This document shows, one piece after another, positions 1-64,000 of a DNA stretch of 64,000 bases; the first letter of the stretch is position 1; each line of letters begins with the position of its first letter. The translations under genes were made by a program, and so were the position numbers. The notes beneath the pieces are model-generated. The model was not told where the DNA came from and did not search any database. It was given only the letters and a program-made list of their open reading frames with translations. This DNA is from an uncultured bacterium (lineage in GTDB: Bacteria; Krumholzibacteriota; Krumholzibacteriia; Krumholzibacteriales; Krumholzibacteriaceae). Where the stretch lies: assembly GCA_963846325.1 (NCBI GenBank), contig CAWJVO010000006.1, positions 34,514-98,513 on the forward strand, written 5' to 3'.

Positions 1-3
1 ACC

Positions 4-1362
4 ATGGAAAAAACGTTCTCGACCGTCACGATAGGCTGCAAGCTCAATCAATTCGAAACGGAATGGCTTCGCGAAGCCCTCATCCGGAGAAACTGGCGAT
101 TCTGCCGATTCGAGGACGGAGCGGCTCTCTGCGTCATCAATTCCTGCACGGTCACCGCGCGGAGCGACGCGCGCTGCCGCAGCGCCGCCCGGCGCGCGAA
201 GCGGACGAACCCCGGCTCATTCGTCGTCGTGACGGGCTGCGGCGCCGAAACGCAGCGCGAGAGCTTCGAGGGAATGAACGAGGTGGATCTCGTTCTCGGA
301 AACCGCGAAAAGAGCTCCCTGCCGTCGATCGTGGACGCGATCGCCCGAACGCAACGGGAATCGCCCCCGCCGGCGGGCCCGGAGACCGTCCGGGGCGAAA
401 CGCCCGAGCGAAACGAAATCGACGGATTCCTCGATCACGCGCGCGCCTTCGTCAAGATCCAGGAGGGATGCGACGCGTCCTGCAGCTACTGCATCGTTCC
501 CCGGGCGAGAGGACGGAGCCGCAGCGTTTCCGTCGCCGACGTCCTCGGCCAGGTATCGATCCTGCGGGAGAACGGCTATCACGAGGTCGTCCTCAGCGGC
601 GTGCACATCGGCCGCTACGGACTGGATCTCGATCCGCCCTGCGCCCTCGCCGATCTCGTCGAGACGATTCTCGAGCGCGTCGACGCGGTGCGCGTTCGCC
701 TGAGCAGTATCGAGCTCAACGAGGTGACGCCGAAGCTCCTCGAACTCGTGCGGGGCACCGATCGGTGCGCGCCCCATCTGCACGTTCCGCTCCAGAGCGG
801 GGACGATCGCATCCTCGCGGCGATGAACCGTTCCTACCGCGCAGCCGGCTTTCGAAGCAGGATCGAGGAGATCGCCCGCACGCGGGATCGAATCGCGATC
901 GGCACCGATATCATCGTCGGGTTCCCCGGCGAAACGGATGCCTGTTTCGAGAACACCTTCGAGCTCGTCCGCGAGCTCCCGATAAGCCATGTCCACGTAT
1001 TCGGCTTTTCCCCGCGTCCGGAGACGCCGGCCGCCGCCATGGACGGAAAAGTGTCTTCCGGGATGAAACGCGAACGAAGCGGCCGCCTTCTGGAGCTCGG
1101 GGAGGCGAAGCGGCGGGAGTTTCTCGAATCTCACGTCGGCTCGTCTCAGCTCGCCCTCGTGCAGAAGCCCCCGCATCGACGGCCGTCCCTCGTCCGTTCG
1201 CTCACGGGAACCTACTGCGAGGTCCTTCTTCCGAAGGGAATCGGCGCTCGCGGCTCTCTCGTTCCCGTTCGCGTGAGCCGTTTCGAGGACGGCATTCTCT
1301 ACGGGGCGCCGTTTGAGAGCCGTGCCGCCGCGGAACCGCCGGGCGGAGCGTGCGGGCCATGA
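4..1362 (+). CDS. mtaB: radical-SAM methylthiotransferase, MtaB-like
   Basis: N-terminal MTTase domain (TIGCKLNQFETE). Radical-SAM CxxxCxxC (EGCDASCSYCIVPRARG). TRAM-like C-terminus. Overlaps the next MTTase by 13 nt. Confidence 0.8.
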   Translation: MEKTFSTVTIGCKLNQFETEWLREALIRRNWRFCRFEDGAALCVINSCTVTARSDARCRSAARRAKRTNPGSFVVVTGCGAETQRESFEGMNEVDLVLGNREKSSLPSIVDAIARTQRESPPPAGPETVRGETPERNEIDGFLDHARAFVKIQEGCDASCSYCIVPRARGRSRSVSVADVLGQVSILRENGYHEVVLSGVHIGRYGLDLDPPCALADLVETILERVDAVRVRLSSIELNEVTPKLLELVRGTDRCAPHLHVPLQSGDDRILAAMNRSYRAAGFRSRIEEIARTRDRIAIGTDIIVGFPGETDACFENTFELVRELPISHVHVFGFSPRPETPAAAMDGKVSSGMKRERSGRLLELGEAKRREFLESHVGSSQLALVQKPPHRRPSLVRSLTGTYCEVLLPKGIGARGSLVPVRVSRFEDGILYGAPFESRAAAEPPGGACGP

Positions 1363-2720
1363 AACGGTTGAAGATATACCGCGAGAGCTTCGGCTGCCAG
1401 ATGAACGCATACGAATCCGACGTCATCGCGTCTCTGTTCGCGGATCGCGGGCACGCGATCGTCGAAGAGCCGGAACGCGCCGATTGCATCATCGTCAACA
1501 CCTGCAGCGTCCGCGATCACGCGGAACGTCGCGCGATCGGTCGGCTTCTCGATCTCTCGCGGCATCGCGAGGCGCTGATCGTGGTCTGCGGCTGCATGGC
1601 GCAGCGACTCGGCGCGGCGCTCTTCGACCTCGTTCCCGCCGTGCGAATCGTCGCGGGGACCGGAAGCTACGCGCTGCTTCCCGACGCCGTGGCCGCATCG
1701 GCCGAGGATGGAGGACGGTTCGTGTTCCTCGAGATGGATGACGACGGCGAATACGGCGCTTCGCCCGCGGATTCGCGCGGGGGCGTTTCGCGATACGTTT
1801 CGATAACGAAGGGATGCGAGAATTACTGCTCGTACTGCATCGTGCCGTATCTCCGGGGGAAGACCCGGAGCAGGAGCGCCGAGGCGATCGTCCGCGAGAT
1901 ATCCTCGGACGTCGCCCACGGAACCCGGGATATCACGATGCTCGGACAGAACGTCATCGCGTATCGCGACGGCGCGCTCGACTTCCGGGGGCTCGCCGAG
2001 CGCGTTCTCGCGGAGACGGACGTCCGGCGGTTGCGGTTCCTCACCAGCCATCCGCGCGACGTCGACGCGTCGGTCTTCGAGCTCATGGCGCGCGAGAAGC
2101 GTTTTTGCAGCCACATCCACCTGCCGGTCCAGGCCGGCAGCGACCGGATTCTCGCGGCGATGAATCGCGGGTACACGAGGGAAGCGTATCTCGAGAGACT
2201 GCGGACGGCCCGATCGATCGTGCCCGGTATCGCCGTTACCACGGATATCATCGTCGGGTTTCCCACCGAGACCGACGAGGAATTCGCTCAGACGCTCGAT
2301 CTCGTGCGCGAAGCCCGGTTCGACGCCGCTTTCACCTTCCAGTACTCGCCGCGGGCGGGAACTGCGGCGAGCGAAACACCGGACGACGTGAGCGCGGTGA
2401 AGAAGAAGGAGCGGCTTTATGCGTTGAACGCGGTCGTGCGGGAGGAGCGCGGAAGGATTCTCTCCGCCCAGCTCGGAAACCGAACCGAAATCCTCCTTGA
2501 CGGTGCGTCGCATAAAGGAGAATATCGGCTCCTGAAAGGGCGGACTCCGGAATTCAGGAACGTGCTCGTGCCGCCCGGGGGCCTGAAGGACGGGGACATC
2601 GTCCCCGTGGTTTTGAAGCGCCTCGTCAATTTCACCTTCGAAGGGGAAGTTGCCGCGGGGGGAATAGAGTCAAACGGACGTTCTTCCGGTCCGGCGCCGA
2701 TTCCTCGTCGACGAACATGA
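1350..2720 (+). CDS. miaB: tRNA-2-methylthio-N6-dimethylallyladenosine synthase
   Basis: FGCQMNAYESD N-terminal motif. Radical-SAM KGCENYCSYCIVPYLRG. C-terminal TRAM. Length typical of MiaB. Confidence 0.9.
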   Translation: MRAMKRLKIYRESFGCQMNAYESDVIASLFADRGHAIVEEPERADCIIVNTCSVRDHAERRAIGRLLDLSRHREALIVVCGCMAQRLGAALFDLVPAVRIVAGTGSYALLPDAVAASAEDGGRFVFLEMDDDGEYGASPADSRGGVSRYVSITKGCENYCSYCIVPYLRGKTRSRSAEAIVREISSDVAHGTRDITMLGQNVIAYRDGALDFRGLAERVLAETDVRRLRFLTSHPRDVDASVFELMAREKRFCSHIHLPVQAGSDRILAAMNRGYTREAYLERLRTARSIVPGIAVTTDIIVGFPTETDEEFAQTLDLVREARFDAAFTFQYSPRAGTAASETPDDVSAVKKKERLYALNAVVREERGRILSAQLGNRTEILLDGASHKGEYRLLKGRTPEFRNVLVPPGGLKDGDIVPVVLKRLVNFTFEGEVAAGGIESNGRSSGPAPIPRRRT

Positions 2721-3763
2721 GAAAACGAATTCTCGCAATCAGCTTCGGTTTCGCCGCGCTTTCTATCGCCGCGTATGCCGCGCACCCGGCGCTCAAACGC
2801 GCCGAAGAGCTTTTTCGGCGCGGCGATTACGAGCGGGCGCGGAGAGCCGCCGCCGATACCTCTTCGATGGATCGTTCTTCGCTTCCCGCCGCCCTCCTGA
2901 TGCTCGCGCGGATCGAAACCGATTACGCGAAGGCCGAAACGCTCCTCGGCCGCGTCATGGCGTCGGAGAACGACGTCGCGGCGGATCGGGCCCGTCTCGA
3001 GCTTTCGACCATGCGGTACGCCGTCGGGGATTACGCCGGCGCCCTCGAGCTCCTCTCGGAGAAAAAAGCGCAGGGCTCCGAGCGCGACGGGGGAAAGGCG
3101 GCGTATTTCGCCGCCCTCTGCCGCCGCCAGCTCGGCGACAACACCCGCGCCGCCCTCGAATTCTCGGGGATCACCAAAGGGGAGTACGCTTCGTGGAGCG
3201 TCCTCGCGCGCGCGGATATCGACGCCCAGGACGGGCGGCTCGCCGAGGCGCTCGGGAAGTATGAAGGAGTCGCCGGATCGCATCCGAATCCGATCGCGGT
3301 TTTCAAGCTCGCCGAATGCCTCGAGCGTCTCGGAGATCGCGAAAAGGCGCTCGCCCGATACCGTTCGCTCGTCGACGAATTTCCGCGGTCCTTCGAAGCG
3401 GCGAGAGCGAACGAGAAGATTCAGCTCCTCGCGGCGCCGAAGACCAGGGCGAAGGACGAGAAAAAGGCCGGAGGGGGTGAATCGGGGGCAACGCACGCGC
3501 GGGAAGGCACGGAGCCCGCGGGCGCGGAAGGCAGGTTCACCATCCAGTTCGGTTCTTTCAAAACGAAAGCGAACGCTCTGGCCGTATCCGGAAAGCTCGA
3601 AGGAACGTTCCGCGGCGTCCGCGTCGAGCGCTTCGAGCTCGAGGGCCGCGTGATGCATCGCGTCCGCGCGGGAATCTACGAGAGCAGGGAATCCGCCGCG
3701 AAGGATGTCGCGCGGGCGAAGGAACGACTCGGGTTGACCGGCGCGATCGTTCCCCTGCAATAG
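2717..3763 (+). CDS. TPR-like repeat protein with C-terminal SPOR (peptidoglycan-binding) domain
   Basis: N-terminal signal/anchor (ILAISFGFAALSIAAYA) and helical TPR-like repeats. The C-terminus FTIQFGSFKTKANA...HRVRAGIYESRESA is a typical SPOR fold signature. Confidence 0.7.
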   Translation: MRKRILAISFGFAALSIAAYAAHPALKRAEELFRRGDYERARRAAADTSSMDRSSLPAALLMLARIETDYAKAETLLGRVMASENDVAADRARLELSTMRYAVGDYAGALELLSEKKAQGSERDGGKAAYFAALCRRQLGDNTRAALEFSGITKGEYASWSVLARADIDAQDGRLAEALGKYEGVAGSHPNPIAVFKLAECLERLGDREKALARYRSLVDEFPRSFEAARANEKIQLLAAPKTRAKDEKKAGGGESGATHAREGTEPAGAEGRFTIQFGSFKTKANALAVSGKLEGTFRGVRVERFELEGRVMHRVRAGIYESRESAAKDVARAKERLGLTGAIVPLQ

Positions 3764-3766
3764 GCG

Positions 3767-6343
3767 ATGAATTACCGACTCACGCCCCTCATGACCCAGT
3801 ACCGCGAAATCAAGAGCCGGTACCCCCAGGGCATCCTCTTTTTCCAGGTCGGGGATTTCTACGAGACGTTCTTCGACGACGCGAAGGAGGTTTCGAGGCT
3901 CCTCAACATCGCTCTCACGACGCGCGACAAGGACAAGAGCAATCCGGTGCCCCTCGCCGGGGTTCCGGTTCACGCGGCCGAGACCTACATCGCGAAACTG
4001 CTGCAGCTGGGACGTTCGGTCGTGATATGCGATCAGGCTGAAGATACCCCCGGCCCCTCGGGAGTGGTGAAGCGCGTCGTCACGGACATCGTCACGCCCG
4101 GAACCACGCTCTCGCCGGCGACGCTCGTCGATCGGGAGAACAACTACATCATCTCGATGGTCGAGCGGTCGGACAGGACCGGCTTCGCGATGCTCGACGT
4201 ATCGACGGGGGATTTCAGCGCCGGCGAGGATTTCACGCCGGTGATCGAGCAGGCGCTCGCCGGAACCCGGCTGCGCGAGGCGATCGTGCCTCACGGTTCC
4301 GCCGCGCTCCGCGCCCGCGTCGCGGCGATCGATGATCGCGCGACGATCGACGAACGGGCGCCCTACGAGTTCGAGGAGCAACGCGCGGGCGCGGCGCTTC
4401 GCGCTCATTTCGGAGTGAGCGATCTCACCTGTTTCGATCTCGAGGACAGGCCGCTCGCCGTCGCGGCCGCGGGCGCGCTCCTCTCGTTCGTCAAGGAGCT
4501 GAGGCGGAACGACCTCGTTCATATCTCCGGCATCAAGCCTTTCGTCGCGGGCGACAATCTCTTTCTCGACGCGGAGACGCTCGGAAACCTCGAGGTATTC
4601 GAGCCGCTGCGGGGGAACGCGCCCGATACGACCCTCATCCATCACCTCGATCAAACGGAGACGGCGCCGGGCGCGCGGGAGCTCAGGAAATGGATCATGC
4701 ATCCGTCTCGCAGGGCCGACGTCATCACACGGCGCCTCGACGCGATCGCGTCGCTGCTCTCGGACCATACCGCGCTGAGGGCGCTCCGCGCGACGCTCCG
4801 GAGATTCGCGGACGTCGAACGTCTCCTGTCGCGCATCACCGCCCTGAAGGCGGGACCGCGCGAGCTGCTCGCGCTCGCGGAGGCGCTCGAACGCGCTCCG
4901 GCGATCGCGGAGGCGGCGGGCCGTTTCGATGCCGACGCGATCCGCGAAGCGGTTCGCGGCCTGTCCGCTCCGGTATCCTCCCTCGACGTCATTCGCCGCG
5001 GCGTCGATCCCGCGAGTCCTCCTCATCTCCGCGAAGGAGGAGTCATACGTGCCGGCTTCCGCGAAGATCTCGACGCGCTCATCCGCGAATCGGTCGAGGG
5101 GAAGGCGTGGATCGCGCGGCTGCAGGAATCGGAGCGGGAACGCACGGGCATCCCCTCGCTCAGGGTCGGATACAACAGGGTGTTCGGCTATTTTATCGAG
5201 ATCTCGCGCGCCTACGACGGCAGAGTGCCGTCCGGGTATACCGCCAAGCAGACCCTCGTCTCCTCGCAGCGCTATGTGACGGAGGATCTCAAGATCAGGG
5301 AACAGACGATCATCAGCGCGGACGCGCGCCGAATCGCCCTCGAACGCGAGATATTCGACGCGATCTGCGGGACGGTATCGCGCGAAAGCGCGGGAATACA
5401 GAGAATCGCCGCCGCCGTCGCGGCGCTGGACGTCCTGTCGTCCCTCGCCGCGACGGCTCTCGAGAGAAACTACTGCCGGCCCGAGATCGTCGAAACGGGA
5501 GACCTCATCGTGACGGACGGGCGCCACCCGGTCGTCGAGCGCATCTCCGGAAAGGATTTCATTCCGAACGATATCGAGCTGCGATCGAGCGAAAAGAGCT
5601 TCGTCATACTCACGGGACCGAATATGGGGGGCAAATCGACGTATATACGGCAGGCCGCGCTCATCGCGCTGCTCGCGCACGCCGGAAGCTATGTTCCCGC
5701 GGCGCGGGCTTCCGTGAGCCTGCTCGACCGCATATTCACCCGCGTCGGATCGAGCGACAACCTTGCGCGGGGCCAGAGCACCTTCCTCGTCGAGATGGGC
5801 GAAACGGCGAAGATCCTCAACTGCTGCACGGAGCGAAGCCTCGTCATCCTCGACGAGATAGGGCGGGGGACGAGCACGCTCGACGGCCTGAGCATCGCCT
5901 GGGCCGTATCCGAGTTTCTCGCCGGCGGGGAGGGGTGGAGGCCGAAGACGCTCTTCGCGACCCATTATCACGAGCTCACGCGCCTCGTCGAGCGCTTTCC
6001 GCAGGTGCGAGCGATGCGCGTCGAAGTCAGGGAGTGGGGGGATCAGATCGTCTTTCTCTACAAAATCCGCGAGGGAGCGAGCGACAGAAGCTACGGAATC
6101 CAGGTCGCGCGCCTCGCCGGATTGCCCGAATCGGTCACCCGCCGCGCCGGCGAGATATTGGCATCTCTCGAACGGGAGAAGATGAGTACGATTCCTCCCG
6201 GGAGCGATCCGGCGAAACAAACATCGCTATTCGAGGACACCGGCACTATCAGGAGACGCTTGCAAAGTATTGATACTAATGCCATTACACCGCTAGAAGC
6301 CCTCAATATTCTCATCGAGCTCAAGAGGGACGCCGAAGATTAG
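3767..6343 (+). CDS. mutS: DNA mismatch repair protein MutS
   Basis: N-terminal mismatch-binding motif (FFQVGDFYETF). Walker A GPNMGGKSTYIRQ. DEIGRGTSTLDG. Full-length 858 aa. Confidence 0.97.
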   Translation: MNYRLTPLMTQYREIKSRYPQGILFFQVGDFYETFFDDAKEVSRLLNIALTTRDKDKSNPVPLAGVPVHAAETYIAKLLQLGRSVVICDQAEDTPGPSGVVKRVVTDIVTPGTTLSPATLVDRENNYIISMVERSDRTGFAMLDVSTGDFSAGEDFTPVIEQALAGTRLREAIVPHGSAALRARVAAIDDRATIDERAPYEFEEQRAGAALRAHFGVSDLTCFDLEDRPLAVAAAGALLSFVKELRRNDLVHISGIKPFVAGDNLFLDAETLGNLEVFEPLRGNAPDTTLIHHLDQTETAPGARELRKWIMHPSRRADVITRRLDAIASLLSDHTALRALRATLRRFADVERLLSRITALKAGPRELLALAEALERAPAIAEAAGRFDADAIREAVRGLSAPVSSLDVIRRGVDPASPPHLREGGVIRAGFREDLDALIRESVEGKAWIARLQESERERTGIPSLRVGYNRVFGYFIEISRAYDGRVPSGYTAKQTLVSSQRYVTEDLKIREQTIISADARRIALEREIFDAICGTVSRESAGIQRIAAAVAALDVLSSLAATALERNYCRPEIVETGDLIVTDGRHPVVERISGKDFIPNDIELRSSEKSFVILTGPNMGGKSTYIRQAALIALLAHAGSYVPAARASVSLLDRIFTRVGSSDNLARGQSTFLVEMGETAKILNCCTERSLVILDEIGRGTSTLDGLSIAWAVSEFLAGGEGWRPKTLFATHYHELTRLVERFPQVRAMRVEVREWGDQIVFLYKIREGASDRSYGIQVARLAGLPESVTRRAGEILASLEREKMSTIPPGSDPAKQTSLFEDTGTIRRRLQSIDTNAITPLEALNILIELKRDAED

Positions 6344-6410
6344 CCAAGGCCCCGTTCTGGCTCGACTTATGCTAAAAACATAGCGGGTTACTGTAATTCG
6401 CCGCGAAACG

Positions 6411-8714
6411 GTGCAGGAGCGGGTCGTGTCCGGAACCAGCATGAAAATCGCCATTCTGGGCGGGGGCGAGGAAGAGCTCAACGTCTTGAGCGAATTCCAT
6501 CGCACTCCGGACGTATCGATCATAGGCGTCTACGACCGCGATCCCCGGGCCGTCGCCCTCGAGATCGCCGAGATCATCGGCATTCCCGCCTACTCCGACG
6601 GCTCGTTTCTGGGCGCTTTTCTCAAAGCCGACTACGTCATCGTAACGGACAAGCGCAAGCTCTACGAAAAGGAAATCGCGCTTCTCAAGAATGAGCGCAA
6701 ACGGATCGTCAATCCCGCCGAAGCGGTCGGCCAATTCTCCCCGGCCGCGGAGGGGAAAGGCGACGAGGAATCCCATCCGTGGCCCGCGCACCTCGAGGAC
6801 GCGCTCGAGTACATGAACCACATCACGGATCGCGAGAGACTCCTGAAATGGCTCCTCGAAATATCGATCCGCGCCGTCGGCGCATCGAGCGGTTCGATCA
6901 TGCTCTTTTCGGCCGAAAGCCAGGAGCTCTATATCGGCTACGCGAACGGCTTGAGCGCCGAGGTCGTCGATCGAACGCGGCAGAAGCTCGGCGAAGGGAT
7001 CGCCGGAACGGTCGCGCGGACGCTCACGCCGCTTCTCATCACCGAGATCGTCAACTCCCCGCTCTACCGCAACGGGCGGGAGCGGGAAGATATCGCGAGC
7101 TCCGTTTCCGTGGCGCTCGTTCACGGCGGAAAGCTCCTCGGCGTGCTCAACGTATCCACGCGCGCGAATGAAAAGAAGCTCGGAAACATCGATATGGAAA
7201 CGATCGCGCACCTCGCTTCGAAAATCGCTCCGATTCTCGACCAGCACCTCATGATAGACGCCCATGAAATCAGGGAAATCGAGTTCCAGATCCGCAACTA
7301 TCTCGAGGCTCTCTTTCACAACCATCTCGGCTTTCACGAGAAGTTCACCCTGCTGACGAGGTTCCTCGCCGAGAAGCTCAAAGCCGATACCGTCGCGATC
7401 TACACCGCCACGGACGAGGGGGATTGGCTCATTCTCGGGGGAAGCGATCAGCAGATGCCCGCGGGGGCGCAGACCCCGAGGATTCACTGCAACAAGGGCA
7501 GCCTCGCGCGCGCGTATGTCGGCGGCGAGGAAATAATAATGACCGAAGCGAGCCATTCCGCGGGACTTCAGATCAAGATCGGCGAGGGCGTCATCACCTC
7601 GATCTACGTCCCGCTCGAGCACAACGAGGCCCTCGGCGTCATGGTCATCGAATTCTCCAGCCTGAGCGCCCAGCAGACCTTCTTCAGGCTCAAGGACGCG
7701 CTTCGATTCCAGGTCGCTTTCTTCACGTACGCCCAGATCAGAGATGTCCGACAATCGAGAAAGCTCGAGAGCCTCGAAGAGCTTTCTTCGTTCGCCCCGA
7801 CCTTCGTGGCGCTCGAAGATCTCTCCTCGAAGATCCGCAATCTGCCGGCGCTCCTCTCGTCCCTGATCAAGGCGTCGATGGGAAGCCTTCATTACGAGAG
7901 TCCCGATCGCAGGGAATCTGCCTACCATCAGTTCCCCGAGGATGAAAAGGAACGTCGCAGCAGGCTCGAATACGACGCGGAGATGCTGGAAACGGTCCGA
8001 TCGAGCGGGGAGCCGATATGCATGAGCTATCTCTCGGCGGACCTGAAGCTCTTCGACAAAACGCCGCTTCATCGATCCGCCATCGGATGTCCCTTGTTTA
8101 GATCGGACGACGTGAGCGTCGTGTACATCGGCTACGACAAGATGCCGATCACGCCGCTCGATTCCTCGATATTCGGGGAGCACGAAACCGGTCTGCTTCT
8201 CAAGGTCGCCGATCTCGTCGCTCCGCTGTTCTCGAAGGGGACGGCGAAGAGCAGGGAGACGGAGTCCTTCACCTTCGACGACCTGTTGCGCTACAATCAG
8301 AAGCTCATGATGGATCGCATCAACGAGGAAATAGAACGGGCCGAGAGATACCATCACGGATTCACGATTACCGTATTTAAAGTCAACGGGTTGTTGGATT
8401 TATTTCACGACGATTATCAGTCCGGCTTGAGGCTCGTCAACGAGCTCAGCATGGGCATCCGGACGCAGGTGCGCAAGACGGACTTCTTCTCATGGACCGA
8501 GCCTGACCTGTTCATCGTGCTCTCGGTCGAGGGTTATCAGCGAATGGGCTACCTCGAAAGCCGCGTCAAGGAATTCATCGCCAAGAAATTCGACGAAAAA
8601 GGCTATCGCGACACCGCCGTCTATTTCCCTTCCAACGGCTTCGCCGTTTTCCCGGGCACTTCCTCGAACACCGTCGAGCTCATCAGCGAAGCGAAGGCAA
8701 AATTGCGCCCGTAG
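6411..8714 (+). CDS. multi-GAF signalling protein with degenerate C-terminal GGDEF-like domain
   Basis: Rossmann-like N-terminus (MKIAILGGGEEEL), then at least two GAF-like blocks (e.g. GEGIAGTVARTLTPLLI...GVLNVS). The C-terminal domain aligns to GGDEF, but TEPDLF replaces the GG[DE]EF position and the DxD metal site is absent. Start is uncertain: GTG 6411 or ATG 6441. Confidence 0.6.
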   Translation: MQERVVSGTSMKIAILGGGEEELNVLSEFHRTPDVSIIGVYDRDPRAVALEIAEIIGIPAYSDGSFLGAFLKADYVIVTDKRKLYEKEIALLKNERKRIVNPAEAVGQFSPAAEGKGDEESHPWPAHLEDALEYMNHITDRERLLKWLLEISIRAVGASSGSIMLFSAESQELYIGYANGLSAEVVDRTRQKLGEGIAGTVARTLTPLLITEIVNSPLYRNGREREDIASSVSVALVHGGKLLGVLNVSTRANEKKLGNIDMETIAHLASKIAPILDQHLMIDAHEIREIEFQIRNYLEALFHNHLGFHEKFTLLTRFLAEKLKADTVAIYTATDEGDWLILGGSDQQMPAGAQTPRIHCNKGSLARAYVGGEEIIMTEASHSAGLQIKIGEGVITSIYVPLEHNEALGVMVIEFSSLSAQQTFFRLKDALRFQVAFFTYAQIRDVRQSRKLESLEELSSFAPTFVALEDLSSKIRNLPALLSSLIKASMGSLHYESPDRRESAYHQFPEDEKERRSRLEYDAEMLETVRSSGEPICMSYLSADLKLFDKTPLHRSAIGCPLFRSDDVSVVYIGYDKMPITPLDSSIFGEHETGLLLKVADLVAPLFSKGTAKSRETESFTFDDLLRYNQKLMMDRINEEIERAERYHHGFTITVFKVNGLLDLFHDDYQSGLRLVNELSMGIRTQVRKTDFFSWTEPDLFIVLSVEGYQRMGYLESRVKEFIAKKFDEKGYRDTAVYFPSNGFAVFPGTSSNTVELISEAKAKLRP

Positions 8715-8835
8715 GCCCTTCCCGGGGCTTTTCCGCATTGCGGAACGAAGGCGCCCTGTGCTACGTTTCTCCTTGAAACAGTGACGATTTCGAGAGACGG
8801 GATCCGGATCGGCAGGCCTTTTCCGCGGAGGACGC

Positions 8836-10605
8836 GTGGCTCCCATTCAGAGATTGCTCCCCGAAGTCGCCTCGATGATAGCCGCGGGCGAGGTGATCGA
8901 GCGCCCCGCGAGCGCCGTGAAGGAACTCGTCGAAAACTCTCTGGACGCCGGCGCGACTCGCGTATCCGTGGAGCTCGTCGACGGGGGAAAGGCCTCCATC
9001 AGGATCGAGGATAACGGCTCCGGCATCCTGGCGGGCGAGCTCCCGCTCGCCGTCGAGAGCTTCGCGACGAGCAAGATCTCGCGCGTGGAGGACATCGCGC
9101 GCACGGGCACCCTCGGGTTCCGCGGGGAGGCGCTCGCGAGCGTCCGCGCCGTGAGCTCGCTGACGATACGCTCTCGCGCCCGCGAGGAGGAGATGGCCCG
9201 GGAGCTCGTGTTTCGCGGCGAGACGCTCGTCGGAGACGCTCCCCTGGCGAGGAATCCGGGAACGGAAGTGCTCGTCGAGAATCTGTTCTTCAATCTTCCC
9301 GCGCGCAGAAAATTCCTGAGGAGCGCTCAATCGGAAATCAGGCGGATCATCGCCGTCATCCAGGGATACGCCCTCGCCTTTCCGGAAACCGCGTTCATTC
9401 TCCGCGAGAGCGGAAGAGACCTTCTGTCCTATCCGCCTTCGAGTCTGCGCGAAAGGATCGAAATCGTGCTCGGCGGGGATCTGGTCTCCAATCTCGTGCC
9501 GGTCCAGTTCGCCATGGGCCGCGCGAAGGTCCACGGCTACGCCTCGCGAGGGGACCAGACGAGGGCGAACCGGTACATGCAGTTCTATTTCGTGAACAGG
9601 AGATACGTCCGCGACCGCGTGCTCTCTCATGCGGTCACGCAGGCGTATGAGTCTCTCATCCCGCGCGACCGCTTTCCGGCCGTCGTTCTCTTCCTCGACG
9701 TTCCGTACGAGGAAGTGGACGTGAACGTCCATCCGACGAAGGCGGAAGTGCGCTTCCGCAACGAAGGGGAGATTCACCGGCTCGTTCTTTCCTCTCTCGC
9801 CGAAGCGCTCAGGCACCCGGGCGGCCCGCTCGAGCGGACGGTCGATTCCTTCTATCGGGGGATTCTCTCCGGCGAATCGCGGGAGCCCTCCGCGGGCGGC
9901 GCCGGCGAATCCCTCTTCGGCTCGCCGGCGGGCGCATGGTCGGGCGCGGCTCAGGAGATCGGGGAGGGAGACCGGACCTTCGAATTCCACGAAGCGCCGC
10001 TTTCCCTGTTCGGGGAGGAAAAGGGGAAGGGTATTCTCGCGCCGGGGAATCTGTATTGGCAGCTTCATCAGAGCTTCATCCTCATCCAGATTCGCGGAGG
10101 AATGGTCGTCATCGATCAGCATGCCGCCCACGAAAGGATTCTCTTCGACCGTGCGAAAGCCGATCTCGCCGGAGCCCGGCCGGTCGTGCAATCGCTTCTG
10201 TTTCCCGCCACGATCGATCTTTCGCCGGACGAATACGAACGCTACGAAGAGCTCGCGCCGGCGCTCGCGTCCCTCGGTTTCGAGAGCGAACCGTTCGGGC
10301 TCAGGTCGATCATCGTGCGCGGCATCCCGGCGCTCGTGCGAAACTGGAACGACGGGCGCCTGCTTGCGGAGATTCTCGGCGGCGACGGGAGAAGCGGCGT
10401 CGACGAGTTTCTCAAAACATACGCCTGCCGCGCGGCGATCAAGGCGGGAGCGAAGCTGTCGGGCGAGGAGATGGAGAGCCTCGCCGACCAGCTGTTCGCC
10501 ACCTCGCTGCCGTATACGTGCCCTCACGGCCGCCCGACGATGCTCCGGGTCGGCATCGCGGAGCTCGAGCGCCGTTTCGCGCGATCGGTGTCGCACAGGG
10601 AATGA
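8836..10605 (+). CDS. mutL: DNA mismatch repair protein MutL
   Basis: GHKL ATPase N-terminus (IAAGEVIERPASAVKELVENSLDAGA). C-terminal dimerisation domain (CPHGRPT). Confidence 0.95.
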   Translation: MAPIQRLLPEVASMIAAGEVIERPASAVKELVENSLDAGATRVSVELVDGGKASIRIEDNGSGILAGELPLAVESFATSKISRVEDIARTGTLGFRGEALASVRAVSSLTIRSRAREEEMARELVFRGETLVGDAPLARNPGTEVLVENLFFNLPARRKFLRSAQSEIRRIIAVIQGYALAFPETAFILRESGRDLLSYPPSSLRERIEIVLGGDLVSNLVPVQFAMGRAKVHGYASRGDQTRANRYMQFYFVNRRYVRDRVLSHAVTQAYESLIPRDRFPAVVLFLDVPYEEVDVNVHPTKAEVRFRNEGEIHRLVLSSLAEALRHPGGPLERTVDSFYRGILSGESREPSAGGAGESLFGSPAGAWSGAAQEIGEGDRTFEFHEAPLSLFGEEKGKGILAPGNLYWQLHQSFILIQIRGGMVVIDQHAAHERILFDRAKADLAGARPVVQSLLFPATIDLSPDEYERYEELAPALASLGFESEPFGLRSIIVRGIPALVRNWNDGRLLAEILGGDGRSGVDEFLKTYACRAAIKAGAKLSGEEMESLADQLFATSLPYTCPHGRPTMLRVGIAELERRFARSVSHRE

Positions 10606-11528
10606 TAACCGCCGCCGCAATCCTCGGTCCCACGGCCTCCGGCAAGAGCCGGCTCGGAATCAGCCTCGCCCTGCGAACCAACGGAGAGATCCTCTCGATC
10701 GATTCCCGACAGGCCTACCGGCGTATCGATATCGGAACGGCGAAGCCCTCGAAGGAGGATCGCGGCCTCGTTCCGCATCACCTCGTCGATATCTTCGCCC
10801 TCGAGGAAAGGAGCGACGCCCGGAAGTTCGCCGTGCTCGCTCATGCCGCGATGCGGGACGTCGCGTCCCGGGGGAAGATTCCCATTCTCGTCGGGGGATC
10901 GGGGCTCTATTTTCGCGCGATCGAGAAGGGATTTTTCGATATCGCGCTCGAGACGCCGGATCGGATCGCCTTCGCCGATTCGCTGCGGGACGTTTCGAAC
11001 GAATCCCTGCATCGCCGGCTCTCCGCGGTCGATGCGGAAAGCGCGCGGCGAATTCATATGAACGATCGCTACCGGCTCGTTCGCGCCCTCGAGGTTCAGG
11101 CGCTTACCGGGCTCTCTCTCAGCGAGCACGTTCGCCGTCAGCGTCTCGATCCGTCGAGCGAGGGAATCGCGTTCGTCAAGATCGGACTGCGGATCGAGCG
11201 TTCGGAGCTCCACCGGAACATCGCCGGACGCGCGAGGGACATGTTCGCGCGCGGGTGGGTGGATGAGGTCGAGAGTCTTCTCGCGGCGGGGGTCGATCCG
11301 GAATGGCCCGGAATGCGGACGCTCGGATACCCGCAGGTCGTCGCGCACGTCAGGGGAGAGACGCGGCTCGAGGAAACGATCGAGAGAGTATCGGAGCTCA
11401 CGAGACAGTACGCGAAACGCCAGGTCACGTGGTTCAAGAAGGAGCAGGAGATTCATTGGCTCGCGGCCGAGGAAGCCTGGCTCGTCGAGCGTGCCGCCGG
11501 GCTCGTCGAGGGCCTCGCCGGGGGATAA
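10602..11528 (+). CDS. miaA: tRNA dimethylallyltransferase
   Basis: P-loop ILGPTASGKS at the N-terminus. The ATG overlaps the mutL stop (ATGA). The upstream part of the 530-aa track ORF is Arg-rich junk. Confidence 0.93.
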   Translation: MITAAAILGPTASGKSRLGISLALRTNGEILSIDSRQAYRRIDIGTAKPSKEDRGLVPHHLVDIFALEERSDARKFAVLAHAAMRDVASRGKIPILVGGSGLYFRAIEKGFFDIALETPDRIAFADSLRDVSNESLHRRLSAVDAESARRIHMNDRYRLVRALEVQALTGLSLSEHVRRQRLDPSSEGIAFVKIGLRIERSELHRNIAGRARDMFARGWVDEVESLLAAGVDPEWPGMRTLGYPQVVAHVRGETRLEETIERVSELTRQYAKRQVTWFKKEQEIHWLAAEEAWLVERAAGLVEGLAGG

Positions 11529-11586
11529 ATACGTTGACATCGCGGGGGCAACCTGATAGCTTTGGAGGTATCTCAACTGCGTTTAC

Positions 11587-11662
11587 GCGGGCATAGCTCA
11601 GCTGGTAGAGTATCAGCTTCCCAAGCTGAGAGTCGCGGGTTCGAATCCCGTTGCCCGCTCCA
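11587..11662 (+). tRNA. tRNA-Gly (anticodon CCC)
   Basis: Hand-folded cloverleaf: acceptor GCGGGCA/TGCCCGC, anticodon stem TCAGC/GCTGA with loop TTCCCAA, T-loop TTCGAAT, encoded CCA. Confidence 0.9.
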
Positions 11663-11672
11663 TCTTATACCG

Positions 11673-11709
11673 AAACCCCCTTCAGGCCTGACGTTTGGAG
11701 GGGGTTTTT
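11673..11709 (+). terminator. rho-independent terminator after tRNA-Gly
   Basis: AAACCCCCT...AGGGGGTTT stem followed by a T-run (GGGGGTTTTTC). Confidence 0.7.
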
Positions 11710-11720
11710 CACGAGCATCG

Positions 11721-13025
11721 ATGACGGTTCGCATCGACAGAGTTGACGGAGCGCCCGGCTTTTTCCAGCCGGGGGACGAGATCCTCTCGATAGGATCCCG
11801 GCGGATCGAAGATCAGTTCGACGCCCTGTTCTTCACGGCGGGGGAAGGCAAGGCGCGATTCAGCGTCCTTCGCGGCGGCCGCGTGAGATCGCGCACGCTC
11901 ACCTTCGCGGCGTTCGCCCGCGCGCGGATCGTCTTCGACGCGATGAGCTTCATTCCCTGCCGCAGCAAATGCGTCTTCTGCTTCATGGATCAGATGCCCG
12001 CGGGAATGCGGCCCTCGCTGTATGAAAAGGACGACGATTATCGCCTGAGCTTCCTTTTCGGGAATTTCATAACGCTCAACGACGTCCGGGAGAGAGATCT
12101 CGCGCGGATCGCCGCGCTTCGTCTTTCCCCGCTCTACGTGTCCGTTCATGCCGTTCGGAAGAGCGTTCGCGGACGCCTGTTCGGCCGACCGGTGCGCCGG
12201 AACATCCTGGAGGATCTTCGACGGCTCGCGCGCGCCGGCGTCGTCATCCACGCGCAGATCGTCCTCGTCCCCGGAATCAACGACGGAGCGGCGCTTCGGG
12301 AAACGGTGCGCGAGCTCGCCGCGCTGTATCCGGCATGCGCGTCCATCGCCGTCGTTCCGGTCGGCGTCACGAGGCACCGATCGGGCCTGGCCCGGTTGCG
12401 GCGCGTCACCGTCGCCGAATCCCGGGCGCTTCTCGATTGGGCCGCCGGGGAGCGCGATCGCTTGAAGAGAGTCACGGGAGGGGATTGCGTCCTTCATCTC
12501 GCCGACGAGTTCTACCTCATGGCCGGCCGGGTTCTTCCCCCCGCGGCCGATTACGGCGATTTCCCGCAGCTTTCGAACGGAGTGGGCGCCGGCCGATCGT
12601 TTCTCATTCGGCTCGAACGCGACATCGAGCGCGCGAAACGCCGCGCGGACCTTCCGAGAGGCGTCGCGGTCGCGACCGGCGTCCTCGGCGCGAGGTTCCT
12701 GAGGCGCTACGCCGAGCCGCTCATCGCCGAACGGCTGCCGTCGTTTTCGCTCCGTCTCGTCGTCGTTCCCAACATCCTTTTCGGACCGACGGTGACCGTT
12801 TCGGGACTCCTCTCGGGCGCGGATATCGCGCGCGCGGCGCGGCGGCACCGGGACGCTCGCTGTCTCGTGATTCCTCCCAACGCGGTCAATCACGAGGGGC
12901 GCTTCATCGACGATATGAACGCTCGAGATCTCGAGCGCGAGCTCGGCATTCCCGTCGTGGTCGCCCGATCCACCTTTCTCGAGAATCGCGTCGCGAGGGC
13001 ATGCAAGGGGGGGCGAGCCCGATGA
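11721..13025 (+). CDS. DUF512-type radical-SAM-like protein with N-terminal PDZ-like segment
   Basis: ATG at 11721 lies just after the terminator; the longer track ORF runs through tRNA-Gly. Has the Cys cluster CRSKCVFCF, and overall resembles the PDZ/radical-SAM/DUF512 family commonly found next to der. Confidence 0.7.
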   Translation: MTVRIDRVDGAPGFFQPGDEILSIGSRRIEDQFDALFFTAGEGKARFSVLRGGRVRSRTLTFAAFARARIVFDAMSFIPCRSKCVFCFMDQMPAGMRPSLYEKDDDYRLSFLFGNFITLNDVRERDLARIAALRLSPLYVSVHAVRKSVRGRLFGRPVRRNILEDLRRLARAGVVIHAQIVLVPGINDGAALRETVRELAALYPACASIAVVPVGVTRHRSGLARLRRVTVAESRALLDWAAGERDRLKRVTGGDCVLHLADEFYLMAGRVLPPAADYGDFPQLSNGVGAGRSFLIRLERDIERAKRRADLPRGVAVATGVLGARFLRRYAEPLIAERLPSFSLRLVVVPNILFGPTVTVSGLLSGADIARAARRHRDARCLVIPPNAVNHEGRFIDDMNARDLERELGIPVVVARSTFLENRVARACKGGRAR

Positions 13026-14338
13026 AGAAAATGCCGATCGTCGTCATCGTCGGAAAGCCCAACGCGGGAAAATCGACGCTCTTCAACCGTATCGTCCGGC
13101 GCCGCAAGGCGATCATGCACGCCACGCGGGGCGTCACCAGGGATTCGGTGGAGGAGAAGGTAACCTGGAACGGCGTCACGTTCGTTCTCGTCGACACGGG
13201 CGGATTCAGCGCCGGGACGAAAGACCATATCACCCGGGAGATCCGCTCGCGCGTCGCGCACGCGGCCCGGGACGCCGCAGTCATTATCTTTGTCGTCGAC
13301 ATCGATACGGGGGTGACGGAAGAGGATGAATCGCTGCTCCGCGATCTGCGGCGCGAACGGGAACGGATGATCCTCGTCGTCAATAAAATCGAGAACGACG
13401 CCGATCGATGGGGCGTGCACGAATTTCACAAGCTCGGCTTCAAGGACATGCACGTTCTCAGCGCAATCCATGGAACGGGAATCGGCGAGGTGCTCGACGA
13501 CGTGACGTCGCGCCTTCCCCGGAAAACGGAAACCGCGGGGCCCGATCCGATCGCGATCGCGATCGTCGGCAAGCCGAACGTCGGCAAGAGCTCGCTCGTG
13601 AACGCCCTCGTCGGCGAGGATCGCAACATCGTCTCGGAGCTGCCCGGGACGACGCGGGATTCGATCAATATCGTCGTGCGGAGGGAGGGGCGGGAATTCG
13701 TCCTCATCGATACGGCGGGGGTGAAGCGCCGCGCTCGAACCGAGAGGGGACTCGCCGCCATCACGAGCCAGAAGAGCCTGTCGAGCGCCCGGAACGCCGA
13801 CGTCGTCGCCGTGATGATCGACGCGTCCGTGCCGATCTCGAGGCAGGACGTCCGCGTCGCGTCCGAAGGGCACCGGGCGCGCAAAGGGATGATGATCCTC
13901 CTCAATAAATGGGATCTCATCGAGAAGGATTCGAACACGTCCGAGCGCTATGTGGCGGAGGTTCGGGAATCGATGTCGTTCCTTGCGTATGCCCCGGCGG
14001 TCACGATCTCCGCACTTACCGGGCTCCGCGTGGAGAGGATCTTCCCCCTCGCCGTGGCCATCGAAAAGGCCCGCGGGCTCCAGATAAAAACCTCCGAGCT
14101 CAACAGAGTGCTCGAGAAGATCATCGAAAAAAGCCCTCCGAGCCACTATGGCGGAGGCACCGGCAAGGTGTACTACGCGACGCAAACTGGAGTCAAACCG
14201 CCGAACTTCACGCTTTTTGTGAACCAAGCCTCCTATTTTCCTCGTTCTTATGTACGTTATCTCAATAATCAACTCAGAAAAGTGTTTACCTTCGAGGGAA
14301 CGATCGTTACAATCTCTCTCAAATCCAAGGAGAGGTGA
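13022..14338 (+). CDS. der: ribosome-associated GTPase Der (EngA)
   Basis: Two tandem G domains (GKPNAGKST and GKPNVGKSS; NKID/NKWD motifs) plus a KH-like C-terminus. The ATG overlaps the upstream stop. Confidence 0.95.
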   Translation: MKKMPIVVIVGKPNAGKSTLFNRIVRRRKAIMHATRGVTRDSVEEKVTWNGVTFVLVDTGGFSAGTKDHITREIRSRVAHAARDAAVIIFVVDIDTGVTEEDESLLRDLRRERERMILVVNKIENDADRWGVHEFHKLGFKDMHVLSAIHGTGIGEVLDDVTSRLPRKTETAGPDPIAIAIVGKPNVGKSSLVNALVGEDRNIVSELPGTTRDSINIVVRREGREFVLIDTAGVKRRARTERGLAAITSQKSLSSARNADVVAVMIDASVPISRQDVRVASEGHRARKGMMILLNKWDLIEKDSNTSERYVAEVRESMSFLAYAPAVTISALTGLRVERIFPLAVAIEKARGLQIKTSELNRVLEKIIEKSPPSHYGGGTGKVYYATQTGVKPPNFTLFVNQASYFPRSYVRYLNNQLRKVFTFEGTIVTISLKSKER

Positions 14339-14952
14339 TGGACGTTTTCCTGAAGGTTCTTTTCGTCGCGGCGACCAGCTATTTTCTGGGATCGATCCCC
14401 TCGAGCTACTGCATGGGAAAGCTTCTGAGAGGCATCGACCTCAGAGAGCACGGGAGCGGCAACCTCGGCGCGGCGAACACCTATCGGGTGCTCGGCCTCA
14501 AGGCGGCCATACCGGTTCTTCTCTTCGACATCGGCAAGGGCTTCGTCGCCGTTCATTACCTCTCGAAGCTGGGAGGAAGCGGTATCGCGTTCGCCCTGCT
14601 TGCGGCTCTCGCCGTGGTCGTCGGACACAACTACTCCCTATTTGTCCGTTTTTCGGGAGGGAAGGGAGTCGGCGCCACCGCCGGAGCGTTTCTCGCGCTC
14701 GCTCCCCACGCCGTCGGGATGTGCGTCGCTCTCTGGATCGCCACCCTGCTCGCGACGCGGATCGTTTCGGTGGCGAGCCTGGCGAGCGCGGCGTTCCTGC
14801 CGGCTTCGATACCGATCGCCAACCGGCTATTCGGCGCCCGGGTGCATTATTCCATCACGCTGCTCGCCGTGGCGGCGGCGGTCGTCGTATTCGTAAAGCA
14901 TCGCTCGAATATCGTGCGGTTGCGGAGCGGTACGGAAAAAAAGATCTTCTAG
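14335..14952 (+). CDS. plsY: glycerol-3-phosphate acyltransferase PlsY
   Basis: Polytopic membrane protein with the GSGNLGAANTYRVLG motif. Start is GTG 14335 or ATG 14338 (TGATG overlap with the der stop). Confidence 0.92.
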   Translation: MMDVFLKVLFVAATSYFLGSIPSSYCMGKLLRGIDLREHGSGNLGAANTYRVLGLKAAIPVLLFDIGKGFVAVHYLSKLGGSGIAFALLAALAVVVGHNYSLFVRFSGGKGVGATAGAFLALAPHAVGMCVALWIATLLATRIVSVASLASAAFLPASIPIANRLFGARVHYSITLLAVAAAVVVFVKHRSNIVRLRSGTEKKIF

Positions 14953-14964
14953 GCGGTTCATTCC

Positions 14965-15996
14965 ATGACGAAGGCCGAAAAACACGCCCATCCGACCCGC
15001 GTCGCGGTCCTCGGCGCGGGGAGCTGGGGAACGACGCTCGCAATCCTTCTCGACGAGAAGGGGTACGAGGTGCGTCTGTGGGAGTACTTCCCCGAATTGG
15101 CCGATACGATCCGGCGTGAAGGCGAAAACAGCCGCTTTCTGCCGGGAATCCCGGTGCCGGGATCGATCCGGATCACCTCGGCGATGGACGAGGCTCTCGC
15201 CGGCGCTTCGCGCGTCGTCTTCGTCACGCCGAGCCATACGATTCGGAGTGTCGCGCGCCTCGCGCGATCGTCGCCGTCCTTCGATAAACGGGCGATCGCC
15301 ATCAACGCGGCGAAAGGGCTCGAGGAGCGCACGCTCTGCAGAATGAGCGAGGTCCTCTCCCAGGAGCTTCCGACCCCGAAACGAAGGATCGTCGGTCTCC
15401 TCGGCCCGAGCCACGCGGAGGAAGTCAGCAGGCGGATGCCCACGTCGGTCGTGGTCGCCGGAGTCGACGCGGAGGTCCTGAGGGAGATCCAGGGACTCTT
15501 CATGAACGAGTATTTCCGGGTGTACACGAATACCGATCTCATCGGAGTCGAGCTCGGCGTCTCCCTCAAGAACACGATCGCCATAGCCGCCGGCATCTGC
15601 GACGGGCTGGGATTCGGCGACAACACGAAAGCGGCCCTCATAACCCGCGGTCTCGCCGAAATAAAGCGCCTCGCCTGCACGATGGGGGGCAGGGAGGAAA
15701 CGCTCAGCGGGCTCGCCGGCGTCGGCGACCTCATCGTCACGTGCATGAGCCGCCACAGCCGGAACCGCCATGTCGGGGAGGAGATCGGCAGAGGCAAGAA
15801 GCTCCCCGAGGTGCTCTCCGAAATGGTAATGGTGGCGGAAGGGGTCAAGACGACGCGCGCGGCGGTCAAGCTGGCCGCCCGGGCAGGGATCGAGCTGCCT
15901 ATCGCGGAGCAGGTTCATCGTGTGCTCTTCCGCGGGAAGGATCCCCGCAGAGCGATAAAGGATCTCATGATTCGCAAGGCGAAGAAGGAGATGTAG
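14965..15996 (+). CDS. gpsA: NAD(P)H-dependent glycerol-3-phosphate dehydrogenase
   Basis: Rossmann motif VAVLGAGSWGTTLA. Conserved GpsA core (GLKNTIAIAAGI). Confidence 0.95.
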   Translation: MTKAEKHAHPTRVAVLGAGSWGTTLAILLDEKGYEVRLWEYFPELADTIRREGENSRFLPGIPVPGSIRITSAMDEALAGASRVVFVTPSHTIRSVARLARSSPSFDKRAIAINAAKGLEERTLCRMSEVLSQELPTPKRRIVGLLGPSHAEEVSRRMPTSVVVAGVDAEVLREIQGLFMNEYFRVYTNTDLIGVELGVSLKNTIAIAAGICDGLGFGDNTKAALITRGLAEIKRLACTMGGREETLSGLAGVGDLIVTCMSRHSRNRHVGEEIGRGKKLPEVLSEMVMVAEGVKTTRAAVKLAARAGIELPIAEQVHRVLFRGKDPRRAIKDLMIRKAKKEM

Positions 15997-16036
15997 CGCC
16001 GCGGGTGAAAAACGTTCCCGCGGCCGGCAAGGAAGC

Positions 16037-16408
16037 GTGATGGCCATGAAAGCGAACCAGAAGCTCTACTATTCCATCGGCGAAGTGAGCGACCTCCTCA
16101 AGGTGAAGCCGCATGTCCTCCGGTACTGGGAATCACAATTCCCCGCCCTCAGTCCGAAGAAGAACCGGGCGGGCAACCGGACCTACCGCGTGAGGGATAT
16201 CAAGCTCCTCATGGCCATACAAACGCTCCTGTACGACCGGAAATATACCATCGCCGGCGCCCGCCGGAAGCTCAAGGATTTCAACAACGATCCTTCGGTC
16301 GTCGCGGAGCAGCTCAATATTCCGTTCGCGGATCCGGAAAAGCGGCGCATTCTCACCTCGCTCAGGAAAGACCTCCTGGAGCTCAAGGACCTCGCCGAAA
16401 CGCTTTGA
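16037..16408 (+). CDS. MerR-family transcriptional regulator (short form)
   Basis: N-terminal HTH YSIGEVSDLLKVKPHVLRYWE...R.YRVRDI typical of MerR-type DNA-binding domains. Confidence 0.8.
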   Translation: MMAMKANQKLYYSIGEVSDLLKVKPHVLRYWESQFPALSPKKNRAGNRTYRVRDIKLLMAIQTLLYDRKYTIAGARRKLKDFNNDPSVVAEQLNIPFADPEKRRILTSLRKDLLELKDLAETL

Positions 16409-16522
16409 ACCGTTCGAAGCGCGATCCCCGACTCCCGCGGCGAGGCCGGAACGGAAGTCGTCCCCGCCGCGTCAAATTCCCTTGTGTTCATCCGGAAAAC
16501 GATGATATTCTATCGATACGGT

Positions 16523-16600
<78 letters not shown>

Positions 16601-16620
16601 ATATTTTTCTTCGCGAGAAC

Positions 16621-17463
16621 ATGATTTCATATATCCTATATCGCACGGCGTCCCTCCTCGCCGATTCGCTCCCCCAAGCCCTTTGCACGAAGATCGCCGC
16701 GGCCGTCGCGTTCCTTTTTTATGTTTTCAGGCCCCGGATCCGGAGAAACGTCCGCACGAATTTCGAGAAGCTCGGAATGCGCCCCGGGAGCACGTATCCC
16801 GTTTTCAGGAATTTTTCGCGGGCGGTCGCCGACCTCATGCGGCTTTCGCATTTGAGCGGGGACAAGCTCGACGCTCTGTGCCGCGTCCGCGGAATCGAGA
16901 ATCTCGATCGTGCCCAAAAGAAGGGGAGGGGAACGATCCTCTTCGCCCCGCACGTCGGCCCATGGGAGCTCGCCGGGGCCTGCATGAGCCGGCGCGGATA
17001 CCGGATGAATACCGTCGCGCTCGAGCACCCGTCCCCGCGCGTGACGCGCTTCCTGAGCGAGATACGCAACGCCTGGGGCGTCAGGGATTATTCGTCCCGC
17101 TCCTGCGGAACGGCGCTCATGAAGGCCCTCGAGAAAGGAGAGACGATCGTCCTTCTCGTCGATCGCAATTTCTCGCGAAGGGGCAAGCGGATGAGGTTCC
17201 TCGATTCCGACGTCCTGCTCCCCGACGGACACGTCACGCTCTCGCTTCGTTCGGGCGCTCCGCTGCTTCCCTGCTGTTCCTGGTATACGCCCGACGGGAG
17301 CATCGAGATCGCCGTCGGAGAGGAGGTTCGCGTGCCGGAAACCGGGGATCCCCGAGACGCCGTCGGGCGCGCGTGCCTCGGGAAGATAGAGGAATTCGTA
17401 CGGTCCCATCCCGAACAGTGGTTCGCATTCGATCACCTGTGGGAGGTCGAACGGAATGCTTGA
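16621..17463 (+). CDS. lysophospholipid/lipid A-type acyltransferase (LpxL/HtrB-like LPLAT family)
   Basis: N-terminal membrane anchor, HX4E acyltransferase motif (HVGPWE), and family-typical length. Confidence 0.72.
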   Translation: MISYILYRTASLLADSLPQALCTKIAAAVAFLFYVFRPRIRRNVRTNFEKLGMRPGSTYPVFRNFSRAVADLMRLSHLSGDKLDALCRVRGIENLDRAQKKGRGTILFAPHVGPWELAGACMSRRGYRMNTVALEHPSPRVTRFLSEIRNAWGVRDYSSRSCGTALMKALEKGETIVLLVDRNFSRRGKRMRFLDSDVLLPDGHVTLSLRSGAPLLPCCSWYTPDGSIEIAVGEEVRVPETGDPRDAVGRACLGKIEEFVRSHPEQWFAFDHLWEVERNA

Positions 17464-18133
17464 ACGTTTCGCGGCGATCGTTCCCGCGTACAACGCGGCC
17501 CCGTTCATCGAGCCGGTGCTCGCATCGATCTCGCGCCACATCCCTGCGCGCAATATCGTCGTCGTGGACGACGGATCGATCGACGGAACGGCGGAGGCGG
17601 CGAGGCGCTGCGGCGCGCGCGTCGTCCGGCACGAGGCGAACAGGGGCAAGGGGGCCGCGGTCCGGACCGCGCAGCATGTCGTCGCATCGCTGAGCGATAT
17701 CGACGCCTTCATCATGCTCGACGCGGACGGGCAGCACGATCCCGCGGAGATTCCGCGTTTCGCCGAGGAATTCGCGAAGGGAAACGCGGATCTCATCGTC
17801 GGCGACCGCCTGGCGGCCGTCGGCGGGATGCCCGCGATCCGCGTTTTCACGAATCGCCTCACATCGGCGGTCGTCAGCCTCCGTGCCGGCCAGCGTATCC
17901 CCGACAGCCAGAACGGCTACCGGCTCATTCGCGCCTCGCTCTTTGCGCGCCTCGAGCTCGTGACGTCCCGGTACGAGATCGACAGCGAGATCGTCATCAA
18001 GGCCTGCCGTTCGGGAGGGCGGGTTGCGTCGATCCCGGTGCGAACGATCTACGGGAGCGAGAAGAGCGCGATCCATCCCCTGCGCGATACATTCCGGTTC
18101 ATTGCTCTGGTCACGCGAAGCCTTTTCTGGTAG
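17456..18133 (+). CDS. family 2 glycosyltransferase
   Basis: GT-A signature IVPAYNAAPFI...VVVDDGSIDGT...DADGQHD. Overlaps the acyltransferase stop by 8 nt. Confidence 0.82.
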   Translation: MLERFAAIVPAYNAAPFIEPVLASISRHIPARNIVVVDDGSIDGTAEAARRCGARVVRHEANRGKGAAVRTAQHVVASLSDIDAFIMLDADGQHDPAEIPRFAEEFAKGNADLIVGDRLAAVGGMPAIRVFTNRLTSAVVSLRAGQRIPDSQNGYRLIRASLFARLELVTSRYEIDSEIVIKACRSGGRVASIPVRTIYGSEKSAIHPLRDTFRFIALVTRSLFW

Positions 18134-18186
18134 CATCCCTTTTTCGGGAACGCGCGATATTCGCGGGGAGCCATCGATGGACGCCG

Positions 18187-18956
18187 AAAAGACGATCCTC
18201 ATAACCAACGACGACGGAATCTCCGCCGGGGGTCTCGGCGCCCTCGAGCGGGCGCTCGAAGGGATCGGCCGCGTCGTCGTCGTGGCCCCGGAGCAGGAGC
18301 AGAGCGCGTCGAGCCACGCGATAACCCTCGACAAGCCGCTCAGAATCAAGGAGCATTCTCCGTCGAGATTCGGCGTATCGGGAACTCCCACCGACTGCGT
18401 CATCCTGGCCATTCACGGGATCCTCAAGCGTAAACCTGATCTCATCGTTTCCGGCATCAATCACGGACCGAACATGGGCGAGGACGTCACCTATTCCGGC
18501 ACGGTCGCCGCCGCTATCGAAGGGTGTATTCTCGGCATCAACTCTATGGCTGTTTCGCTCGCGACGTGGGAAGATGTTTCGTTCGACGGCGCCGCGAGCG
18601 CCGCGCGCCAGCTCGCGCGATCTCTCGTCGTCATGAAGGGGGACAAAGCCCGGCTCTGGAACGTCAACGTTCCCGCGATTCCCGCGTCGGCCATCAAGGG
18701 ATTCAGGGTGGCGAGGCTCGGATCGCGCGTGTACAACGATATCATCATCAGGAAGAAGGACCCCCGGGGGAAAGACTACTTCTGGATCGGCGGGGCGGAG
18801 CCCGGCTGGAACGCCGGCGAGAACACCGATTTCGCGGCCGTGAGCGGCGGATACGTTTCGATCACGCCGCTCAGGCTCGATTTCACCGACACCGAGGGCA
18901 TCGAGGAGCTGGAGGAACACGGCCTCGCATGGAATCCGGAAATCATTACGCGATAG
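18187..18956 (+). CDS. surE: 5'/3'-nucleotidase SurE
   Basis: N-terminus ILITNDDGISAGG and motif GINHGPNMG. Start chosen at MDAEKT; the upstream track extension is out of family. Confidence 0.93.
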
Positions 18957-19570
18957 CGCGCCGCCGGATGGTGGACGAGCAGCTCCGTGCCCGCGGCATC
19001 ACCGACGAAGGCGTCCTCAAGGCATTCCTCGCCGTGCCGCGCCACCGTTTCGTCGACGCCGCCGTCGGAAGCAGGGCGTACGACGACTGCTCGTTTCCGA
19101 TCGGGTACGATCAGACGATTTCCCAGCCCTATACGATCGCTTTTATGGTTCAGTCGCTCGAGGTGAAACGGCTGCACCGCGTGCTCGAGATCGGAACGGG
19201 ATCGGGCTATCAGACCGCGATACTCTCGCTTCTCGCCCGCGACGTGTTTTCGATCGAGCGGCTCGCCCCGCTCCTCAAGAAGGCGGAGGGCGTTCTGGGC
19301 GGAATCCGTACGGGAAGCATCCGCGTGAAGCTGGCCGACGGCGCCCTCGGCTGGGCGAGCTACGCTCCGTTCGATCGTATCGTCGTATCCGCGGCGATGC
19401 CCGAACGTCCGCTGAAGCTCCTCGAACAGCTCGGCGAAGGCGGCCGGTTGATCGCTCCGATCAGCGAAACCGCAGAGTGCATCATCCTCTTTACGAAACA
19501 GGGCGGAGACGTCACGGAGCAGCGCCTCGCCCGGTGCTCGTTCGTTCCCCTTCTGAAAGGAGCGGGCTAG
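18939..19570 (+). CDS. pcm: protein-L-isoaspartate O-methyltransferase
   Basis: SAM-binding motif VLEIGTGSGYQTA. Conserved surE-pcm pairing. Overlaps the surE end by 18 nt. Confidence 0.92.
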
Positions 19571-20077
19571 GTGGATTTCCTTCTGTTGACAACGGCGCTT
19601 TCTCACAGGCTCTGGACGTTTTTCATCGCCATGATTCCCCTCGCGGAGCTCAGGGGATCGATGCCGTACGCCATGTTCGTCCTGAAAATGCATTGGCAGG
19701 AGGCGTTGATACTGTCGATACTCGGGAATTTCGTGCCGGTGATCCCCTTTCTCTTCTTCCTCGAGCGCTTCACGGAACGGCTCATGAAATATCCGCGTTT
19801 GAATCGATTCATGACCTGGACATTCAACCGGACACGAAGCAAGAGCTCGGCGATCGAGAAGTTCGAGGCGATCGGCCTCTCCCTTTTCGTCGGCGTGCCG
19901 CTCCCGCTCACCGGGGCGTGGTCGGGGTGCGTCGCGGCGTACCTTTTCCGGATTCCGATGCGCCACTCGATTCCGGCGATCTTCGGGGGGATCGTTCTAG
20001 CCGGCGTCCTGGTGACGCTTGTCTGTCTCGGCGTCATTCAGGGAGCGGACATATTTCTCGGCCATTGGGGCCGATGA
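19571..20077 (+). CDS. small membrane protein of the putative small multidrug export (COG2426-like) family
   Basis: GTG start directly after the pcm stop. Four predicted TM helices. N-terminal motif IPLAELRGSMPYA is typical of this family. Confidence 0.55.
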   Translation: MDFLLLTTALSHRLWTFFIAMIPLAELRGSMPYAMFVLKMHWQEALILSILGNFVPVIPFLFFLERFTERLMKYPRLNRFMTWTFNRTRSKSSAIEKFEAIGLSLFVGVPLPLTGAWSGCVAAYLFRIPMRHSIPAIFGGIVLAGVLVTLVCLGVIQGADIFLGHWGR

Positions 20078-20138
20078 GCGGCCCGGCAATAAATTCCATT
20101 GAGATATTGCCCGCCGGATGTTATCCTTACGGTTAGGT

Positions 20139-20216
20139 CGGGGCGTAGCGCAGCCCGGTTAGCGCGCCTGGTTCGGGACCAGGAGGTCGGTGGTTCAACT
20201 CCACTCGCCCCGACCA
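20139..20216 (+). tRNA. tRNA-Pro (anticodon CGG)
   Basis: Acceptor CGGGGCG/CGCCCCG, anticodon stem CCTGG/CCAGG with loop TTCGGGA, T-loop TTCAACT, encoded CCA. Confidence 0.9.
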
Positions 20217-20240
20217 ATTTTTACTCTCATCCTTCAAAGC

Positions 20241-20879
20241 ATGAATCGACGCAGCCGAAATCTCGCCGACAACAGGGCCTCGGCCGGCTGTGCCGCGCGG
20301 TCGCCGTCCGGGCCGTCGTTCCGCGCATCCGCGCTCGTTCTCGCCGCCATCGGCTTCGCGCTGCCGTGGGCGATGAGCGCGTGCGCCCCCGCGCCGATAT
20401 ACCGCTCCCACCCGGTGGCGCGCGAAACCGAACCCAGGGAAGCCGGTTCCCGCGATCCGGGAATCCCCGACCTCGGGATTAAGCTGCACCCTCCCGTGAA
20501 AGGCTTCAGTCCGGCGCGAATCACGAGCCGTTTCGGCATGCGATCGTCGACCGCGCGGCGCCACGACGGCGTCGACATCAAGGCCGCGCCGGGGGAGGAG
20601 ATACTCGCGGCCGCATCGGGATCGGTCGCTTTTTCCGGACGCAAGCGGGGATACGGAAACGTCGTGATCATCGATCACGGAAACGGAGTGAGCACCCTCT
20701 ACGCCCACCTGTTTTCCTCGAGCGTGAGGGCGGGCGAGTCGATCGCGGCGGGGGAGGGGGTCGGCCGGGCCGGCAAGCGCGGGAGAGCGACGGGCACGCA
20801 CCTGCATTTCGAAGTGAGGCGGGGGGGCGCTCCGATCGATCCCGGGCCCTACCTTTGGCTTGATTCCGGGGGGGAATGA
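20241..20879 (+). CDS. M23-family murein endopeptidase (lipoprotein-like)
   Basis: Signal/lipobox-like N-terminus (...WAMSAC). LytM motifs HDGVDIKA and GTHLHFEVR. Start set after tRNA-Pro. Confidence 0.85.
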   Translation: MNRRSRNLADNRASAGCAARSPSGPSFRASALVLAAIGFALPWAMSACAPAPIYRSHPVARETEPREAGSRDPGIPDLGIKLHPPVKGFSPARITSRFGMRSSTARRHDGVDIKAAPGEEILAAASGSVAFSGRKRGYGNVVIIDHGNGVSTLYAHLFSSSVRAGESIAAGEGVGRAGKRGRATGTHLHFEVRRGGAPIDPGPYLWLDSGGE

Positions 20880-21739
20880 GGGTCATAATGGCGGCCATGG
20901 ATTCCAGGCGTGAGGATGATGCGCTTCAGCGGCGGTACCTAAAGGAAATAAACAGATACCCTCTGCTCTCGGCGGAGGAGGAGATCGATCTCGCCCGGAA
21001 AGCGCGGAACGGAGATCTCGACGCCCGCCGGACGCTCATCGTCGCCAATCTCCGGCTCGTCATAACGATTGCCCGGACGTTCTCTTCGTACGGCGTACCG
21101 TTCCTCGACCTCGTCGAGGAGGGCAATCTGGGGCTCATCAAAGCGGTGGGGAAGTTCGATCCGGACCGGGGCTTCCGGTTCAGCACGTACGCTTCGTGGT
21201 GGATACGGCAATCGATCGTTCGCGCGATTTCCAGCTCCTCGCGGACGATCCGCATCCCCATCCATATTTTTCAGCTCATGACGCGCTACGTCGCCCTCGT
21301 GCAGGAACCCGGAATCGACAAGCTGTCGAGGGAGGACCGGGCGGCGCGTCTCAAGATATCCATGAAACGCTATCGCATGCTCGAGCAGCTCGTCGAAAAT
21401 ATCAGGGCGCTCGATCTCGCGAGCAGCATCGACGCGTATGAGCAATTGACGCGCTCCATCGAACCCGAAACGGGCACCGATCCCGAGAGCATCATCCTGC
21501 AGCAGATGCAGGACCAGAGCTTCGCGGAGCTCATGGAACGGCTCTCCGACAGAGAGAAGCTGGTGCTGCGTATCCGATACGGTTTCGACGACGGAGAGCC
21601 GCACACGCTCGCGGAAACCGGCGACGCGGTCAAGGTCTCCCGGGAGCGCGTTCGCCAGCTCGAGATGAGGGCGCTCCGCAAGCTCCGCTTTCTGCTCGGC
21701 GGGTCGCGCGAGTCGTCCGAAAACCGCAAGGAGAGATGA
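20876..21739 (+). CDS. RNA polymerase sigma-70 family factor (RpoD/RpoS-like, short form)
   Basis: Region 2 EGNLGLIKAVGKFDPDRGFRFSTYASWWIRQ. Region 4 HTH LAETGDAVKVSRERVRQLEMRALRKL. ATGA overlap with the M23 stop. Confidence 0.9.
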   Translation: MRVIMAAMDSRREDDALQRRYLKEINRYPLLSAEEEIDLARKARNGDLDARRTLIVANLRLVITIARTFSSYGVPFLDLVEEGNLGLIKAVGKFDPDRGFRFSTYASWWIRQSIVRAISSSSRTIRIPIHIFQLMTRYVALVQEPGIDKLSREDRAARLKISMKRYRMLEQLVENIRALDLASSIDAYEQLTRSIEPETGTDPESIILQQMQDQSFAELMERLSDREKLVLRIRYGFDDGEPHTLAETGDAVKVSRERVRQLEMRALRKLRFLLGGSRESSENRKER

Positions 21740-22257
21740 TGAACGAATCCTTGAAACGATTCATAAGGGAAATCCCCGATTTCCCGAAGCCCGGCATCCT
21801 CTTCAGGGATATCACCCCTGCGCTGCTCGATCCGGGAGCCTTCGCGGCGATATGCGACGCGATCCACGCGCACTGCGAGACCATGGCGATAGACAAGGTG
21901 GCGGCGGTCGAATCGCGCGGCTTCATCTTCGCCTCCGTTCTCGCCTACAAGATGGGAATCGGATTCATACCGTTGCGCAAGCCGGGCAAACTTCCCGCGA
22001 AAACGATTCAGGAGAAATACGCCCTCGAATACGGAGAAGCGGCGATCGAGATGCATCTCGACGCGGTATCGCCGGGCGAACGGATCCTCATACTCGACGA
22101 TCTACTCGCGACGGGAGGAACGGCCGCGGCGGCGGCCCGCCTCATCGAGCGCCAGGGGGGAATCGTCGAGGAGCTCGTCTTCATCATCGAGCTCACCGCC
22201 CTCAACGGCAGGGAGAATCTGCGGCATCGCACGATATTCAGTCTCATGTCATACTGA
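21736..22257 (+). CDS. apt: adenine phosphoribosyltransferase
   Basis: PRPP-binding motif ILILDDLLATGGTA. N-terminus IPDFPKPGILFRDITP. Confidence 0.95.
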   Translation: MMNESLKRFIREIPDFPKPGILFRDITPALLDPGAFAAICDAIHAHCETMAIDKVAAVESRGFIFASVLAYKMGIGFIPLRKPGKLPAKTIQEKYALEYGEAAIEMHLDAVSPGERILILDDLLATGGTAAAAARLIERQGGIVEELVFIIELTALNGRENLRHRTIFSLMSY

Positions 22258-22321
22258 ATCGCTCGATTTCATTTGCGAATCGCGCCCTCGGTCGATACTA
22301 TTAAGGGTCTTGCGGTCGAGA

Positions 22322-22398
22322 GCCCCCGTAGCTCAGATGGATAGAGCAGCGGTTTCCTAAACCGTTTGTCGGACGTTCGAATCGTCTCGGGGGCACCA
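22322..22398 (+). tRNA. tRNA-Arg (anticodon CCT)
   Basis: Acceptor GCCCCCG/CGGGGGC, anticodon stem GCGGT/ACCGT with loop TTCCTAA, T-loop TTCGAAT, encoded CCA. Confidence 0.9.
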
Positions 22399-22403
22399 CA
22401 TAA

Positions 22404-22593
22404 TAAAGGGAATTGTCCTTCGCAGTGCGGAAGAGGCAATTCCCTTTTTTTCTAACGAGACCGGGAGACGACTACCTTGCGTGACGTGTCTCAACCGCCC
22501 TTCAGAGGCCTAACGCAGCAAGATCGCTTCGCTTCAAAGGTTGGCTTGAGAGCAGACGGATCACGAGCGCGTAGTCCGCTCCTTGTCTCGTTG
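22404..22593 (-). ncRNA. candidate structured small RNA of unknown class (rod-like fold plus terminator)
   Basis: Starts about 7 nt downstream of a consensus promoter. The 5' end AACGAGAC (22592-22585) pairs with GTCTCGTT (22461-22454) just before the terminator, and the helix continues as GGAG/CTCC, GACTAC/GTAGTC, CGTGAT/GTCACG, CTCAA/TTGAG. Several G-U pairs exist only in the minus-sense RNA. No credible ORF. Confidence 0.42.
22406..22452. terminator. bidirectional rho-independent terminator
   Basis: Stem GGGAATTG (22408-22415) / CAATTCCC (22437-22444) with an inner CTTC/GAAG extension. Followed by T7 on the + strand and by TTTATTAT on the - strand. Confidence 0.7.
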
Positions 22594-22599
22594 AACATG

Positions 22600-22627
22600 A
22601 TTATAGACCAGGAAAACTCCGTGTCAA
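22600..22627 (-). promoter_or_regulatory. consensus sigma70-type promoter (TTGACA-N16-TATAAT)
   Basis: Minus-strand reading: TTGACA (22627-22622), 16-nt spacer, TATAAT (22605-22600). An A/T-rich tract (CACTTTTTTC) lies immediately upstream of the -35. Confidence 0.55.
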
Positions 22628-22815
22628 GAAAAAAGTGACAATTATTACCAATTTGTATATGCTTATATATGAAATTGTTACTGATAATATCTAATGTAGC
22701 ACATTAATAATATCGAACCGATTGACAAAAGGTGTTGACGGGGCCGGGGCGGCCTGTCGATTCTTCAGGCTTTCGTGCCTTCGACCCGTGGCGCGCGAAT
22801 CGCGGGAGCGGCCCG

Positions 22816-22865
22816 ATAATAAAATAAATGTTCCCGACGATACGTTATCGCATCAGCGGGAACAT
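22816..22865 (-). terminator. rho-independent terminator, minus strand (possibly bidirectional)
   Basis: Perfect 9-bp arms ATGTTCCCG (22828-22836) / CGGGAACAT (22857-22865) with an inner CGATA/TATCG helix. On the - strand it is followed by TTATTTTATTAT. Confidence 0.5.
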
Positions 22866-23121
22866 TCACTTTTGCGAGCCGGATTTCTTTCGTTCCGACT
22901 CAGCGGAGCCACCACAGGAGGTCAATGATCAGGCACCATGCAAACATGGCTATCACCCCCTGAAAGGTCACCGAAGCCGTCTTCACATTTCAACACCCCA
23001 TCCCCGGACCTTGCAATGAACATGAGAAGCATATGCCGTGCCCGGGGCGGAGACGCCGAGACATGCGCCGTGGCAACCGACGCAATATATATGAGATACG
23101 CCGAAGAAATGGGGAACCTGA

Positions 23122-25593
23122 TTACTGGCTGTTTCTGCGGAGAAGGACGAGCGTCATGTCATCTTTCAAGCTGTTCTGGCCAAATGCGAGCAGTGTGGCA
23201 AATAACTTCTCGATGAGCGCGTTGATCGATTGTTGCGCGTTGCTCCTGAAGAATTCTATCAATCTCGGCTCTCCGAAAGGCTCCCCTTGCGGGCTTTCCT
23301 GGTCGATTATTCCGTCCGTATAGATGACGAGGAGGTCTCCGGCTCTCAGCCTGAGGACGCCTTCCATGTATTCGCTTTCCGACTCGACGCCGATGAGAAT
23401 GCCCCCTCTCTGCAGCCTGTTGATCCTGCCGTCCGGGGATATGACGAAGGGAGGATACGATCCCGCGTTCGAATACCGGATGATGCCGCTCGCGTCCTCG
23501 TACACCGCGTAGAAGAGCGTCGCGAATTTTTCCGCGTCGCTCCGCTCGTAGAGAGAGGCGTTGAGACTCGTGATGACCGCCGCGGGGCTGTCGGACTTCA
23601 TGCCGTCGATTCTCAGCGAAGCCTGTATCGTGGTCATGAGGAGCGCCGCCGGAATCCCCTTGCCCGATACGTCGGCCACGGCGATCCCGATCTTTCCCTC
23701 TCCGAGCTCGAGGAAATCGTAGAAATCCCCTCCGACCTCCCGGCTCGTTCGTATGCCTCCCAGGAGCCCCGCGAAGGCGAGCGGGGGAGGGGATGCGGGG
23801 AGAAGCCGCGCCTGGATATCGCTCGCGAGGTGAAGCTCCTCCTCGAGCTTTTCCTTTTCGATGGAATCTCTGCAGAGCTCGACGTTCATGAGAGCGACCG
23901 CGCTCCGCTCTCCGAGGAGCTCGAAGATCTCGCTGTCGGACCGGGTATACGGCTTGCCGGAGCTCTTGCGCCCGACGAGCAGGAATCCGAAAAGCTCGTC
24001 CTGCTCCATGAGAGGAACGGCCGCCGACGCGCGCGAGTTCGCGATGAGCTCCCGCGAGATCCCGTCGAAGTTGTTCTTGATCCAGAGCCTGTCGAAGCAC
24101 TCGAGCATTATCGGCAGACGCTCCTCGCGCATGAGCGTGATGAGATCGGTTCCGGGAGGAAACGAGGTGAGCGCCAGCCGTTTGTCCGGCGGGGCGCTCT
24201 CCCTCAGGGTGAAATTGCCGGATCCGTCCCTCAGGAAGAGGTACGCGTGCTCGGCGCGAAAGACGGAGAGTATCCGCGCCGTGACGAACGAGCCGATTTC
24301 CGCGACCGACCGGAGATACTGAATCTGCCTCGAGAACGCGATGACCTCGTCCTTGAAAGCCTTCCTGCTCTGGTAGAAAGCGCGATCGACGATTCTCTGG
24401 ATTCCGACGCGCGCCGGAACGATCGCGAGCGCCAGGAGAATGATCGCCGCGCCGGTGACGAACGTCGCCTGCGCGCCGAAAACGCGTTTCATCTCCTGTT
24501 CCAGCGCGGTGACGAACGCGTAATAGAGCGCGATGACGAACACGAGCAGCATCACGTAGGCGATGGATTTTCTCACGACGACGCCCAGATCGAGCGCGTC
24601 GTGCTTGAGGATCGCGTACGCGAACGATATCGGCATGAAGGAGAGGAAGAACGACCAGAGGTACCGGACCGGCACCGTCCCCGTCGGCAGCAATTGTTTG
24701 ATCAGCATAAGGACGGTGAGAGGCACGACCCCCAGCGCCACACCGATGATGACGATTCCGAATTTCTGCCGCTGCGCCCGTTCCGACACGAAATACGTCC
24801 GGATGAATACCGCGAGGCTCGCGACGACGTAGCAGAGCCAATAAACAATCGTGAGAGCGTTGAGGACGCCGATGAGGGCGCTCATGCGCCCGCCTCCCGA
24901 ATATCGCCAGAGCGCGAGAATGAAGGTCGAGAGCGAGAGGATTCCCGGCGGGATGTACAGAAAACCGACGAGCCGCCGCCTCCTCGTCCCGCGCTCGATC
25001 TCGCGCCCCGGAAAGAGGAGAAAAAAATGAAGAAAGAACGCAGGGAGAAAGATGAACAGGAAATCGTAAATGAGCTCTCCGACGATGTGAAGGAAGGGGA
25101 TGCCGGTGATCGGGCGCTCCGTGATGAGAAAGGCGAACATGAGGCAATTCGCCGAGAACAGGGCGCCGAGAATATCGGATCGCTTCGCGAAGACGGTGAG
25201 CCCCGCGAGGAGAAACGTGAAGCCGACGACGAGAAGCGAGAACTTTCCCGAGACGTGCCAGGCGGGCTGGGTCCCGCACAGCACCCCGACCCGGAACGTC
25301 GAATCTCCCCGCGCGACCGTGAAGTCGAGCGGAGAGGCGCCGCGGTTCGAGAAGACGAGGCTCGCATAATGATTCAGGTTCCTGGGGCTCACGCCGTTGA
25401 CGGCGATGATCCGATCGCCCGGCCGGAGCCCGAGATCCCTGTTCGGGCTCGTCTGCTCGATCGCGCGGATCGCGAAATTGTAATGGAGAATTCCGGTGTA
25501 GGGAGACCGGGTGAAGTCCCGGAACCCCAGCGAGCCGAGCAGGGCGATGATCACCGCGAGAACCACGATGGCGATCAACGAAACCCGGGTCAT
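23122..25593 (-). CDS. membrane sensor phosphatase: periplasmic PDZ, polytopic membrane region, GAF, PP2C/SpoIIE phosphatase
   Basis: PDZ-like GLRPGDRIIAVNG near the N-terminus, followed by about 9 hydrophobic helices and a GAF-like segment. C-terminal SpoIIE motifs SREVGGDFYDF, ADVSGKGIPAALLM, YTDGIIDQ. Confidence 0.85.
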   Translation of the reverse strand: MTRVSLIAIVVLAVIIALLGSLGFRDFTRSPYTGILHYNFAIRAIEQTSPNRDLGLRPGDRIIAVNGVSPRNLNHYASLVFSNRGASPLDFTVARGDSTFRVGVLCGTQPAWHVSGKFSLLVVGFTFLLAGLTVFAKRSDILGALFSANCLMFAFLITERPITGIPFLHIVGELIYDFLFIFLPAFFLHFFLLFPGREIERGTRRRRLVGFLYIPPGILSLSTFILALWRYSGGGRMSALIGVLNALTIVYWLCYVVASLAVFIRTYFVSERAQRQKFGIVIIGVALGVVPLTVLMLIKQLLPTGTVPVRYLWSFFLSFMPISFAYAILKHDALDLGVVVRKSIAYVMLLVFVIALYYAFVTALEQEMKRVFGAQATFVTGAAIILLALAIVPARVGIQRIVDRAFYQSRKAFKDEVIAFSRQIQYLRSVAEIGSFVTARILSVFRAEHAYLFLRDGSGNFTLRESAPPDKRLALTSFPPGTDLITLMREERLPIMLECFDRLWIKNNFDGISRELIANSRASAAVPLMEQDELFGFLLVGRKSSGKPYTRSDSEIFELLGERSAVALMNVELCRDSIEKEKLEEELHLASDIQARLLPASPPPLAFAGLLGGIRTSREVGGDFYDFLELGEGKIGIAVADVSGKGIPAALLMTTIQASLRIDGMKSDSPAAVITSLNASLYERSDAEKFATLFYAVYEDASGIIRYSNAGSYPPFVISPDGRINRLQRGGILIGVESESEYMEGVLRLRAGDLLVIYTDGIIDQESPQGEPFGEPRLIEFFRSNAQQSINALIEKLFATLLAFGQNSLKDDMTLVLLRRNSQ

Positions 25594-25742
25594 GGCCGCC
25601 TCCCCGTGCGGGATCGAAACCGTCCCGAGCTTTGCAGAGGGCGGCCTTCCTTGTCAAATTATTTATCGGTTGCGCGGGATTTCTCTTGATAATCCATCAG
25701 ATCGAATGTTATTTACAGAGTGGAGAGAAGGAGGTACGGAAC

Positions 25743-26411
25743 GTGGCAGCAGCACGAATTTCCAAGAAGCAATTGAAGGAAGATACCTTCATCGCGACGA
25801 CCCTGAAGGCGTGGGAGTATATACGCGAAAACGAAAAGAGATTCTTCATCGGGCTCATCGTGATCGTATGCGCCGTCGCTCTGGCCGGGTGGGCGGCATA
25901 TGCCAAGAGACAGAACAGGGAAAAGGCTTCCAGCCAGTTCGCCGACGCGCTCGCTTCGTTCCGGACCGGCGACCTCAAAACGGCCGATGAGCTTTTCGCG
26001 CTCGTCGCGAAGGAATACGGCGGCACGGAGGAGGGCGTCTACGCGAGCTTCTTCCAGGGGAAATGCAATCTCGAGAACGGAAAATATCTCGACGCGATCC
26101 AGGCGTTCGATCGTTACATCGCGAAGAGCGGAAGCCACCCGTTCTTTCGTGACGCCGCGGTCGAGGGGAGGGCGGTAGCGCTCCAGAACGAGCATCGATA
26201 CGTCGAAGCCGGCGACGCATACGCCGATCTCGCGAAAAACATCAAGACGAACCGCTTCATGGAGACCGTTTATCTCAAACGCGCGGCCGAGAACTACCGC
26301 CTCGGCGATCAGACGGAGAAGGCGATCGAGATCCTGTCGACGCTTCTCGGCAAAGCCACGGGCACGGAACGCCGGGATATCGAGATAGAGCTGGCGATCC
26401 TCCGCGGCTGA
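25743..26411 (+). CDS. membrane-anchored TPR-like protein (YfgM-like architecture)
   Basis: GTG at 25743 is preceded by GAAGGAGG. Single TM (FFIGLIVIVCAVALAGWAAYA) followed by TPR-like helices. The longer track ORF (from 25632) lacks an RBS. Confidence 0.65.
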   Translation: MAAARISKKQLKEDTFIATTLKAWEYIRENEKRFFIGLIVIVCAVALAGWAAYAKRQNREKASSQFADALASFRTGDLKTADELFALVAKEYGGTEEGVYASFFQGKCNLENGKYLDAIQAFDRYIAKSGSHPFFRDAAVEGRAVALQNEHRYVEAGDAYADLAKNIKTNRFMETVYLKRAAENYRLGDQTEKAIEILSTLLGKATGTERRDIEIELAILRG

Positions 26412-26875
26412 TGGGCCGCCGGCGCGGCGCTCCATCAGCAACCGGACGGCGTGTTTGCATGGAAGAGAATGCGGGATTGAATGCGATCGGAGGAACGGGG
26501 GAGAGCCCCGCGGCGAAGCCGTCGGGCGATTCCCGCTGGATCGCCGCAGTCGGGTACGTCGCGTTCGTATGCTTCTTCTCGCTCTGGTACGCGAAGAGGG
26601 ATCCGTTCGTCAAGGCTCATGCGTCTCAGGCGGTGCTTCTCTTCGTGGCCGAATGCGCGGCGCTCGCGGTCGCCGTTATCCTGGACTCTACGATCGGAAG
26701 AATCAGGATAGCCGGGCTCATCGTCGTCGGTCTCTTCGATCTCGTAGCGGCCCTCGCGGCTCTCGTTCTCTCGCTCGCGGGCTTTCTCAAGGCCCTCTTC
26801 GGGGAGGATTGGAGAATGCCCTTCTTCGGGCACTACCGCGAGAGGGTTCCCTTGCTTCATGGGCGGGAGGATTAA
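26411..26875 (+). CDS. DUF4870-like small membrane protein
   Basis: TGATG overlap with the upstream stop. Motif YAKRDPFVKAHASQAVLLF and 3 TM helices. An alternative start is at MEENAG (26459). Confidence 0.6.
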   Translation: MGRRRGAPSATGRRVCMEENAGLNAIGGTGESPAAKPSGDSRWIAAVGYVAFVCFFSLWYAKRDPFVKAHASQAVLLFVAECAALAVAVILDSTIGRIRIAGLIVVGLFDLVAALAALVLSLAGFLKALFGEDWRMPFFGHYRERVPLLHGRED

Positions 26876-26925
26876 TTTTATCTTGACAGCTTTTTGCGAT
26901 TGAACTTAGTGTTCGGCGGGGGGGT

Positions 26926-26941
26926 TGGTGAGGTTCTTGCA
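26926..26941 (+). promoter_or_regulatory. weak sigma54-type -24/-12 promoter candidate
   Basis: TGGTGA-GGTTC-TTGCA has correct GG-N10-GC spacing and a perfect TTGCA -12 box, about 55 nt upstream of the ATG at 26997. The -24 box matches TGGCAC at only 3/6. Confidence 0.3.
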
Positions 26942-26996
26942 CCACGGCATGGAAGAACGGGGAATAACAGGAAATGAACGGTAAGGAGGAGATGTT

Positions 26997-27566
26997 ATGA
27001 AGAAACTGGCAATGAGTGCTTTGTTCGTGCTGCTCCTGTTCGGATCGGCCGCCGCTCATGACGGCGCGCTGTCGCTTTACACCGACGCGACGATTACGGT
27101 TTGCTCCTCGGTGATCGCGTCGTTCGAGACCGACACCATCAACATGTACTACGTTCGGGGCACCGGGGCGAATCTCGGGAACGCCGTTGAGTTCAGGCTC
27201 GAGGCCTCGATCGCGGATGCGATATTTCTCGGCTTCGAGTGGAATTCCCAGATCACCGTCACCCTCGGCGACCCTCTGACCGGGATTTCGCTCACGGGCT
27301 CCAATTGTCTCGGCGGAGACGAACCGGTGGTCTACATCGGTTCCATATTTATCATGTACACGGGCTTCGCTTCTCCGCCCGACGACAGGTTCACCGTTAT
27401 GGTGAAGGAAGATCCGGCCGCTCAGCCTCCGGGCATCTACATAACCGAATGTCTTCCTTCGAATCCCATCAAAGCCGTTCTCGGTGGAACGTTCGTGTTC
27501 AACGGCAGCTGCTCGCCGTCGGTCAAGGAATCGACCTGGGGTTCCATCAAGGCTCTCTACAAATAG
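26997..27566 (+). CDS. secreted hypothetical protein (189 aa)
   Basis: Strong RBS (AAGGAGGAG). Cleavable signal peptide MKKLAMSALFVLLLFGSAAA/HD. Four Cys residues. C-terminus ...STWGSIKALYK. Followed by a strong terminator. I do not recognise the family. Confidence 0.7.
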   Translation: MKKLAMSALFVLLLFGSAAAHDGALSLYTDATITVCSSVIASFETDTINMYYVRGTGANLGNAVEFRLEASIADAIFLGFEWNSQITVTLGDPLTGISLTGSNCLGGDEPVVYIGSIFIMYTGFASPPDDRFTVMVKEDPAAQPPGIYITECLPSNPIKAVLGGTFVFNGSCSPSVKESTWGSIKALYK

Positions 27567-27593
27567 CCTGAGACCGGATACGGCTTCGCATCG

Positions 27594-27630
27594 ACCCGGG
27601 ATCGAGCAATCGATCCCGGGTTTTCTTTTT
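27594..27630 (+). terminator. rho-independent terminator
   Basis: Perfect 12-bp stem ACCCGGGATCGA / TCGATCCCGGGT with loop GCAA, followed by TTTCTTTTT. Confidence 0.8.
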
Positions 27631-27717
27631 CATGTGAAAGCGAGAAAGGCGGAAGGAGAATGGCGAAACGGAAGGATATGAAAACCGACAAGCGGAGGCT
27701 TTTCGAAGCGCCATTTA

Positions 27718-27745
27718 ATGGCGTATAATATATATTATGTTAACC
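27718..27745. other. dif: dif-like XerC/XerD chromosome dimer resolution site
   Basis: ATGGCGTATAA-TATATA-TTATGTTAACC matches E. coli dif (GGTGCGCATAA-TGTATA-TTATGTTAAAT) at 21/28 positions, including 9/11 of the XerD arm. Lies in a low-GC spacer between convergent genes, at the point where gene strand polarity flips. Confidence 0.6.
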
Positions 27746-27764
27746 AATAAGAGGGGTCAGCCTC

Positions 27765-30277
<2,513 letters not shown>

Positions 30278-30281
<4 letters not shown>

Positions 30282-30529
30282 TCGGTGTCCTTGAACTTCG
30301 CGAGATCGACGACGACGTGATAATCCTCGCCCGCACGATCGAGCTCCACCGCCGCCCCGCGCGTCTGGAAGTAATTGCTGATGTCCTCCGCCGCCTCCCG
30401 GCTCGAAACGATTACCCTCATTCGCCTGGCTTCGAGCGTCTTGATGCGCTTCTTCACGATGAGAAGCGGCCCGGGGGACTTGAGGCCCCGCGCAACGACG
30501 CGCTCTTCGTCGCCGTTTACGGAATTCAT
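30278..30529 (-). CDS. TusA/SirA-fold protein lacking the catalytic cysteine
   Basis: GLKSPGPLL aligns to the TusA GL(R/K)CPxP motif with Ser in place of Cys, and the 83-aa protein has no Cys at all. Its stop overlaps the leuS ATG (ATGA). Confidence 0.7.
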
Positions 30530-30578
30530 CGATCCATCCTATCCGGGAGCGCGCCGCGCGCGCTCCGCAGGCACGCCA

Positions 30579-30914
30579 TCAGGCGGTCCCGAGCAGCTTC
30601 GCGAGCTTTTCTTCGATGTCCTCGCGCGAAACCGAGCCGACCGCCTGATCGACCACTTCTCCTTCGTGGAAGAAGAGAAGCGTCGGGATGCTCCGCACCG
30701 CGAAACGCGAAGCCGTTCCCCCGCACTCGTTCACGTCCACCTTATAGAATGACACCTTTCCGTCGTAGCGTTCCGCGATATCCTCGATGACGTCGTCGAG
30801 CCTGCGGCACGGTCCGCACCAGGTCGCCCAGAAATCGACGACGCTCGGCTTGCCGGAGTCGATGATTCTTCCGGGCAGATCCGCATCCGTGACCTTCATT
30901 ACCTTTGTCGACAT
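30579..30914 (-). CDS. trxA: thioredoxin
   Basis: Active site WATWCGPC. 111 aa. Confidence 0.95.
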   Translation of the reverse strand: MSTKVMKVTDADLPGRIIDSGKPSVVDFWATWCGPCRRLDDVIEDIAERYDGKVSFYKVDVNECGGTASRFAVRSIPTLLFFHEGEVVDQAVGSVSREDIEEKLAKLLGTA

Positions 30915-30953
30915 ATGCCCCCTTCGCCCTCTTCCTTTCGAACCCGCAGCCGC

Positions 30954-31979
30954 TCATGCCGCCATGAGCGGGTATTCCACGTACGCTCCCTTGAACGAAT
31001 GCATGAACGCGCCGACGAGAAGCGCTTCCTCCGGAAAGGAGCTCGTCTTGAGAAGAAGCTCCGCTCGCCGCAGGTTTTCGAGCCACACGACGATCTCCCG
31101 CGCGCTGAACGCCTGCGCCGCCCGCCTCGACCGCTCGTACCGGTATCCCCCCTGCCCCACTCCCGATTTCGCCTTGAGGAGATCGAGAAAGTGGCGCGTG
31201 AGCTGGTATATGATTCCGGCGGGGCGTTCCGCCCCGCTCCGGATGATACGATGCAGAATCGCAAGCGATCGCGCCTCCCGCCCCGGCCCGATGCTCTCGA
31301 CGAGATCGCGGATCGCGTTGAGCCGGAAGTTTCCGATCACGGCCGCCAGATCGGCCACGCCGACGCGGCGTTCCCCGTAGAGCAGCGACAGCTTCACGAT
31401 CTCGTTTTTCAGATCGTACAGATCGTCTCCGACGCTCCGGACGAGCGCGTCGGCCGCCTCGGCGTCGAGCTCGACCCCGCCGTGCTTCGCCTCCTGCGAG
31501 ACCCAGGTCCGCACGTCGGCGTCCGTCAAACGGTCGAAAGCGAGCGTTTTCCCCGCGCGCCCCACCGCGGTCTTGAGCTTGTCGAATTCCTTCGAATCGC
31601 GCGCCCTGCCTCTCCCCTCGTCGAACGGATTATACAGAAATATGACGACGCTCGACGGAACCGGATTTTCGCAGTAGGCGACGAGCTTCTTCCAGCCCCC
31701 CCGCAGCTTCTCGAGCTCCCGCAGAACGAGGACGCGACAGTCCGAAAGAAACGGGAACGACGACGCCGTCGCGATGAATTCGTCCACTTTCATCTCGCTC
31801 CCGTACGCGACGGCGTAGTTGAACGCCTTGAGATCGTCGGGAACGATCGTCGCCGCGATCCTCTCCGCCATCCGTTCCATGATATAGCTCTCGGGGCCGT
31901 GGAGAAGATAGAGGCTCACGATATCGCGGCGCTCGACGTCGTTGAATATCTTCCGGTAATGCGTCAGATTCGATTTCAC
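30954..31979 (-). CDS. holA: DNA polymerase III delta subunit
   Basis: HolA-like N-terminus (LYLLHGPESYIMER...) and family-typical length. Sits directly downstream of an LptE-like gene, as in many diderms. Confidence 0.82.
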   Translation of the reverse strand: MKSNLTHYRKIFNDVERRDIVSLYLLHGPESYIMERMAERIAATIVPDDLKAFNYAVAYGSEMKVDEFIATASSFPFLSDCRVLVLRELEKLRGGWKKLVAYCENPVPSSVVIFLYNPFDEGRGRARDSKEFDKLKTAVGRAGKTLAFDRLTDADVRTWVSQEAKHGGVELDAEAADALVRSVGDDLYDLKNEIVKLSLLYGERRVGVADLAAVIGNFRLNAIRDLVESIGPGREARSLAILHRIIRSGAERPAGIIYQLTRHFLDLLKAKSGVGQGGYRYERSRRAAQAFSAREIVVWLENLRRAELLLKTSSFPEEALLVGAFMHSFKGAYVEYPLMAA

Positions 31980-31982
31980 GCG

Positions 31983-32486
31983 TCACCACTCCTGCGCCGT
32001 CGCGTTCAGGATGCCTTCGACGATATCCTTGTACACCTCTTCGAGAGCCCTATCATAGGTGCGTTCCGTCGTCGTTTCAAGGTAGTAATCGCTGTGCGCT
32101 TCGATTCTTCGATCCTTCCAGACGTACGTATTGTCCTTCGGGTTGAAGAGCGAAGCGAGCAGAACGATCGCGAGGCGGTACTGATCCGCCTGGAGCTCCG
32201 TGTTGAACGTGTAGGGAACGTTTCCGTATTCGACGACGGTAGCCTCGAGAATGGCGTCCGCCTCCGCCTCCGCGACGACCTTGAGGGTGTTGTCCCTTAT
32301 GAGCCCCGCGCGCAGGTTGTCCGTGATCTGGGTCTCTATATCGGGCTGGGCCGTTTCGTTCGCGAGGTTCGGAATCGCTATCTTCTTGATATCGCCCGCA
32401 GTCCGTCCCTTCGTGCTGTAATGGCCGCACGCCGGCGCGAACGCGAGAAACGCCGCGGCCGCGATGATGCCCCATGAACGCCGCAT
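31983..32486 (-). CDS. lptE: LptE-like outer-membrane lipoprotein
   Basis: Signal peptide ending ...FAPAC (lipobox-like), about 165 aa, and the conserved position immediately upstream of holA. The sequence-level call is weak. Confidence 0.55.
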   Translation of the reverse strand: MRRSWGIIAAAAFLAFAPACGHYSTKGRTAGDIKKIAIPNLANETAQPDIETQITDNLRAGLIRDNTLKVVAEAEADAILEATVVEYGNVPYTFNTELQADQYRLAIVLLASLFNPKDNTYVWKDRRIEAHSDYYLETTTERTYDRALEEVYKDIVEGILNATAQEW

Positions 32487-32499
32487 ACCGCTTGCGAAT

Positions 32500-33883
<1,384 letters not shown>

Positions 33884-33909
<26 letters not shown>

Positions 33910-35995
33910 ACGAACCTCCCTTCCTCGGTCGCGCGATCGGCAGGTATACCCTGAACGAAGTTCCCTTGCCCGGAGCCGAAGAAACGGAAATGCGCCCGTG
34001 GTGATGCTGCACGACGCTCTGGCTCACGAAAAGGCCGAGGCCGGTACCGCCCTTCTTCCGCGAGAAGAACGGCTCGAATATCTTCTCCTTGTCCTCAGGC
34101 GCGATTCCCGCGCCGTCGTCCGTGATCTCGAAACACACCATATCGCGATCTTTCTCCCTCACGACGTCGGGGTCTCCACCGTCATAGAGTCTCCCCGCGA
34201 CCGAAACGGACCCGCCCGGAGACACCGCCTCCGCGGCGTTCTTGAGCAGGTTTATGAGCACCTGCATGATCTGGTCGGGATCGACTTCGACCAGGGGAAC
34301 ATTATCGTCAACGACCGCCGTAAAAGCAATTCCCTTGTTCTTGAACTGGTCCTCGAGCGACCGCCGGCTGCGCTCGATGAGACTCTGGACGCTCGTCTTC
34401 TGGCAGAGAAGATCGCTCGGCTTGGCGACCTTGAAGAGATCGGTGATGATCCGGTTGAGCCTGTCGACCTCGGCGAGGATAAAGGAGATATTCTCGCGAT
34501 GCTCCGCGCTCAGCCCCTGCGACCGGTTGATATACTGAATGCCGGCGGCGATGCCGGTGAGGGGATTCCTGATCTCGTGCGCGACGGCGGAGGTGAAGCG
34601 CCCGAGAACGGCGAGGCGGTCGAGATAGCGTATCTCCTCCTCCATTCGCTTGATCTCGCTCATATCGATGAACTCGATAATGGCGCCCTGCACGTCGCCG
34701 TCCTCCCCGGAGAGCGCGGACGCCGTCAATCTGATCGGCATATGAATGCCGTCCTTGCGCCGGAGATACCCGTCGACGTAGGTGAGCGGCGAGCCGCTCT
34801 CGAGCACCGGAGACACGAGAGATTTCCTCGTTCCGCCCGCCATTTCCCCGATAATGATATCGTCGATTCTGAGGCCCCGTATCTGCCGCTGCTTGAATTG
34901 GCTCATGTCGCGCGCGGTGCGATTCGCGAGGGTCACGTTGCCGTCCCTGTCGGCGACGAAGACGCCGTTCAGCATCCCCTCGATGACCCGCTCCCTGAAC
35001 AGCTCCTCCTGGCGAAGCTCCTGGTACAGGTACCAGTTCTCCATGTTCGAGCTGACGAGCGATCCCACCGTTTCGAGCGTCACCTGGTCGATGTTCGTGA
35101 GGGGAGTCGCCCGGTATCCGTCCGAGACGATGAGCGCCCCGAGGAGCGGAATCTCGCCGCACGAGAGGCATTCCTCGCTGCGCAGGTACGGAATCTCCTG
35201 CGGGGCTTGCCCCGGGGGGGGCGCGGTCTGCTTGAGGGGACAGTCCTCGTTCTCGTAGCAATCGATCGTTTCGGTCGATTTCATGAGGGGAACGCACAGG
35301 TACGAGGTCATGGTGCTCCCCGGAAAGACCTGCTCCCCGGCGACGGTGAAGAGCGGATGCATCTCGGCATCCTTGATGAGGAAGGGTTTGCCCGAGAGGA
35401 ACGAATCGTATACGGCGCTCGTGAGATCCCCGAAACCGAAATTGAGCACCCGCCGGATGACGCGCGAGGGGCGCTCGATCGTGACGATCGCCTGGAACGA
35501 CCTCTTTTTTCTGCGAAGGATGATAAAGGCCGCTTCCTTGTAGCCGATGCCTCGATTCAGGTACTCGAAGACCGAATCGATGAGCCGATGCTCGTCGAGG
35601 GAGCTGATAATCGTTCTCCCGATCTCCTTGAGGCTCAGGAGCTGGATGTTCTTCTCGACGAGCCTGAAGAGCGACCGTTCGAGGTCGCCGAGGAGAGTCA
35701 TGATCATCCGGTAGAAGACGTCCTCGTCCGATCCCTTCACCTTCTCCTCGATGACGAGCCCCTCGCTCCTGAGGTTGGTGAGGCGCAGGTTGATCGCCTC
35801 CATCTTCGCGCGGTGATCGGATCGACGGCGCATGATCGCGGCCGCGGCGATACCGCAGCCGAGCGGCACGCAGATCCATACGGGAATCGCGAGCGTGGCG
35901 AGAAGAAGCAGGCAGAATCCCGCGGATATAAAGATGATGTCTCGATAAAGCCTCATATGATCACTGGGGGGCGAGTATACGGAGGCGCGTCGCAT
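33884..35995 (-). CDS. sensor histidine kinase (2 TM, GAF-like, PAS, HisKA, HATPase_c)
   Basis: H-box SAVAHEIRNPLTGI. N-box NLLKNAAEA. G-boxes DDGAGI and GTGLGLFVS. Overlaps the regulator gene by 26 nt. An alternative start is ATG 35956. Confidence 0.9.
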
Positions 35996-36072
35996 CCGGT
36001 CAAGCTAATCCATCCCGTGATCGATGGACCGCGGGGAGAATGCGATCGGCGAACGGGGGAAGATGTGCGCCG

Positions 36073-36879
36073 TCAGCAGGCTCCCTTGCCCGTGACGACG
36101 ACGTAGACCGTCTTGAAGAGGATGCGGATCTCCTGCGCCAGGGAGAGATTCGCGATGTACTTGAGATCGTAGAAGAGCTTGCCCTTCATTTCACCGATGG
36201 TCTTCGTATAGCCGTTTTCGACCTGGGCGAGACCCGTGATGCCCGGCTTCACCATCAAACGCATCGTGAACTCCGGGACCTCGCGCTTGACCTGATTGAT
36301 ATAGAAGGATCGCTCCGGTCTCGGTCCGATGAAGCTCATGTCCCCCCGGATCACGTTGATGAACTGCGGAATCTCGTCGATGCGCGTCTTCCGCATAAAA
36401 CGCCCGACGCGGGTGATGCGGGGGTCGTTCGCGCACGCGAGCTTCGGCCCGCCTTTTTCGGCGTCCTGGACCATCGTCCTGAACTTGTAAATCATGAAAG
36501 GTTTGCCCGCGTTGATATCCCTGCGCCTCTCCGCGCCCAAGCGCGCGTTCGAGCCGATCGCTTCGGCCGCGCGGCGCCTCTCTTCCCTGCGCCGGTTGAT
36601 CCCTATTCTCTCCTGCTTGTAGAAAATCGATCCCTTCGAATCGAGCCGAATGGCTATCGCCGCGAGGAGTATGACGGGAGAAACGAGCGCCAGCGCAACA
36701 GACGCGACCGCGACGTCGAAGACGCGCTTCGCGAGGAGGGCGCTTCCGATCCTCTTCGACGCCTCGTACTGGATGACGTCCGCCTGGCTCGCGATATCTT
36801 CGGCGAGCGGCTCGAATCGCCGTTCATACGCAAAGTAATCGCCCGTCTGATCGAGCGCGGTTCTATGAAAAACGGACAT
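36073..36879 (-). CDS. polyprenyl-phosphate glycosyl-1-phosphate transferase (bacterial sugar transferase, EPS priming enzyme)
   Basis: Single N-terminal TM and the conserved C-terminal catalytic block DEIPQFINVIRGDMSFIGPRPE. Confidence 0.9.
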   Translation of the reverse strand: MSVFHRTALDQTGDYFAYERRFEPLAEDIASQADVIQYEASKRIGSALLAKRVFDVAVASVALALVSPVILLAAIAIRLDSKGSIFYKQERIGINRRREERRRAAEAIGSNARLGAERRRDINAGKPFMIYKFRTMVQDAEKGGPKLACANDPRITRVGRFMRKTRIDEIPQFINVIRGDMSFIGPRPERSFYINQVKREVPEFTMRLMVKPGITGLAQVENGYTKTIGEMKGKLFYDLKYIANLSLAQEIRILFKTVYVVVTGKGAC

Positions 36880-36950
36880 TCAACAAGCCTTTCACGATGC
36901 AGACCAAGTTATACTAGTGCACAGAGTCCTACCGCTTTTGGCCACATAAT

Positions 36951-36966
36951 CGCAATAATCGTTCCT
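36951..36966 (-). promoter_or_regulatory. sigma54-type -24/-12 promoter candidate
   Basis: Minus-strand AGGAAC-GATTA-TTGCG with GG-N10-GC spacing (9/12 of TGGCACG-N4-TTGCW). It lies about 70 nt upstream of the sugar transferase ATG, in a 310-nt low-GC spacer. Confidence 0.35.
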
Positions 36967-37188
36967 GATTGGCGATCTTCTCGTCAACCCGGTTTATCCA
37001 TCAGATGAAATGGGTTAAGGCGTTGCAATTAAACACTATAAAAAACGAGGAGCTACTTCGGGCGGATTCGAAGACCGGAATTGATACCTGTGAGCTCGAC
37101 AATAATTTGGGACTTTTCCCCTATCCTTCTGGCGGTGTTGGGTATTATCGCCCAACAGTCGGCGGGTCGATCGTGGACGCCGAAGGCC

Positions 37189-37914
37189 TCACCCGCCCCC
37201 TCCGGGCTTCTTTTTTCCATCTTCCTGCTCGCGGTAGCCGTAGTACTTGTAATCGTAGTAGTACGGAAGCACTTCGGAGAGATTGTTGACGACGACGCCG
37301 AGCAGATTCGCGTTCGCGTCAAGGAGGATATCCCGCGCTCGCGTCGCCACGTGGCGGGGAGTCTTGCCTGCGAGGAGAACGAGAATGACGCCGTCAACCT
37401 CGCTCGAGATGAGCATCGGGTCGCTCACGGGAATCACGGGCGCCGAATCGACGATCACGATGTCATAGTAGAAACGGATCTTCTTGAAGATCTCGGACAG
37501 GATATCCCCCTCGAAGAGATGGGCCGGAGAGGCGATGCGCGAACCGGCAGGAATCACCTTCAGGTTCTCCACGGGGGTATCCTTGACGACGTCGAGCGGA
37601 TCCGCCTTCCCCTGGAGGCATTCGAGCAAGCCGGGTTCTTTCGCCACGCCGAAGACGTTATGAAGCCGCGGGCGCCTGAGATCGGCGTCCACGATGAGCG
37701 ATTTCTTCCCCTTGAATCGCGCGACCGTCAAGGCGAGATGGGAGGCGATCGTGCTCTTCCCCTCGCCCCGGTGGGCGCTCGTCACGAGAAAGCTCCGCAG
37801 ATCCGGCTTGCCGTGCAAATGCCTGATATTCGAGTAGAGCCTCCGCATCTCGGTCGCCATGGGGCTTTCCTGGTCGAAAACGTTGTAGATGGTCTTCTTC
37901 TCGGTTTCGCTCAT
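37189..37914 (-). CDS. polysaccharide co-polymerase tyrosine autokinase (BY-kinase, stand-alone catalytic subunit)
   Basis: Walker A SAHRGEGKST. Walker A' VDADLRRP. C-terminal tyrosine cluster PYYYDYKYYGY. ATGA overlap with the upstream gene. Confidence 0.88.
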   Translation of the reverse strand: MSETEKKTIYNVFDQESPMATEMRRLYSNIRHLHGKPDLRSFLVTSAHRGEGKSTIASHLALTVARFKGKKSLIVDADLRRPRLHNVFGVAKEPGLLECLQGKADPLDVVKDTPVENLKVIPAGSRIASPAHLFEGDILSEIFKKIRFYYDIVIVDSAPVIPVSDPMLISSEVDGVILVLLAGKTPRHVATRARDILLDANANLLGVVVNNLSEVLPYYYDYKYYGYREQEDGKKKPGGGG

Positions 37915-39593
37915 TCCTGAACCTCTGTCGCCGGCTTATCGTCCCTGAGCTCCACGCCGAGCCCGCTCGCCTTCAGGCGATTCGCGTACAGGTACAGCGC
38001 ACCCGATAGTATGGAGATGAATAACGTCACCCCGACGATCCAGGATATGATAACGACCCCGCGCTGCTTCTTCTCCCACGAGAAACCGGCCTCCATTTTG
38101 GGAACGGTGCCGAGGACCGGCGTCCTCAGGACGCGTTCGACCTCCTCGATCGACCTGAACGAATCGTCGACATATTCGGTGACGATGACCGCGCCGAGCC
38201 CGCAGACGCCGCCGAATATCACGGCGAGAAGCATGATCTTGAGCGGGTTCGGCTTGACCGGCGCGAGCGGCTTTTCGGCCCGTTCGATGATGTTCATGCC
38301 GAGCCCCAGATCGGTCGTCTGAGCGGCCTCGTCGATCCGGGCCGATGTCTTCGACTCGAGAAACGCCCGGTAAATCGCCTTGTTCGTCTCGACGTCCTGT
38401 GTAAGCCGGTTGATTTCCCTTTCGAGACTCGGACGCCTTCCGTAGCTCTTCGTGTACTGCTCGATATAGCCCTGGAGCTTCCGGTTGATGAACTGACTGT
38501 AGTCGTTGATGGATCGCTGATAATAATATTCGACGATGAGCGGATAGACGTCCGGCGAGAGATTGCGGTATTCGCCTCGAACGATTTCGCCGATCCTCGC
38601 CCTGAGGGCCGTCGACGCCTCGTTGTAGCGGTCAGGCGGCATCGGCGCCTGCTGGCTGCCGCCGAGATCGCGCAGGAGCTTTTCCTCGCCGTAGGCGACG
38701 AGCTTGTTCTCGCAGTTGCGCACGGTCTCGTCCGACGAGATCAGGTCCGACGAGGGGACGAGATCCAGAAGGTCGACGAGCCTCTGCCGCACCCGCTTGA
38801 GGGCGATGCCGCTCCGGTCCGCCTCCGCGCCGACCGTTTGCTTGAGCGCGCGGGCGAAATTGACGTTCGCCGAGTTCACGGGATTGTTTTCGATCTCGCT
38901 GTCGGACATCGCGAGCTTGATCCGCGCGAGCTCCTTTTCCGAGGCCTCGAGCTTCTCCTTGTAGATCGCGAGCTGCTCGTCGCTGAAGGCGCCGGCCTGC
39001 CTGATGCCCTGAATCTGATCCTGCCGCGACACGGCGATGAACGTCTCGGCGACGCGCTCGGCGAGCTTGTAGGCGGTCGTCGGATCCGTGTCGTACACCC
39101 CTATCGTGAAGAACCCGGGCATGGGGCTCACGACCTCGATCTTTTCCTTGAGAACACCGACGAGGTGGCGCATGACGAGCTCGTCGAGCGGCACGCCGCC
39201 CGGATTCTTGCCCGACGAGAGCTCCACGTACCTCCGCACCTTGTCGGATCGCTGAAGATTGAGATCATGAACGATGATCTTGAGGAAGTCGTTGCTCGTC
39301 ACCCTCGTTTCGATCATCGACCGCACCTGTTGGTTGAGCATCTGGCTGCGGTTGTCCGCCGAGGGAACGTACCTTTCTATCGTCGGAGATATGATGCCCC
39401 TATCCTCCATCGAAAGCATCGTGTGCGATTCGTATATGGGGGTCAGGCGCCGCACGCCGACGACCGCGATGAGCGCCGACAGCGCGAGCGGCACGATGAG
39501 GTAGAATCTTTTCCGCCAGAACACCTTCCAGTAAGCGTGAAGGTTGATCCTGTTCGGATCCTCCGCGGGCGTCACTTTCCTGACATTCTCCAC
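37911..39593 (-). CDS. polysaccharide chain-length determinant (Wzz/GumC-like, PCP family)
   Basis: N-terminal TM (FYLIVPLALSALIAVVGV), a long coiled-coil periplasmic region, and C-terminal TMs (IMLLAVIFGGVCGLGAV). Sits directly upstream of the BY-kinase. Confidence 0.8.
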   Translation of the reverse strand: MENVRKVTPAEDPNRINLHAYWKVFWRKRFYLIVPLALSALIAVVGVRRLTPIYESHTMLSMEDRGIISPTIERYVPSADNRSQMLNQQVRSMIETRVTSNDFLKIIVHDLNLQRSDKVRRYVELSSGKNPGGVPLDELVMRHLVGVLKEKIEVVSPMPGFFTIGVYDTDPTTAYKLAERVAETFIAVSRQDQIQGIRQAGAFSDEQLAIYKEKLEASEKELARIKLAMSDSEIENNPVNSANVNFARALKQTVGAEADRSGIALKRVRQRLVDLLDLVPSSDLISSDETVRNCENKLVAYGEEKLLRDLGGSQQAPMPPDRYNEASTALRARIGEIVRGEYRNLSPDVYPLIVEYYYQRSINDYSQFINRKLQGYIEQYTKSYGRRPSLEREINRLTQDVETNKAIYRAFLESKTSARIDEAAQTTDLGLGMNIIERAEKPLAPVKPNPLKIMLLAVIFGGVCGLGAVIVTEYVDDSFRSIEEVERVLRTPVLGTVPKMEAGFSWEKKQRGVVIISWIVGVTLFISILSGALYLYANRLKASGLGVELRDDKPATEVQE

Positions 39594-39605
39594 GTGGCTC
39601 CCTCT

Positions 39606-40658
39606 CTATTGAGAATAGATGACGATCGCCGCCACCGTGGCCGACGTCGAGACGAGCGCGAGGAAGAAGTTGGGATTCGCAACGGCGGCCCAGAAGGAAC
39701 TGCTCCGCGGGACGTTCACCGTATCGTTCGGAAGAATCGGCGGGTTGTGCTTGATATCTCCGTTTTCGAGATAGCGCTTGAGATTGACCGGGATCCTCGT
39801 CGTCTTCCCGTCCGCATTCAGACGGATGATCGTCACCTTGCTCAGGCGGGCGTTCTCCGTCGGCCCGCCCGCCGCGAGGATGGCGTCGACGAGCTTCTTC
39901 TCCTGCGTCAGGGCGTAGGAAGCGGGGCGAACGACCGCTCCGAAGACGTTCACCGCCCCCGTCCCGGAATAGGAAGCCGTGCGTTCCGGCACGATGACCG
40001 CATCCCCCGGCTTCAGCGCGGGAAGCGAGCTGAGGTTTCCCGAATCGAGCGCCTGCTGCAGATTGACGAGGGTCGTCGTGCTGCCTTCGTTCGATGTCCT
40101 GACGATGCGGACGCCGTCAAGAGACGCGGTCGCCAGGGCGCCTCCCGCCTCCTTGATCGCGTCCCATACCGAGGGGGCGCCCCCGAGCTCGTACTTCCCG
40201 GGGCGGGCCACCTGACCCTGCACGTAGATGACCCTTCGCGCGTCTTCCCCCTGGAGGCCGAGCGTGATGCTCTGGATGCTCGGATAGATATCCTGGAGAG
40301 AACGGAGCAGCGCGCCTCGCGCCTCTTCGAGCGTGAGGCCCTCGACGCGGATCGATCCCACGATGGGGAGATTCACGTCTCCTTTCGCGTCGACGGTGAG
40401 CAGCCGCCCCAGATCGTCGCGCTGGGGAACATCGAGCCTGATCGAATCCCCTCTTCGCAGGCGCACATCCTGCGCCGAGATGACCGCGGCGACGAGAATC
40501 GCGATCATGCATATCGCCGCGATCGCATAGATTCTTTTTCTTTTCAATTCGGGTGCCGCCTTTCGTGCATGCGCCAGGTATCCTATAGTCCCGGCGCGCC
40601 GGCTGTAAAGAGAAAACGCCGCCGGGAATCTACGCGCGCGCCGACCGGTACCACGCAA
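39606..40658 (-). CDS. polysaccharide export protein (Wza-like, Poly_export plus SLBB domains)
   Basis: Motifs DVNLPIVGSIRVEGLT and repeated SLBB-like GAV.RPG.Y segments. Start is uncertain: the maximal ORF overlaps the epimerase by 29 nt, and a TTG at 40547 is an alternative. Confidence 0.82.
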   Translation of the reverse strand: MRGTGRRARRFPAAFSLYSRRAGTIGYLAHARKAAPELKRKRIYAIAAICMIAILVAAVISAQDVRLRRGDSIRLDVPQRDDLGRLLTVDAKGDVNLPIVGSIRVEGLTLEEARGALLRSLQDIYPSIQSITLGLQGEDARRVIYVQGQVARPGKYELGGAPSVWDAIKEAGGALATASLDGVRIVRTSNEGSTTTLVNLQQALDSGNLSSLPALKPGDAVIVPERTASYSGTGAVNVFGAVVRPASYALTQEKKLVDAILAAGGPTENARLSKVTIIRLNADGKTTRIPVNLKRYLENGDIKHNPPILPNDTVNVPRSSSFWAAVANPNFFLALVSTSATVAAIVIYSQ

Positions 40659-41568
40659 TCGTCCGCCGAAGCCCCTCGTCGAAAGGAACCGCGACCTTGT
40701 AGCCGATGAGCTTCTCCGCCGCCGAAATATCGGCGTGCGAATGCTTGACGTCCCCCTCCCGCGGCTCGGCGTATCGGGGCGAAACCGACGAACCCATGAT
40801 GCTGCGCATCTGATCGAAGAGCTCGTTCAGCGTGTAGCGCGTTCCGCACGCCACGTTGATCGTCTGCCCCCGGGCGCCCCCGCATAGCGACGCCAGTATA
40901 TTCGCCTCGACGACGTTTTCGACGAAGGTAAAATCCCTGCTCTGCTCGCCGTCGCCGAATATGGTCGGCTGTGTTCCCGCCATGAGGTGAGAGACGAATA
41001 TCGGGATAACGGCCGCGTACTGGCTCTTGGGATCCTGGCGCGGCCCGAAGATGTTGAAGTAGCGGAGCGACACGGTCGACATCCCGTACACGTGCGCGTA
41101 GACCGCGCAGTAATACTCCCCCATGAGCTTGCTCGCCGCGTAAGGAGAAAGCGGCTTCGGCGCCATGCTCTCCTCTTTCGGGAGCCGCTCCGTGTCGCCG
41201 TACGCGGATGAGGAGGCGGCGTACACGAACCGCTTGACGCCCGCTCGACGGGCTTCGTCGAGCATGACGAGCGTCCCCCGCACGTTCACGTCGGTCACGA
41301 ACACGGGGTCCTCGATGCTGCGGGGGACCGACGCGAGGGCCGCTTCGTGGAGAACGTAATCGACGCCGGCGAGCGCCTCGCGAACCGTTCCCGCGTCGCG
41401 CACGTCCCCCTTGATGAAGGTGAGATCGTTCCGCAGATGCGCGATGTTCTTTTCGTATCCGGTCGCGAGATTATCGAGAACGACGACCTCTTCGCCCCGC
41501 TTGACGAGCGCCTCGGCGATGTTCGATCCGATGAATCCGGCTCCACCCGTGACGAGATAACGTGCCAT
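40630..41568 (-). CDS. NAD-dependent nucleotide-sugar epimerase/dehydratase (extended SDR)
   Basis: Rossmann motif VTGGAGFIGSN. Catalytic YAASK. RBS GGAGGA before MARYLV. Confidence 0.9.
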   Translation of the reverse strand: MARYLVTGGAGFIGSNIAEALVKRGEEVVVLDNLATGYEKNIAHLRNDLTFIKGDVRDAGTVREALAGVDYVLHEAALASVPRSIEDPVFVTDVNVRGTLVMLDEARRAGVKRFVYAASSSAYGDTERLPKEESMAPKPLSPYAASKLMGEYYCAVYAHVYGMSTVSLRYFNIFGPRQDPKSQYAAVIPIFVSHLMAGTQPTIFGDGEQSRDFTFVENVVEANILASLCGGARGQTINVACGTRYTLNELFDQMRSIMGSSVSPRYAEPREGDVKHSHADISAAEKLIGYKVAVPFDEGLRRTIAWYRSARA

Positions 41569-41698
41569 AGATCCTCCGTGTTTCCAGCGACCGGGCATCC
41601 GCCCGTCTCGATCGCGCCCACCGCGCGTTCAACGGGCCTCCGAAACACCCCGACGACGGCGGTCATGATACACCGCATCGGGAGAAATATTCAACCTG

Positions 41699-42748
41699 TC
41701 ATGATGGATTCGTGAGATCAAGCTCCCCATAGCTCAGAATCGTGTTCTTTCCGCGCGATTTCGCGAGGTACAGCGCGGCGTCGGCCCGCTCGATGAGCGT
41801 TTCGACGGTGCGGGCGTCGTCCGGAAACACGGCGACTCCCATGCTGCACGTGAGAAGCTCCGGCGTCACCCCGTCGAATTTGAAGCGGCGTATCGCCTTC
41901 AGCATGCGCTCGCCGAGGCGCATCGCCCCTTCGAGCCCCGTATGCGGCAGGAGGAGCGCGAACTCGTCGCCTCCGTATTTCGCGACGAGATCTATCTCGC
42001 GGCAATTCTGGGTGATCACCTGGGCGATGTCCCGAAGCGCCCTCGATCCGGAAAGATGGCCGTTGCGATCGTTGTATTCCTTGAGATTGTCGACGTCGAT
42101 CATGATGAACGCACAGGGGTACGAGAACCTGCTCGCCCGCTTCATCTCGATCTTTATCGACCGGATAAGGAACCGGTAGTTGTATATTCCCGTGAGCCCG
42201 TCCGTGATCGATTCGACTTCCAGCTTCTTGTAGAGGATATAGTTTTCGAAGGCGATCGCCGCCTGGTTCGCCATGACCGTCAGAAGGTGGATATCCTCCT
42301 CGGTGAATCGCCGGCGTTCCTGGTCGTTGATGGCGATGATGACCCCGAAGAGCGAGTTCTTCGCGATGAGCGGCGCCGAAACGACGGTGCTGCAGGTATC
42401 TTCCTCATGCAGGAATTCCGAAGCGAGCATCGAGAGATCGAGCGACAGCACTCCCTCGGAGCTCTTCGCGGATTCGTATTCCCGCTGCAGCCAGTTCACG
42501 ATGCCGGCGGAAGCGGGTATGTCCTCGACGGCGATTCGCTTGCTCTTGTCGCGCATCGTGCCCGTATACTTGACGATCCGGCGGTTGTCGAGGAAGATCA
42601 GGTAGACTCTCTTGGACGGAAGAATGCTCAGCGCGTTTTCTATGATTTTCTGCAGAATGATACGATTGTCCTTGCCGGAGCTCATGAGACTCGTGATCTC
42701 GGCGAAGGTCTCGAAGAGGATGTCTTTTTCGTCGCAGGTTCGAACCAT
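41699..42748 (-). CDS. GAF-GGDEF diguanylate cyclase
   Basis: N-terminal GAF domain. Intact active site AKYGGDEFALLLP with upstream MIDVDNLKEYND. Confidence 0.9.
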   Translation of the reverse strand: MVRTCDEKDILFETFAEITSLMSSGKDNRIILQKIIENALSILPSKRVYLIFLDNRRIVKYTGTMRDKSKRIAVEDIPASAGIVNWLQREYESAKSSEGVLSLDLSMLASEFLHEEDTCSTVVSAPLIAKNSLFGVIIAINDQERRRFTEEDIHLLTVMANQAAIAFENYILYKKLEVESITDGLTGIYNYRFLIRSIKIEMKRASRFSYPCAFIMIDVDNLKEYNDRNGHLSGSRALRDIAQVITQNCREIDLVAKYGGDEFALLLPHTGLEGAMRLGERMLKAIRRFKFDGVTPELLTCSMGVAVFPDDARTVETLIERADAALYLAKSRGKNTILSYGELDLTNPS

Positions 42749-42783
42749 GGTTTTCCGGTTTCGTTCGGGACGATTTCGGGATA

Positions 42784-42799
42784 CGCAAAAGGTATGCCA
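42784..42799 (-). promoter_or_regulatory. near-consensus sigma54 -24/-12 promoter
   Basis: Minus-strand TGGCAT-ACCTT-TTGCG against the consensus TGGCAC-N5-TTGCW. It lies 36-51 nt upstream of the GGDEF ATG, in a 100-nt intergenic spacer. Confidence 0.5.
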
Positions 42800-42849
42800 C
42801 TAAACGAGATAGGCGCAAACGAAGTCCGGAAACGAGCGGAATCGGGGGA

Positions 42850-43185
42850 TCACGCGCCTCGGCTCTTCCGGCGCGCTTCGTCCATCTCCCTGTTGTACCG
42901 GAGTATCTCCTTGATATTTTTATAGATATGATACCCTATCAGAAGGGCGATCGCCGCGATGGCTCCCGGCAGAGCCGCCCGCCAGGCGTCGGATACGTTC
43001 CTGAAGCTCGTGCGCATGACCCGCACGGCGGAACCGAAAAGCATCCAGAGAAAAACGAAAAGCAGAATTTTCACCGCCAGAGTGGTGAATAACGAGTAAT
43101 AGTACTCCCTGGATCGCGCGATTCTCTGCCCTTCCGCCGAGCGGAATCTCCTGCGCCCCAGGGGCTTTCTGAAATCGAACGGCAT
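42850..43185 (-). CDS. small 2-TM membrane protein (111 aa), hypothetical
   Basis: Only the C-terminal 111 codons of the 528-aa track ORF look real. ATG 43185 is preceded by GAGGTG, which overlaps the M28 stop. Two hydrophobic helices (LAVKILLFVFLWMLFGSAV; ALPGAIAAIALLIGY). Confidence 0.5.
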   Translation of the reverse strand: MPFDFRKPLGRRRFRSAEGQRIARSREYYYSLFTTLAVKILLFVFLWMLFGSAVRVMRTSFRNVSDAWRAALPGAIAAIALLIGYHIYKNIKEILRYNREMDEARRKSRGA

Positions 43186-43196
43186 CGCGAAACACC

Positions 43197-44930
43197 TCAC
43201 TCCTGAACCGCGAAGCGCCCCGGAAAGCTCATGCGCTCGACTCCGCCGTCGTAGACGACGAGACGGTAGAAATACACGCCGGACGCGAGGCGATCGACTC
43301 GCGGAAAAAGAGCGCTCATAGCGAGACAATTCATTCCGGCGCCGAGCGGCAATCCCCATCGCGAGCCCGCGTACGCCGTTCCGACGAGCTCCCCCTCGAG
43401 GTTGTGCAGGGAAAGAGCGATATCGACGCCGCGCGAGAGATTCAGGCAGAAGGACGCCGACCGAAGCCCCGACGCCACCGGATTCGGCTGGACCGAGTGC
43501 ATGAGAACGACCTCGTCTTCCCCCTCCACCGCGATCCAGGCCTCGGCGGAGTTGTTGCCCGAATTGTCGCTCATGCCGCGCACGGATATGGATACGGCGA
43601 TCCTGCCGGCGCCGAGGAAGCTCCTGTCGAGCACCACTTCCGCCTCCGCCGTATCGGCGTCGAGAGCGGCCGGTATCGAATGGACTTCGGAAAAGAGCGT
43701 TCGCGAGAACGATGCGTTCTCGACGGAAATCGTGAACCGCATGCTGCTTCCCGCGGGCGCGTCCGCGCTTCCCCTGTTTCTCGCGATCGCGCGCACGGTC
43801 ATCGTGTCGCCGACCGCGAAAACCCGGTTCGTGACGGGATAGCCGCGCCTGAGCAGCGCGACGTCCGAGGGGAACAGAGCGGCCTCGGCGCCGGCTCCGG
43901 CGATTCGGTCGATAAAATCCACGACGACATTCGTCACACGTTCGACCTGCTCGAAATCCACGTTGCCGATCGTATCCGCGAGCGTATGGTAGTACGGAGA
44001 ACCGATCAGCAGGTTCTCCCTGAGGGGCTCGATGAACATCACGGCGGGGATCGAGGCCTCCCAGAACGGGGCGTGATCCGAGTTCGACGGACCCGGGCTC
44101 ACGACGGCCAGAGGAAAAGACGGATCGCTCGCGAGCGCCGCCTCCGCGATCATGCCGGAAAGCCAGTCCGAAGCGGGATTCGAAACGACGGCCCCCGCCG
44201 GATATCCGTTCAAAGGATAACCGATCATATCGCAGTTCAGCACCCCGACGATCCTCCCCGCGTCGATTGCGGGCAGCGCGTCGACGAAGGCCCTGCTTCC
44301 GAGGAGTCCCAGCTCCTCGCCTGAAAAGAGAACGAACATGAGATCGAATGGAAGATCCCGCTCCGAAAGGACGCGCGCGGCTTCCATGAGGGCCGCGACC
44401 CCCGTCGCGTTGTCGTCGGCCCCCGGCGCGGACCACGTCCGCCAGTTCTCTCCCCAGCCCGGTGTCCGGGCCCCGATCGCGTCGTAGTGCGCCGTCACGA
44501 GAAAGACTCCCGAAACGGTGCCGTCGCCGCGGACGCGCGCCGCGATATTTTCGGCCGAGTACGTGCTGTCTACCGGCCCGTAGTTCCGAAACAGCGCCGA
44601 GGAGGTCGAGTCGATGGAGAACGGGAATCTTTCGACGACGGCGCCCGTATACCTCGCGAGGCGCGCTTCGAGGGAATCCGCCACGAGACGCAGCGGCGCC
44701 TCTCTCAGCACGAATCGGGTCCGCGGTTCGCCTGTCGCGGGATCGATCGAGAGGAACCGGACCATCGACGCGAGCGAATCGGGATCCACGGCCGCCCGAG
44801 CGGACGCCCGTGATGCGCCGCGCGCCGATTCCGAAACATCCCGGGCGCGCAGGGAAACCGCGTTACCCGCATCGGATATCGAACCGACCGCGAGCGCGGA
44901 GACGAGCAGCACAAGACCGGGTGCTTTCAC
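43197..44930 (-). CDS. secreted M28-family metallopeptidase with C-terminal beta-sandwich (FlgD/T9SS-sorting-like) domain
   Basis: GTG start and signal peptide MKAPGLVLLVSALAVG. M28 motifs GADDNATGVAALMEAAR and FSGEELGLLGS. The C-terminus ...SGVYFYRLVVYDGG... resembles Por/FlgD-type C-terminal domains. Confidence 0.82.
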   Translation of the reverse strand: MKAPGLVLLVSALAVGSISDAGNAVSLRARDVSESARGASRASARAAVDPDSLASMVRFLSIDPATGEPRTRFVLREAPLRLVADSLEARLARYTGAVVERFPFSIDSTSSALFRNYGPVDSTYSAENIAARVRGDGTVSGVFLVTAHYDAIGARTPGWGENWRTWSAPGADDNATGVAALMEAARVLSERDLPFDLMFVLFSGEELGLLGSRAFVDALPAIDAGRIVGVLNCDMIGYPLNGYPAGAVVSNPASDWLSGMIAEAALASDPSFPLAVVSPGPSNSDHAPFWEASIPAVMFIEPLRENLLIGSPYYHTLADTIGNVDFEQVERVTNVVVDFIDRIAGAGAEAALFPSDVALLRRGYPVTNRVFAVGDTMTVRAIARNRGSADAPAGSSMRFTISVENASFSRTLFSEVHSIPAALDADTAEAEVVLDRSFLGAGRIAVSISVRGMSDNSGNNSAEAWIAVEGEDEVVLMHSVQPNPVASGLRSASFCLNLSRGVDIALSLHNLEGELVGTAYAGSRWGLPLGAGMNCLAMSALFPRVDRLASGVYFYRLVVYDGGVERMSFPGRFAVQE

Positions 44931-44967
44931 GAAAGCCCTTCCCGCGGAGGGTTCGGTGCGGAAAAAA

Positions 44968-45044
44968 TGGCGCGCCCGAGAGGATTCGAACCTCCGACAC
45001 CCAGCTCCGGAGGCTGGTGCTCTATCCAGCTGAGCTACGGGCGC
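44968..45044 (-). tRNA. tRNA-Arg (anticodon CCG)
   Basis: The reverse complement folds as a cloverleaf: acceptor GCGCCCG/CGGGCGC, anticodon stem CCAGC/GCTGG with loop CTCCGGA, T-loop TTCGAAT, encoded CCA. Confidence 0.9.
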
Positions 45045-46732
45045 TCCTGACCGTTATCGAGAAGCTCCTCCGCCAGTTCCTCGCGGAGCTTACCCTTGCC
45101 GCCGAGCATTCGCGCGATCTCGGCGACGCGATCGCGTCCCTCGAGGATCCGCGCCGAAGCGATCGTCCGCTCTCCTTTCACCTGCTTCTCGACCCGGATA
45201 TGGTGAACGGCCCGAGCGGCCACCTGCGGCAGGTGGGTGATGCAAATGATCTGATATCTGCCCGAGAGCTCCACGAGCCGCTCGGCGACGACACCGCCGA
45301 GATCAGCCCCGAGCCCCGTGTCTATCTCGTCGAAAATGAGAGTCGGGATTCGCTTCTCCTCGACCTCGAGCTTCTTCAGAACGAGGGTGATTCTCGAAAG
45401 CTCGCCGCCCGAAACGATTTCCGACAGCGGATGAATCTCCTCGCCGACGTTCGTGCGGATCGCGAACTCGACGCGATCCCAACCCCTCGGCGATAAATGT
45501 ATTTCATGATCCGTGTCTTGGAAAGCCTTATTTTCGAAACGCTCCACTTTGGTCCGGAAGAGCGCCCCTTTCATCCCGAGCTTCTGGAGCTCCCCGGTCA
45601 CGTGCCTGTCGAGGCGCTCGGCGTTTTTCTCCCGCCTGCGGCTCAGCTCCTGGAGCAGCGGGACGAGAAGGCGCCTTGCGTTCTCTCGCTCCCGCGTCGC
45701 GTCGGAGATCGCCGTCGAGCCCTCGGCGAGCGATGCGAGAATCCCCTTGATTTCGTCGCGTTTCGAGACGAGCGCGGCGCAATCGAGCCCGTGTTTCCTG
45801 CACGCGCGCTGAATTCCGGCGAGGCGCTGCTGAAGACTCTCTATATCCTCGCTCGCGTCCTCCGCGTCGGTGAGCGAGCGGCCGATCGCGCGCGCGATTT
45901 CCTGCGTCGATATCCGCGCGGCCCTGAGCGTTTCGGCGCAGCTCCCCCATGACGCGTCGATAGCTGCTATCGATTCGAGCGATTTCGCGGCCCGGTTGAG
46001 CCTGTCGGCGGCAGAGCCCTCATCCCCCTCGAGAGAGCCGAGCGCATCCTCGAGCGCGGAAATATATTTCTGCCTGTTCTCGAGCCGCTTGATCTTCGAT
46101 TCGAGCCGGCGATCGATGTCGCGCTCGATGGCGAGCTCCTCGAGCTCCGCGAGCTGAAACCGGAGAAAATCCTCCCGCCCGCGGTGCTCCTCCTCTTCCG
46201 CGACGAGACGCGCGACACGTTCCGATGCCTCCATGAAACCGGCGATCGCCGCCATCGAACGATCGAGCAGCTCGCCGTACTCTCCCCACGCGTCGAGATA
46301 CAGAATATGGCTCGCCGGATCGAGGAATTCCTGCTGCCGATGCTGCCCGTGGAGCTCGATGAGGGCGCGCGCCGTCTCCTGCGACGACGCCACGGTCGAG
46401 AGCATTCCGTTGATCCACATCCGGTTCCGGCCGTCGGCCGCGAGCTCCCGCCGCAGGGAGAGCTCCGTCTCCCCCTTCGACATGCCGAGCCGCTCGCGCA
46501 GCGACCAGCCGTCCTCGATCGAAAAAATCCCTTCGACCGTAAGATTTGCCGCGCCCTTCCTGATGAGCGTTTTTTTCGCGCGCGCGCCGGAAAGCAGATC
46601 GACCGCCGCGAGGATGATGGATTTCCCCGCGCCGGTCGATCCCGTCATGACGTTGAGGCCCCCGGCGAAATGTATCGTAGCGTCCTCGACGATCGCCAGA
46701 TTCCGAATCCGGATCTCCCTGAGCATCCCCAA
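45035..46732 (-). CDS. recN: DNA repair protein RecN
   Basis: SMC-like. Walker A GSTGAGKSI, long coiled coil, signature/Walker B FDEIDTGLG. The stop codon lies inside the first 10 nt of tRNA-Arg. Confidence 0.95.
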   Translation of the reverse strand: MGMLREIRIRNLAIVEDATIHFAGGLNVMTGSTGAGKSIILAAVDLLSGARAKKTLIRKGAANLTVEGIFSIEDGWSLRERLGMSKGETELSLRRELAADGRNRMWINGMLSTVASSQETARALIELHGQHRQQEFLDPASHILYLDAWGEYGELLDRSMAAIAGFMEASERVARLVAEEEEHRGREDFLRFQLAELEELAIERDIDRRLESKIKRLENRQKYISALEDALGSLEGDEGSAADRLNRAAKSLESIAAIDASWGSCAETLRAARISTQEIARAIGRSLTDAEDASEDIESLQQRLAGIQRACRKHGLDCAALVSKRDEIKGILASLAEGSTAISDATRERENARRLLVPLLQELSRRREKNAERLDRHVTGELQKLGMKGALFRTKVERFENKAFQDTDHEIHLSPRGWDRVEFAIRTNVGEEIHPLSEIVSGGELSRITLVLKKLEVEEKRIPTLIFDEIDTGLGADLGGVVAERLVELSGRYQIICITHLPQVAARAVHHIRVEKQVKGERTIASARILEGRDRVAEIARMLGGKGKLREELAEELLDNGQERP

Positions 46733-46742
46733 CCTCCCCCGG

Positions 46743-47606
46743 TCAATGATCCTGACGAAGCACCCCGCCCCACTTCAGTTTTCGCCGAACGATATCGTAG
46801 AAGCTGTATCCGTCGGTGACGATGAGCTTCGTCCCGACGGCATGCCTGCTGAACGCAAGGGTATCTCCCATCCCCACGACGCACGATTGCTGACCGTCGA
46901 TCGTGAGAAGCGTCTCCTGCGCCTCTTCGACGATCGCGACGGAAAGCGTCTCGCGGGCGCTCATGACGATCGGTCTCGCGGAAAGGGAGTGCGGACAGAG
47001 TGGCGTGACGACGAACGCCTCGACGCTCGTCGGGTTCACGATGGGCCCCCCCGCCGCGAGCGAATAGGCGGTCGATCCGGTCGGTGTCGCGACGATGACG
47101 CCGTCGGCCAGATACTCGCCGAGCATGGCTCCGTCGATCGTCGTCTCGAGATGGAGGACGCGCGATACGCCTGCGCCGTGCACGACCGCGTCGTTGAGCG
47201 CCGAGAATCTTCGAGGCGCCCGCCCGTTTCCCTCGCACACGACGGAAAGCCGCAGTCGATCCTGAATCGCGAAACGCCCCGCGAAAAGATCTCCGATCGC
47301 GCGCCGGGGATCGTCCTCCGCGAGGAACCCCAGGCTTCGAATCTTGATGCCGAGGAGCGGTATCCCCTCTTCGGCCACGATGCGGGCAGCCATGAGAAGC
47401 GTGCCGTCTCCTCCGAGGGCGAGCACCGCGTCGCATCCGGTCAGGGTGTCGACGCGCCTCACCGCGCCCGCCGGCGCGAGATCGGCCGACTCCTCCAAAG
47501 CGCGCACGTCGACGCTCTTCGGAACGAGTCCGAGCACCTCCCGCACGACGTCCCGGATCTCCTTCTTCCTCGCGTTCGCCACAAGCCCCAGTCTCGAAAT
47601 CTTCAT
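46743..47606 (-). CDS. nadK: NAD kinase
   Basis: GGDGTLL motif (LALGGDGTLLMAAR) and conserved NadK C-terminal half. Confidence 0.93.
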   Translation of the reverse strand: MKISRLGLVANARKKEIRDVVREVLGLVPKSVDVRALEESADLAPAGAVRRVDTLTGCDAVLALGGDGTLLMAARIVAEEGIPLLGIKIRSLGFLAEDDPRRAIGDLFAGRFAIQDRLRLSVVCEGNGRAPRRFSALNDAVVHGAGVSRVLHLETTIDGAMLGEYLADGVIVATPTGSTAYSLAAGGPIVNPTSVEAFVVTPLCPHSLSARPIVMSARETLSVAIVEEAQETLLTIDGQQSCVVGMGDTLAFSRHAVGTKLIVTDGYSFYDIVRRKLKWGGVLRQDH

Positions 47607-49516
47607 CGGCTTCCTCCCTGATCCGCTCCCGAGCGCGAACCGGCGTATCGGGCGACCTCCGCCGCCACGGCTCTCGCGGACAGGCCGATCTCCTCGAGAA
47701 GGTCGTCCCGCTTCCCGTGCGGCACGAAACGATCCGGCAATCCGATCTTCAAGACGCGCGTCCCCGGCGAGCGATCCGCGTAGAACTCGAGGATCGCGTC
47801 TCCGAATCCGCCTGAGCGGGAATTCTCCTCGAGCGCCGCGACGATCCCCGAACCTTCTTCCGCGAGCGACATCAGGAGATCGGAATCGAGCGGCTTGACG
47901 AACTTCGCGTCGATCACCGACGCCGCGATCCCCGCCTGCGAGAGGATCTCGGCCGCCGCAAGCGCCGTCGCAACCATCGATCCCACCGCGACGATCGCCG
48001 CGTCACCTCCCCGCCGCAGCGCCTCTCCCTTTCCGATCGGCACCGCGGTCCGCTCCGGAGAGACCGGCGCGGACGCCGCCGCCCCGCGGGGAAAACGGAC
48101 CGCGATCGGACCGGCGTCGTAATCGAGCGCGGTGAGCATCATGCGCCGGAGCTCCTCGCCGTCGCGCGGCGCCATGACGACCATTCCCGGAACGAGCCGC
48201 AGATAGCTCAGATCGAAGGCGCCGTGGTGCGTCGGCCCGTCCTCTCCCACGATGCCCGCGCGATCGAGAATGAAGCGTACGCCGAGGCGCTGCAGCGCCA
48301 CGTCGTGGATGATCTGATCGAAGCCGCGCTGGAGAAACGTGGAATAGACGGCGACGAAAGGCTTGAGGCCGGATCGCGCGAGCCCCGCCGCGAAGGTCAC
48401 GGCGTGCTGTTCCGCGATTCCGACGTCGAAGAACCGCCCGGGAAACGCGCGCGCGAACGGCGCGAGGCCCGTTCCCTCCGTCATCGCCGCGGTGATCGCG
48501 ACGACTTTCGGATCCCGCGCGGCGAGCGCGACGAGCGATTCGCCGAATATTTCGCTGTACGTCGGGCGAGTCCCGTTGCTCTTCGAGTTCCCCGTCGCTT
48601 TATAGAAACTCCCGATACCGTGGAACTTCTCCGCGTTTTCCTCGGCGAAACAATACCCCTTTCCCTTCCTCGTCAGGACGTGAACGAGAACGGGACCGGG
48701 AACGTCGCGGATCTGAGTGAAGGCAGAAACGAGCTGCGCGAGATCGTGCCCGTCGAACGGGCCGAAGTAGCGAAACCCGAGCTCCTCGAAGAGAATCGTG
48801 GGAACAATGAGGTTCTTGATGCTCTCCTTCATGCGGCGGGCGACCTTGCGCGCCTTGAGCCCGTACCGCGGCACTTTTCCGAGGAGCTCCCACACGTCCG
48901 CCTCGAGCTGAAGGTACACCTTCTTCGTCGTGATTCTCGTCAGATACCGGGCGAGGGCGCCCACGTTCTTCGAGATCGACATCTCGTTGTCGTTAAGCAC
49001 GATGATGAATCGATTCTTCTTGAGGTGTCCCGCCTGGTTGATCCCTTCGAACGACAGTCCCCCCGATATCGCCCCGTCGCCGACGACCGAGATGACGTAC
49101 CGATCGTCCCCGAGGAGATCGCGCGCCACCGCGATCCCCAGCGCCGCGGATATGGACGTGCTCGCGTGTCCGACGCCGAACGCGTCGTGCTCGCTCTCGG
49201 CGGTATTCGGAAATCCGCTGATCCCGCCTCGAGCCCGAAGGCTCCGAAAAGCCTCCTTCCGGCCGGTCAGGATCTTGTGAGCGTAGCTCTGATGACCCAC
49301 GTCCCATAGAATTCTGTCCCGAGGCGAATCGAAAACGTAATGGAGAGCGAGGGCGATCTCGACGGCCCCGAGGCTCGACGCCAGGTGTCCGCCCTGCACG
49401 GATACTACCTCGATGATGTACTGCCGCAGCTCCTCGCTCAACGCGCCGAGCTCGTCGAGCGTGAGCCCCTTGAGATCCCCGGGAGTCCGTATCCGATCGA
49501 GAAGAGCCATAATCAT
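47603..49516 (-). CDS. dxs: 1-deoxy-D-xylulose-5-phosphate synthase
   Basis: N-terminus LDRIRTPGDLK. ThDP motif GHASTSISAALG...GDGA. 637 aa. Confidence 0.97.
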   Translation of the reverse strand: MIMALLDRIRTPGDLKGLTLDELGALSEELRQYIIEVVSVQGGHLASSLGAVEIALALHYVFDSPRDRILWDVGHQSYAHKILTGRKEAFRSLRARGGISGFPNTAESEHDAFGVGHASTSISAALGIAVARDLLGDDRYVISVVGDGAISGGLSFEGINQAGHLKKNRFIIVLNDNEMSISKNVGALARYLTRITTKKVYLQLEADVWELLGKVPRYGLKARKVARRMKESIKNLIVPTILFEELGFRYFGPFDGHDLAQLVSAFTQIRDVPGPVLVHVLTRKGKGYCFAEENAEKFHGIGSFYKATGNSKSNGTRPTYSEIFGESLVALAARDPKVVAITAAMTEGTGLAPFARAFPGRFFDVGIAEQHAVTFAAGLARSGLKPFVAVYSTFLQRGFDQIIHDVALQRLGVRFILDRAGIVGEDGPTHHGAFDLSYLRLVPGMVVMAPRDGEELRRMMLTALDYDAGPIAVRFPRGAAASAPVSPERTAVPIGKGEALRRGGDAAIVAVGSMVATALAAAEILSQAGIAASVIDAKFVKPLDSDLLMSLAEEGSGIVAALEENSRSGGFGDAILEFYADRSPGTRVLKIGLPDRFVPHGKRDDLLEEIGLSARAVAAEVARYAGSRSGADQGGSR

Positions 49517-49525
49517 CGCCCGTTC

Positions 49526-49963
49526 CTAGAGAAGACCGTAGGCGCCGACGATCCCGAGCACCGTTCCCGCACAAACGTCGAGAGGCCTGAAACGGAGCGT
49601 CCGCAGCTCCCTGTCCTCCGTGATATCCTGATAGCTTTCGTTGCTCGAGATGATCCTGTTGAGAACGCTCGTTTGTTTCACCCGTTCGCCCTTGAGCCGC
49701 ATCGTGTCGTGAATGATGATGGCGCCGTACGCGGCGACGACGGAAAAGAGGATCGACGAAAAACCGTACTTGATCCCGACGCTCGTCGAAAGGGAGCTGA
49801 AGACGGCCGAATGCAGATTCGGCATCCCGTCCGCCTGCGTTACGGCTTCGAACCTGAACTTTTTCGCCGCGACGGAGTGCACGATCAGCTTGATGCATTG
49901 CACCAGCAGACCGCACATCACGGGGATGAGGAATATCTCTCTGTATAGCATTTCTTTGAACAT
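49526..49963 (-). CDS. divergent PAP2-family membrane protein (DUF212-like)
   Basis: MPNLHSAVFSSL...HDTMRLKGE pattern and 4 TM helices, typical of the acid phosphatase/vanadium-peroxidase-related family. Confidence 0.72.
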   Translation of the reverse strand: MFKEMLYREIFLIPVMCGLLVQCIKLIVHSVAAKKFRFEAVTQADGMPNLHSAVFSSLSTSVGIKYGFSSILFSVVAAYGAIIIHDTMRLKGERVKQTSVLNRIISSNESYQDITEDRELRTLRFRPLDVCAGTVLGIVGAYGLL

Positions 49964-49964
49964 A

Positions 49965-50852
49965 TCAGGATGAGCGCTCGACGATACGTGAAAATATATG
50001 CCGCAGGTAACCGTCGTCGCCGAGAACTTCCATCGCTCGCGCTCCGTCGGCGATCAACCTTCCTGCGGTTTCGCGGGACGCGTGCATGCCGAAGCGCGCC
50101 GGATACGTGATCTTCTTCCTTTTCTCATCCTTTCGCAAGGCTTTTCCCGCCTTCTCCGCGCTTCCCTCGAGATCGAGGATGTCGTCGATTATCTGGAACG
50201 CGAATCCGGCGGAGCGGCCGATCTCGTGCATTTCCGATATTTTTGCTTTTTCCGCGCCCGCGAGCGCGGCCCCGATCGAGAGGGAAGCGGCGATGAGCTC
50301 CGCCGTTTTTCGGGAATGAATGAAGCGCACGCGCTCATCCGTCGGTTCTTCCCCTTCCCCTTCAAGATCGGCGACCTGGCCCCCGACGAGCCAGCGGGAT
50401 CCCGCCGCGCGGGAGAGAATGCGGACAGATTCCAGAACCTGTTCGGCGGGGGCGTCGCATCCCCCGAGCATCTCGAACGCGAGCGTCAGGAGGGCGTCTC
50501 CCGCGAGTAGGGCGACCGCTTCGCCGTACGCCGCGTGACACGAGGGTTTTCCCCTGCGCACATCGTCGTCGTCGAGAGCCGGAAGATCGTCGTGAATGAG
50601 CGTGTACGCGTGCAGGCATTCGATCGCGCATCCGGCCCGCACCGCCGCCTCGCGTCGCGGATCGCCGCAGAGCCGATGGCCGGCGAGGCAGAGGATCGCG
50701 CGGAGACGCTTTCCCCCCCCGATCGTCGCGTACCGCATCGCGCCGTGAAGCGACACGGGCTCTTCCTCGGCCCCCGGCAGCAGCCGGGCGAGCATATCCT
50801 CGACCGCGCGGCGGTCGCTCGCGACGCGCGCTTCGAAACCGGCTCGCGCCAC
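49965..50852 (-). CDS. ispA: (2E,6E)-farnesyl diphosphate synthase / polyprenyl synthetase
   Basis: First Asp-rich motif IHDDLPALDDDDVRRGK and second IIDDILD. Conserved xseB-ispA-dxs order. Confidence 0.92.
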   Translation of the reverse strand: MARAGFEARVASDRRAVEDMLARLLPGAEEEPVSLHGAMRYATIGGGKRLRAILCLAGHRLCGDPRREAAVRAGCAIECLHAYTLIHDDLPALDDDDVRRGKPSCHAAYGEAVALLAGDALLTLAFEMLGGCDAPAEQVLESVRILSRAAGSRWLVGGQVADLEGEGEEPTDERVRFIHSRKTAELIAASLSIGAALAGAEKAKISEMHEIGRSAGFAFQIIDDILDLEGSAEKAGKALRKDEKRKKITYPARFGMHASRETAGRLIADGARAMEVLGDDGYLRHIFSRIVERSS

Positions 50853-50853
50853 G

Positions 50854-51066
50854 CTATTCCTCCCCCTCCGCGCCGGCGATTTCCTCGGTGAGCCGCTTCA
50901 TCCGCTGCTCCGCCTCGCGGACGATGCCTTTGCAGAGCGTTCCGAGCCTCATGCCTTCTTCGTAGAGCTTCATGCTCTCCTCGAGGGGAACGTCCCCGTC
51001 CTCGAGCCGCTTCACGATCTCGTTGAGCCGGCCCAACGCGTCTTCGAAGCTCATCTTTTTCGCCAT
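50854..51066 (-). CDS. xseB: exodeoxyribonuclease VII small subunit
   Basis: 70 aa, MAKKMSFEDALGRLNEIVKRLEDGDVPLEESMKLYEEG, a typical XseB. It is the C-terminal part of a longer spurious track ORF. Confidence 0.9.
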   Translation of the reverse strand: MAKKMSFEDALGRLNEIVKRLEDGDVPLEESMKLYEEGMRLGTLCKGIVREAEQRMKRLTEEIAGAEGEE

Positions 51067-52427
51067 GGTCTTCCTTTCCTCTTCTCCCGCGCGGAGCACA
51101 GGACCCCTCCGTCGTAGAAGTGAACGGTAAGCTCGTCCCCGGGAAATATCTTCTCCGCTCGCGGGATCACCCGCTCCCCGTCCCCCTCCGTGCAGAACGA
51201 GTAGCCCCGTTTGAGGACGCCTCGCGGGTCGAGGCCCGCGAGCGCCCCGAGCTTCCCGGCGACTTCTTTTTTCTTGAGGGACAGCTCTCCGTCCGTCCGC
51301 ACCCTCATGACGCGCAGCGCGTGAGCGACCGATCCGGCCGCGAGAGCCATCCTCGCGGACGGATTCCGCTGACGGAGCCCGGCAAGCGTCGATTCGAGCA
51401 GAATCCGCGATCTTCCCGTGTCCGACATCCTCTCGAGGAGACTCTCGATCTCGAGTTCGGCGCGCTCCATCCGGTGCTCGATCGCGGGAAACGCCGAGCT
51501 CCTGATCAGATATTCGACGAGATGCCTGCGGTTGGCCAGCACAGCGGTCTCGACGCCGGAGATCCGCCGGAGCGTATCGCCGAGCGCGCGCCGGACCTCG
51601 TCGACCAGAGGCGTGGCGAGCTCTGCCGCGGCGGTCGGAGTCGCCGCGCGCACGTCCGCGACGTGATCGGCGACGGTCGTGTCGATTTCGTGTCCGATCC
51701 CGGTGATGACCGGATGGACGGAGCCCGCCACGGCTCGCGCGACGCGCTCGCTGTTGAAACTCCAGAGATCCTCGACGCTTCCTCCGCCGCGCGCCAGGAT
51801 GATCGTATCGATGTCCCTGACGCCGTTCGTGACCTCCAAGGCGCGCGCGATGGATTCCGCCGAGCCGGGACCCTGCACTTCCGCCCGGACGTGGACGATT
51901 TCGGCGACGGGCCATCTCCTGCGAATCGTATCGACGACGTCCCTGATCACGGCGCCGGTCGGCGACGTGATGACGGCGATCTTCGCGGGGTAGCGCGGGA
52001 TCGGCCGCTTGCGCCCGGAGGCGGTGAGCCCTTCGTCCATGAGCTTCTTGAGCAGACGCCTGAGCTCGAGCTCCGCGTCTCCGCGCCCCGCGGGAATGAG
52101 ATCGGTCGCGATGAGCTGCGTCTGACCCGATCCGCCGAAATGAGAGACGCGTCCCGGCGCGATGACGAGCATTCCGTTCGCGGGAGAGCATGCGACGCGT
52201 TCCGCGTACCGGCGAAACAGGACGACGTGGATCATGTTCGCGGAGTCGCGAAGGGTGAAATAGGCGTGCCCCGACGTGTGAAGCTTGAAATTGGCGATTT
52301 CCCCGATGACGTTGAGGCGCGGGAACTCGGACTCGAGATGTTGTCTCACGGCCTCGCTGATCTCCGTCACCGTGTAGAGATCCCGCCGGGCGTCGCCGAG
52401 CGGATCGTTCCCGGAGCTATCCATCAT
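51051..52427 (-). CDS. xseA: exodeoxyribonuclease VII large subunit
   Basis: N-terminal OB fold (YTVTEISEAVRQHLE...GEIANFKLHTSGHAYFTLRD) and catalytic core GRGGGSVEDLW. Overlaps the xseB start. Confidence 0.93.
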   Translation of the reverse strand: MMDSSGNDPLGDARRDLYTVTEISEAVRQHLESEFPRLNVIGEIANFKLHTSGHAYFTLRDSANMIHVVLFRRYAERVACSPANGMLVIAPGRVSHFGGSGQTQLIATDLIPAGRGDAELELRRLLKKLMDEGLTASGRKRPIPRYPAKIAVITSPTGAVIRDVVDTIRRRWPVAEIVHVRAEVQGPGSAESIARALEVTNGVRDIDTIILARGGGSVEDLWSFNSERVARAVAGSVHPVITGIGHEIDTTVADHVADVRAATPTAAAELATPLVDEVRRALGDTLRRISGVETAVLANRRHLVEYLIRSSAFPAIEHRMERAELEIESLLERMSDTGRSRILLESTLAGLRQRNPSARMALAAGSVAHALRVMRVRTDGELSLKKKEVAGKLGALAGLDPRGVLKRGYSFCTEGDGERVIPRAEKIFPGDELTVHFYDGGVLCSAREKRKGRPWRKR

Positions 52428-53322
52428 CCCGCACTCCGTGCGCCCATCGTGCGGCCTGGAGCGTGTTTCGCATGAGCATCGCGACGGTCATGGGCCCCAC
52501 GCCTCCCGGAACGGGCGTGATGAGCGAAACCTTCCGGCATGCCGTTTCGAAATCGACGTCCCCCGTGAGACGGTACCCCTTCTTCGCGGCGGGGTCGGCG
52601 ACGCGATTCATCCCGACGTCGATGACCACCGCTCCTTCCCTGATCATGTCTCCGCCTATCGCATGCGCCCTGCCGATCGCGGCGATGAGTATATCGGCTT
52701 CGCGCGTCACCGATCCGAGATCGCGCGTCATCGAATGACACATCGTGACGGTGGCGTTTCCGCTCCCGTGCTTCCGCGAAAGAAGCAGCGCGACGGGCTT
52801 TCCGACGAGAATGCTCCTCCCGACGACGACGACGCGCCTCCCCTCCGTCCGAACGCCGTGGCGCGCCAGCAGCGCGAGGATGCCGAGGGGCGTGCAGGGG
52901 ATGAAGCGGGGTTTGTCCGACGCGAGACGCCCGATATTGTAGGGGTGCAGCCCGTCGACGTCCTTCGCGGGCGAGATGCTCTCGATGATCCGCTGCTGAT
53001 CGATATGCGGGGGAAGCGGCATCTGCACGAGAATGCCGTCGACTCCCGGATCCGCGTTGAGGCGGTCGAGCCGCTCGAAGAGAAACGCGGGCTCCACCGT
53101 CGCGCTCAGCTCGATGAGCGTCGATCCGATTCCGCACCGGGCGGCGGCGGTCACCTTGCTCTTGACGTACGCCTGCGACGCGGGGTCCTCGCCGGCGATG
53201 ACGACCGCGAGGAAGGGCGGCCGCCGGCCTTTCGAAAAATCGGATGTCCCCGCCGCGACTTCCGAGAAGATCGTTTCCGCGACGGCCTTCCCGTCGATCA
53301 GCTTCTCAGGCCCGCAGCTCAT
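52417..53322 (-). CDS. folD: bifunctional methylenetetrahydrofolate dehydrogenase/cyclohydrolase
   Basis: LIDGKAVA N-terminus, YVKSK motif, and GRSILVGKP Rossmann motif. Start at MSCGPE (ATGA overlap with the upstream stop). Confidence 0.94.
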   Translation of the reverse strand: MSCGPEKLIDGKAVAETIFSEVAAGTSDFSKGRRPPFLAVVIAGEDPASQAYVKSKVTAAARCGIGSTLIELSATVEPAFLFERLDRLNADPGVDGILVQMPLPPHIDQQRIIESISPAKDVDGLHPYNIGRLASDKPRFIPCTPLGILALLARHGVRTEGRRVVVVGRSILVGKPVALLLSRKHGSGNATVTMCHSMTRDLGSVTREADILIAAIGRAHAIGGDMIREGAVVIDVGMNRVADPAAKKGYRLTGDVDFETACRKVSLITPVPGGVGPMTVAMLMRNTLQAARWAHGVRDDG

Positions 53323-54116
53323 GATTGCTCCTCGTGCAGTTCGATCTCCTCCCGAACGCGCACGACTTCGCGCGCGCGCCCCGTCGCGTCGTCCACGTCC
53401 ACGAGGAGACCCCCGATGCAGGCGGCGCCGTCCGCCACTTCGAATCGCACGGGGAGCGCGCGCATAAACCGCTCGATCACCTGCTCCTTGCGGACACCGA
53501 TCACCGAATCGATCGGCCCGACCATGCCCAGATCCGTGATGAAGGCGGTTCCGCCGGGCAGCACCCGCTCGTCCGCGGTCTGCACGTGCGTGTGCGTCCC
53601 CACGAAAGCGCTCACGCGCCCGTCGAGATACGCCGCGAGAGCCTGCTTCTCGCTCGTCGCCTCCGCGTGAAAATCGACGAGGACGATCTTCACGCCCGGC
53701 GGGATTTCGCCGAGAATCGCGTCCGCGCAGCGGAACGGGCAGTCGATCGGGGTCATGAAGGTCCGCCCCTGGAGATTGATGACGGCGTACGGCGTGCCCC
53801 GCGTCTCCTTCACCGCGAATCCCCTCCCGGGCACTCCCGGGGGATAGTTCGCCGGCCGCAGGAGATCCTCCCGCGAATCGAGAAGCGCCAACCCCTCGCG
53901 CTTGTCCCAGACGTGGTTGCCGCTCGTCATGATGTCCACGCCGCACGCGGCGACTTCGTCGATGACCTTCGGGGTGATCCCGAAGATGCCCGCGGCGTTC
54001 TCGACGTTGCCGACGCAGAGGTCGACCGCATACCGCGCTTTTATCCCGCTCAGGCCCGCGGCGAGCGCCTGCCTCCCCGACTTCGAGATGATATCGCCGA
54101 GCAAAAGGATACGCAT
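53319..54116 (-). CDS. ymdB: YmdB-like metallophosphoesterase (2',3'-cyclic-nucleotide phosphodiesterase family)
   Basis: MRILLLGDIISKSGR, GNVENAAG and SGNHVWD motifs. Conserved rny-ymdB pairing. Confidence 0.88.
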   Translation of the reverse strand: MRILLLGDIISKSGRQALAAGLSGIKARYAVDLCVGNVENAAGIFGITPKVIDEVAACGVDIMTSGNHVWDKREGLALLDSREDLLRPANYPPGVPGRGFAVKETRGTPYAVINLQGRTFMTPIDCPFRCADAILGEIPPGVKIVLVDFHAEATSEKQALAAYLDGRVSAFVGTHTHVQTADERVLPGGTAFITDLGMVGPIDSVIGVRKEQVIERFMRALPVRFEVADGAACIGGLLVDVDDATGRAREVVRVREEIELHEEQS

Positions 54117-54130
54117 ACGTTCCGACGCGC

Positions 54131-55696
54131 TCACCGCGCGTAATCGACCGCCCTCGTCTCCCGAACGACGACCACTTTGATCTGGCCGGGGTATTCCATG
54201 TCCCCCTCGATCTTGCGCGCGATCTCGGAGCACAGATCCGCCGCCTGCGAATCGTCGATCTTCTTGAAGTTCACGAGAATCCTGATCTCCCGTCCCGCCT
54301 GGATCGCATACGATTTCTCGACGCCTTCGAAAGCGTCGGCGATCTTCTCGAGCTTCTCGAGCCTGCGGATGTAATTCTCGAGCGTTTCGCGACGCGCGCC
54401 GGGGCGCGCTCCCGATATTGCGTCGGCGGCCGATACGAGATGCGTGATCATCGACGTCGCTTCCACGTCCTCGTGGTGCGCGGCGACGGCGTTGATGATT
54501 TTTTCGTTTTCGCCGTACCGTTTCACGAGATCTCCGCCGATCGTCGCGTGGCCGCCCTCCATCTCGTGATCCGCGGCCTTTCCGATATCGTGAAGGAGTC
54601 CGGCACGCTTCGCGATGACGCCGTCGGCGCCGAGCTCGCCCGCGAGCAGACTCGACAGGTACGCGACTTCCTTCGAATGCTGCAGCACGTTCTGCCCGTA
54701 CGACGTGCGGTATTTGAGCCGGCCGAGGAGCTTCACGAGCTCCGGATGCAGCCCGTGGATATTGAGTTCGAGGCAGGTCTGCTCGCCGATTTCGCGTATC
54801 TCCTCGAGGAGCTCCTTCCGCGTTTTCTCGACGACTTCCTCGATGCGGCCCGGATGGATGCGCCCGTCCTTGACGAGCTTCTCGAGAGAAAGACGCGCGA
54901 CCTCGCGCCTGATCGGATCGAATCCCGACAGAATGACCGCTTCGGGCGTGTCGTCGATGATCACGTCGATGCCCGTCGCGTTTTCGAACGCCCTGATGTT
55001 GCGCCCCTCGCGGCCGATGATGCGTCCCTTCATCTCGTCGCTTGGAAGATCGACGACCGAAACGGTCGATTCGACGACGTGATCGGCCGCGCACCGCTCG
55101 ATCGCGAGCGTCAGGATCTCGCGGCTTTCCTTGACGGCGTTGCGCTCCGCTTCCTCGCGGATATCCCGTATCTTCTTCGCCGCCTCGTGCCTCGCCTCGC
55201 TTTCGAGATTCGCGATGAGAAGCTTCTTCGCCTCATCCTTGCTCAAGCCCGCCATTCTCTCGAGCTTGTCGTTCTGCATCTGAAGCACGCGGTTGAGATC
55301 CTCGTGTTTCTCGGCTACCGCCTGCAGCTTTCCGTCGAGGAGCTTCTGCCGCTCGCCGATCTCCTGCTCGCGGTTCTCGAGGTAATCCACCTTCCGGTTG
55401 ACGTTCTGCTCTTTTTCCTCGAGACGGCGCTCCTGCTTCTTGAGCTCCTGGCGCCCCTCCTGCGTTTCCTTCTCGAATCTGAGCTTCGCCTGGTACCACT
55501 CGTCCTTCGCTTCGAGGATCGCCGCTTTTTTTTGCGTTTCGGCTTCCCTCTGCGCTTCGGCGATGATGTTCTCCGCGAGCTTCCTCGTATGCTTGAGATG
55601 GCTCTCCGAGACCTTCTTGTTTATGAGCCAACCCGCGACGAGGCCGATGAAGAGAACCAGTATCCCGGCCGACGTAAAAAAGAATACACCTTGCAT
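54131..55696 (-). CDS. rny: ribonuclease Y
   Basis: N-terminal TM, coiled coil, KH domain ([15 protein letters not shown]), HD domain (LLHDIGKA). Confidence 0.96.
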
Positions 55697-55833
55697 AGTT
55701 TATCACCCGATCATCGATCGGGGACGCTCACCTCCGCGTGACTCGAGTCGTCGTCCCTGCGTGGCTGCAACCGCTTTGAGATATGATGGATTGAATGTCC
55801 TGAAGGCGGGAGATGCGGGAGCGTGAGCGCCGC

Positions 55834-55863
55834 GAAAATAATTCCCCACGCTGTGCCGTGTGG
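55834..55863 (-). terminator. candidate rho-independent terminator downstream of zapA
   Basis: Minus-strand CCACACG-gcacag-CGTGGGG (one mismatch) followed by AATTATTTTC. Confidence 0.45.
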
Positions 55864-56090
55864 TGAAGCCCCTTTAAAGCCGGAAACACAAGGTGGAAAT
55901 CCGCATGACCGTTTCTGCGATCCCGGTCGCGCCGGGCTTGGCATCGGCGGCCAGATATAGGATTTCCGGGCTAAAGGTGTTGGCTAAAAATTTACTTCTC
56001 CATCACGAGCACGGTAGGGAATTTCTCGTTCCGCGTGCGATGACCTTCTCCTCACGGTCCAGTGATTTCCGGCCAACACCCCAGGGCAAG
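55834..56090 (-). ncRNA. candidate structured RNA in the zapA-rny gap (6S RNA/ssrS-like position)
   Basis: About 250 nt non-coding between the zapA stop and a terminator. Long-range helix GCCGGAAA(T)CAC (56073-56062) / GTGTTTCCGGC (55889-55879) encloses about 195 nt. A competing perfect 9-bp helix is GGTGTTGGC / GCCAACACC. The zapA-ssrS synteny is known from E. coli. No covariance evidence is available. Confidence 0.25.
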
Positions 56091-56095
56091 GAGGA

Positions 56096-56464
56096 TTATC
56101 GTTCAACGCCGATCTTGCTATCAAGGAGCTCGCCCAAACGCGCAGCCTTTCCTTCGAGTTCCGCCTCGATCTTTTCGCGCTCCTCGCGCTCCTGGCAGAG
56201 CTCGTCCGTGATATTGAGAGCAGCTAATATGGCGATTCGCGACTGTGACATGATACCGCTCGAATGGGCTATTTCCCTCATCTTCCGGTCGACATACCCA
56301 GCTATCTTATGAATATACTGAGGGTTTCCCACTCCCTTGATTTTATACTCCTGACCAAAAATCTCCACTTTTTCAGTGCTCTTTTCGGTCATCTGGTTGC
56401 CTTTCAGAATCAACGCCGAACCTTTCGCTTCCGCCTTATCCTCCCGGGTACCCACCGTATTCAA
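56096..56464 (-). CDS. zapA: cell division protein ZapA
   Basis: VEIFGQEYKIKG...HKIAGYVDRKMREI...RIAILAALNITDEL is typical ZapA. The maximal ORF starts at TTG 56464. ATG 56392 (98 aa, GAAAGG RBS) is at least as plausible. Confidence 0.85.
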   Translation of the reverse strand: MNTVGTREDKAEAKGSALILKGNQMTEKSTEKVEIFGQEYKIKGVGNPQYIHKIAGYVDRKMREIAHSSGIMSQSRIAILAALNITDELCQEREEREKIEAELEGKAARLGELLDSKIGVER

Positions 56465-56475
56465 CAGGCGATGAA

Positions 56476-56760
56476 TCAGATATCGAGCTGATCCAGTTTC
56501 GCCAGCATCTCCTCTACCTTTCCTTTTATCTCCTCTCTCGTTTGATCGAAATCTCCTGTCTTTTTCTTTTCGGTCCGCAAGATTTCGAGTTCCCTCGTTA
56601 AATCACCGTTACTAATATACAACGAATCTATTTTTTCTTTCAACTCTTTATTGACCTGCTCCAGCTTCGTTTTTTCTTCTTTCAGTCGGGAGATATGCTC
56701 CGCCGCCTTCGTGATCTTCTCCTCAAGCATATCGAGGTTGATGGTTCCGGTTCCAGCCAT
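56476..56760 (-). CDS. coiled-coil protein, ZapB-like
   Basis: 94 aa, almost entirely heptad-repeat coiled coil (LEEKITKAAEHISRLKEEKTKLEQVNKELKEKIDSL). Sits immediately upstream of zapA. Confidence 0.55.
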   Translation of the reverse strand: MAGTGTINLDMLEEKITKAAEHISRLKEEKTKLEQVNKELKEKIDSLYISNGDLTRELEILRTEKKKTGDFDQTREEIKGKVEEMLAKLDQLDI

Positions 56761-56774
56761 GCGCCGTTCCTCCC

Positions 56775-59171
56775 CTATTCCGTCCTCAGTGTCGCCCCGA
56801 GCTCCCGCTCGAGAGCGCCGATTACTCTCTGAATTTCCCGGTCCACCGCGATACTGTCGAGGGTGCCCTCGGAGGACCTGAAACTCAGCCTGAATGTATA
56901 GCTCCGTTTTCCTTCCCCGAGCTGACCCCCCCTATAGTAATCGAAAACTCGAATAGAATCAAGATATTGTGCCTGTTTCATGATAATATTTCTAACCTCT
57001 GCAAAGCGCACTTTGTCGGTGACGACGATGCAGAGATCCCGCTTCACCGCGGGATATTGGCTCATCGCTTCGAACCTCTGCCAGCCTGTCCCCGCGGGGG
57101 GCACGATATCGAGGCGGATATCAAAATAGAATATCGGGGAATCGACGTCGAAGGCGTCCGAGACCCCCTTGGCGATCAGGCCCCCTTCGGCGAGAACGGC
57201 GCCGCCGAGGAGCCATTGGAAAACCTGCCCCTTCCCGTCGTGCGGCTTCATCATTCGGGCCTTCTGCGCGAGCCCGAGCCGCTCGAGGAGAGCTTCGAAT
57301 TCCCCCTTCATGTCGAAGAAATCGCTCTGCCGTCGAGGCTCCATCCACTGCAGCGGCGCTCCATGCCGGGCGAAAAGAGCGGCGAGACGCAGCTCTTCGC
57401 GCGGGAGCCCCGAGCGCTCCGGCCCCGGGAGAAACGCCTTGCCCAGCTCGAATATCCGTATCTCTTCCTGCTCGGCGCGCGTGTTACGCCTCACCACGCC
57501 GAGCAATCCCGGCAGGAGGCTCGTCCGGAGGGCCGACTGGGCCTCGGTGAGAGGATTCGTCACGCGCATCGGATCTCCACGCTCGTCCCGTCCTTCCCAT
57601 CCCATGCGCCCGGCATCCGCGGGATCCATGAACGAGCTCGTGACCACCTCGGCGAATCCCCGCGAAACGAGAAAGTCGACGAGCGAGTCGTTCCTCAGGT
57701 CTTCGAAAGGCACTTCGGAGAATATGGAGCACCGCGCCGATTCATCCCGGCCGATGTTCTCGTATCCGTAGACCCGGGCCGCCTCCTCCACGAGATCGAT
57801 TTCCTCCGTGATGTCCCGCCGGAAGGTCGGGACGGAGACATGGACCGTATCTCCATACGATCGCGACGAAAGCTCGAGCCTATCGAGCAGCGCCGCTATG
57901 TCGTCTCCCGCGAGCTCGGTGCCCATGACGCGGTTCGCGTGGCTCACCCTGAGGGAAACGGTCCGCCGCTCGACGCGTCTCGGATCGTCCAGAGATTCCG
58001 CGCATGACGCCGCGGGCGTTCCCGCTCCCATCTCCTGAATGAGCCTGCACGCGCGCGCGGCCGCGTTCATCATGCCTCCGATATCCGCTTCCCGTTCGAA
58101 ACGGTACGACGCCTCGGTCTCGAGCTTGAGGCGCTGCCTCGCGCCCCTGACGAGCCGCGGATCGAACATCGCGCTCTCGATGACGAGACGTTTCGTGTCG
58201 GCCGTTACCTCCGTATCGCGGCCTCCCATCACTCCCGCGACCGCGACGGGACGCGAGTCGTCGGCGATGACGAGCACGCCGGGATCGAGCTCCCGCTCGA
58301 CGCCGTCGAGCGTCACGATCTTTTCCCCTTTTTTCGCGCGCCGTACCGCGATCGAATCCTTGGCGAGCGTATCACGGTCGAAGGCGTGGAGAGGCTGTCC
58401 GAGCTCCATGAGAACGAAATTGGTCGCATCGACGATATTGTTGATCGGGCCCAGCCCGACCGATTTGAGGAGCGCCTGCATCCACGCCGGAGAGGGCCCC
58501 ACGGCGACGTCATCGACGAAGGCGGCCGTGTAACGCGGGCAATCGCCGCCGCTTTCGATCTTCAGATTGAAATCCCCGCCCGCAGCGAGCTCGAAGAGAT
58601 CGGGAACGACGAGCTTTCGCCGGTAGAGCGCCGCTATCTCGCGCGCGATCCCGAAATGGCACAGGAGATCGGGACGATTGGGCGTCACCTCGAGGTCGAA
58701 GACGTACTCGGAATGCCCCAGCTTGCCCTCGAGGCTCATCCCCGGCTTCCCGTCGAAATCGAGGGACATGATGCCGTCATGATTCTCGCTCAGCCCTAAT
58801 TCCGATTCGGAGCAGATCATTCCTTCGGAAACGACACCCCGGATCTTGGATTTCTTGATCCTGAGGCCCCCGGCGAGCACCGCTCCCTCCACCGCCACCG
58901 CGACCCGCATTCCCGCCGCGACGTTCGGCGCGCCGCAGACGATGCCCAGAGGACGCGCGCCGCCCGTTTCCACCGTGCAGAGACTCAGCCTGTCGGCGCC
59001 CGGGTGCTTCGCGACCTCGAGAACCCTGCCGAGCACGACTCCGGTGAACGGCGGCGCGAGTGATTCGATGCCCTCCACGTTCACGCCGAACATCGTCAGA
59101 TCGCGCGCGAGGGTCTCCGCGTCCTCCTCGATGGGTACGTACCGCTTCAACCACGAGAGGCTCGCCTTCAC
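56775..59171 (-). CDS. pheT: phenylalanine--tRNA ligase beta subunit
   Basis: GTG start overlapping the pheS stop (GTGA). N-terminus [12 protein letters not shown]. tRNA-binding domain (VAKHPGADRLSLCTV), B3/4, B5 and FDX-ACB domains. Confidence 0.95.
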   Translation of the reverse strand: MKASLSWLKRYVPIEEDAETLARDLTMFGVNVEGIESLAPPFTGVVLGRVLEVAKHPGADRLSLCTVETGGARPLGIVCGAPNVAAGMRVAVAVEGAVLAGGLRIKKSKIRGVVSEGMICSESELGLSENHDGIMSLDFDGKPGMSLEGKLGHSEYVFDLEVTPNRPDLLCHFGIAREIAALYRRKLVVPDLFELAAGGDFNLKIESGGDCPRYTAAFVDDVAVGPSPAWMQALLKSVGLGPINNIVDATNFVLMELGQPLHAFDRDTLAKDSIAVRRAKKGEKIVTLDGVERELDPGVLVIADDSRPVAVAGVMGGRDTEVTADTKRLVIESAMFDPRLVRGARQRLKLETEASYRFEREADIGGMMNAAARACRLIQEMGAGTPAASCAESLDDPRRVERRTVSLRVSHANRVMGTELAGDDIAALLDRLELSSRSYGDTVHVSVPTFRRDITEEIDLVEEAARVYGYENIGRDESARCSIFSEVPFEDLRNDSLVDFLVSRGFAEVVTSSFMDPADAGRMGWEGRDERGDPMRVTNPLTEAQSALRTSLLPGLLGVVRRNTRAEQEEIRIFELGKAFLPGPERSGLPREELRLAALFARHGAPLQWMEPRRQSDFFDMKGEFEALLERLGLAQKARMMKPHDGKGQVFQWLLGGAVLAEGGLIAKGVSDAFDVDSPIFYFDIRLDIVPPAGTGWQRFEAMSQYPAVKRDLCIVVTDKVRFAEVRNIIMKQAQYLDSIRVFDYYRGGQLGEGKRSYTFRLSFRSSEGTLDSIAVDREIQRVIGALERELGATLRTE

Positions 59172-60226
59172 TCGAACACCTCCCCCGCGGCCTCCGCCCA
59201 GAACTGCCTCAGGAAGCGAAGATCGTTTCCGAGGAGCCGCCGGATGTCGTCGATTCCATACTTGAGCATCGCGATCCTGTCGAGGCCCAGGCCGAACGCG
59301 AAACCGGTGTATGCGTCCGGATCGTAACCCGCGTTGCGAAACACATGCGGATGAACCATTCCCGCTCCCATGATCTCGATCCAGCCGGTCCTGCCGCAAA
59401 TGGAGCAGCCGGAGCCGCGGCATGCGAAGCACGACATATCGGCTTCGGCGCTCGGCTCCGTGAACGGAAAGAAATGAGGCCGGAAACGCACCTTCGCGTC
59501 GGATCCGAAAAACGCGCGCACGAAATAGGTCATGTCGTTTCGGAGGTCGGCGAGCGATACGTTGCGATCGACGTAGAGCCCCTCCATCTGGAGGAATTCG
59601 GACGCATGCGACGGATCGGGCGATTCGTTCCGATACACGCGGCCGGGGACGATGATGCGAAGGGGCGGCTTGTGCTTCTCCATATACCGCACCTGCACCG
59701 GCGAAGTCTGGGTCCTCAGAAGAATGTCCCGGTTGATGTAGAAGGTATCCTGCGTGTCCCGCGACGGATGATCGGCCGGAAAGTTCAGAGCCTCGAAGTT
59801 GTAATAATCCAGCTCGACGTCCGGCCCTTCGGCGAGGGAGTAGCCCATCCCGAAGAAAATGCGTTTGATGTCCCGCAAGACCTGATGAAGCACGTGACGC
59901 CCGCCGGACAGCGCGCGCCGTCCGGGAAGCGTCGGGTCGCCCGCGAAATAATCCTCTTCCGCCGCGCCGTCGGACAGCGCGCCCTTGCGCCGCTCGTAGA
60001 GACCGAGGATGCGCTCGCGGAGCTCGTTGACCGAATCGCCGAAAGCGGGCCGTTCCTCGTTCGGAAGGCTTCCGATGGAGCGCAGAAGGGTCGTTATCTC
60101 CCCCTTCCGTCCGATGAACCGGACCCTCGCCTCCTCCAGAGCGTCGAGATCGAAGGCCTCCGCGAAGGCCTTCTCGGCCCGCTCCGCGATTTCATCGACC
60201 CCGAAGCGATCGGATCGCTCGCTCAT
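59168..60226 (-). CDS. pheS: phenylalanine--tRNA ligase alpha subunit
   Basis: Class II motifs ([24 protein letters not shown]). ATG 60226 overlaps the rplT stop (ATGA). Confidence 0.96.
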
Positions 60227-60579
60227 TGAAGGGATTCCTTCGCAATCTCCGCGAGCTTCGTGAAGCCCGGCGCGTCGTTGATGGCGAGCTCGGCGAGAAC
60301 CTTGCGATTGATCTCGATATTCGATTTCTTCAACCCGTCGATGAGCCGGCTGTAGCTCATGCCGTTCAGCCGCGCGGCGGCGTTGATGCGCGCGATCCAC
60401 AGCTTGCGGAAATCGCGTTTGCGCGCGCGACGGTCCCGGTACGCGTATACGAGGGCCCGGTTGACGGCCTCGCGCGCCGGGCGATAGAGCGTATGACGGC
60501 TACCGAAATAGCCCTTCGCCCGCTTCAGAATCTTTTTCTTGCGGCTCTTCGAGGGTACCCCATGTTTGGTTCTCGGCAT
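60223..60579 (-). CDS. rplT: 50S ribosomal protein L20
   Basis: [33 protein letters not shown] is canonical L20. Confidence 0.97.
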
Positions 60580-60639
60580 TTTCCGAATCCTCCTGCGGCT
60601 CGTGCAAGCCTGCTCGTGATGGTAGTGTCCGCCCGCCCG

Positions 60640-60834
60640 TTACATGCCCAGCATGCGGCGGACGCGCCTCGCGTCGCTTGCCGCGACCGTCGTTCCCTTG
60701 CGCAGATTGCGTTTCCGCTTGCTCGATTTCTTGGTCAGAATATGGCTCCCGTACGCTTTCGTCCGCTTGATCTTGCCTGTTCCCGTTACGCGGAAGCGTT
60801 TGTGCGCGGCTCGATTTGTTTTTAGCTTCGGCAT
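60640..60834 (-). CDS. rpmI: 50S ribosomal protein L35
   Basis: [24 protein letters not shown] is canonical L35. Confidence 0.95.
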
Positions 60835-60843
60835 GGCTGTTAT

Positions 60844-61383
60844 CTAGCCCCCTTTTCTGTCGGATCGAGGACCCAGGATCATCGAAATCATCTTGCCGAC
60901 TTGTATCGCGTCCTTCTCGATGAGAGCGATATCGGCGAACTGCGTGACGATACGGTCGAGAATCTTCCGTCCCATATCCATGTGTTCCATCTCGCGGCCG
61001 CGGAAAATGACGGTGATCTTCACCTTGTCCTTCTCCTGGAGAAACTTTTCCGCGTTCCGCAGCTTGAACTGAAGATCGTGCTCCTCGATCTTGGGACGAA
61101 TCTTGATCTCCTTCAGATGGGTCGTGTGCTGTTTCTTCTTCGACTCGCGCGCCTTCTTGCTCTGCTCGTACTTGAATTTCCCGAAGTCCATGATCTTGCA
61201 GACGGGAGGCCGGGACGTCGGCGAAATCTCGACGAGATCGAGGCCCTGTTCCTGGGCCATCTTCAGCGCCTCCGCCGTCTGGAGGATGCCGAGCTGCTTG
61301 CCCTCGGCGTCGATGACCCGGATCTCGGGCAACCGAATCTGCTCGTTCACACGAACCCGCTTCTCTCTTTCCTTCTCCTTAAT
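60844..61383 (-). CDS. infC: translation initiation factor IF-3 (probable ATT start)
   Basis: IF3 N- and C-domains (INEQIRLPEIRVIDAEGKQLGIL; PKIEEHDLQFKLRNAEKFL). AGGAGG at 61396-61391 lies 7 nt upstream of ATT at 61383-61381. The TTG at 61401 used by the track has no RBS. Confidence 0.9.
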   Translation of the reverse strand: MKEKEREKRVRVNEQIRLPEIRVIDAEGKQLGILQTAEALKMAQEQGLDLVEISPTSRPPVCKIMDFGKFKYEQSKKARESKKKQHTTHLKEIKIRPKIEEHDLQFKLRNAEKFLQEKDKVKITVIFRGREMEHMDMGRKILDRIVTQFADIALIEKDAIQVGKMISMILGPRSDRKGG

Positions 61384-61401
61384 ACCGCCACCTCCTGGCA
61401 A

Positions 61402-61436
61402 TAAAACGAAAAGGGCAGGTAAAGTCTCACCCGCCC
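61402..61436 (-). terminator. rho-independent terminator/attenuator between thrS and infC
   Basis: Minus-strand GGGCGGGT-gagacttt-ACCTGCCC (8 bp including one G-U) followed by TTTTCGTTTTATT. It ends 5 nt before the infC Shine-Dalgarno. Confidence 0.6.
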
Positions 61437-61531
61437 GTCAGAACCGGATTCATGATGAAACCCTACCGATACATTGAAGACCGTAAGGTGAGGAGGCATG
61501 CGCCCCCTGCTTGTCAAATCGATTGTCGATC

Positions 61532-63460
61532 CTAAAGATATGTCTTTTTGGCGATCTCGTCAATCAATTCGGCGATAAAATCGTCGATTTTTTTCGAGCC
61601 TATTCTCCCCTTCTTCTTGGATCTCAGATCGAGAACCCCCTCGGCGACCTCCCGATCGCCGGCGACCGCCATATACGGTATCTTGAGGAGCTCCGCCTCC
61701 CTGATCCGGTAGCCGATCTTCTCCTCCCGCAGATCGCCTTCCGCCCGTATTCCCGCGTCGACGAGTCGCTTGACCGCCGCCCGGACGAATTCGTGCTGGC
61801 CGGGCCCGATCGGAAGGACCCGCACCTGGATCGGCGCGAGCCAGAGAGGGAACTCTCCCGCGTAGTGCTCGGTGAGCGTGCCGATGAAGCGCTCGAGCGA
61901 TCCCAGCAGCGCCCGGTGTATCATGTAGACGTATGCACGCTGCCCTTCCGCGTTCACGTATTGGACGTCGAACCGCCGGGGCAGATTGAAATCGAACTGG
62001 ATCGTCGTCGCCTGCCAGCCCCGGCCGATCGCGTCGATGAGCTTGAGATCGATCTTCGGACCGTAGAACACGGCCTCCCCGATCATCTTGTGATAGGGAA
62101 TCCCGCGCTTTTCGATCGCGGCGAGGAGAGAGGCCTCCGCGCGCTCCCACTCGTCCTCGGTCCCCGCGTACTTCCCCATGTTCGAGGGATCGTGCATGCT
62201 CAGCTCGACGCGGTAGTTCTCGAATCCGAAGGAGGCGAGGAGCCGGTGCGCGAAATCGAAGCACCGGTCGACTTCGTCGGTGAGCTGATCGGGCGTGCAG
62301 AAGATGTGCGCGTCGTCCTGGGTGAATCCGCGGACGCGGAGAAGTCCGTGAAGCGTCCCCGAGCGCTCGTTCCGGTAGACGGTCCCCAGTTCCGCGTAGC
62401 GGATCGGGAGATCCCGGTAGCTGTGCAGCTTGGTTTTGTACACCAGAATGTGCCCCGGGCAATTCATCGGCTTGAGAACGAACTCCTGATCCTCCGAGGG
62501 AATGATGAACATGTTCTCCCGGTAATAGTCCAAATGACCCGAGGTCTTCCAGAGCGCGCTCTTCGCGATATGCGGGGTCATGATGAGCTGATATCCGTTC
62601 CTGCGGTGCTCGTCCTTCCAGTAGTTCTCGATCGTTTCGCGCAGTATGTATCCCTTCGGATACCAGAAGGCCAGTCCGCCTCCCGCCTCGTCCTTGATAT
62701 CGAACAGCTCGAGCGCGGGGCCGAGCTTCCGATGATCCCGCCGCTTCGCTTCCTCGCGCCTGACGAGCTCCTTCTCGAGGTCCTCCTTCTTGAAGAACGC
62801 GGTTCCGTAAATGCGCTGCATCATCGGATTCCGCTCGTCCCCCCGCCAGTAGGCTCCCGCGATCGAGGTGAGCTTGAACGCCTTGGCCATCTTGATGTCG
62901 GGAACGTGCGGGCCGGCGCAGAGATCGGTGAATCCTCCGAGGCGATAGACGGAAACCGTCGGAGAGGCGAGATCCCTGATGAGCTCCACCTTGAAGGGCT
63001 GACCGAGCCCTTCGAAGAGGCCGATCGCGTCGGCGCTCGCGAACTCCTCGCGCGAGAGCGACAGGGAGCCCCCCTTGAGCAGCTCCCGCATCTTCTCTTC
63101 GACGCGCTCGAGATCCTCGGGATTCAGCATGGAATCCATCAGAAAATCGTAATAGAAGCCGTCGTCGATCGACGGACCGATGCCGAACCGGACTCCCGGA
63201 AAGAGCTCCTGCACGGCGAGCGCCATGAGATGCGAAACGCTGTGCCGCAACACCTCGAGCGCCTCGGGATCCTGGACGGTCACGACGCCGATATCGGCGC
63301 CGTCGGGAACGTTCGCCCGCAGATCGAGGAGGCGATCCCCCGCCTTGAAAGCCACGGCGTTTCGCCGCACGCCCTCGGGCAATTCCTTCAGCACGTCGGC
63401 GAGCGCGGCGCCCGGCGCGATCGCGCGCCGCGAGCCGTCTCTCATGATGAGCTCCGCCAT
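61532..63460 (-). CDS. thrS: threonine--tRNA ligase
   Basis: TGS domain N-terminus (MAELIMRDGS...), editing-domain HxxxH (RHSVSHLMA), class II core (HRALLGSLERFIG), anticodon-binding C-terminus. The longer track ORF runs into tRNA-Val. Confidence 0.96.
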   Translation of the reverse strand: MAELIMRDGSRRAIAPGAALADVLKELPEGVRRNAVAFKAGDRLLDLRANVPDGADIGVVTVQDPEALEVLRHSVSHLMALAVQELFPGVRFGIGPSIDDGFYYDFLMDSMLNPEDLERVEEKMRELLKGGSLSLSREEFASADAIGLFEGLGQPFKVELIRDLASPTVSVYRLGGFTDLCAGPHVPDIKMAKAFKLTSIAGAYWRGDERNPMMQRIYGTAFFKKEDLEKELVRREEAKRRDHRKLGPALELFDIKDEAGGGLAFWYPKGYILRETIENYWKDEHRRNGYQLIMTPHIAKSALWKTSGHLDYYRENMFIIPSEDQEFVLKPMNCPGHILVYKTKLHSYRDLPIRYAELGTVYRNERSGTLHGLLRVRGFTQDDAHIFCTPDQLTDEVDRCFDFAHRLLASFGFENYRVELSMHDPSNMGKYAGTEDEWERAEASLLAAIEKRGIPYHKMIGEAVFYGPKIDLKLIDAIGRGWQATTIQFDFNLPRRFDVQYVNAEGQRAYVYMIHRALLGSLERFIGTLTEHYAGEFPLWLAPIQVRVLPIGPGQHEFVRAAVKRLVDAGIRAEGDLREEKIGYRIREAELLKIPYMAVAGDREVAEGVLDLRSKKKGRIGSKKIDDFIAELIDEIAKKTYL

Positions 63461-63487
63461 ATCGAATCGTCCCCGGTTATAAAAAAA

Positions 63488-63564
63488 TGGTGGGCGATAC
63501 TGGAATTGAACCAGTGACCCCCTGCATGTCAAGCAGGTACTCTAACCATCTGAGCTAATCGCCC
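63488..63564 (-). tRNA. tRNA-Val (anticodon GAC)
   Basis: The reverse complement folds: acceptor GGGCGAT/ATCGCCC, anticodon stem CCTGC/GCAGG with loop TTGACAT, T-loop TTCAATT, encoded CCA. It ends 27 nt upstream of the thrS ATG. Confidence 0.9.
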
Positions 63565-63681
63565 ATTCGTTCGTTTGCATTACAGTTTATAACACGAAGC
63601 CTGGCCGGGCAATGAAAATCTCGCTCCGGAGCGTCCGACGCCCCGGCGCTTCGGGTTCCATCAGCCTATCCCCCGCCCGGC

Positions 63682-64000
63682 CTACTTCTTTTTCTCGTCG
63701 TCGTCGAGAACCTCGTATTCGGCGTCGACGACCTTCCCGTCGCCGCTCTTCTCGCGAGGAGCCTCCTCGGCGCGCGGCTCCCCGCCAGGGGCGCCGGGTC
63801 CCGGCTGCGACGAGGCCTGGTACATCTTCTGGGCCGCGCGCTGCCAGATCTCGTTGTGCTTGTCGATGGCGCCGCGGATGCGTTCCTTTTCGTCCTGCTT
63901 CAGCGCCTCCTTGAGATCCTCGAGCGAGCGGCGCAGCTCCGCCTCGTCCTCCGACGACAGCTTGTCCTTGAACTCGACGAGCTGCTTCTCCGTCTGATAG
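63682..64000 (-). CDS. dnaK: molecular chaperone DnaK, C-terminal fragment (gene continues beyond the window)
   Basis: My own reverse-complement translation gives ...YQTEKQLVEFKDKLSSEDEAELRRSLEDLKEALK...HNEIWQRAAQKMYQ...GKVVDAEYEVLDDDEKKK*, the typical Hsp70 lid and acidic tail. It is not in the ORF track because it is open at the window edge. Confidence 0.88.
   Translation of the reverse strand, partial: YQTEKQLVEFKDKLSSEDEAELRRSLEDLKEALKQDEKERIRGAIDKHNEIWQRAAQKMYQASSQPGPGAPGGEPRAEEAPREKSGDGKVVDAEYEVLDDDEKKK

Follow-up and report, generated by a model that had tools for sequence, protein, structure and literature searches.

A stand-alone, structured small RNA gene of Candidatus Krumholzibacteriota and its linked 15-codon ORF

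In the window (the whole 64-kb stretch of DNA that was analysed), a conserved gene order is found on the minus strand, in which a membrane PP2C phosphatase gene is followed by a putative sigma-54-type promoter, a 15-codon ORF (mini-ORF) and a hairpin, and then by a sigma-70 promoter and an RNA gene. The RNA gene consists of a rod of ~139 nt and a terminator hairpin, ~190 nt in total, and is convergent with a tRNA gene. From the phosphatase gene to the tRNA gene, the features are as follows.

23122-25593, minus strand: gene for a PDZ-GAF-PP2C (SpoIIE/RsbU-type) membrane phosphatase, identified by its Pfam domains; the conserved syntenic anchor.
23029-23042, minus strand: sigma-54-like −24/−12 element GGCACGGCATATGC, upstream of the mini-ORF, its position conserved in all lineages.
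22900-22947, minus strand: 15-codon ORF encoding MFAWCLIIDLLWWLR and a stop, with a Shine-Dalgarno sequence AGGGGG at 22961-22956.
22827-22867, minus strand: hairpin after the mini-ORF, GAAUGUUCCCG-N19-CGGGAACAUU and then a T-rich run; its core GUUCCCG/CGGGAAC is conserved.
22628-22650, minus strand: AT-rich upstream tract made up of GGTAAT, AATTGTCAC and a T6 run touching the −35 hexamer.
22622-22627, minus strand: −35 hexamer TTGACA.
22600-22605, minus strand: −10 hexamer TATAAT, after a 16-nt spacer.
22454-22592, minus strand: rod body of 139 nt, closed by pairing between its two ends; it scores 150.8 bits with the covariance model.
22445-22453, minus strand: A-rich linker AGAAAAAAA between rod and terminator; read on the plus strand, it supplies the tRNA-Arg terminator with its T-run.
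22400-22444, minus strand: intrinsic terminator, a hairpin at 22444-22408 followed by UUUAUUAU; bidirectional, and common to the RNA and the convergent tRNA-Arg(CCT).
22322-22398, plus strand: tRNA-Arg(CCT), convergent with the RNA; a neighbour in clades A and B and at locus L056 only.

The sigma-70 promoter TTGACA-N16-TATAAT (22627-22600, minus strand) matches the consensus at 12 of 12 positions, so that the preliminary description, made from the sequence of this stretch, was right to call it a textbook case; no other site in the 64-kb window, on either strand, comes within one mismatch of the consensus. The −35 hexamer is invariant across all homologues, including the deep branches; at −10, clades A and B have TATAAT, and the deep branches read TATACT or TAAAAT. 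Transcription is predicted to start at or next to 22592; in clade A, 6 to 8 nt separate the −10 hexamer from the first helix base. Farther upstream, the GGTAAT of the window is TGATAAT in nearly all homologues, and every promoter of clades A and B, like that of L056, keeps both TGATAAT and the position of the T-tract. An A-then-T tract at about −52 and a T-tract from −43 to −37 match the positions of the distal and proximal UP subsites (PMC3326320), and the upstream AT-rich tract is likely a UP element. A Fur-box reading (TGATAAT-N-ATTGTCA upstream of the −35 hexamer) is less likely; its conservation is confined to the left half, and a UP element better fits the position and the layout of A- and T-tracts.

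At the other end of the gene, the proposed terminator hairpin with UUUAUUAU is recovered in the fold, although it was missing from the output of a simple terminator scan. It is bidirectional because the plus-strand hairpin runs into TTTTTTT and ends tRNA-Arg. The sequence of its stem differs between loci, with compensation; deep-branch copies lack a separate terminator hairpin, their U-run coming directly after helix P1. The terminator comes directly after the RNA and is followed by a convergent gene, which is tRNA-Arg in clade A and SpoIIE in clade B, an arrangement that is not that of a riboswitch or cis-acting leader.

For the 189-nt transcript, the predicted fold has an energy of −77.7 kcal/mol (z = −4.67), and none of 200 shuffled sequences folds equally well. 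Its two ends are paired, AACGAGAC at 22592-22585 with GUCUCGUU at 22461-22454, as had been proposed. Single-sequence and consensus folds contain small internal loops only, the largest of which, 10 nt by 3 to 4 nt, lies near the apex. From the 5′ end, the rod is built of the following elements.

22586-22591, minus strand: P1, 5′ arm ACGAGA, pairing with UCUCGU at 22460-22455.
22571-22577, minus strand: P3, 5′ arm GGACUAC, pairing with GUAGUC at 22475-22470.
22559-22570, minus strand: P3b and P4, 5′ side (GCG, then CGUGAUC), pairing with CGC at 22481-22479 and GACACG at 22490-22485.
22547-22555, minus strand: P5, 5′ arm CUGCUCUCA, pairing with UGAAGGGCGG at 22504-22495.
22504-22545, minus strand: sequence-invariant apical domain, with a GCC/GGC helix, a 10-nt internal loop AACCUUUGAA, and AAGCGAAGCGA at 22534-22524.
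22495-22504, minus strand: P5, 3′ arm UGAAGGGCGG.
22479-22490, minus strand: P4 and P3b, 3′ side, holding the invariant block GACACGU at 22490-22484.
22470-22475, minus strand: P3, 3′ arm GUAGUC.
22455-22460, minus strand: P1, 3′ arm, partner of the ACGAGA arm.

Two-sided changes are found in 3 to 4 of the 6 pairs of P1 (AU/UA, CG/UA, AU/GC), in 3 to 5 pairs of P3, and in 3 to 4 pairs of P5. The P3b/P4 module, whose 5′ side holds the invariant block UCGUGAU (22566-22560), is invariant among 25 sequences and covaries in the deep branches only. In the apical domain, AAGCGAAGCGA is followed by the variable loop GAUCUU, by GCUGC (22519-22515), and by AGGCCUCU (22511-22504); the loop reads GACAUU, GAUCAU, GAUGUU, or GAUCUG in homologues. 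Comparison of 25 to 29 homologues also corrected the initial helix list. The GACUAC/GUAGUC helix covaries, and the apical hairpin was placed about right, with variation confined to the GAUCUU loop. However, GGAG/CUCC is not a conserved helix and falls in a variable, indel-rich stretch, and CGTGAT/GTCACG was drawn out of register: in the conserved helix, CGUG(A)UC (22565-22559) pairs with GACACG (22490-22485). The pairs CTCAA/TTGAG and CCTTT/GAAGG belong to the minimum-energy fold of the window and are broken in clade B; the conserved pairs in their place are CUGCUC..CA with UG..GGGCGG, and GCC with GGC. Three inner helices of that list are window-specific, not conserved.

Compensatory changes maintain the helices above the level of controls. 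In the consensus structure, 98% of the cells pair, versus about 26 to 49% in slid registers, and 0 of 500 shuffles are equally good. In the main covariation test, for which the MAFFT alignment was built independently of the structure, two-sided changes occur in 10 of 38 pairs; with the deep branches added, in an alignment fitted to the model, the figure is 20 of 38. The energy of the single sequence does not favor the minus strand, since the plus strand folds at −81.4 versus −77.7 kcal/mol. Across homologues, 98.0% of the cells pair on the minus strand versus 85.3% on the plus strand, and the covariance model gives ~14 bits antisense versus 151 bits sense. There are 123 G-U cells versus 2 A-C cells, and the minus strand is therefore the functional one, as a few G-U wobbles in the window had first suggested. 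The RNA is non-coding, because each of the three frames contains stops and 1-nt indels fall within the conserved core; the earlier statement that the region has no credible ORF stands, and a small ORF hidden inside the RNA is ruled out by the same stops and frame-breaking indels.

Single-copy homologues were found at ~35 Krumholzibacteriota loci, including lineages in which the neighboring protein is 35 to 40% identical. Promoter, rod, and terminator are kept as a unit at every homologous locus, in both orientations. In every lineage, even where identity falls to 35%, the phosphatase gene is followed by the mini-ORF and the RNA, and the deep homologues occupy the same syntenic site; in clade B, the 15-codon ORF and the RNA are inverted together. 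Between clades, the rod is 75% identical (its core much more so), tRNA-Arg 84%, and the neighboring proteins 47 to 65%. Invariant columns number 49 of 91 in the apical part versus 9 of 45 in the basal part; because three invariant blocks were required by the metagenome search pattern, apparent invariance is inflated in loci L025 to L048, and independent support for it comes from the protein-anchored loci L001 to L011, L053, and L057. The apical domain has diverged considerably in the deep branches L049, L051, L055, and L056, so that the term “invariant” holds for clades A and B and not for the whole phylum. The block GGCCUCU resembles an anti-Shine-Dalgarno sequence and would suit a base-pairing RNA as well. 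No copy was found in loci of unrelated phyla, and each Krumholzibacteriota locus has one. A multi-copy repeat or miniature transposable element was rejected, as neither the window nor any locus has a second copy, and so was a mobile or phage origin, viral contigs, phages, and plasmids having given no match. The minus-strand segment 22627-22400 is thus a stand-alone, single-copy chromosomal non-coding RNA gene of Krumholzibacteriota, and the RNA has been inherited vertically across the phylum.

To place this RNA, Rfam 15 was scanned at the gathering threshold over the window and at E ≤ 10 over the 500-nt locus and the mini-ORF region. These covariance searches, which included 6S RNA (RF00013), SRP RNA (RF00169, RF01854), and Y RNA, gave no match to the RNA even at E ≤ 10; they returned tRNAs, one 6S RNA elsewhere, and chance microRNA matches only, and a known RNA family was accordingly rejected. 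The 6S RNA found is a canonical one at 55839-56023 (83.4 bits; gathering threshold, 46.4 bits). The variable apical GAUCUU likewise speaks against SRP RNA; for a Y RNA or YrlA, ARAGORN found no tRNA-like element, and there is no Rsr-type neighbor. What the locus does have is the general makeup of a bacterial small RNA gene, namely a promoter, an intrinsic terminator, no ORF, and a conserved intergenic site. Conservation as a unit, compensatory changes, G-U asymmetry, and the null result in Rfam bear out the initial view of an orphan structured RNA on the minus strand, outside known classes. We found no literature on RNAs of Krumholzibacteriota, and the hairpin RNA gene is both real and previously undescribed.

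The mini-ORF lies on the same strand, 168 to 310 nt upstream of the RNA (~300 nt in the window), at every locus with enough sequence. The C terminus of the micropeptide, IIDLLWWLR-stop, is conserved, and third-position changes are synonymous and leave the peptide fixed; judged from these sequences, the ORF is under protein-level selection. The preliminary description had seen no adjacent protein partner, which is wrong because this conserved ORF is linked to the RNA. The outer pairs of the hairpin behind it covary (AAU/AUU to GGU/ACC; CCCG/CGGG to CCUG/CAGG), and the hairpin is likely the terminator of the mini-ORF transcript. Sigma-54 promoters have GG-N10-GC at −24 and −12, with the consensus TGGCACG-N4-TTGCW. 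In all lineages, a motif GGCAYR-N4-(T/A)TGC, a putative promoter of this type, stands ~70 to 100 nt upstream of the ORF, and in L053 the element reads GGAACG-N4-TTGC. Within the window, the pattern occurs 2 times versus 0.71 expected, and its support is therefore conservation, not counts; a sigma-54 activator gene is present in the conserved neighborhood. Pfam, NCBIfam, and the literature gave no match to the micropeptide, and the search of the mini-ORF region against Rfam 15 at E ≤ 10 gave chance microRNA matches and no family.

With respect to function, the consensus promoter implies that the RNA should be abundant, a prediction made from promoter quality only, and the paired 5′ end and closed rod imply that it should be stable. 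We regard action in trans as the most likely mode, with belief and doubt about evenly balanced: the product of a stand-alone RNA gene would bind, scaffold, or sequester a protein. The basal helices P1, P3, and P5 evolve freely while their pairing is kept, and they probably clamp the structure; in the apical half and the P3b/P4 module the sequence is fixed even inside helices, as would be expected if a conserved macromolecule reads it. No recognised protein-binding RNA motif was found in the RNA. Such a design would resemble those of SRP RNA, 6S RNA, and Y RNA without making it a member of any of them.

A different reading, to which we give a modest probability, is a trans-acting base-pairing small RNA, whose partly unpaired conserved seeds would occlude the ribosome-binding sites of mRNAs. 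Its own promoter and its intrinsic terminator with a U-tail are the usual layout of a small-RNA gene; the 10-nt loop AACCUUUGAA would be one candidate seed and CCUCU in AGGCCUCUG, which resembles an anti-Shine-Dalgarno sequence, another, and in the sub-clade of the window, CCUCUGAAGG is complementary to the ribosome-binding region of the mini-ORF (8 to 11 bp, −19 to −21 kcal/mol). However, this pairing does not co-evolve: cognate combinations average −15.5 kcal/mol, non-cognate ones −14.9 kcal/mol, and shuffled ribosome-binding sites −12.8 ± 3.4 kcal/mol, and the clade B cognates are worse than non-cognates. In addition, the CCUCU block is largely paired within the rod, seed matches in the local mRNAs (~1 to 2% of a genome was searched) do not recur at conserved positions, and more than 50 invariant positions, spread over helices and loops, go far beyond the needs of a seed.

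It is also distinctly unlikely that the RNA controls translation or stability of the peptide mRNA as one half of a type I toxin-antitoxin-like or regulator pair with the micro-ORF. A small hydrophobic peptide does stand beside an RNA predicted to be strongly expressed; their linkage on one strand is constant, and clade B has both inverted together, but the joint inversion could merely reflect breakpoints at the two flanking genes. Duplex z-scores for the RNA versus the mini-ORF transcript range from −2.5 to +1.2 and are centered on 0; there is no extended complementarity to the mini-ORF mRNA, cognate pairs do no better than non-cognate ones, and neither co-evolving pairing nor a conserved seed site was found. 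Unlike typical loci of this kind, the pair occurs in single copy at a syntenic site, has been passed on vertically through deep divergence, and is absent from mobile elements, and at 15 residues the peptide is shorter than any type I toxin that we know of. Antisense control of the mini-ORF is not supported by the duplex z-scores or by the seed and co-evolution tests. Cross-pairing of the mini-ORF hairpin with the RNA or its terminator, inspected by eye, extends over 5 to 6 nt only and is lost in clade B; it was likewise rejected.

A highly diverged housekeeping RNA (an SRP RNA or a second 6S-type RNA) beyond the reach of the Rfam models appears highly improbable. The rod, the conserved apical domain, the covarying basal stem, the strong promoter, and phylum-wide vertical inheritance in single copy would all suit the design of SRP RNA or 6S RNA; on the other hand, the 500-nt search gave no match to 6S, SRP, or Y RNA at E ≤ 10, a canonical 6S RNA is already present in the window and the new RNA has no large central bubble, and the apex carries the variable hexaloop GAUCUU instead of a conserved GNRA tetraloop. 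Scarcely credible, finally, is a DNA-level palindrome that is no RNA gene (a repeat or what is left of a mobile element, a site of recombination, or an unusually long bidirectional terminator on the tRNA side): the plus strand of the window folds as well as the minus strand and the element adjoins a tRNA gene, a common type of integration site, but each locus has a single copy and the window no second one, the asymmetry of G-U versus A-C reveals that selection acts on one transcribed strand, the consensus promoter accompanies the element whichever way it faces, its deep-branch copies lie beside no tRNA, and the element is absent from mobile-element collections.

We tentatively offer a further, rather unlikely reading: the RNA, the WW micropeptide, and the PDZ-GAF-PP2C phosphatase may constitute a new signaling module, or the RNA may be a subunit of a phylum-specific ribonucleoprotein. 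In the module, the abundant, constitutive RNA would be a binding partner or substrate mimic of a component that is switched by the sigma-54-induced micropeptide; the ribonucleoprotein would be one without a counterpart in studied bacteria.

Krumholzibacteriota have no cultured member, and a well-supported RNA family is hereby added to the phylum. The RNA bears the usual marks of important, abundant RNAs, including a perfect promoter, helix-locked ends, single-copy vertical inheritance, and conservation near that of a tRNA, and the covariance model is ready for annotating genomes of the phylum. The linked 15-codon gene is equally conserved and would be missed by standard annotation; on comparative grounds, it may be a rare case of a tiny ORF with deep support for translation and selection. 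The RNA offers a clean target for metatranscriptomes and a candidate for a new RNA-protein system.

Several known systems come close to one or the other part of the locus. Leader peptides of the trpL type, and rhizobial rnTrpL/peTrpL, are ORFs of ~14 to 15 codons with tandem Trp codons and a hairpin. The mini-ORF is likewise of about this length, with tandem Trp near its C terminus, then Arg and the stop, and a hairpin with a T-run; it differs from a trpL-type attenuator in that no tryptophan-biosynthesis genes lie downstream, its promoter is sigma-54-like, and the entire C-terminal IIDLLWWLR is conserved rather than the Trp codons only, lineage changes being synonymous. 6S RNA (SsrS, RF00013) shares with the new RNA the stand-alone single-copy gene, a rod of ~140 to 190 nt with paired ends, and, as is presumed for the new RNA, abundance and action in trans on a protein. 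Unlike 6S RNA, the new RNA lacks a large central bubble able to mimic an open promoter, and whereas 6S RNA keeps its shape more than its sequence, the new RNA has long invariant sequence blocks. Small SRP RNA (4.5S, RF00169) is similar in its hairpin form, conserved apical domain with internal loops, covarying basal stem, single copy, and vertical inheritance, but the new RNA has no GNRA tetraloop or domain IV loop motifs and its apical loop is variable. Comparative genomics has also yielded lineage-specific orphan structured small RNAs, e.g., Bacteroidales-1, Chlorobi-1, and Acido-1. These, too, are restricted to one lineage, rich in hairpins, equipped with their own promoter and terminator, and supported by covariation; the scan against Rfam 15 picked up none of them, and they are not homologous to the new RNA. 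What is unusual here, compared with such orphan small RNAs, is the perfect promoter with its UP-like tract and the fixed link to a micro-ORF.

The 139-nt minus-strand RNA is a gene with a defined strand and fold that is inherited vertically across the phylum, and it lies outside every RNA family tested. Its promoter matches the sigma-70 consensus at 12 of 12 positions, and no other site on either strand of the 64-kb window has one mismatch or fewer; this bears out the consensus promoter, TTGACA-N16-TATAAT, named in the preliminary description. The transcription unit is arranged as follows.

22627-22600, minus strand: sigma-70 promoter TTGACA-N16-TATAAT
22592-22454, minus strand: 139-nt rod, starting seven bases past the promoter, its first eight bases pairing with its last eight, as had been proposed
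22444-22408, minus strand: terminator hairpin, after an A-rich linker and followed by UUUAUUAU

The terminator, also recognized earlier, is bidirectional, because on the plus strand the same hairpin follows tRNA-Arg(CCT) (22322-22398, plus strand) and ends in T7. The promoter and the closed ends suggest that the RNA would be highly expressed and stable. Upstream of the -35 element, the conserved tract comprises an A-then-T run centered at about -52 and, from -43 to -37, a run of T; the literal UP consensus of Estrem et al. in 1998 reportedly reads AAAWWTWTTTT. The positions of the two tracts match those of distal and proximal UP subsites, and strong distal subsites are typically A-then-T (PMC3326320). 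The window's tRNA and 6S RNA genes do not show this UP-like architecture. Another AT-rich motif, TACATNATATAG (window 22660-22740, minus strand), is conserved within the sub-clade formed by the window and L001-L004; it is found some 60 nt 5' of the -35 element and could be a regulator site or a portion of an extended UP region.

Consistent with the earlier proposal of a functional RNA, homologues exist. A search anchored on the gene for the PDZ-GAF-SpoIIE (PP2C) phosphatase (23122-25593, minus strand) found the RNA in ten orthologous loci, all in genomes that carry the label Candidatus Krumholzibacteriota, and a metagenome search with a pattern based on the sequence-invariant apical block gave 20 further copies and 4 chance matches within coding sequence. 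In loci L008-L011 of clade B, the phosphatase is just 47% identical, but identity in the RNA core remains at about 82%, and the RNA lies in the opposite orientation with its own promoter. All true copies share one layout: TGATAAT, T-tract, TTGACA, 16-19-nt spacer, TATAAT, rod, and terminator. A covariance model from 25 distinct sequences scores its members at 113-157 bits with exactly one copy per locus (antisense strand, about 14 bits) and finds no match in 12 loci of other phyla. No second copy occurs elsewhere in the window, and viral contigs, phages, and plasmids gave no match. Probable mixed-strain assembly artefacts are an internal duplication in L029 (3024-3170), where about 60 nt of the RNA's apical half are doubled (CGAAGCGATCTTGCTGCTCAGGCCTCTGAAGGGCGGTTGAGACACGTCAC twice), and two partial copies joined across Ns in L043 (about 1085-1160).

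On contigs carrying phosphatase orthologues of 35-40% identity, the model detects weaker syntenic homologues, in L057 (44.7 bits), L053 (38 bits), L051 and L052 (28.5 bits), L055 (21.7 bits), and L049 (13.7 bits, filters off). The copies read in sequence (L049, L051, and L053) have TTGACA-N17-TAnAnT, and in them the basal helix P1 leads straight into a U-run or a U-rich tail; the rod thus probably serves as its own terminator. At these sites (L049 12900-13026, L051 12857-12980, L053 6073-6195), there is no separate terminator hairpin and the upstream sequence is not AT-rich. No tRNA lies near the RNA in the deep-branch loci; it is therefore the phosphatase gene, rather than the tRNA, to which the RNA is stably linked. 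In the low-GC lineage L056 (7640-7870), TGATAAT...TTGACA-N18-TATAAT, a rod (z = -3.9), and a terminator occupy the same site, and the RNA, diverged beyond the reach of the model, keeps solely GUGAU, GACACG, and GGUAGU. No RNA was found in the 27-28%-identity phosphatase tier (L054 and L058).

At -77.7 kcal/mol (z = -4.67) for the 189-nt transcript and -81.4 for the opposite strand, the two fold equally well, so the strand is not decidable from one sequence. On a MAFFT alignment built without a structure reference, with an RNAalifold consensus of 38 pairs placed on top, standard pairs fill 98.0% of cells, versus 27-48% with partners slid by 1-3 columns; two-sided changes occur at ten pairs across helices P1, P3, P3b, and P5, and 0 of 500 shuffles reached the observed pairing values. 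Adding four deep-branch sequences via the model brings two-sided changes to 20 of 38 pairs, with all helices covarying, in an alignment that is fitted to the structure and biased towards it. The proposed rod thus carries compensatory changes. The promoter strand pairs in 98.0% of cells versus 85.3% on the other, with 123 G-U cells versus 2 A-C cells and a consensus energy of -30.1 versus -21.8 kcal/mol. The minus strand is the functional one; the earlier call holds on these comparative data, and single-sequence energy cannot decide it. Among the helices first drawn, GACUAC/GUAGUC and the apical hairpin stand, whereas CGTGAT/GTCACG was in the wrong register (conservation places CGUG(A)UC opposite GACACG), CTCAA/TTGAG and CCTTT/GAAGG are lost in clade B, and the sequence where GGAG/CUCC was drawn is variable and rich in indels.

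Comparing the two main clades gives identities of 75% for the rod, 84% for the adjacent tRNA, and 47-65% for the neighboring proteins. Of the 91 columns in the apical two-thirds, 49 are invariant, versus 9 of the 45 basal ones, and five invariant blocks are conspicuous: UCGUGAU, AAGCGAAGCGA, GCUGC, AGGCCUCU, and GACACGU. Since the search pattern itself contained AAGCGAAGCGA, GCUGC, and the AGGCC of AGGCCUCU, independent support for these three blocks comes from the protein-anchored loci. Every frame has stop codons, and single-base indels fall within the most conserved region, in line with the earlier view that there is no credible ORF here.

The interval that separates the phosphatase gene from the RNA promoter holds a micro-ORF that standard annotation would miss.

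23029-23042, minus strand: sigma-54-type -24/-12 element, GGCAYR-N4-(A/T)TGC, 5' of the micro-ORF, position conserved
22961-22956, minus strand: Shine-Dalgarno AGGGGG, 8 nt upstream of the micro-ORF
22947-22900, minus strand: micro-ORF, ATG...TGA, 15 codons, encoding MFAWCLIIDLLWWLR
22827-22867, minus strand: hairpin/terminator 3' of the micro-ORF, whose core, GUUCCCG/CGGGAAC, is conserved and whose outer pairs covary

Wherever a locus extends far enough upstream, a six-frame scan found the same ORF, ending in ...(I/V)DL(L/F)WWLR; it always precedes the RNA, on the RNA's strand, by 168-310 nt. Synonymous substitutions at third positions are frequent (for example, Ile ATC/ATT/ATA, Asp GAC/GAT, Leu CTC/CTT/CTG/TTG, Arg CGN/AGA, all three stops) and the peptide is fixed, which shows clear protein-level selection. 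The peptide has no match in Pfam, NCBIfam, or paper-library text. In clade B, one segment comprising ORF, hairpin, promoter, RNA, and terminator is flipped as a whole between the phosphatase gene and tRNA-Arg (L008-L011, L043, and L044; e.g., L011 8447-8921, minus strand), and there the RNA terminator is turned towards the phosphatase gene's 3' end. In L054, which has the most distant phosphatase orthologue examined (27% identical), a related micro-ORF, MILETLVLTILFDIFWWLKR, lies just downstream (12408-12470) with no detectable RNA, so the ORF-phosphatase link may predate the RNA. The sigma-54-like pattern occurs 2 times in the window versus 0.71 expected, a count not significant alone; the other match is GGCATACCTTTTGC (42785-42798, minus strand). 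Two genes about 10 kb from the micro-ORF module are candidate activators of its sigma-54-type promoter.

32500-33909, minus strand: sigma-54 activator response regulator
33884-35995, minus strand: PAS histidine kinase

Their order is kept in the distant lineages L049 and L051. The RNA's surroundings are housekeeping genes, with an M23 peptidase, a sigma-70-family factor, a phosphoribosyltransferase, and tRNA-Arg on one flank and the membrane phosphatase, a TPR protein, DUF4870, LeuRS, HolA, and the activator-kinase pair on the other.

The RNA is not a leader, because its terminator and then a convergent gene come after it. We rank first, at about an even chance, an RNA that would act in trans by binding or sequestering a protein. 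A base-pairing regulator comes second and is unlikely. A single pairing is suggestive: in the window's sub-clade, CCUCUGAAGG pairs with the micro-ORF ribosome-binding site at -19 to -21 kcal/mol. It shows no co-evolution, with mean energies of -15.5 for cognate, -14.9 for non-cognate, and -12.8 +/- 3.4 for shuffled pairs. Whole-molecule duplexes with the mini-ORF transcript have z-scores centered on zero and no seed match recurs at a conserved place, leaving antisense control of the mini-ORF unsupported. More doubtful still is that RNA and micropeptide form a pair. A diverged housekeeping RNA is very improbable: in the window, Rfam 15 detects six tRNAs plus a canonical 6S RNA (RF00013, 55839-56023, minus strand, 83.4 bits, full-length model), so the genome's 6S function is already accounted for, and no match at the RNA locus even at E<=10, upholding the earlier statement that no known class fits. 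That the site is a DNA-level palindrome, which both strands' folding would allow, is scarcely credible beside the G-U bias.

The RNA forms a new family of a familiar general kind, and its fixed partnership with a micro-ORF is unusual. Although no trp or tna genes lie near it, the micro-ORF resembles trpL or TnaC-type regulatory peptides in having Trp codons in tandem, then Arg and a stop. The RNA itself resembles SRP RNA, a protein-recognized RNA, in its freely covarying basal clamp under a sequence-fixed apical domain, and it is this likeness that places the protein-binding reading first.

Follow-up and report, generated by a model that had tools for sequence, protein, structure and literature searches.

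The 28-bp sequence ATGGCGTATAATATATATTATGTTAACC, found at positions 27718..27745 on the + strand of the window (the whole 64,000-nucleotide stretch of DNA that was analysed, G000:C6:34,514-98,513), is very probably the chromosomal dif site of this bacterium, lying in the replication terminus region and served by a canonical XerCD/FtsK mechanism. On the contig the site occupies C6:62,231-62,258, within an assembly (G000) of 16 contigs, 2.76 Mb and 63% GC that is ~80% complete. What is observed is the site itself, which is unique, deeply conserved and placed where GC skew, coding strand and polar words switch, together with genes for the three proteins expected to act on it; binding and recombination by XerCD are predicted, and the pairing of arms with proteins, the order of cleavage and the dependence on FtsK would follow by homology. 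To our knowledge, the Krumholzibacteriota are uncultured and known only from metagenome bins. They are not among the 16 phyla surveyed for dif by Kono et al. 2011 (PMC3025954), and our search found no literature mentioning both Krumholzibacteriota and XerD. The system is thus a canonical XerCD/dif system, newly placed in this phylum.

The 28-mer had been picked out by a sequence-only reading of the window, and re-reading the DNA recovered the same letters at 27718-27745 on the + strand. The sequence follows the 11-6-11 layout of dif sites: a left arm, ATGGCGTATAA (27728 being its last base, 27718..27728, +), which is the putative XerC-binding half-site by analogy only; a central region, TATATA (27729..27734, +), where strand exchange would take place and which is the same as the centre of B. 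subtilis dif; and a right arm, TTATGTTAACC (27735..27745, +), which by the same analogy is the putative XerD-binding half-site. Positions 8-12 pair with positions 17-21 and the centre is self-complementary. Kono et al. 2011 used a palindrome criterion of >4 pairs (PMC3025954), and the pairing in ATGGCGTATAATATATATTATGTTAACC is above this threshold. The identities that had been counted held up on recomputation: 21/28 with E. coli dif (7/11 in the XerC arm, 5/6 in the centre and 9/11 in the XerD arm) and 21/28 with B. subtilis dif (6/11, 6/6 and 9/11, the TATATA centre being identical). Both reference sequences agree with those that Kono et al. 2011 list in their supplementary table (PMC3025954). 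The dif predicted for B. weihenstephanensis in that survey, ACTTCGTATAATATATATTATGTTAACT, is identical to the 28-mer at 24/28 positions, and positions 5-27 (CGTATAATATATATTATGTTAAC) are common to both (PMC3025954).

The 28-mer stands alone in the genome. No second copy of ATGGCGTATAATATATATTATGTTAACC occurs in the window at <=3 mismatches, and across the genome the 28-mer is the best match to both reference dif sites, with 21 identities against 19 for the next-best site. For a broader measure we used a log-odds matrix made from 35 distinct published dif predictions (Kono et al. 2011), mostly from Firmicutes together with Gemmatimonas, Thermodesulfovibrio, Syntrophus and Pseudomonas, none of them from Krumholzibacteriota. 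When 5.5 million positions of the 2.76-Mb assembly were scored with this matrix, the 28-mer reached 42.1 bits vs 16.2 for the runner-up; the training sites' own scores span 38.0-56.9, a range that includes the value obtained here. A second matrix, built from the sites of relatives and not independent of the site under study, gave 57.5 bits vs 10.1 for the next match. The single best match that had been predicted is therefore the only strong one in this ~80%-complete assembly, and the several equally good copies that had been named as grounds for abandoning the proposal are absent from it, the runners-up staying at 16.2 and 10.1 bits with the two matrices. The lead of 26 bits also bears on whether the sequence could be an AT-rich palindrome that arose by chance between two genes, with a TATAAT-like hexamer inside: spacers of GC-rich genomes do hold AT-rich palindromes and the 28-mer does include TATAAT, but 100 dinucleotide-preserving shuffles produced 0 matches, and a chance sequence is hard to reconcile with a 28-mer that is single-copy and conserved across the phylum when a reversed control gives one match. 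We regard a chance origin as having a negligible probability, and the conservation and uniqueness results refute it.

The position of the site agrees with a replication terminus. A GC-skew extremum had been predicted near it, and along the 313-kb contig C6 the cumulative skew reaches its maximum at C6:61,755, 476 bp from C6:62,231. The coding strand, which had been expected to switch at the site, flips in the same 5-kb interval as the skew maximum (over C6, the counts are +43/-2 left of the site and +23/-167 beyond it). A skew or strand switch elsewhere would have spoken for another location; the other turns are those of the dnaA origin on C16 and of an assembly artefact at the end of C6. The cumulative skew of the other contigs is monotonic, except on C16, where it has a minimum at 28,999, and the only dnaA gene of the assembly (C16:27,767-28,252) lies beside this minimum, which we therefore take as the replication origin. 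The distance between origin and dif runs across unordered contigs, the former being on C16 and the latter on C6. By homology, the replication forks would meet near dif, which marks the terminus region.

One further skew turn, at C6:301,040, was considered as an origin or terminus and rejected. The segment C6:301,916-312,708 is an inverted copy of C6:290,839-301,857 (86.7% identical, with many indels), and the hinge between the two carries two opposed UvrB C-terminal fragments. This 10.8-kb fold-back at the end of C6 is an assembly artefact and accounts for the spurious turn.

Short polar words of the KOPS type give a further view of the two replichores. The strand skew of octamers was learned from 14 contigs, all but C6 and C16, after orienting them by the sign of their skew. 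The most strand-skewed octamers have GGGGGAG in common, and one of them, GGGGAGGG, conforms to the E. coli KOPS consensus GGGNAGGG and is found on the leading strand of these training contigs 86% of the time (126:21). On the held-out contig C6, GGGNAGGG counts are +21/-2 left of dif and +10/-54 on its other side (Fisher p = 1.1e-10), and the orientation of GGGNAGGG and GGGGGAG switches within C6:61,010-63,966 (26,497-29,453 in the window), an interval that brackets dif. In the window, the last KOPS-type word on the + strand before dif is GGGGAGGG at 26165..26172 (the left side holds 10 such words on + and 1 on -), and the word scan places the first on the - strand after dif, GGGAAGGG, at 29453..29460. 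The polar-word bias of 86-91% exceeds the ~64% estimated for a word with seven Gs from a base skew of 3-5% alone; GC skew, coding-strand bias and G-rich words are nonetheless partly correlated, so that they are not three fully independent witnesses.

At the gene level, the site lies in a spacer of 198 bp (27567-27764) between two convergent genes. The last + gene before dif is a 189-aa ORF (26997..27566, +), taken from a GC3-based ORF call and matching no Pfam family; the first - gene after dif is leuS (27765..30281, -), recognised by its Pfam leucyl-tRNA synthetase domains, with 19 bp separating its stop codon from dif. Among named organisms, the nearest LeuS relatives belong to Candidatus Krumholzibacteriota / Krumholzibacteriia bins. 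An intrinsic terminator hairpin of the 189-aa ORF, distinct from dif, sits at 27593..27622 (+) and consists of a GC-rich 13-pair stem followed by a T run; it is 96 bp upstream of dif, so transcription coming from the left would end before the site. This confirms the earlier description of a spacer that runs from the terminator of the + gene to the leuS stop and holds the motif. A promoter scan found no promoter-like site in the spacer, and no Rfam family overlaps dif.

The polarity that had been claimed for the window, with every gene from 4 to 22398 on + and every gene from 27765 to 64000 on -, agrees with the GC3-based ORF call, with six tRNAs and with a 6S RNA; three ORF calls that break it are doubtful, having an atypical codon-position GC and the look of shadow frames. 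Between the two blocks, in the zone from 22.4 to 27.7 kb, the partition is imperfect: this zone contains one - gene (23122-25593), which encodes a PDZ-GAF-SpoIIE phosphatase, and three small + genes. The dif site itself is flanked directly by the last + gene and the first - gene. The 6S RNA is full-length (RF00013, 83.4 bits, window 55839-56023, -) and is co-oriented with the right replichore.

Conservation extends well beyond this genome. A degenerate 25-mer was found in 34/41 nearest relatives, almost always once, with one match for the reversed control. When sites were aligned with 25-nt flanks (n=21), the 28 columns carried 1.0-2.0 bits and 19 of them were invariant, while the flanks carried 0-0.8 bits save for one or two columns abutting the block on each side; these sharp edges, seen in 20 relatives, indicate that the conserved block coincides with the 28-bp dif unit to within one or two bases. 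Within the block, positions 18-26 of the right arm are invariant in 21/21 aligned sites, and in the left arm positions 1, 4, 6 and 7 vary. A XerC arm that is more variable than the XerD arm is the usual asymmetry of dif sites. Over the whole phylum, CRYATAATRTATATTATGTTAA was found at <=2 mismatches in 169/201 genomes, nearly always as a single copy (again with one match for the reversed control), and among bins at least 90% complete there was one copy in 112/125. In most other families of the phylum the core is CGCATAATGTATATTATGTTAA, which has a TGTATA centre and is the same as in E. coli. A TATATA centre is typical of the order to which this genome belongs and is rare outside it, and the T at position 7 predominates in its own genus and is present in other families too.

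The genes beside the site are conserved as well. In relatives of the same genus, family and order, and in one class-level relative, leuS adjoins the site; the distance from the leuS stop is 19-70 bp up to the order level and ~0.5 kb in the class-level genome (G036). In most relatives at the family level, homologues of the 189-aa ORF are found on the side of dif that it occupies here. This arrangement, with dif directly past the leuS stop and a homologue of the 189-aa ORF on the opposite side, is seen through genus-, family- and order-level relatives. The sequence-only reading had described the zone from 22.4 to 27.7 kb as terminus-proximal, in a kind of region where accessory genes often gather; the genes directly beside the site, leuS and the 189-aa ORF, are not such cargo, since relatives keep them in synteny with it, and the kept order of leuS, dif and 189-aa ORF points instead to an unusually stable terminus neighbourhood.

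Such tight linkage to the 3' end of leuS across the order, where the opposite flank usually carries a homologue of the 189-aa ORF, is also what one might see if the palindrome were a cis-element of either gene, an operator or a shared bidirectional terminator that is merely dif-like. We judge this very unlikely on several counts. The two genes converge, which leaves no promoter to regulate, and none was found; the + gene is already served by a GC-rich terminator of its own, 96 bp upstream of the palindrome, and the all-A/T stem of the palindrome would make a very weak hairpin. What is conserved is the sequence (19 invariant columns), without the compensatory changes of a paired stem. Moreover, the dif core is present without a nearby leuS in four relatives (G020, G038, G034 and G039) and across families of the phylum. 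An element of leuS or of the 189-aa ORF would also leave unexplained both the match to the dif sites of unrelated phyla and the convergence of polar words. A chromosomal dif accounts for both, and we retain this assignment.

The skew turn coincides with the site in 7/10 relatives tested. Relative to the site, the skew maximum falls at -10 bp, -21 bp and +434 bp in three members of the genus (G012, G015 and G011), at +51 bp in a member of the family (G024), at +2 bp and +4.2 kb in two members of the order (G026 and G027) and at -2.0 kb in a class-level relative (G036). In the order-level genome with the offset of +4.2 kb (G027, 97% complete and in two contigs), the skew of the stretches sampled reverses only at dnaA and at the site, and joining the contigs one way or the other gives a replichore ratio of 53:47 or 73:27. 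Two class-level relatives from one genus (G034 and G039) showed no skew turn on the right of the site, where the contigs extend for 27 and 18.6 kb. The distance from dif to the skew turn is 0-1.4% of genome length according to Kono et al. 2011 (PMC3025954), and 27 and 18.6 kb are still within this range.

Some of these genomes have features of their own. The sites of the two class-level relatives just mentioned (G034:C365:39,752 and G039:C28:125,035) have a core 24/25 identical to E. coli dif and lie away from leuS, and the GC skew stays positive over the 18-27 kb available beyond them. In a relative assembled as a single contig of 4.13 Mb (G023, C1), the skew sampled at 24 points was erratic, without a two-replichore pattern, and so is uninformative; its dnaA lies at 2.84 Mb, and its dif core maps to 4.09 Mb. 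Either this genome is heavily rearranged or its assembly is chimeric.

At the base-pair level, the skew turn lies 2-51 bp from dif in four relatives and within about 450 bp of it in this genome and one further relative, and dif has kept its place beside the leuS stop up to order-level divergence. It is conceivable, though in our view doubtful, that the terminus is physically pinned at dif in this lineage. The base-pair coincidence is largely a consequence of two convergent genes abutting the site, and we do not take it as proof of a fork stop. We know of no Tus/Ter or RTP system described for this lineage.

One family of the phylum (f5) departs from the common pattern. The canonical dif core was found in 0/7 of its genomes, two of which are 100% complete, and a search for YATAA-N6-TTATGT gave no match in four of them (G035, G040, G119 and G128). 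Both xer genes are present in all three genomes of the family that were searched for them (G035, G040 and G088). In G088, TTGGCGCATAAGACGGATTATGTAAACT, which has a GC-rich centre, is found at C70:120,042-120,058 (-), 52 kb from xerD and on the contig that carries the xerC/xerD pair.

Mobile elements that exploit Xer recombination integrate at dif and carry dif-like sites (PMC5357621), and this raises the question of whether the 28-mer is the attL/attR scar of such an element, or a terminal repeat of some other mobile element, with the zone from 22.4 to 27.7 kb as its cargo, rather than the resident dif. This zone does contain an opposite-strand gene and proteins of unknown function. Yet a pair of sites is not seen: the assembly has no second dif-like site, the next matches scoring 16.2 or 10.1 bits depending on the matrix. 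Among the left-side genes scanned there were no integrase, replication or phage genes, and in relatives the site keeps its synteny with the 189-aa ORF and leuS. The exact core had no match in 2.9 million viral contigs, which gives no evidence of phages copying the site, and the candidate second copies seen in relatives are uninformative. We therefore hold a mobile-element origin to be highly improbable, and keep to a resident chromosomal dif.

The candidate second copies are as follows. In two relatives (G037 and G054) the extra copy, being at the end of a contig, looks like an assembly duplicate, and in a third (G025) it occupies a short gap between two co-directional ORFs. A fourth, in G101 (C37:194-215), reads GATTCGTATAA-TATATA-TTATTATAATA; it retains the left arm and the centre, has a degenerate right arm, and is separated from the true dif by 9.2 kb. 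This copy was considered as the edge of an inserted element and rejected, the 9.2-kb interval matching the gene-size order upstream of leuS in the genome studied here; it seems to be an AT-rich spacer element.

The machinery that would act on the site is encoded in the assembly. XerC/XerD and FtsK had been expected elsewhere in the genome, and a XerC-like gene, a XerD-like gene and an FtsK gene with a gamma domain were all found. Exactly two tyrosine recombinase genes (PF00589) are present. The first encodes a XerD-like protein of 307 aa (C6:25,842-26,765), whose best match is TIGR02225 XerD with 322.8 bits for a cut-off of 329.6, and which passes the cut-off of NF001399, a tyrosine recombinase subfamily model; the second encodes a XerC-like protein of 311 aa (C6:13,181-14,116), whose best match is TIGR02224 XerC with 304.8 bits for a cut-off of 335.15. 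Both are just below the NCBIfam equivalog cut-offs, so the labels XerC and XerD stand for best matches only. Each protein has a SAM-like N-terminal domain and, as top solved relative, E. coli XerD (PDB 1A0P). The catalytic motifs (R, K, HxxR, H and Y) can be read in both sequences, in stretches such as GLRVSEL, GKGSKER, HTLRHS and LGHSS...IYT and their counterparts. The single FtsK, of 725 aa (C6:190,621-192,798), has the 4TM, alpha, motor and gamma parts (PF13491, PF17854, PF01580 and PF09397, the gamma domain scoring 92.1 bits).

Both recombinase genes are on the same side of dif, the XerD-like gene at 35.5 kb and the XerC-like gene at 48 kb, and the two xer genes likewise lie on one side of dif in a genus-level relative (G012; 35 and 46 kb) and an order-level relative (G027; 48 and 60 kb). 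This position, 35-48 kb from dif, differs from that in the survey of Kono et al. 2011, where xerD is mostly near the origin (PMC3025954).

Altogether, and judged from sequence, the architecture, similarity, uniqueness, skew position and machinery of the 28-mer all agree with the criteria by which dif sites are predicted computationally. By homology with the canonical XerCD/dif-FtsK mechanism (reviewed in PMC5357621), the site would work as follows. Once sister chromosomes have been joined into a dimer by homologous recombination, FtsK anchored at the septum would load on the GGGNAGGG/GGGGGAG words, which aim at dif on both replichores, and would pump DNA until the two copies of dif meet at the septum. 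There, the XerC-like protein would sit on the left 11-bp arm and the XerD-like protein on the invariant right arm. The FtsK gamma domain would then activate XerD, which would make the first exchange of strands where the arm borders the 6-bp TATATA centre, and the resulting Holliday junction would be resolved by XerC, yielding two monomers.

Among the systems that have been described, XerCD/dif of E. coli (dif GGTGCGCATAATGTATATTATGTTAAAT) has in common with the present one the 28-bp 11-6-11 layout and 21/28 identities, including the ATAA...TTATGTTAA core, as well as two paralogous recombinases, a gamma-domain FtsK, converging GGGNAGGG words and a site at the GC-skew turn. The differences are in the centre, which is TGTATA in E. 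coli and TATATA here, and in the outer positions of the arms (ATGGCGT... and ...AACC here). The CodV/RipX-dif system of B. subtilis has the same TATATA centre and also 21/28 identities. Unlike the Firmicutes, however, the present genome is from an FCB-group candidate phylum with about 63% GC; where B. subtilis has SpoIIIE plus SftA, a single membrane-anchored FtsK is found here, and the polar words resemble proteobacterial KOPS. The dif sites predicted for Chlorobi (for example TTGTTGTATAATATATATTATGTAAACT) and Gemmatimonadetes (for example AATGCGTATAATACATGTTATGTAAACT) in PMC3025954 have, by our count, 23/28 and 22/28 identities with the site described here; these sites are computational too, and were obtained by the same criteria as used here (palindrome, uniqueness and proximity to the skew turn). 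The XerS/difSL and XerH/difH systems do the same job, the resolution of dimers at the terminus by a tyrosine recombinase and an FtsK-type translocase, with one recombinase encoded beside an atypical, longer site. The system described here is unlike them in having two paralogues of XerC/XerD type, encoded 35 and 48 kb away, and a canonical 28-bp site.

That XerCD/dif, FtsK and KOPS-type polarity are once more conserved is what a specialist would expect, and in this respect the finding is ordinary biology. Its value for the Krumholzibacteriota lies in a dif consensus, ATGKCRYATAA-TRTATA-TTATGTTAACY, and in a firm terminus landmark. These can serve to order and orient contigs, to spot mis-assemblies (as skew exposed the 10.8-kb fold-back here), to estimate growth from the read depth at origin and terminus, and to search for mobile elements that hijack Xer. 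If forks truly meet or are processed at dif, this lineage would offer a natural test case for the contested proposal that replication terminates at or near dif.
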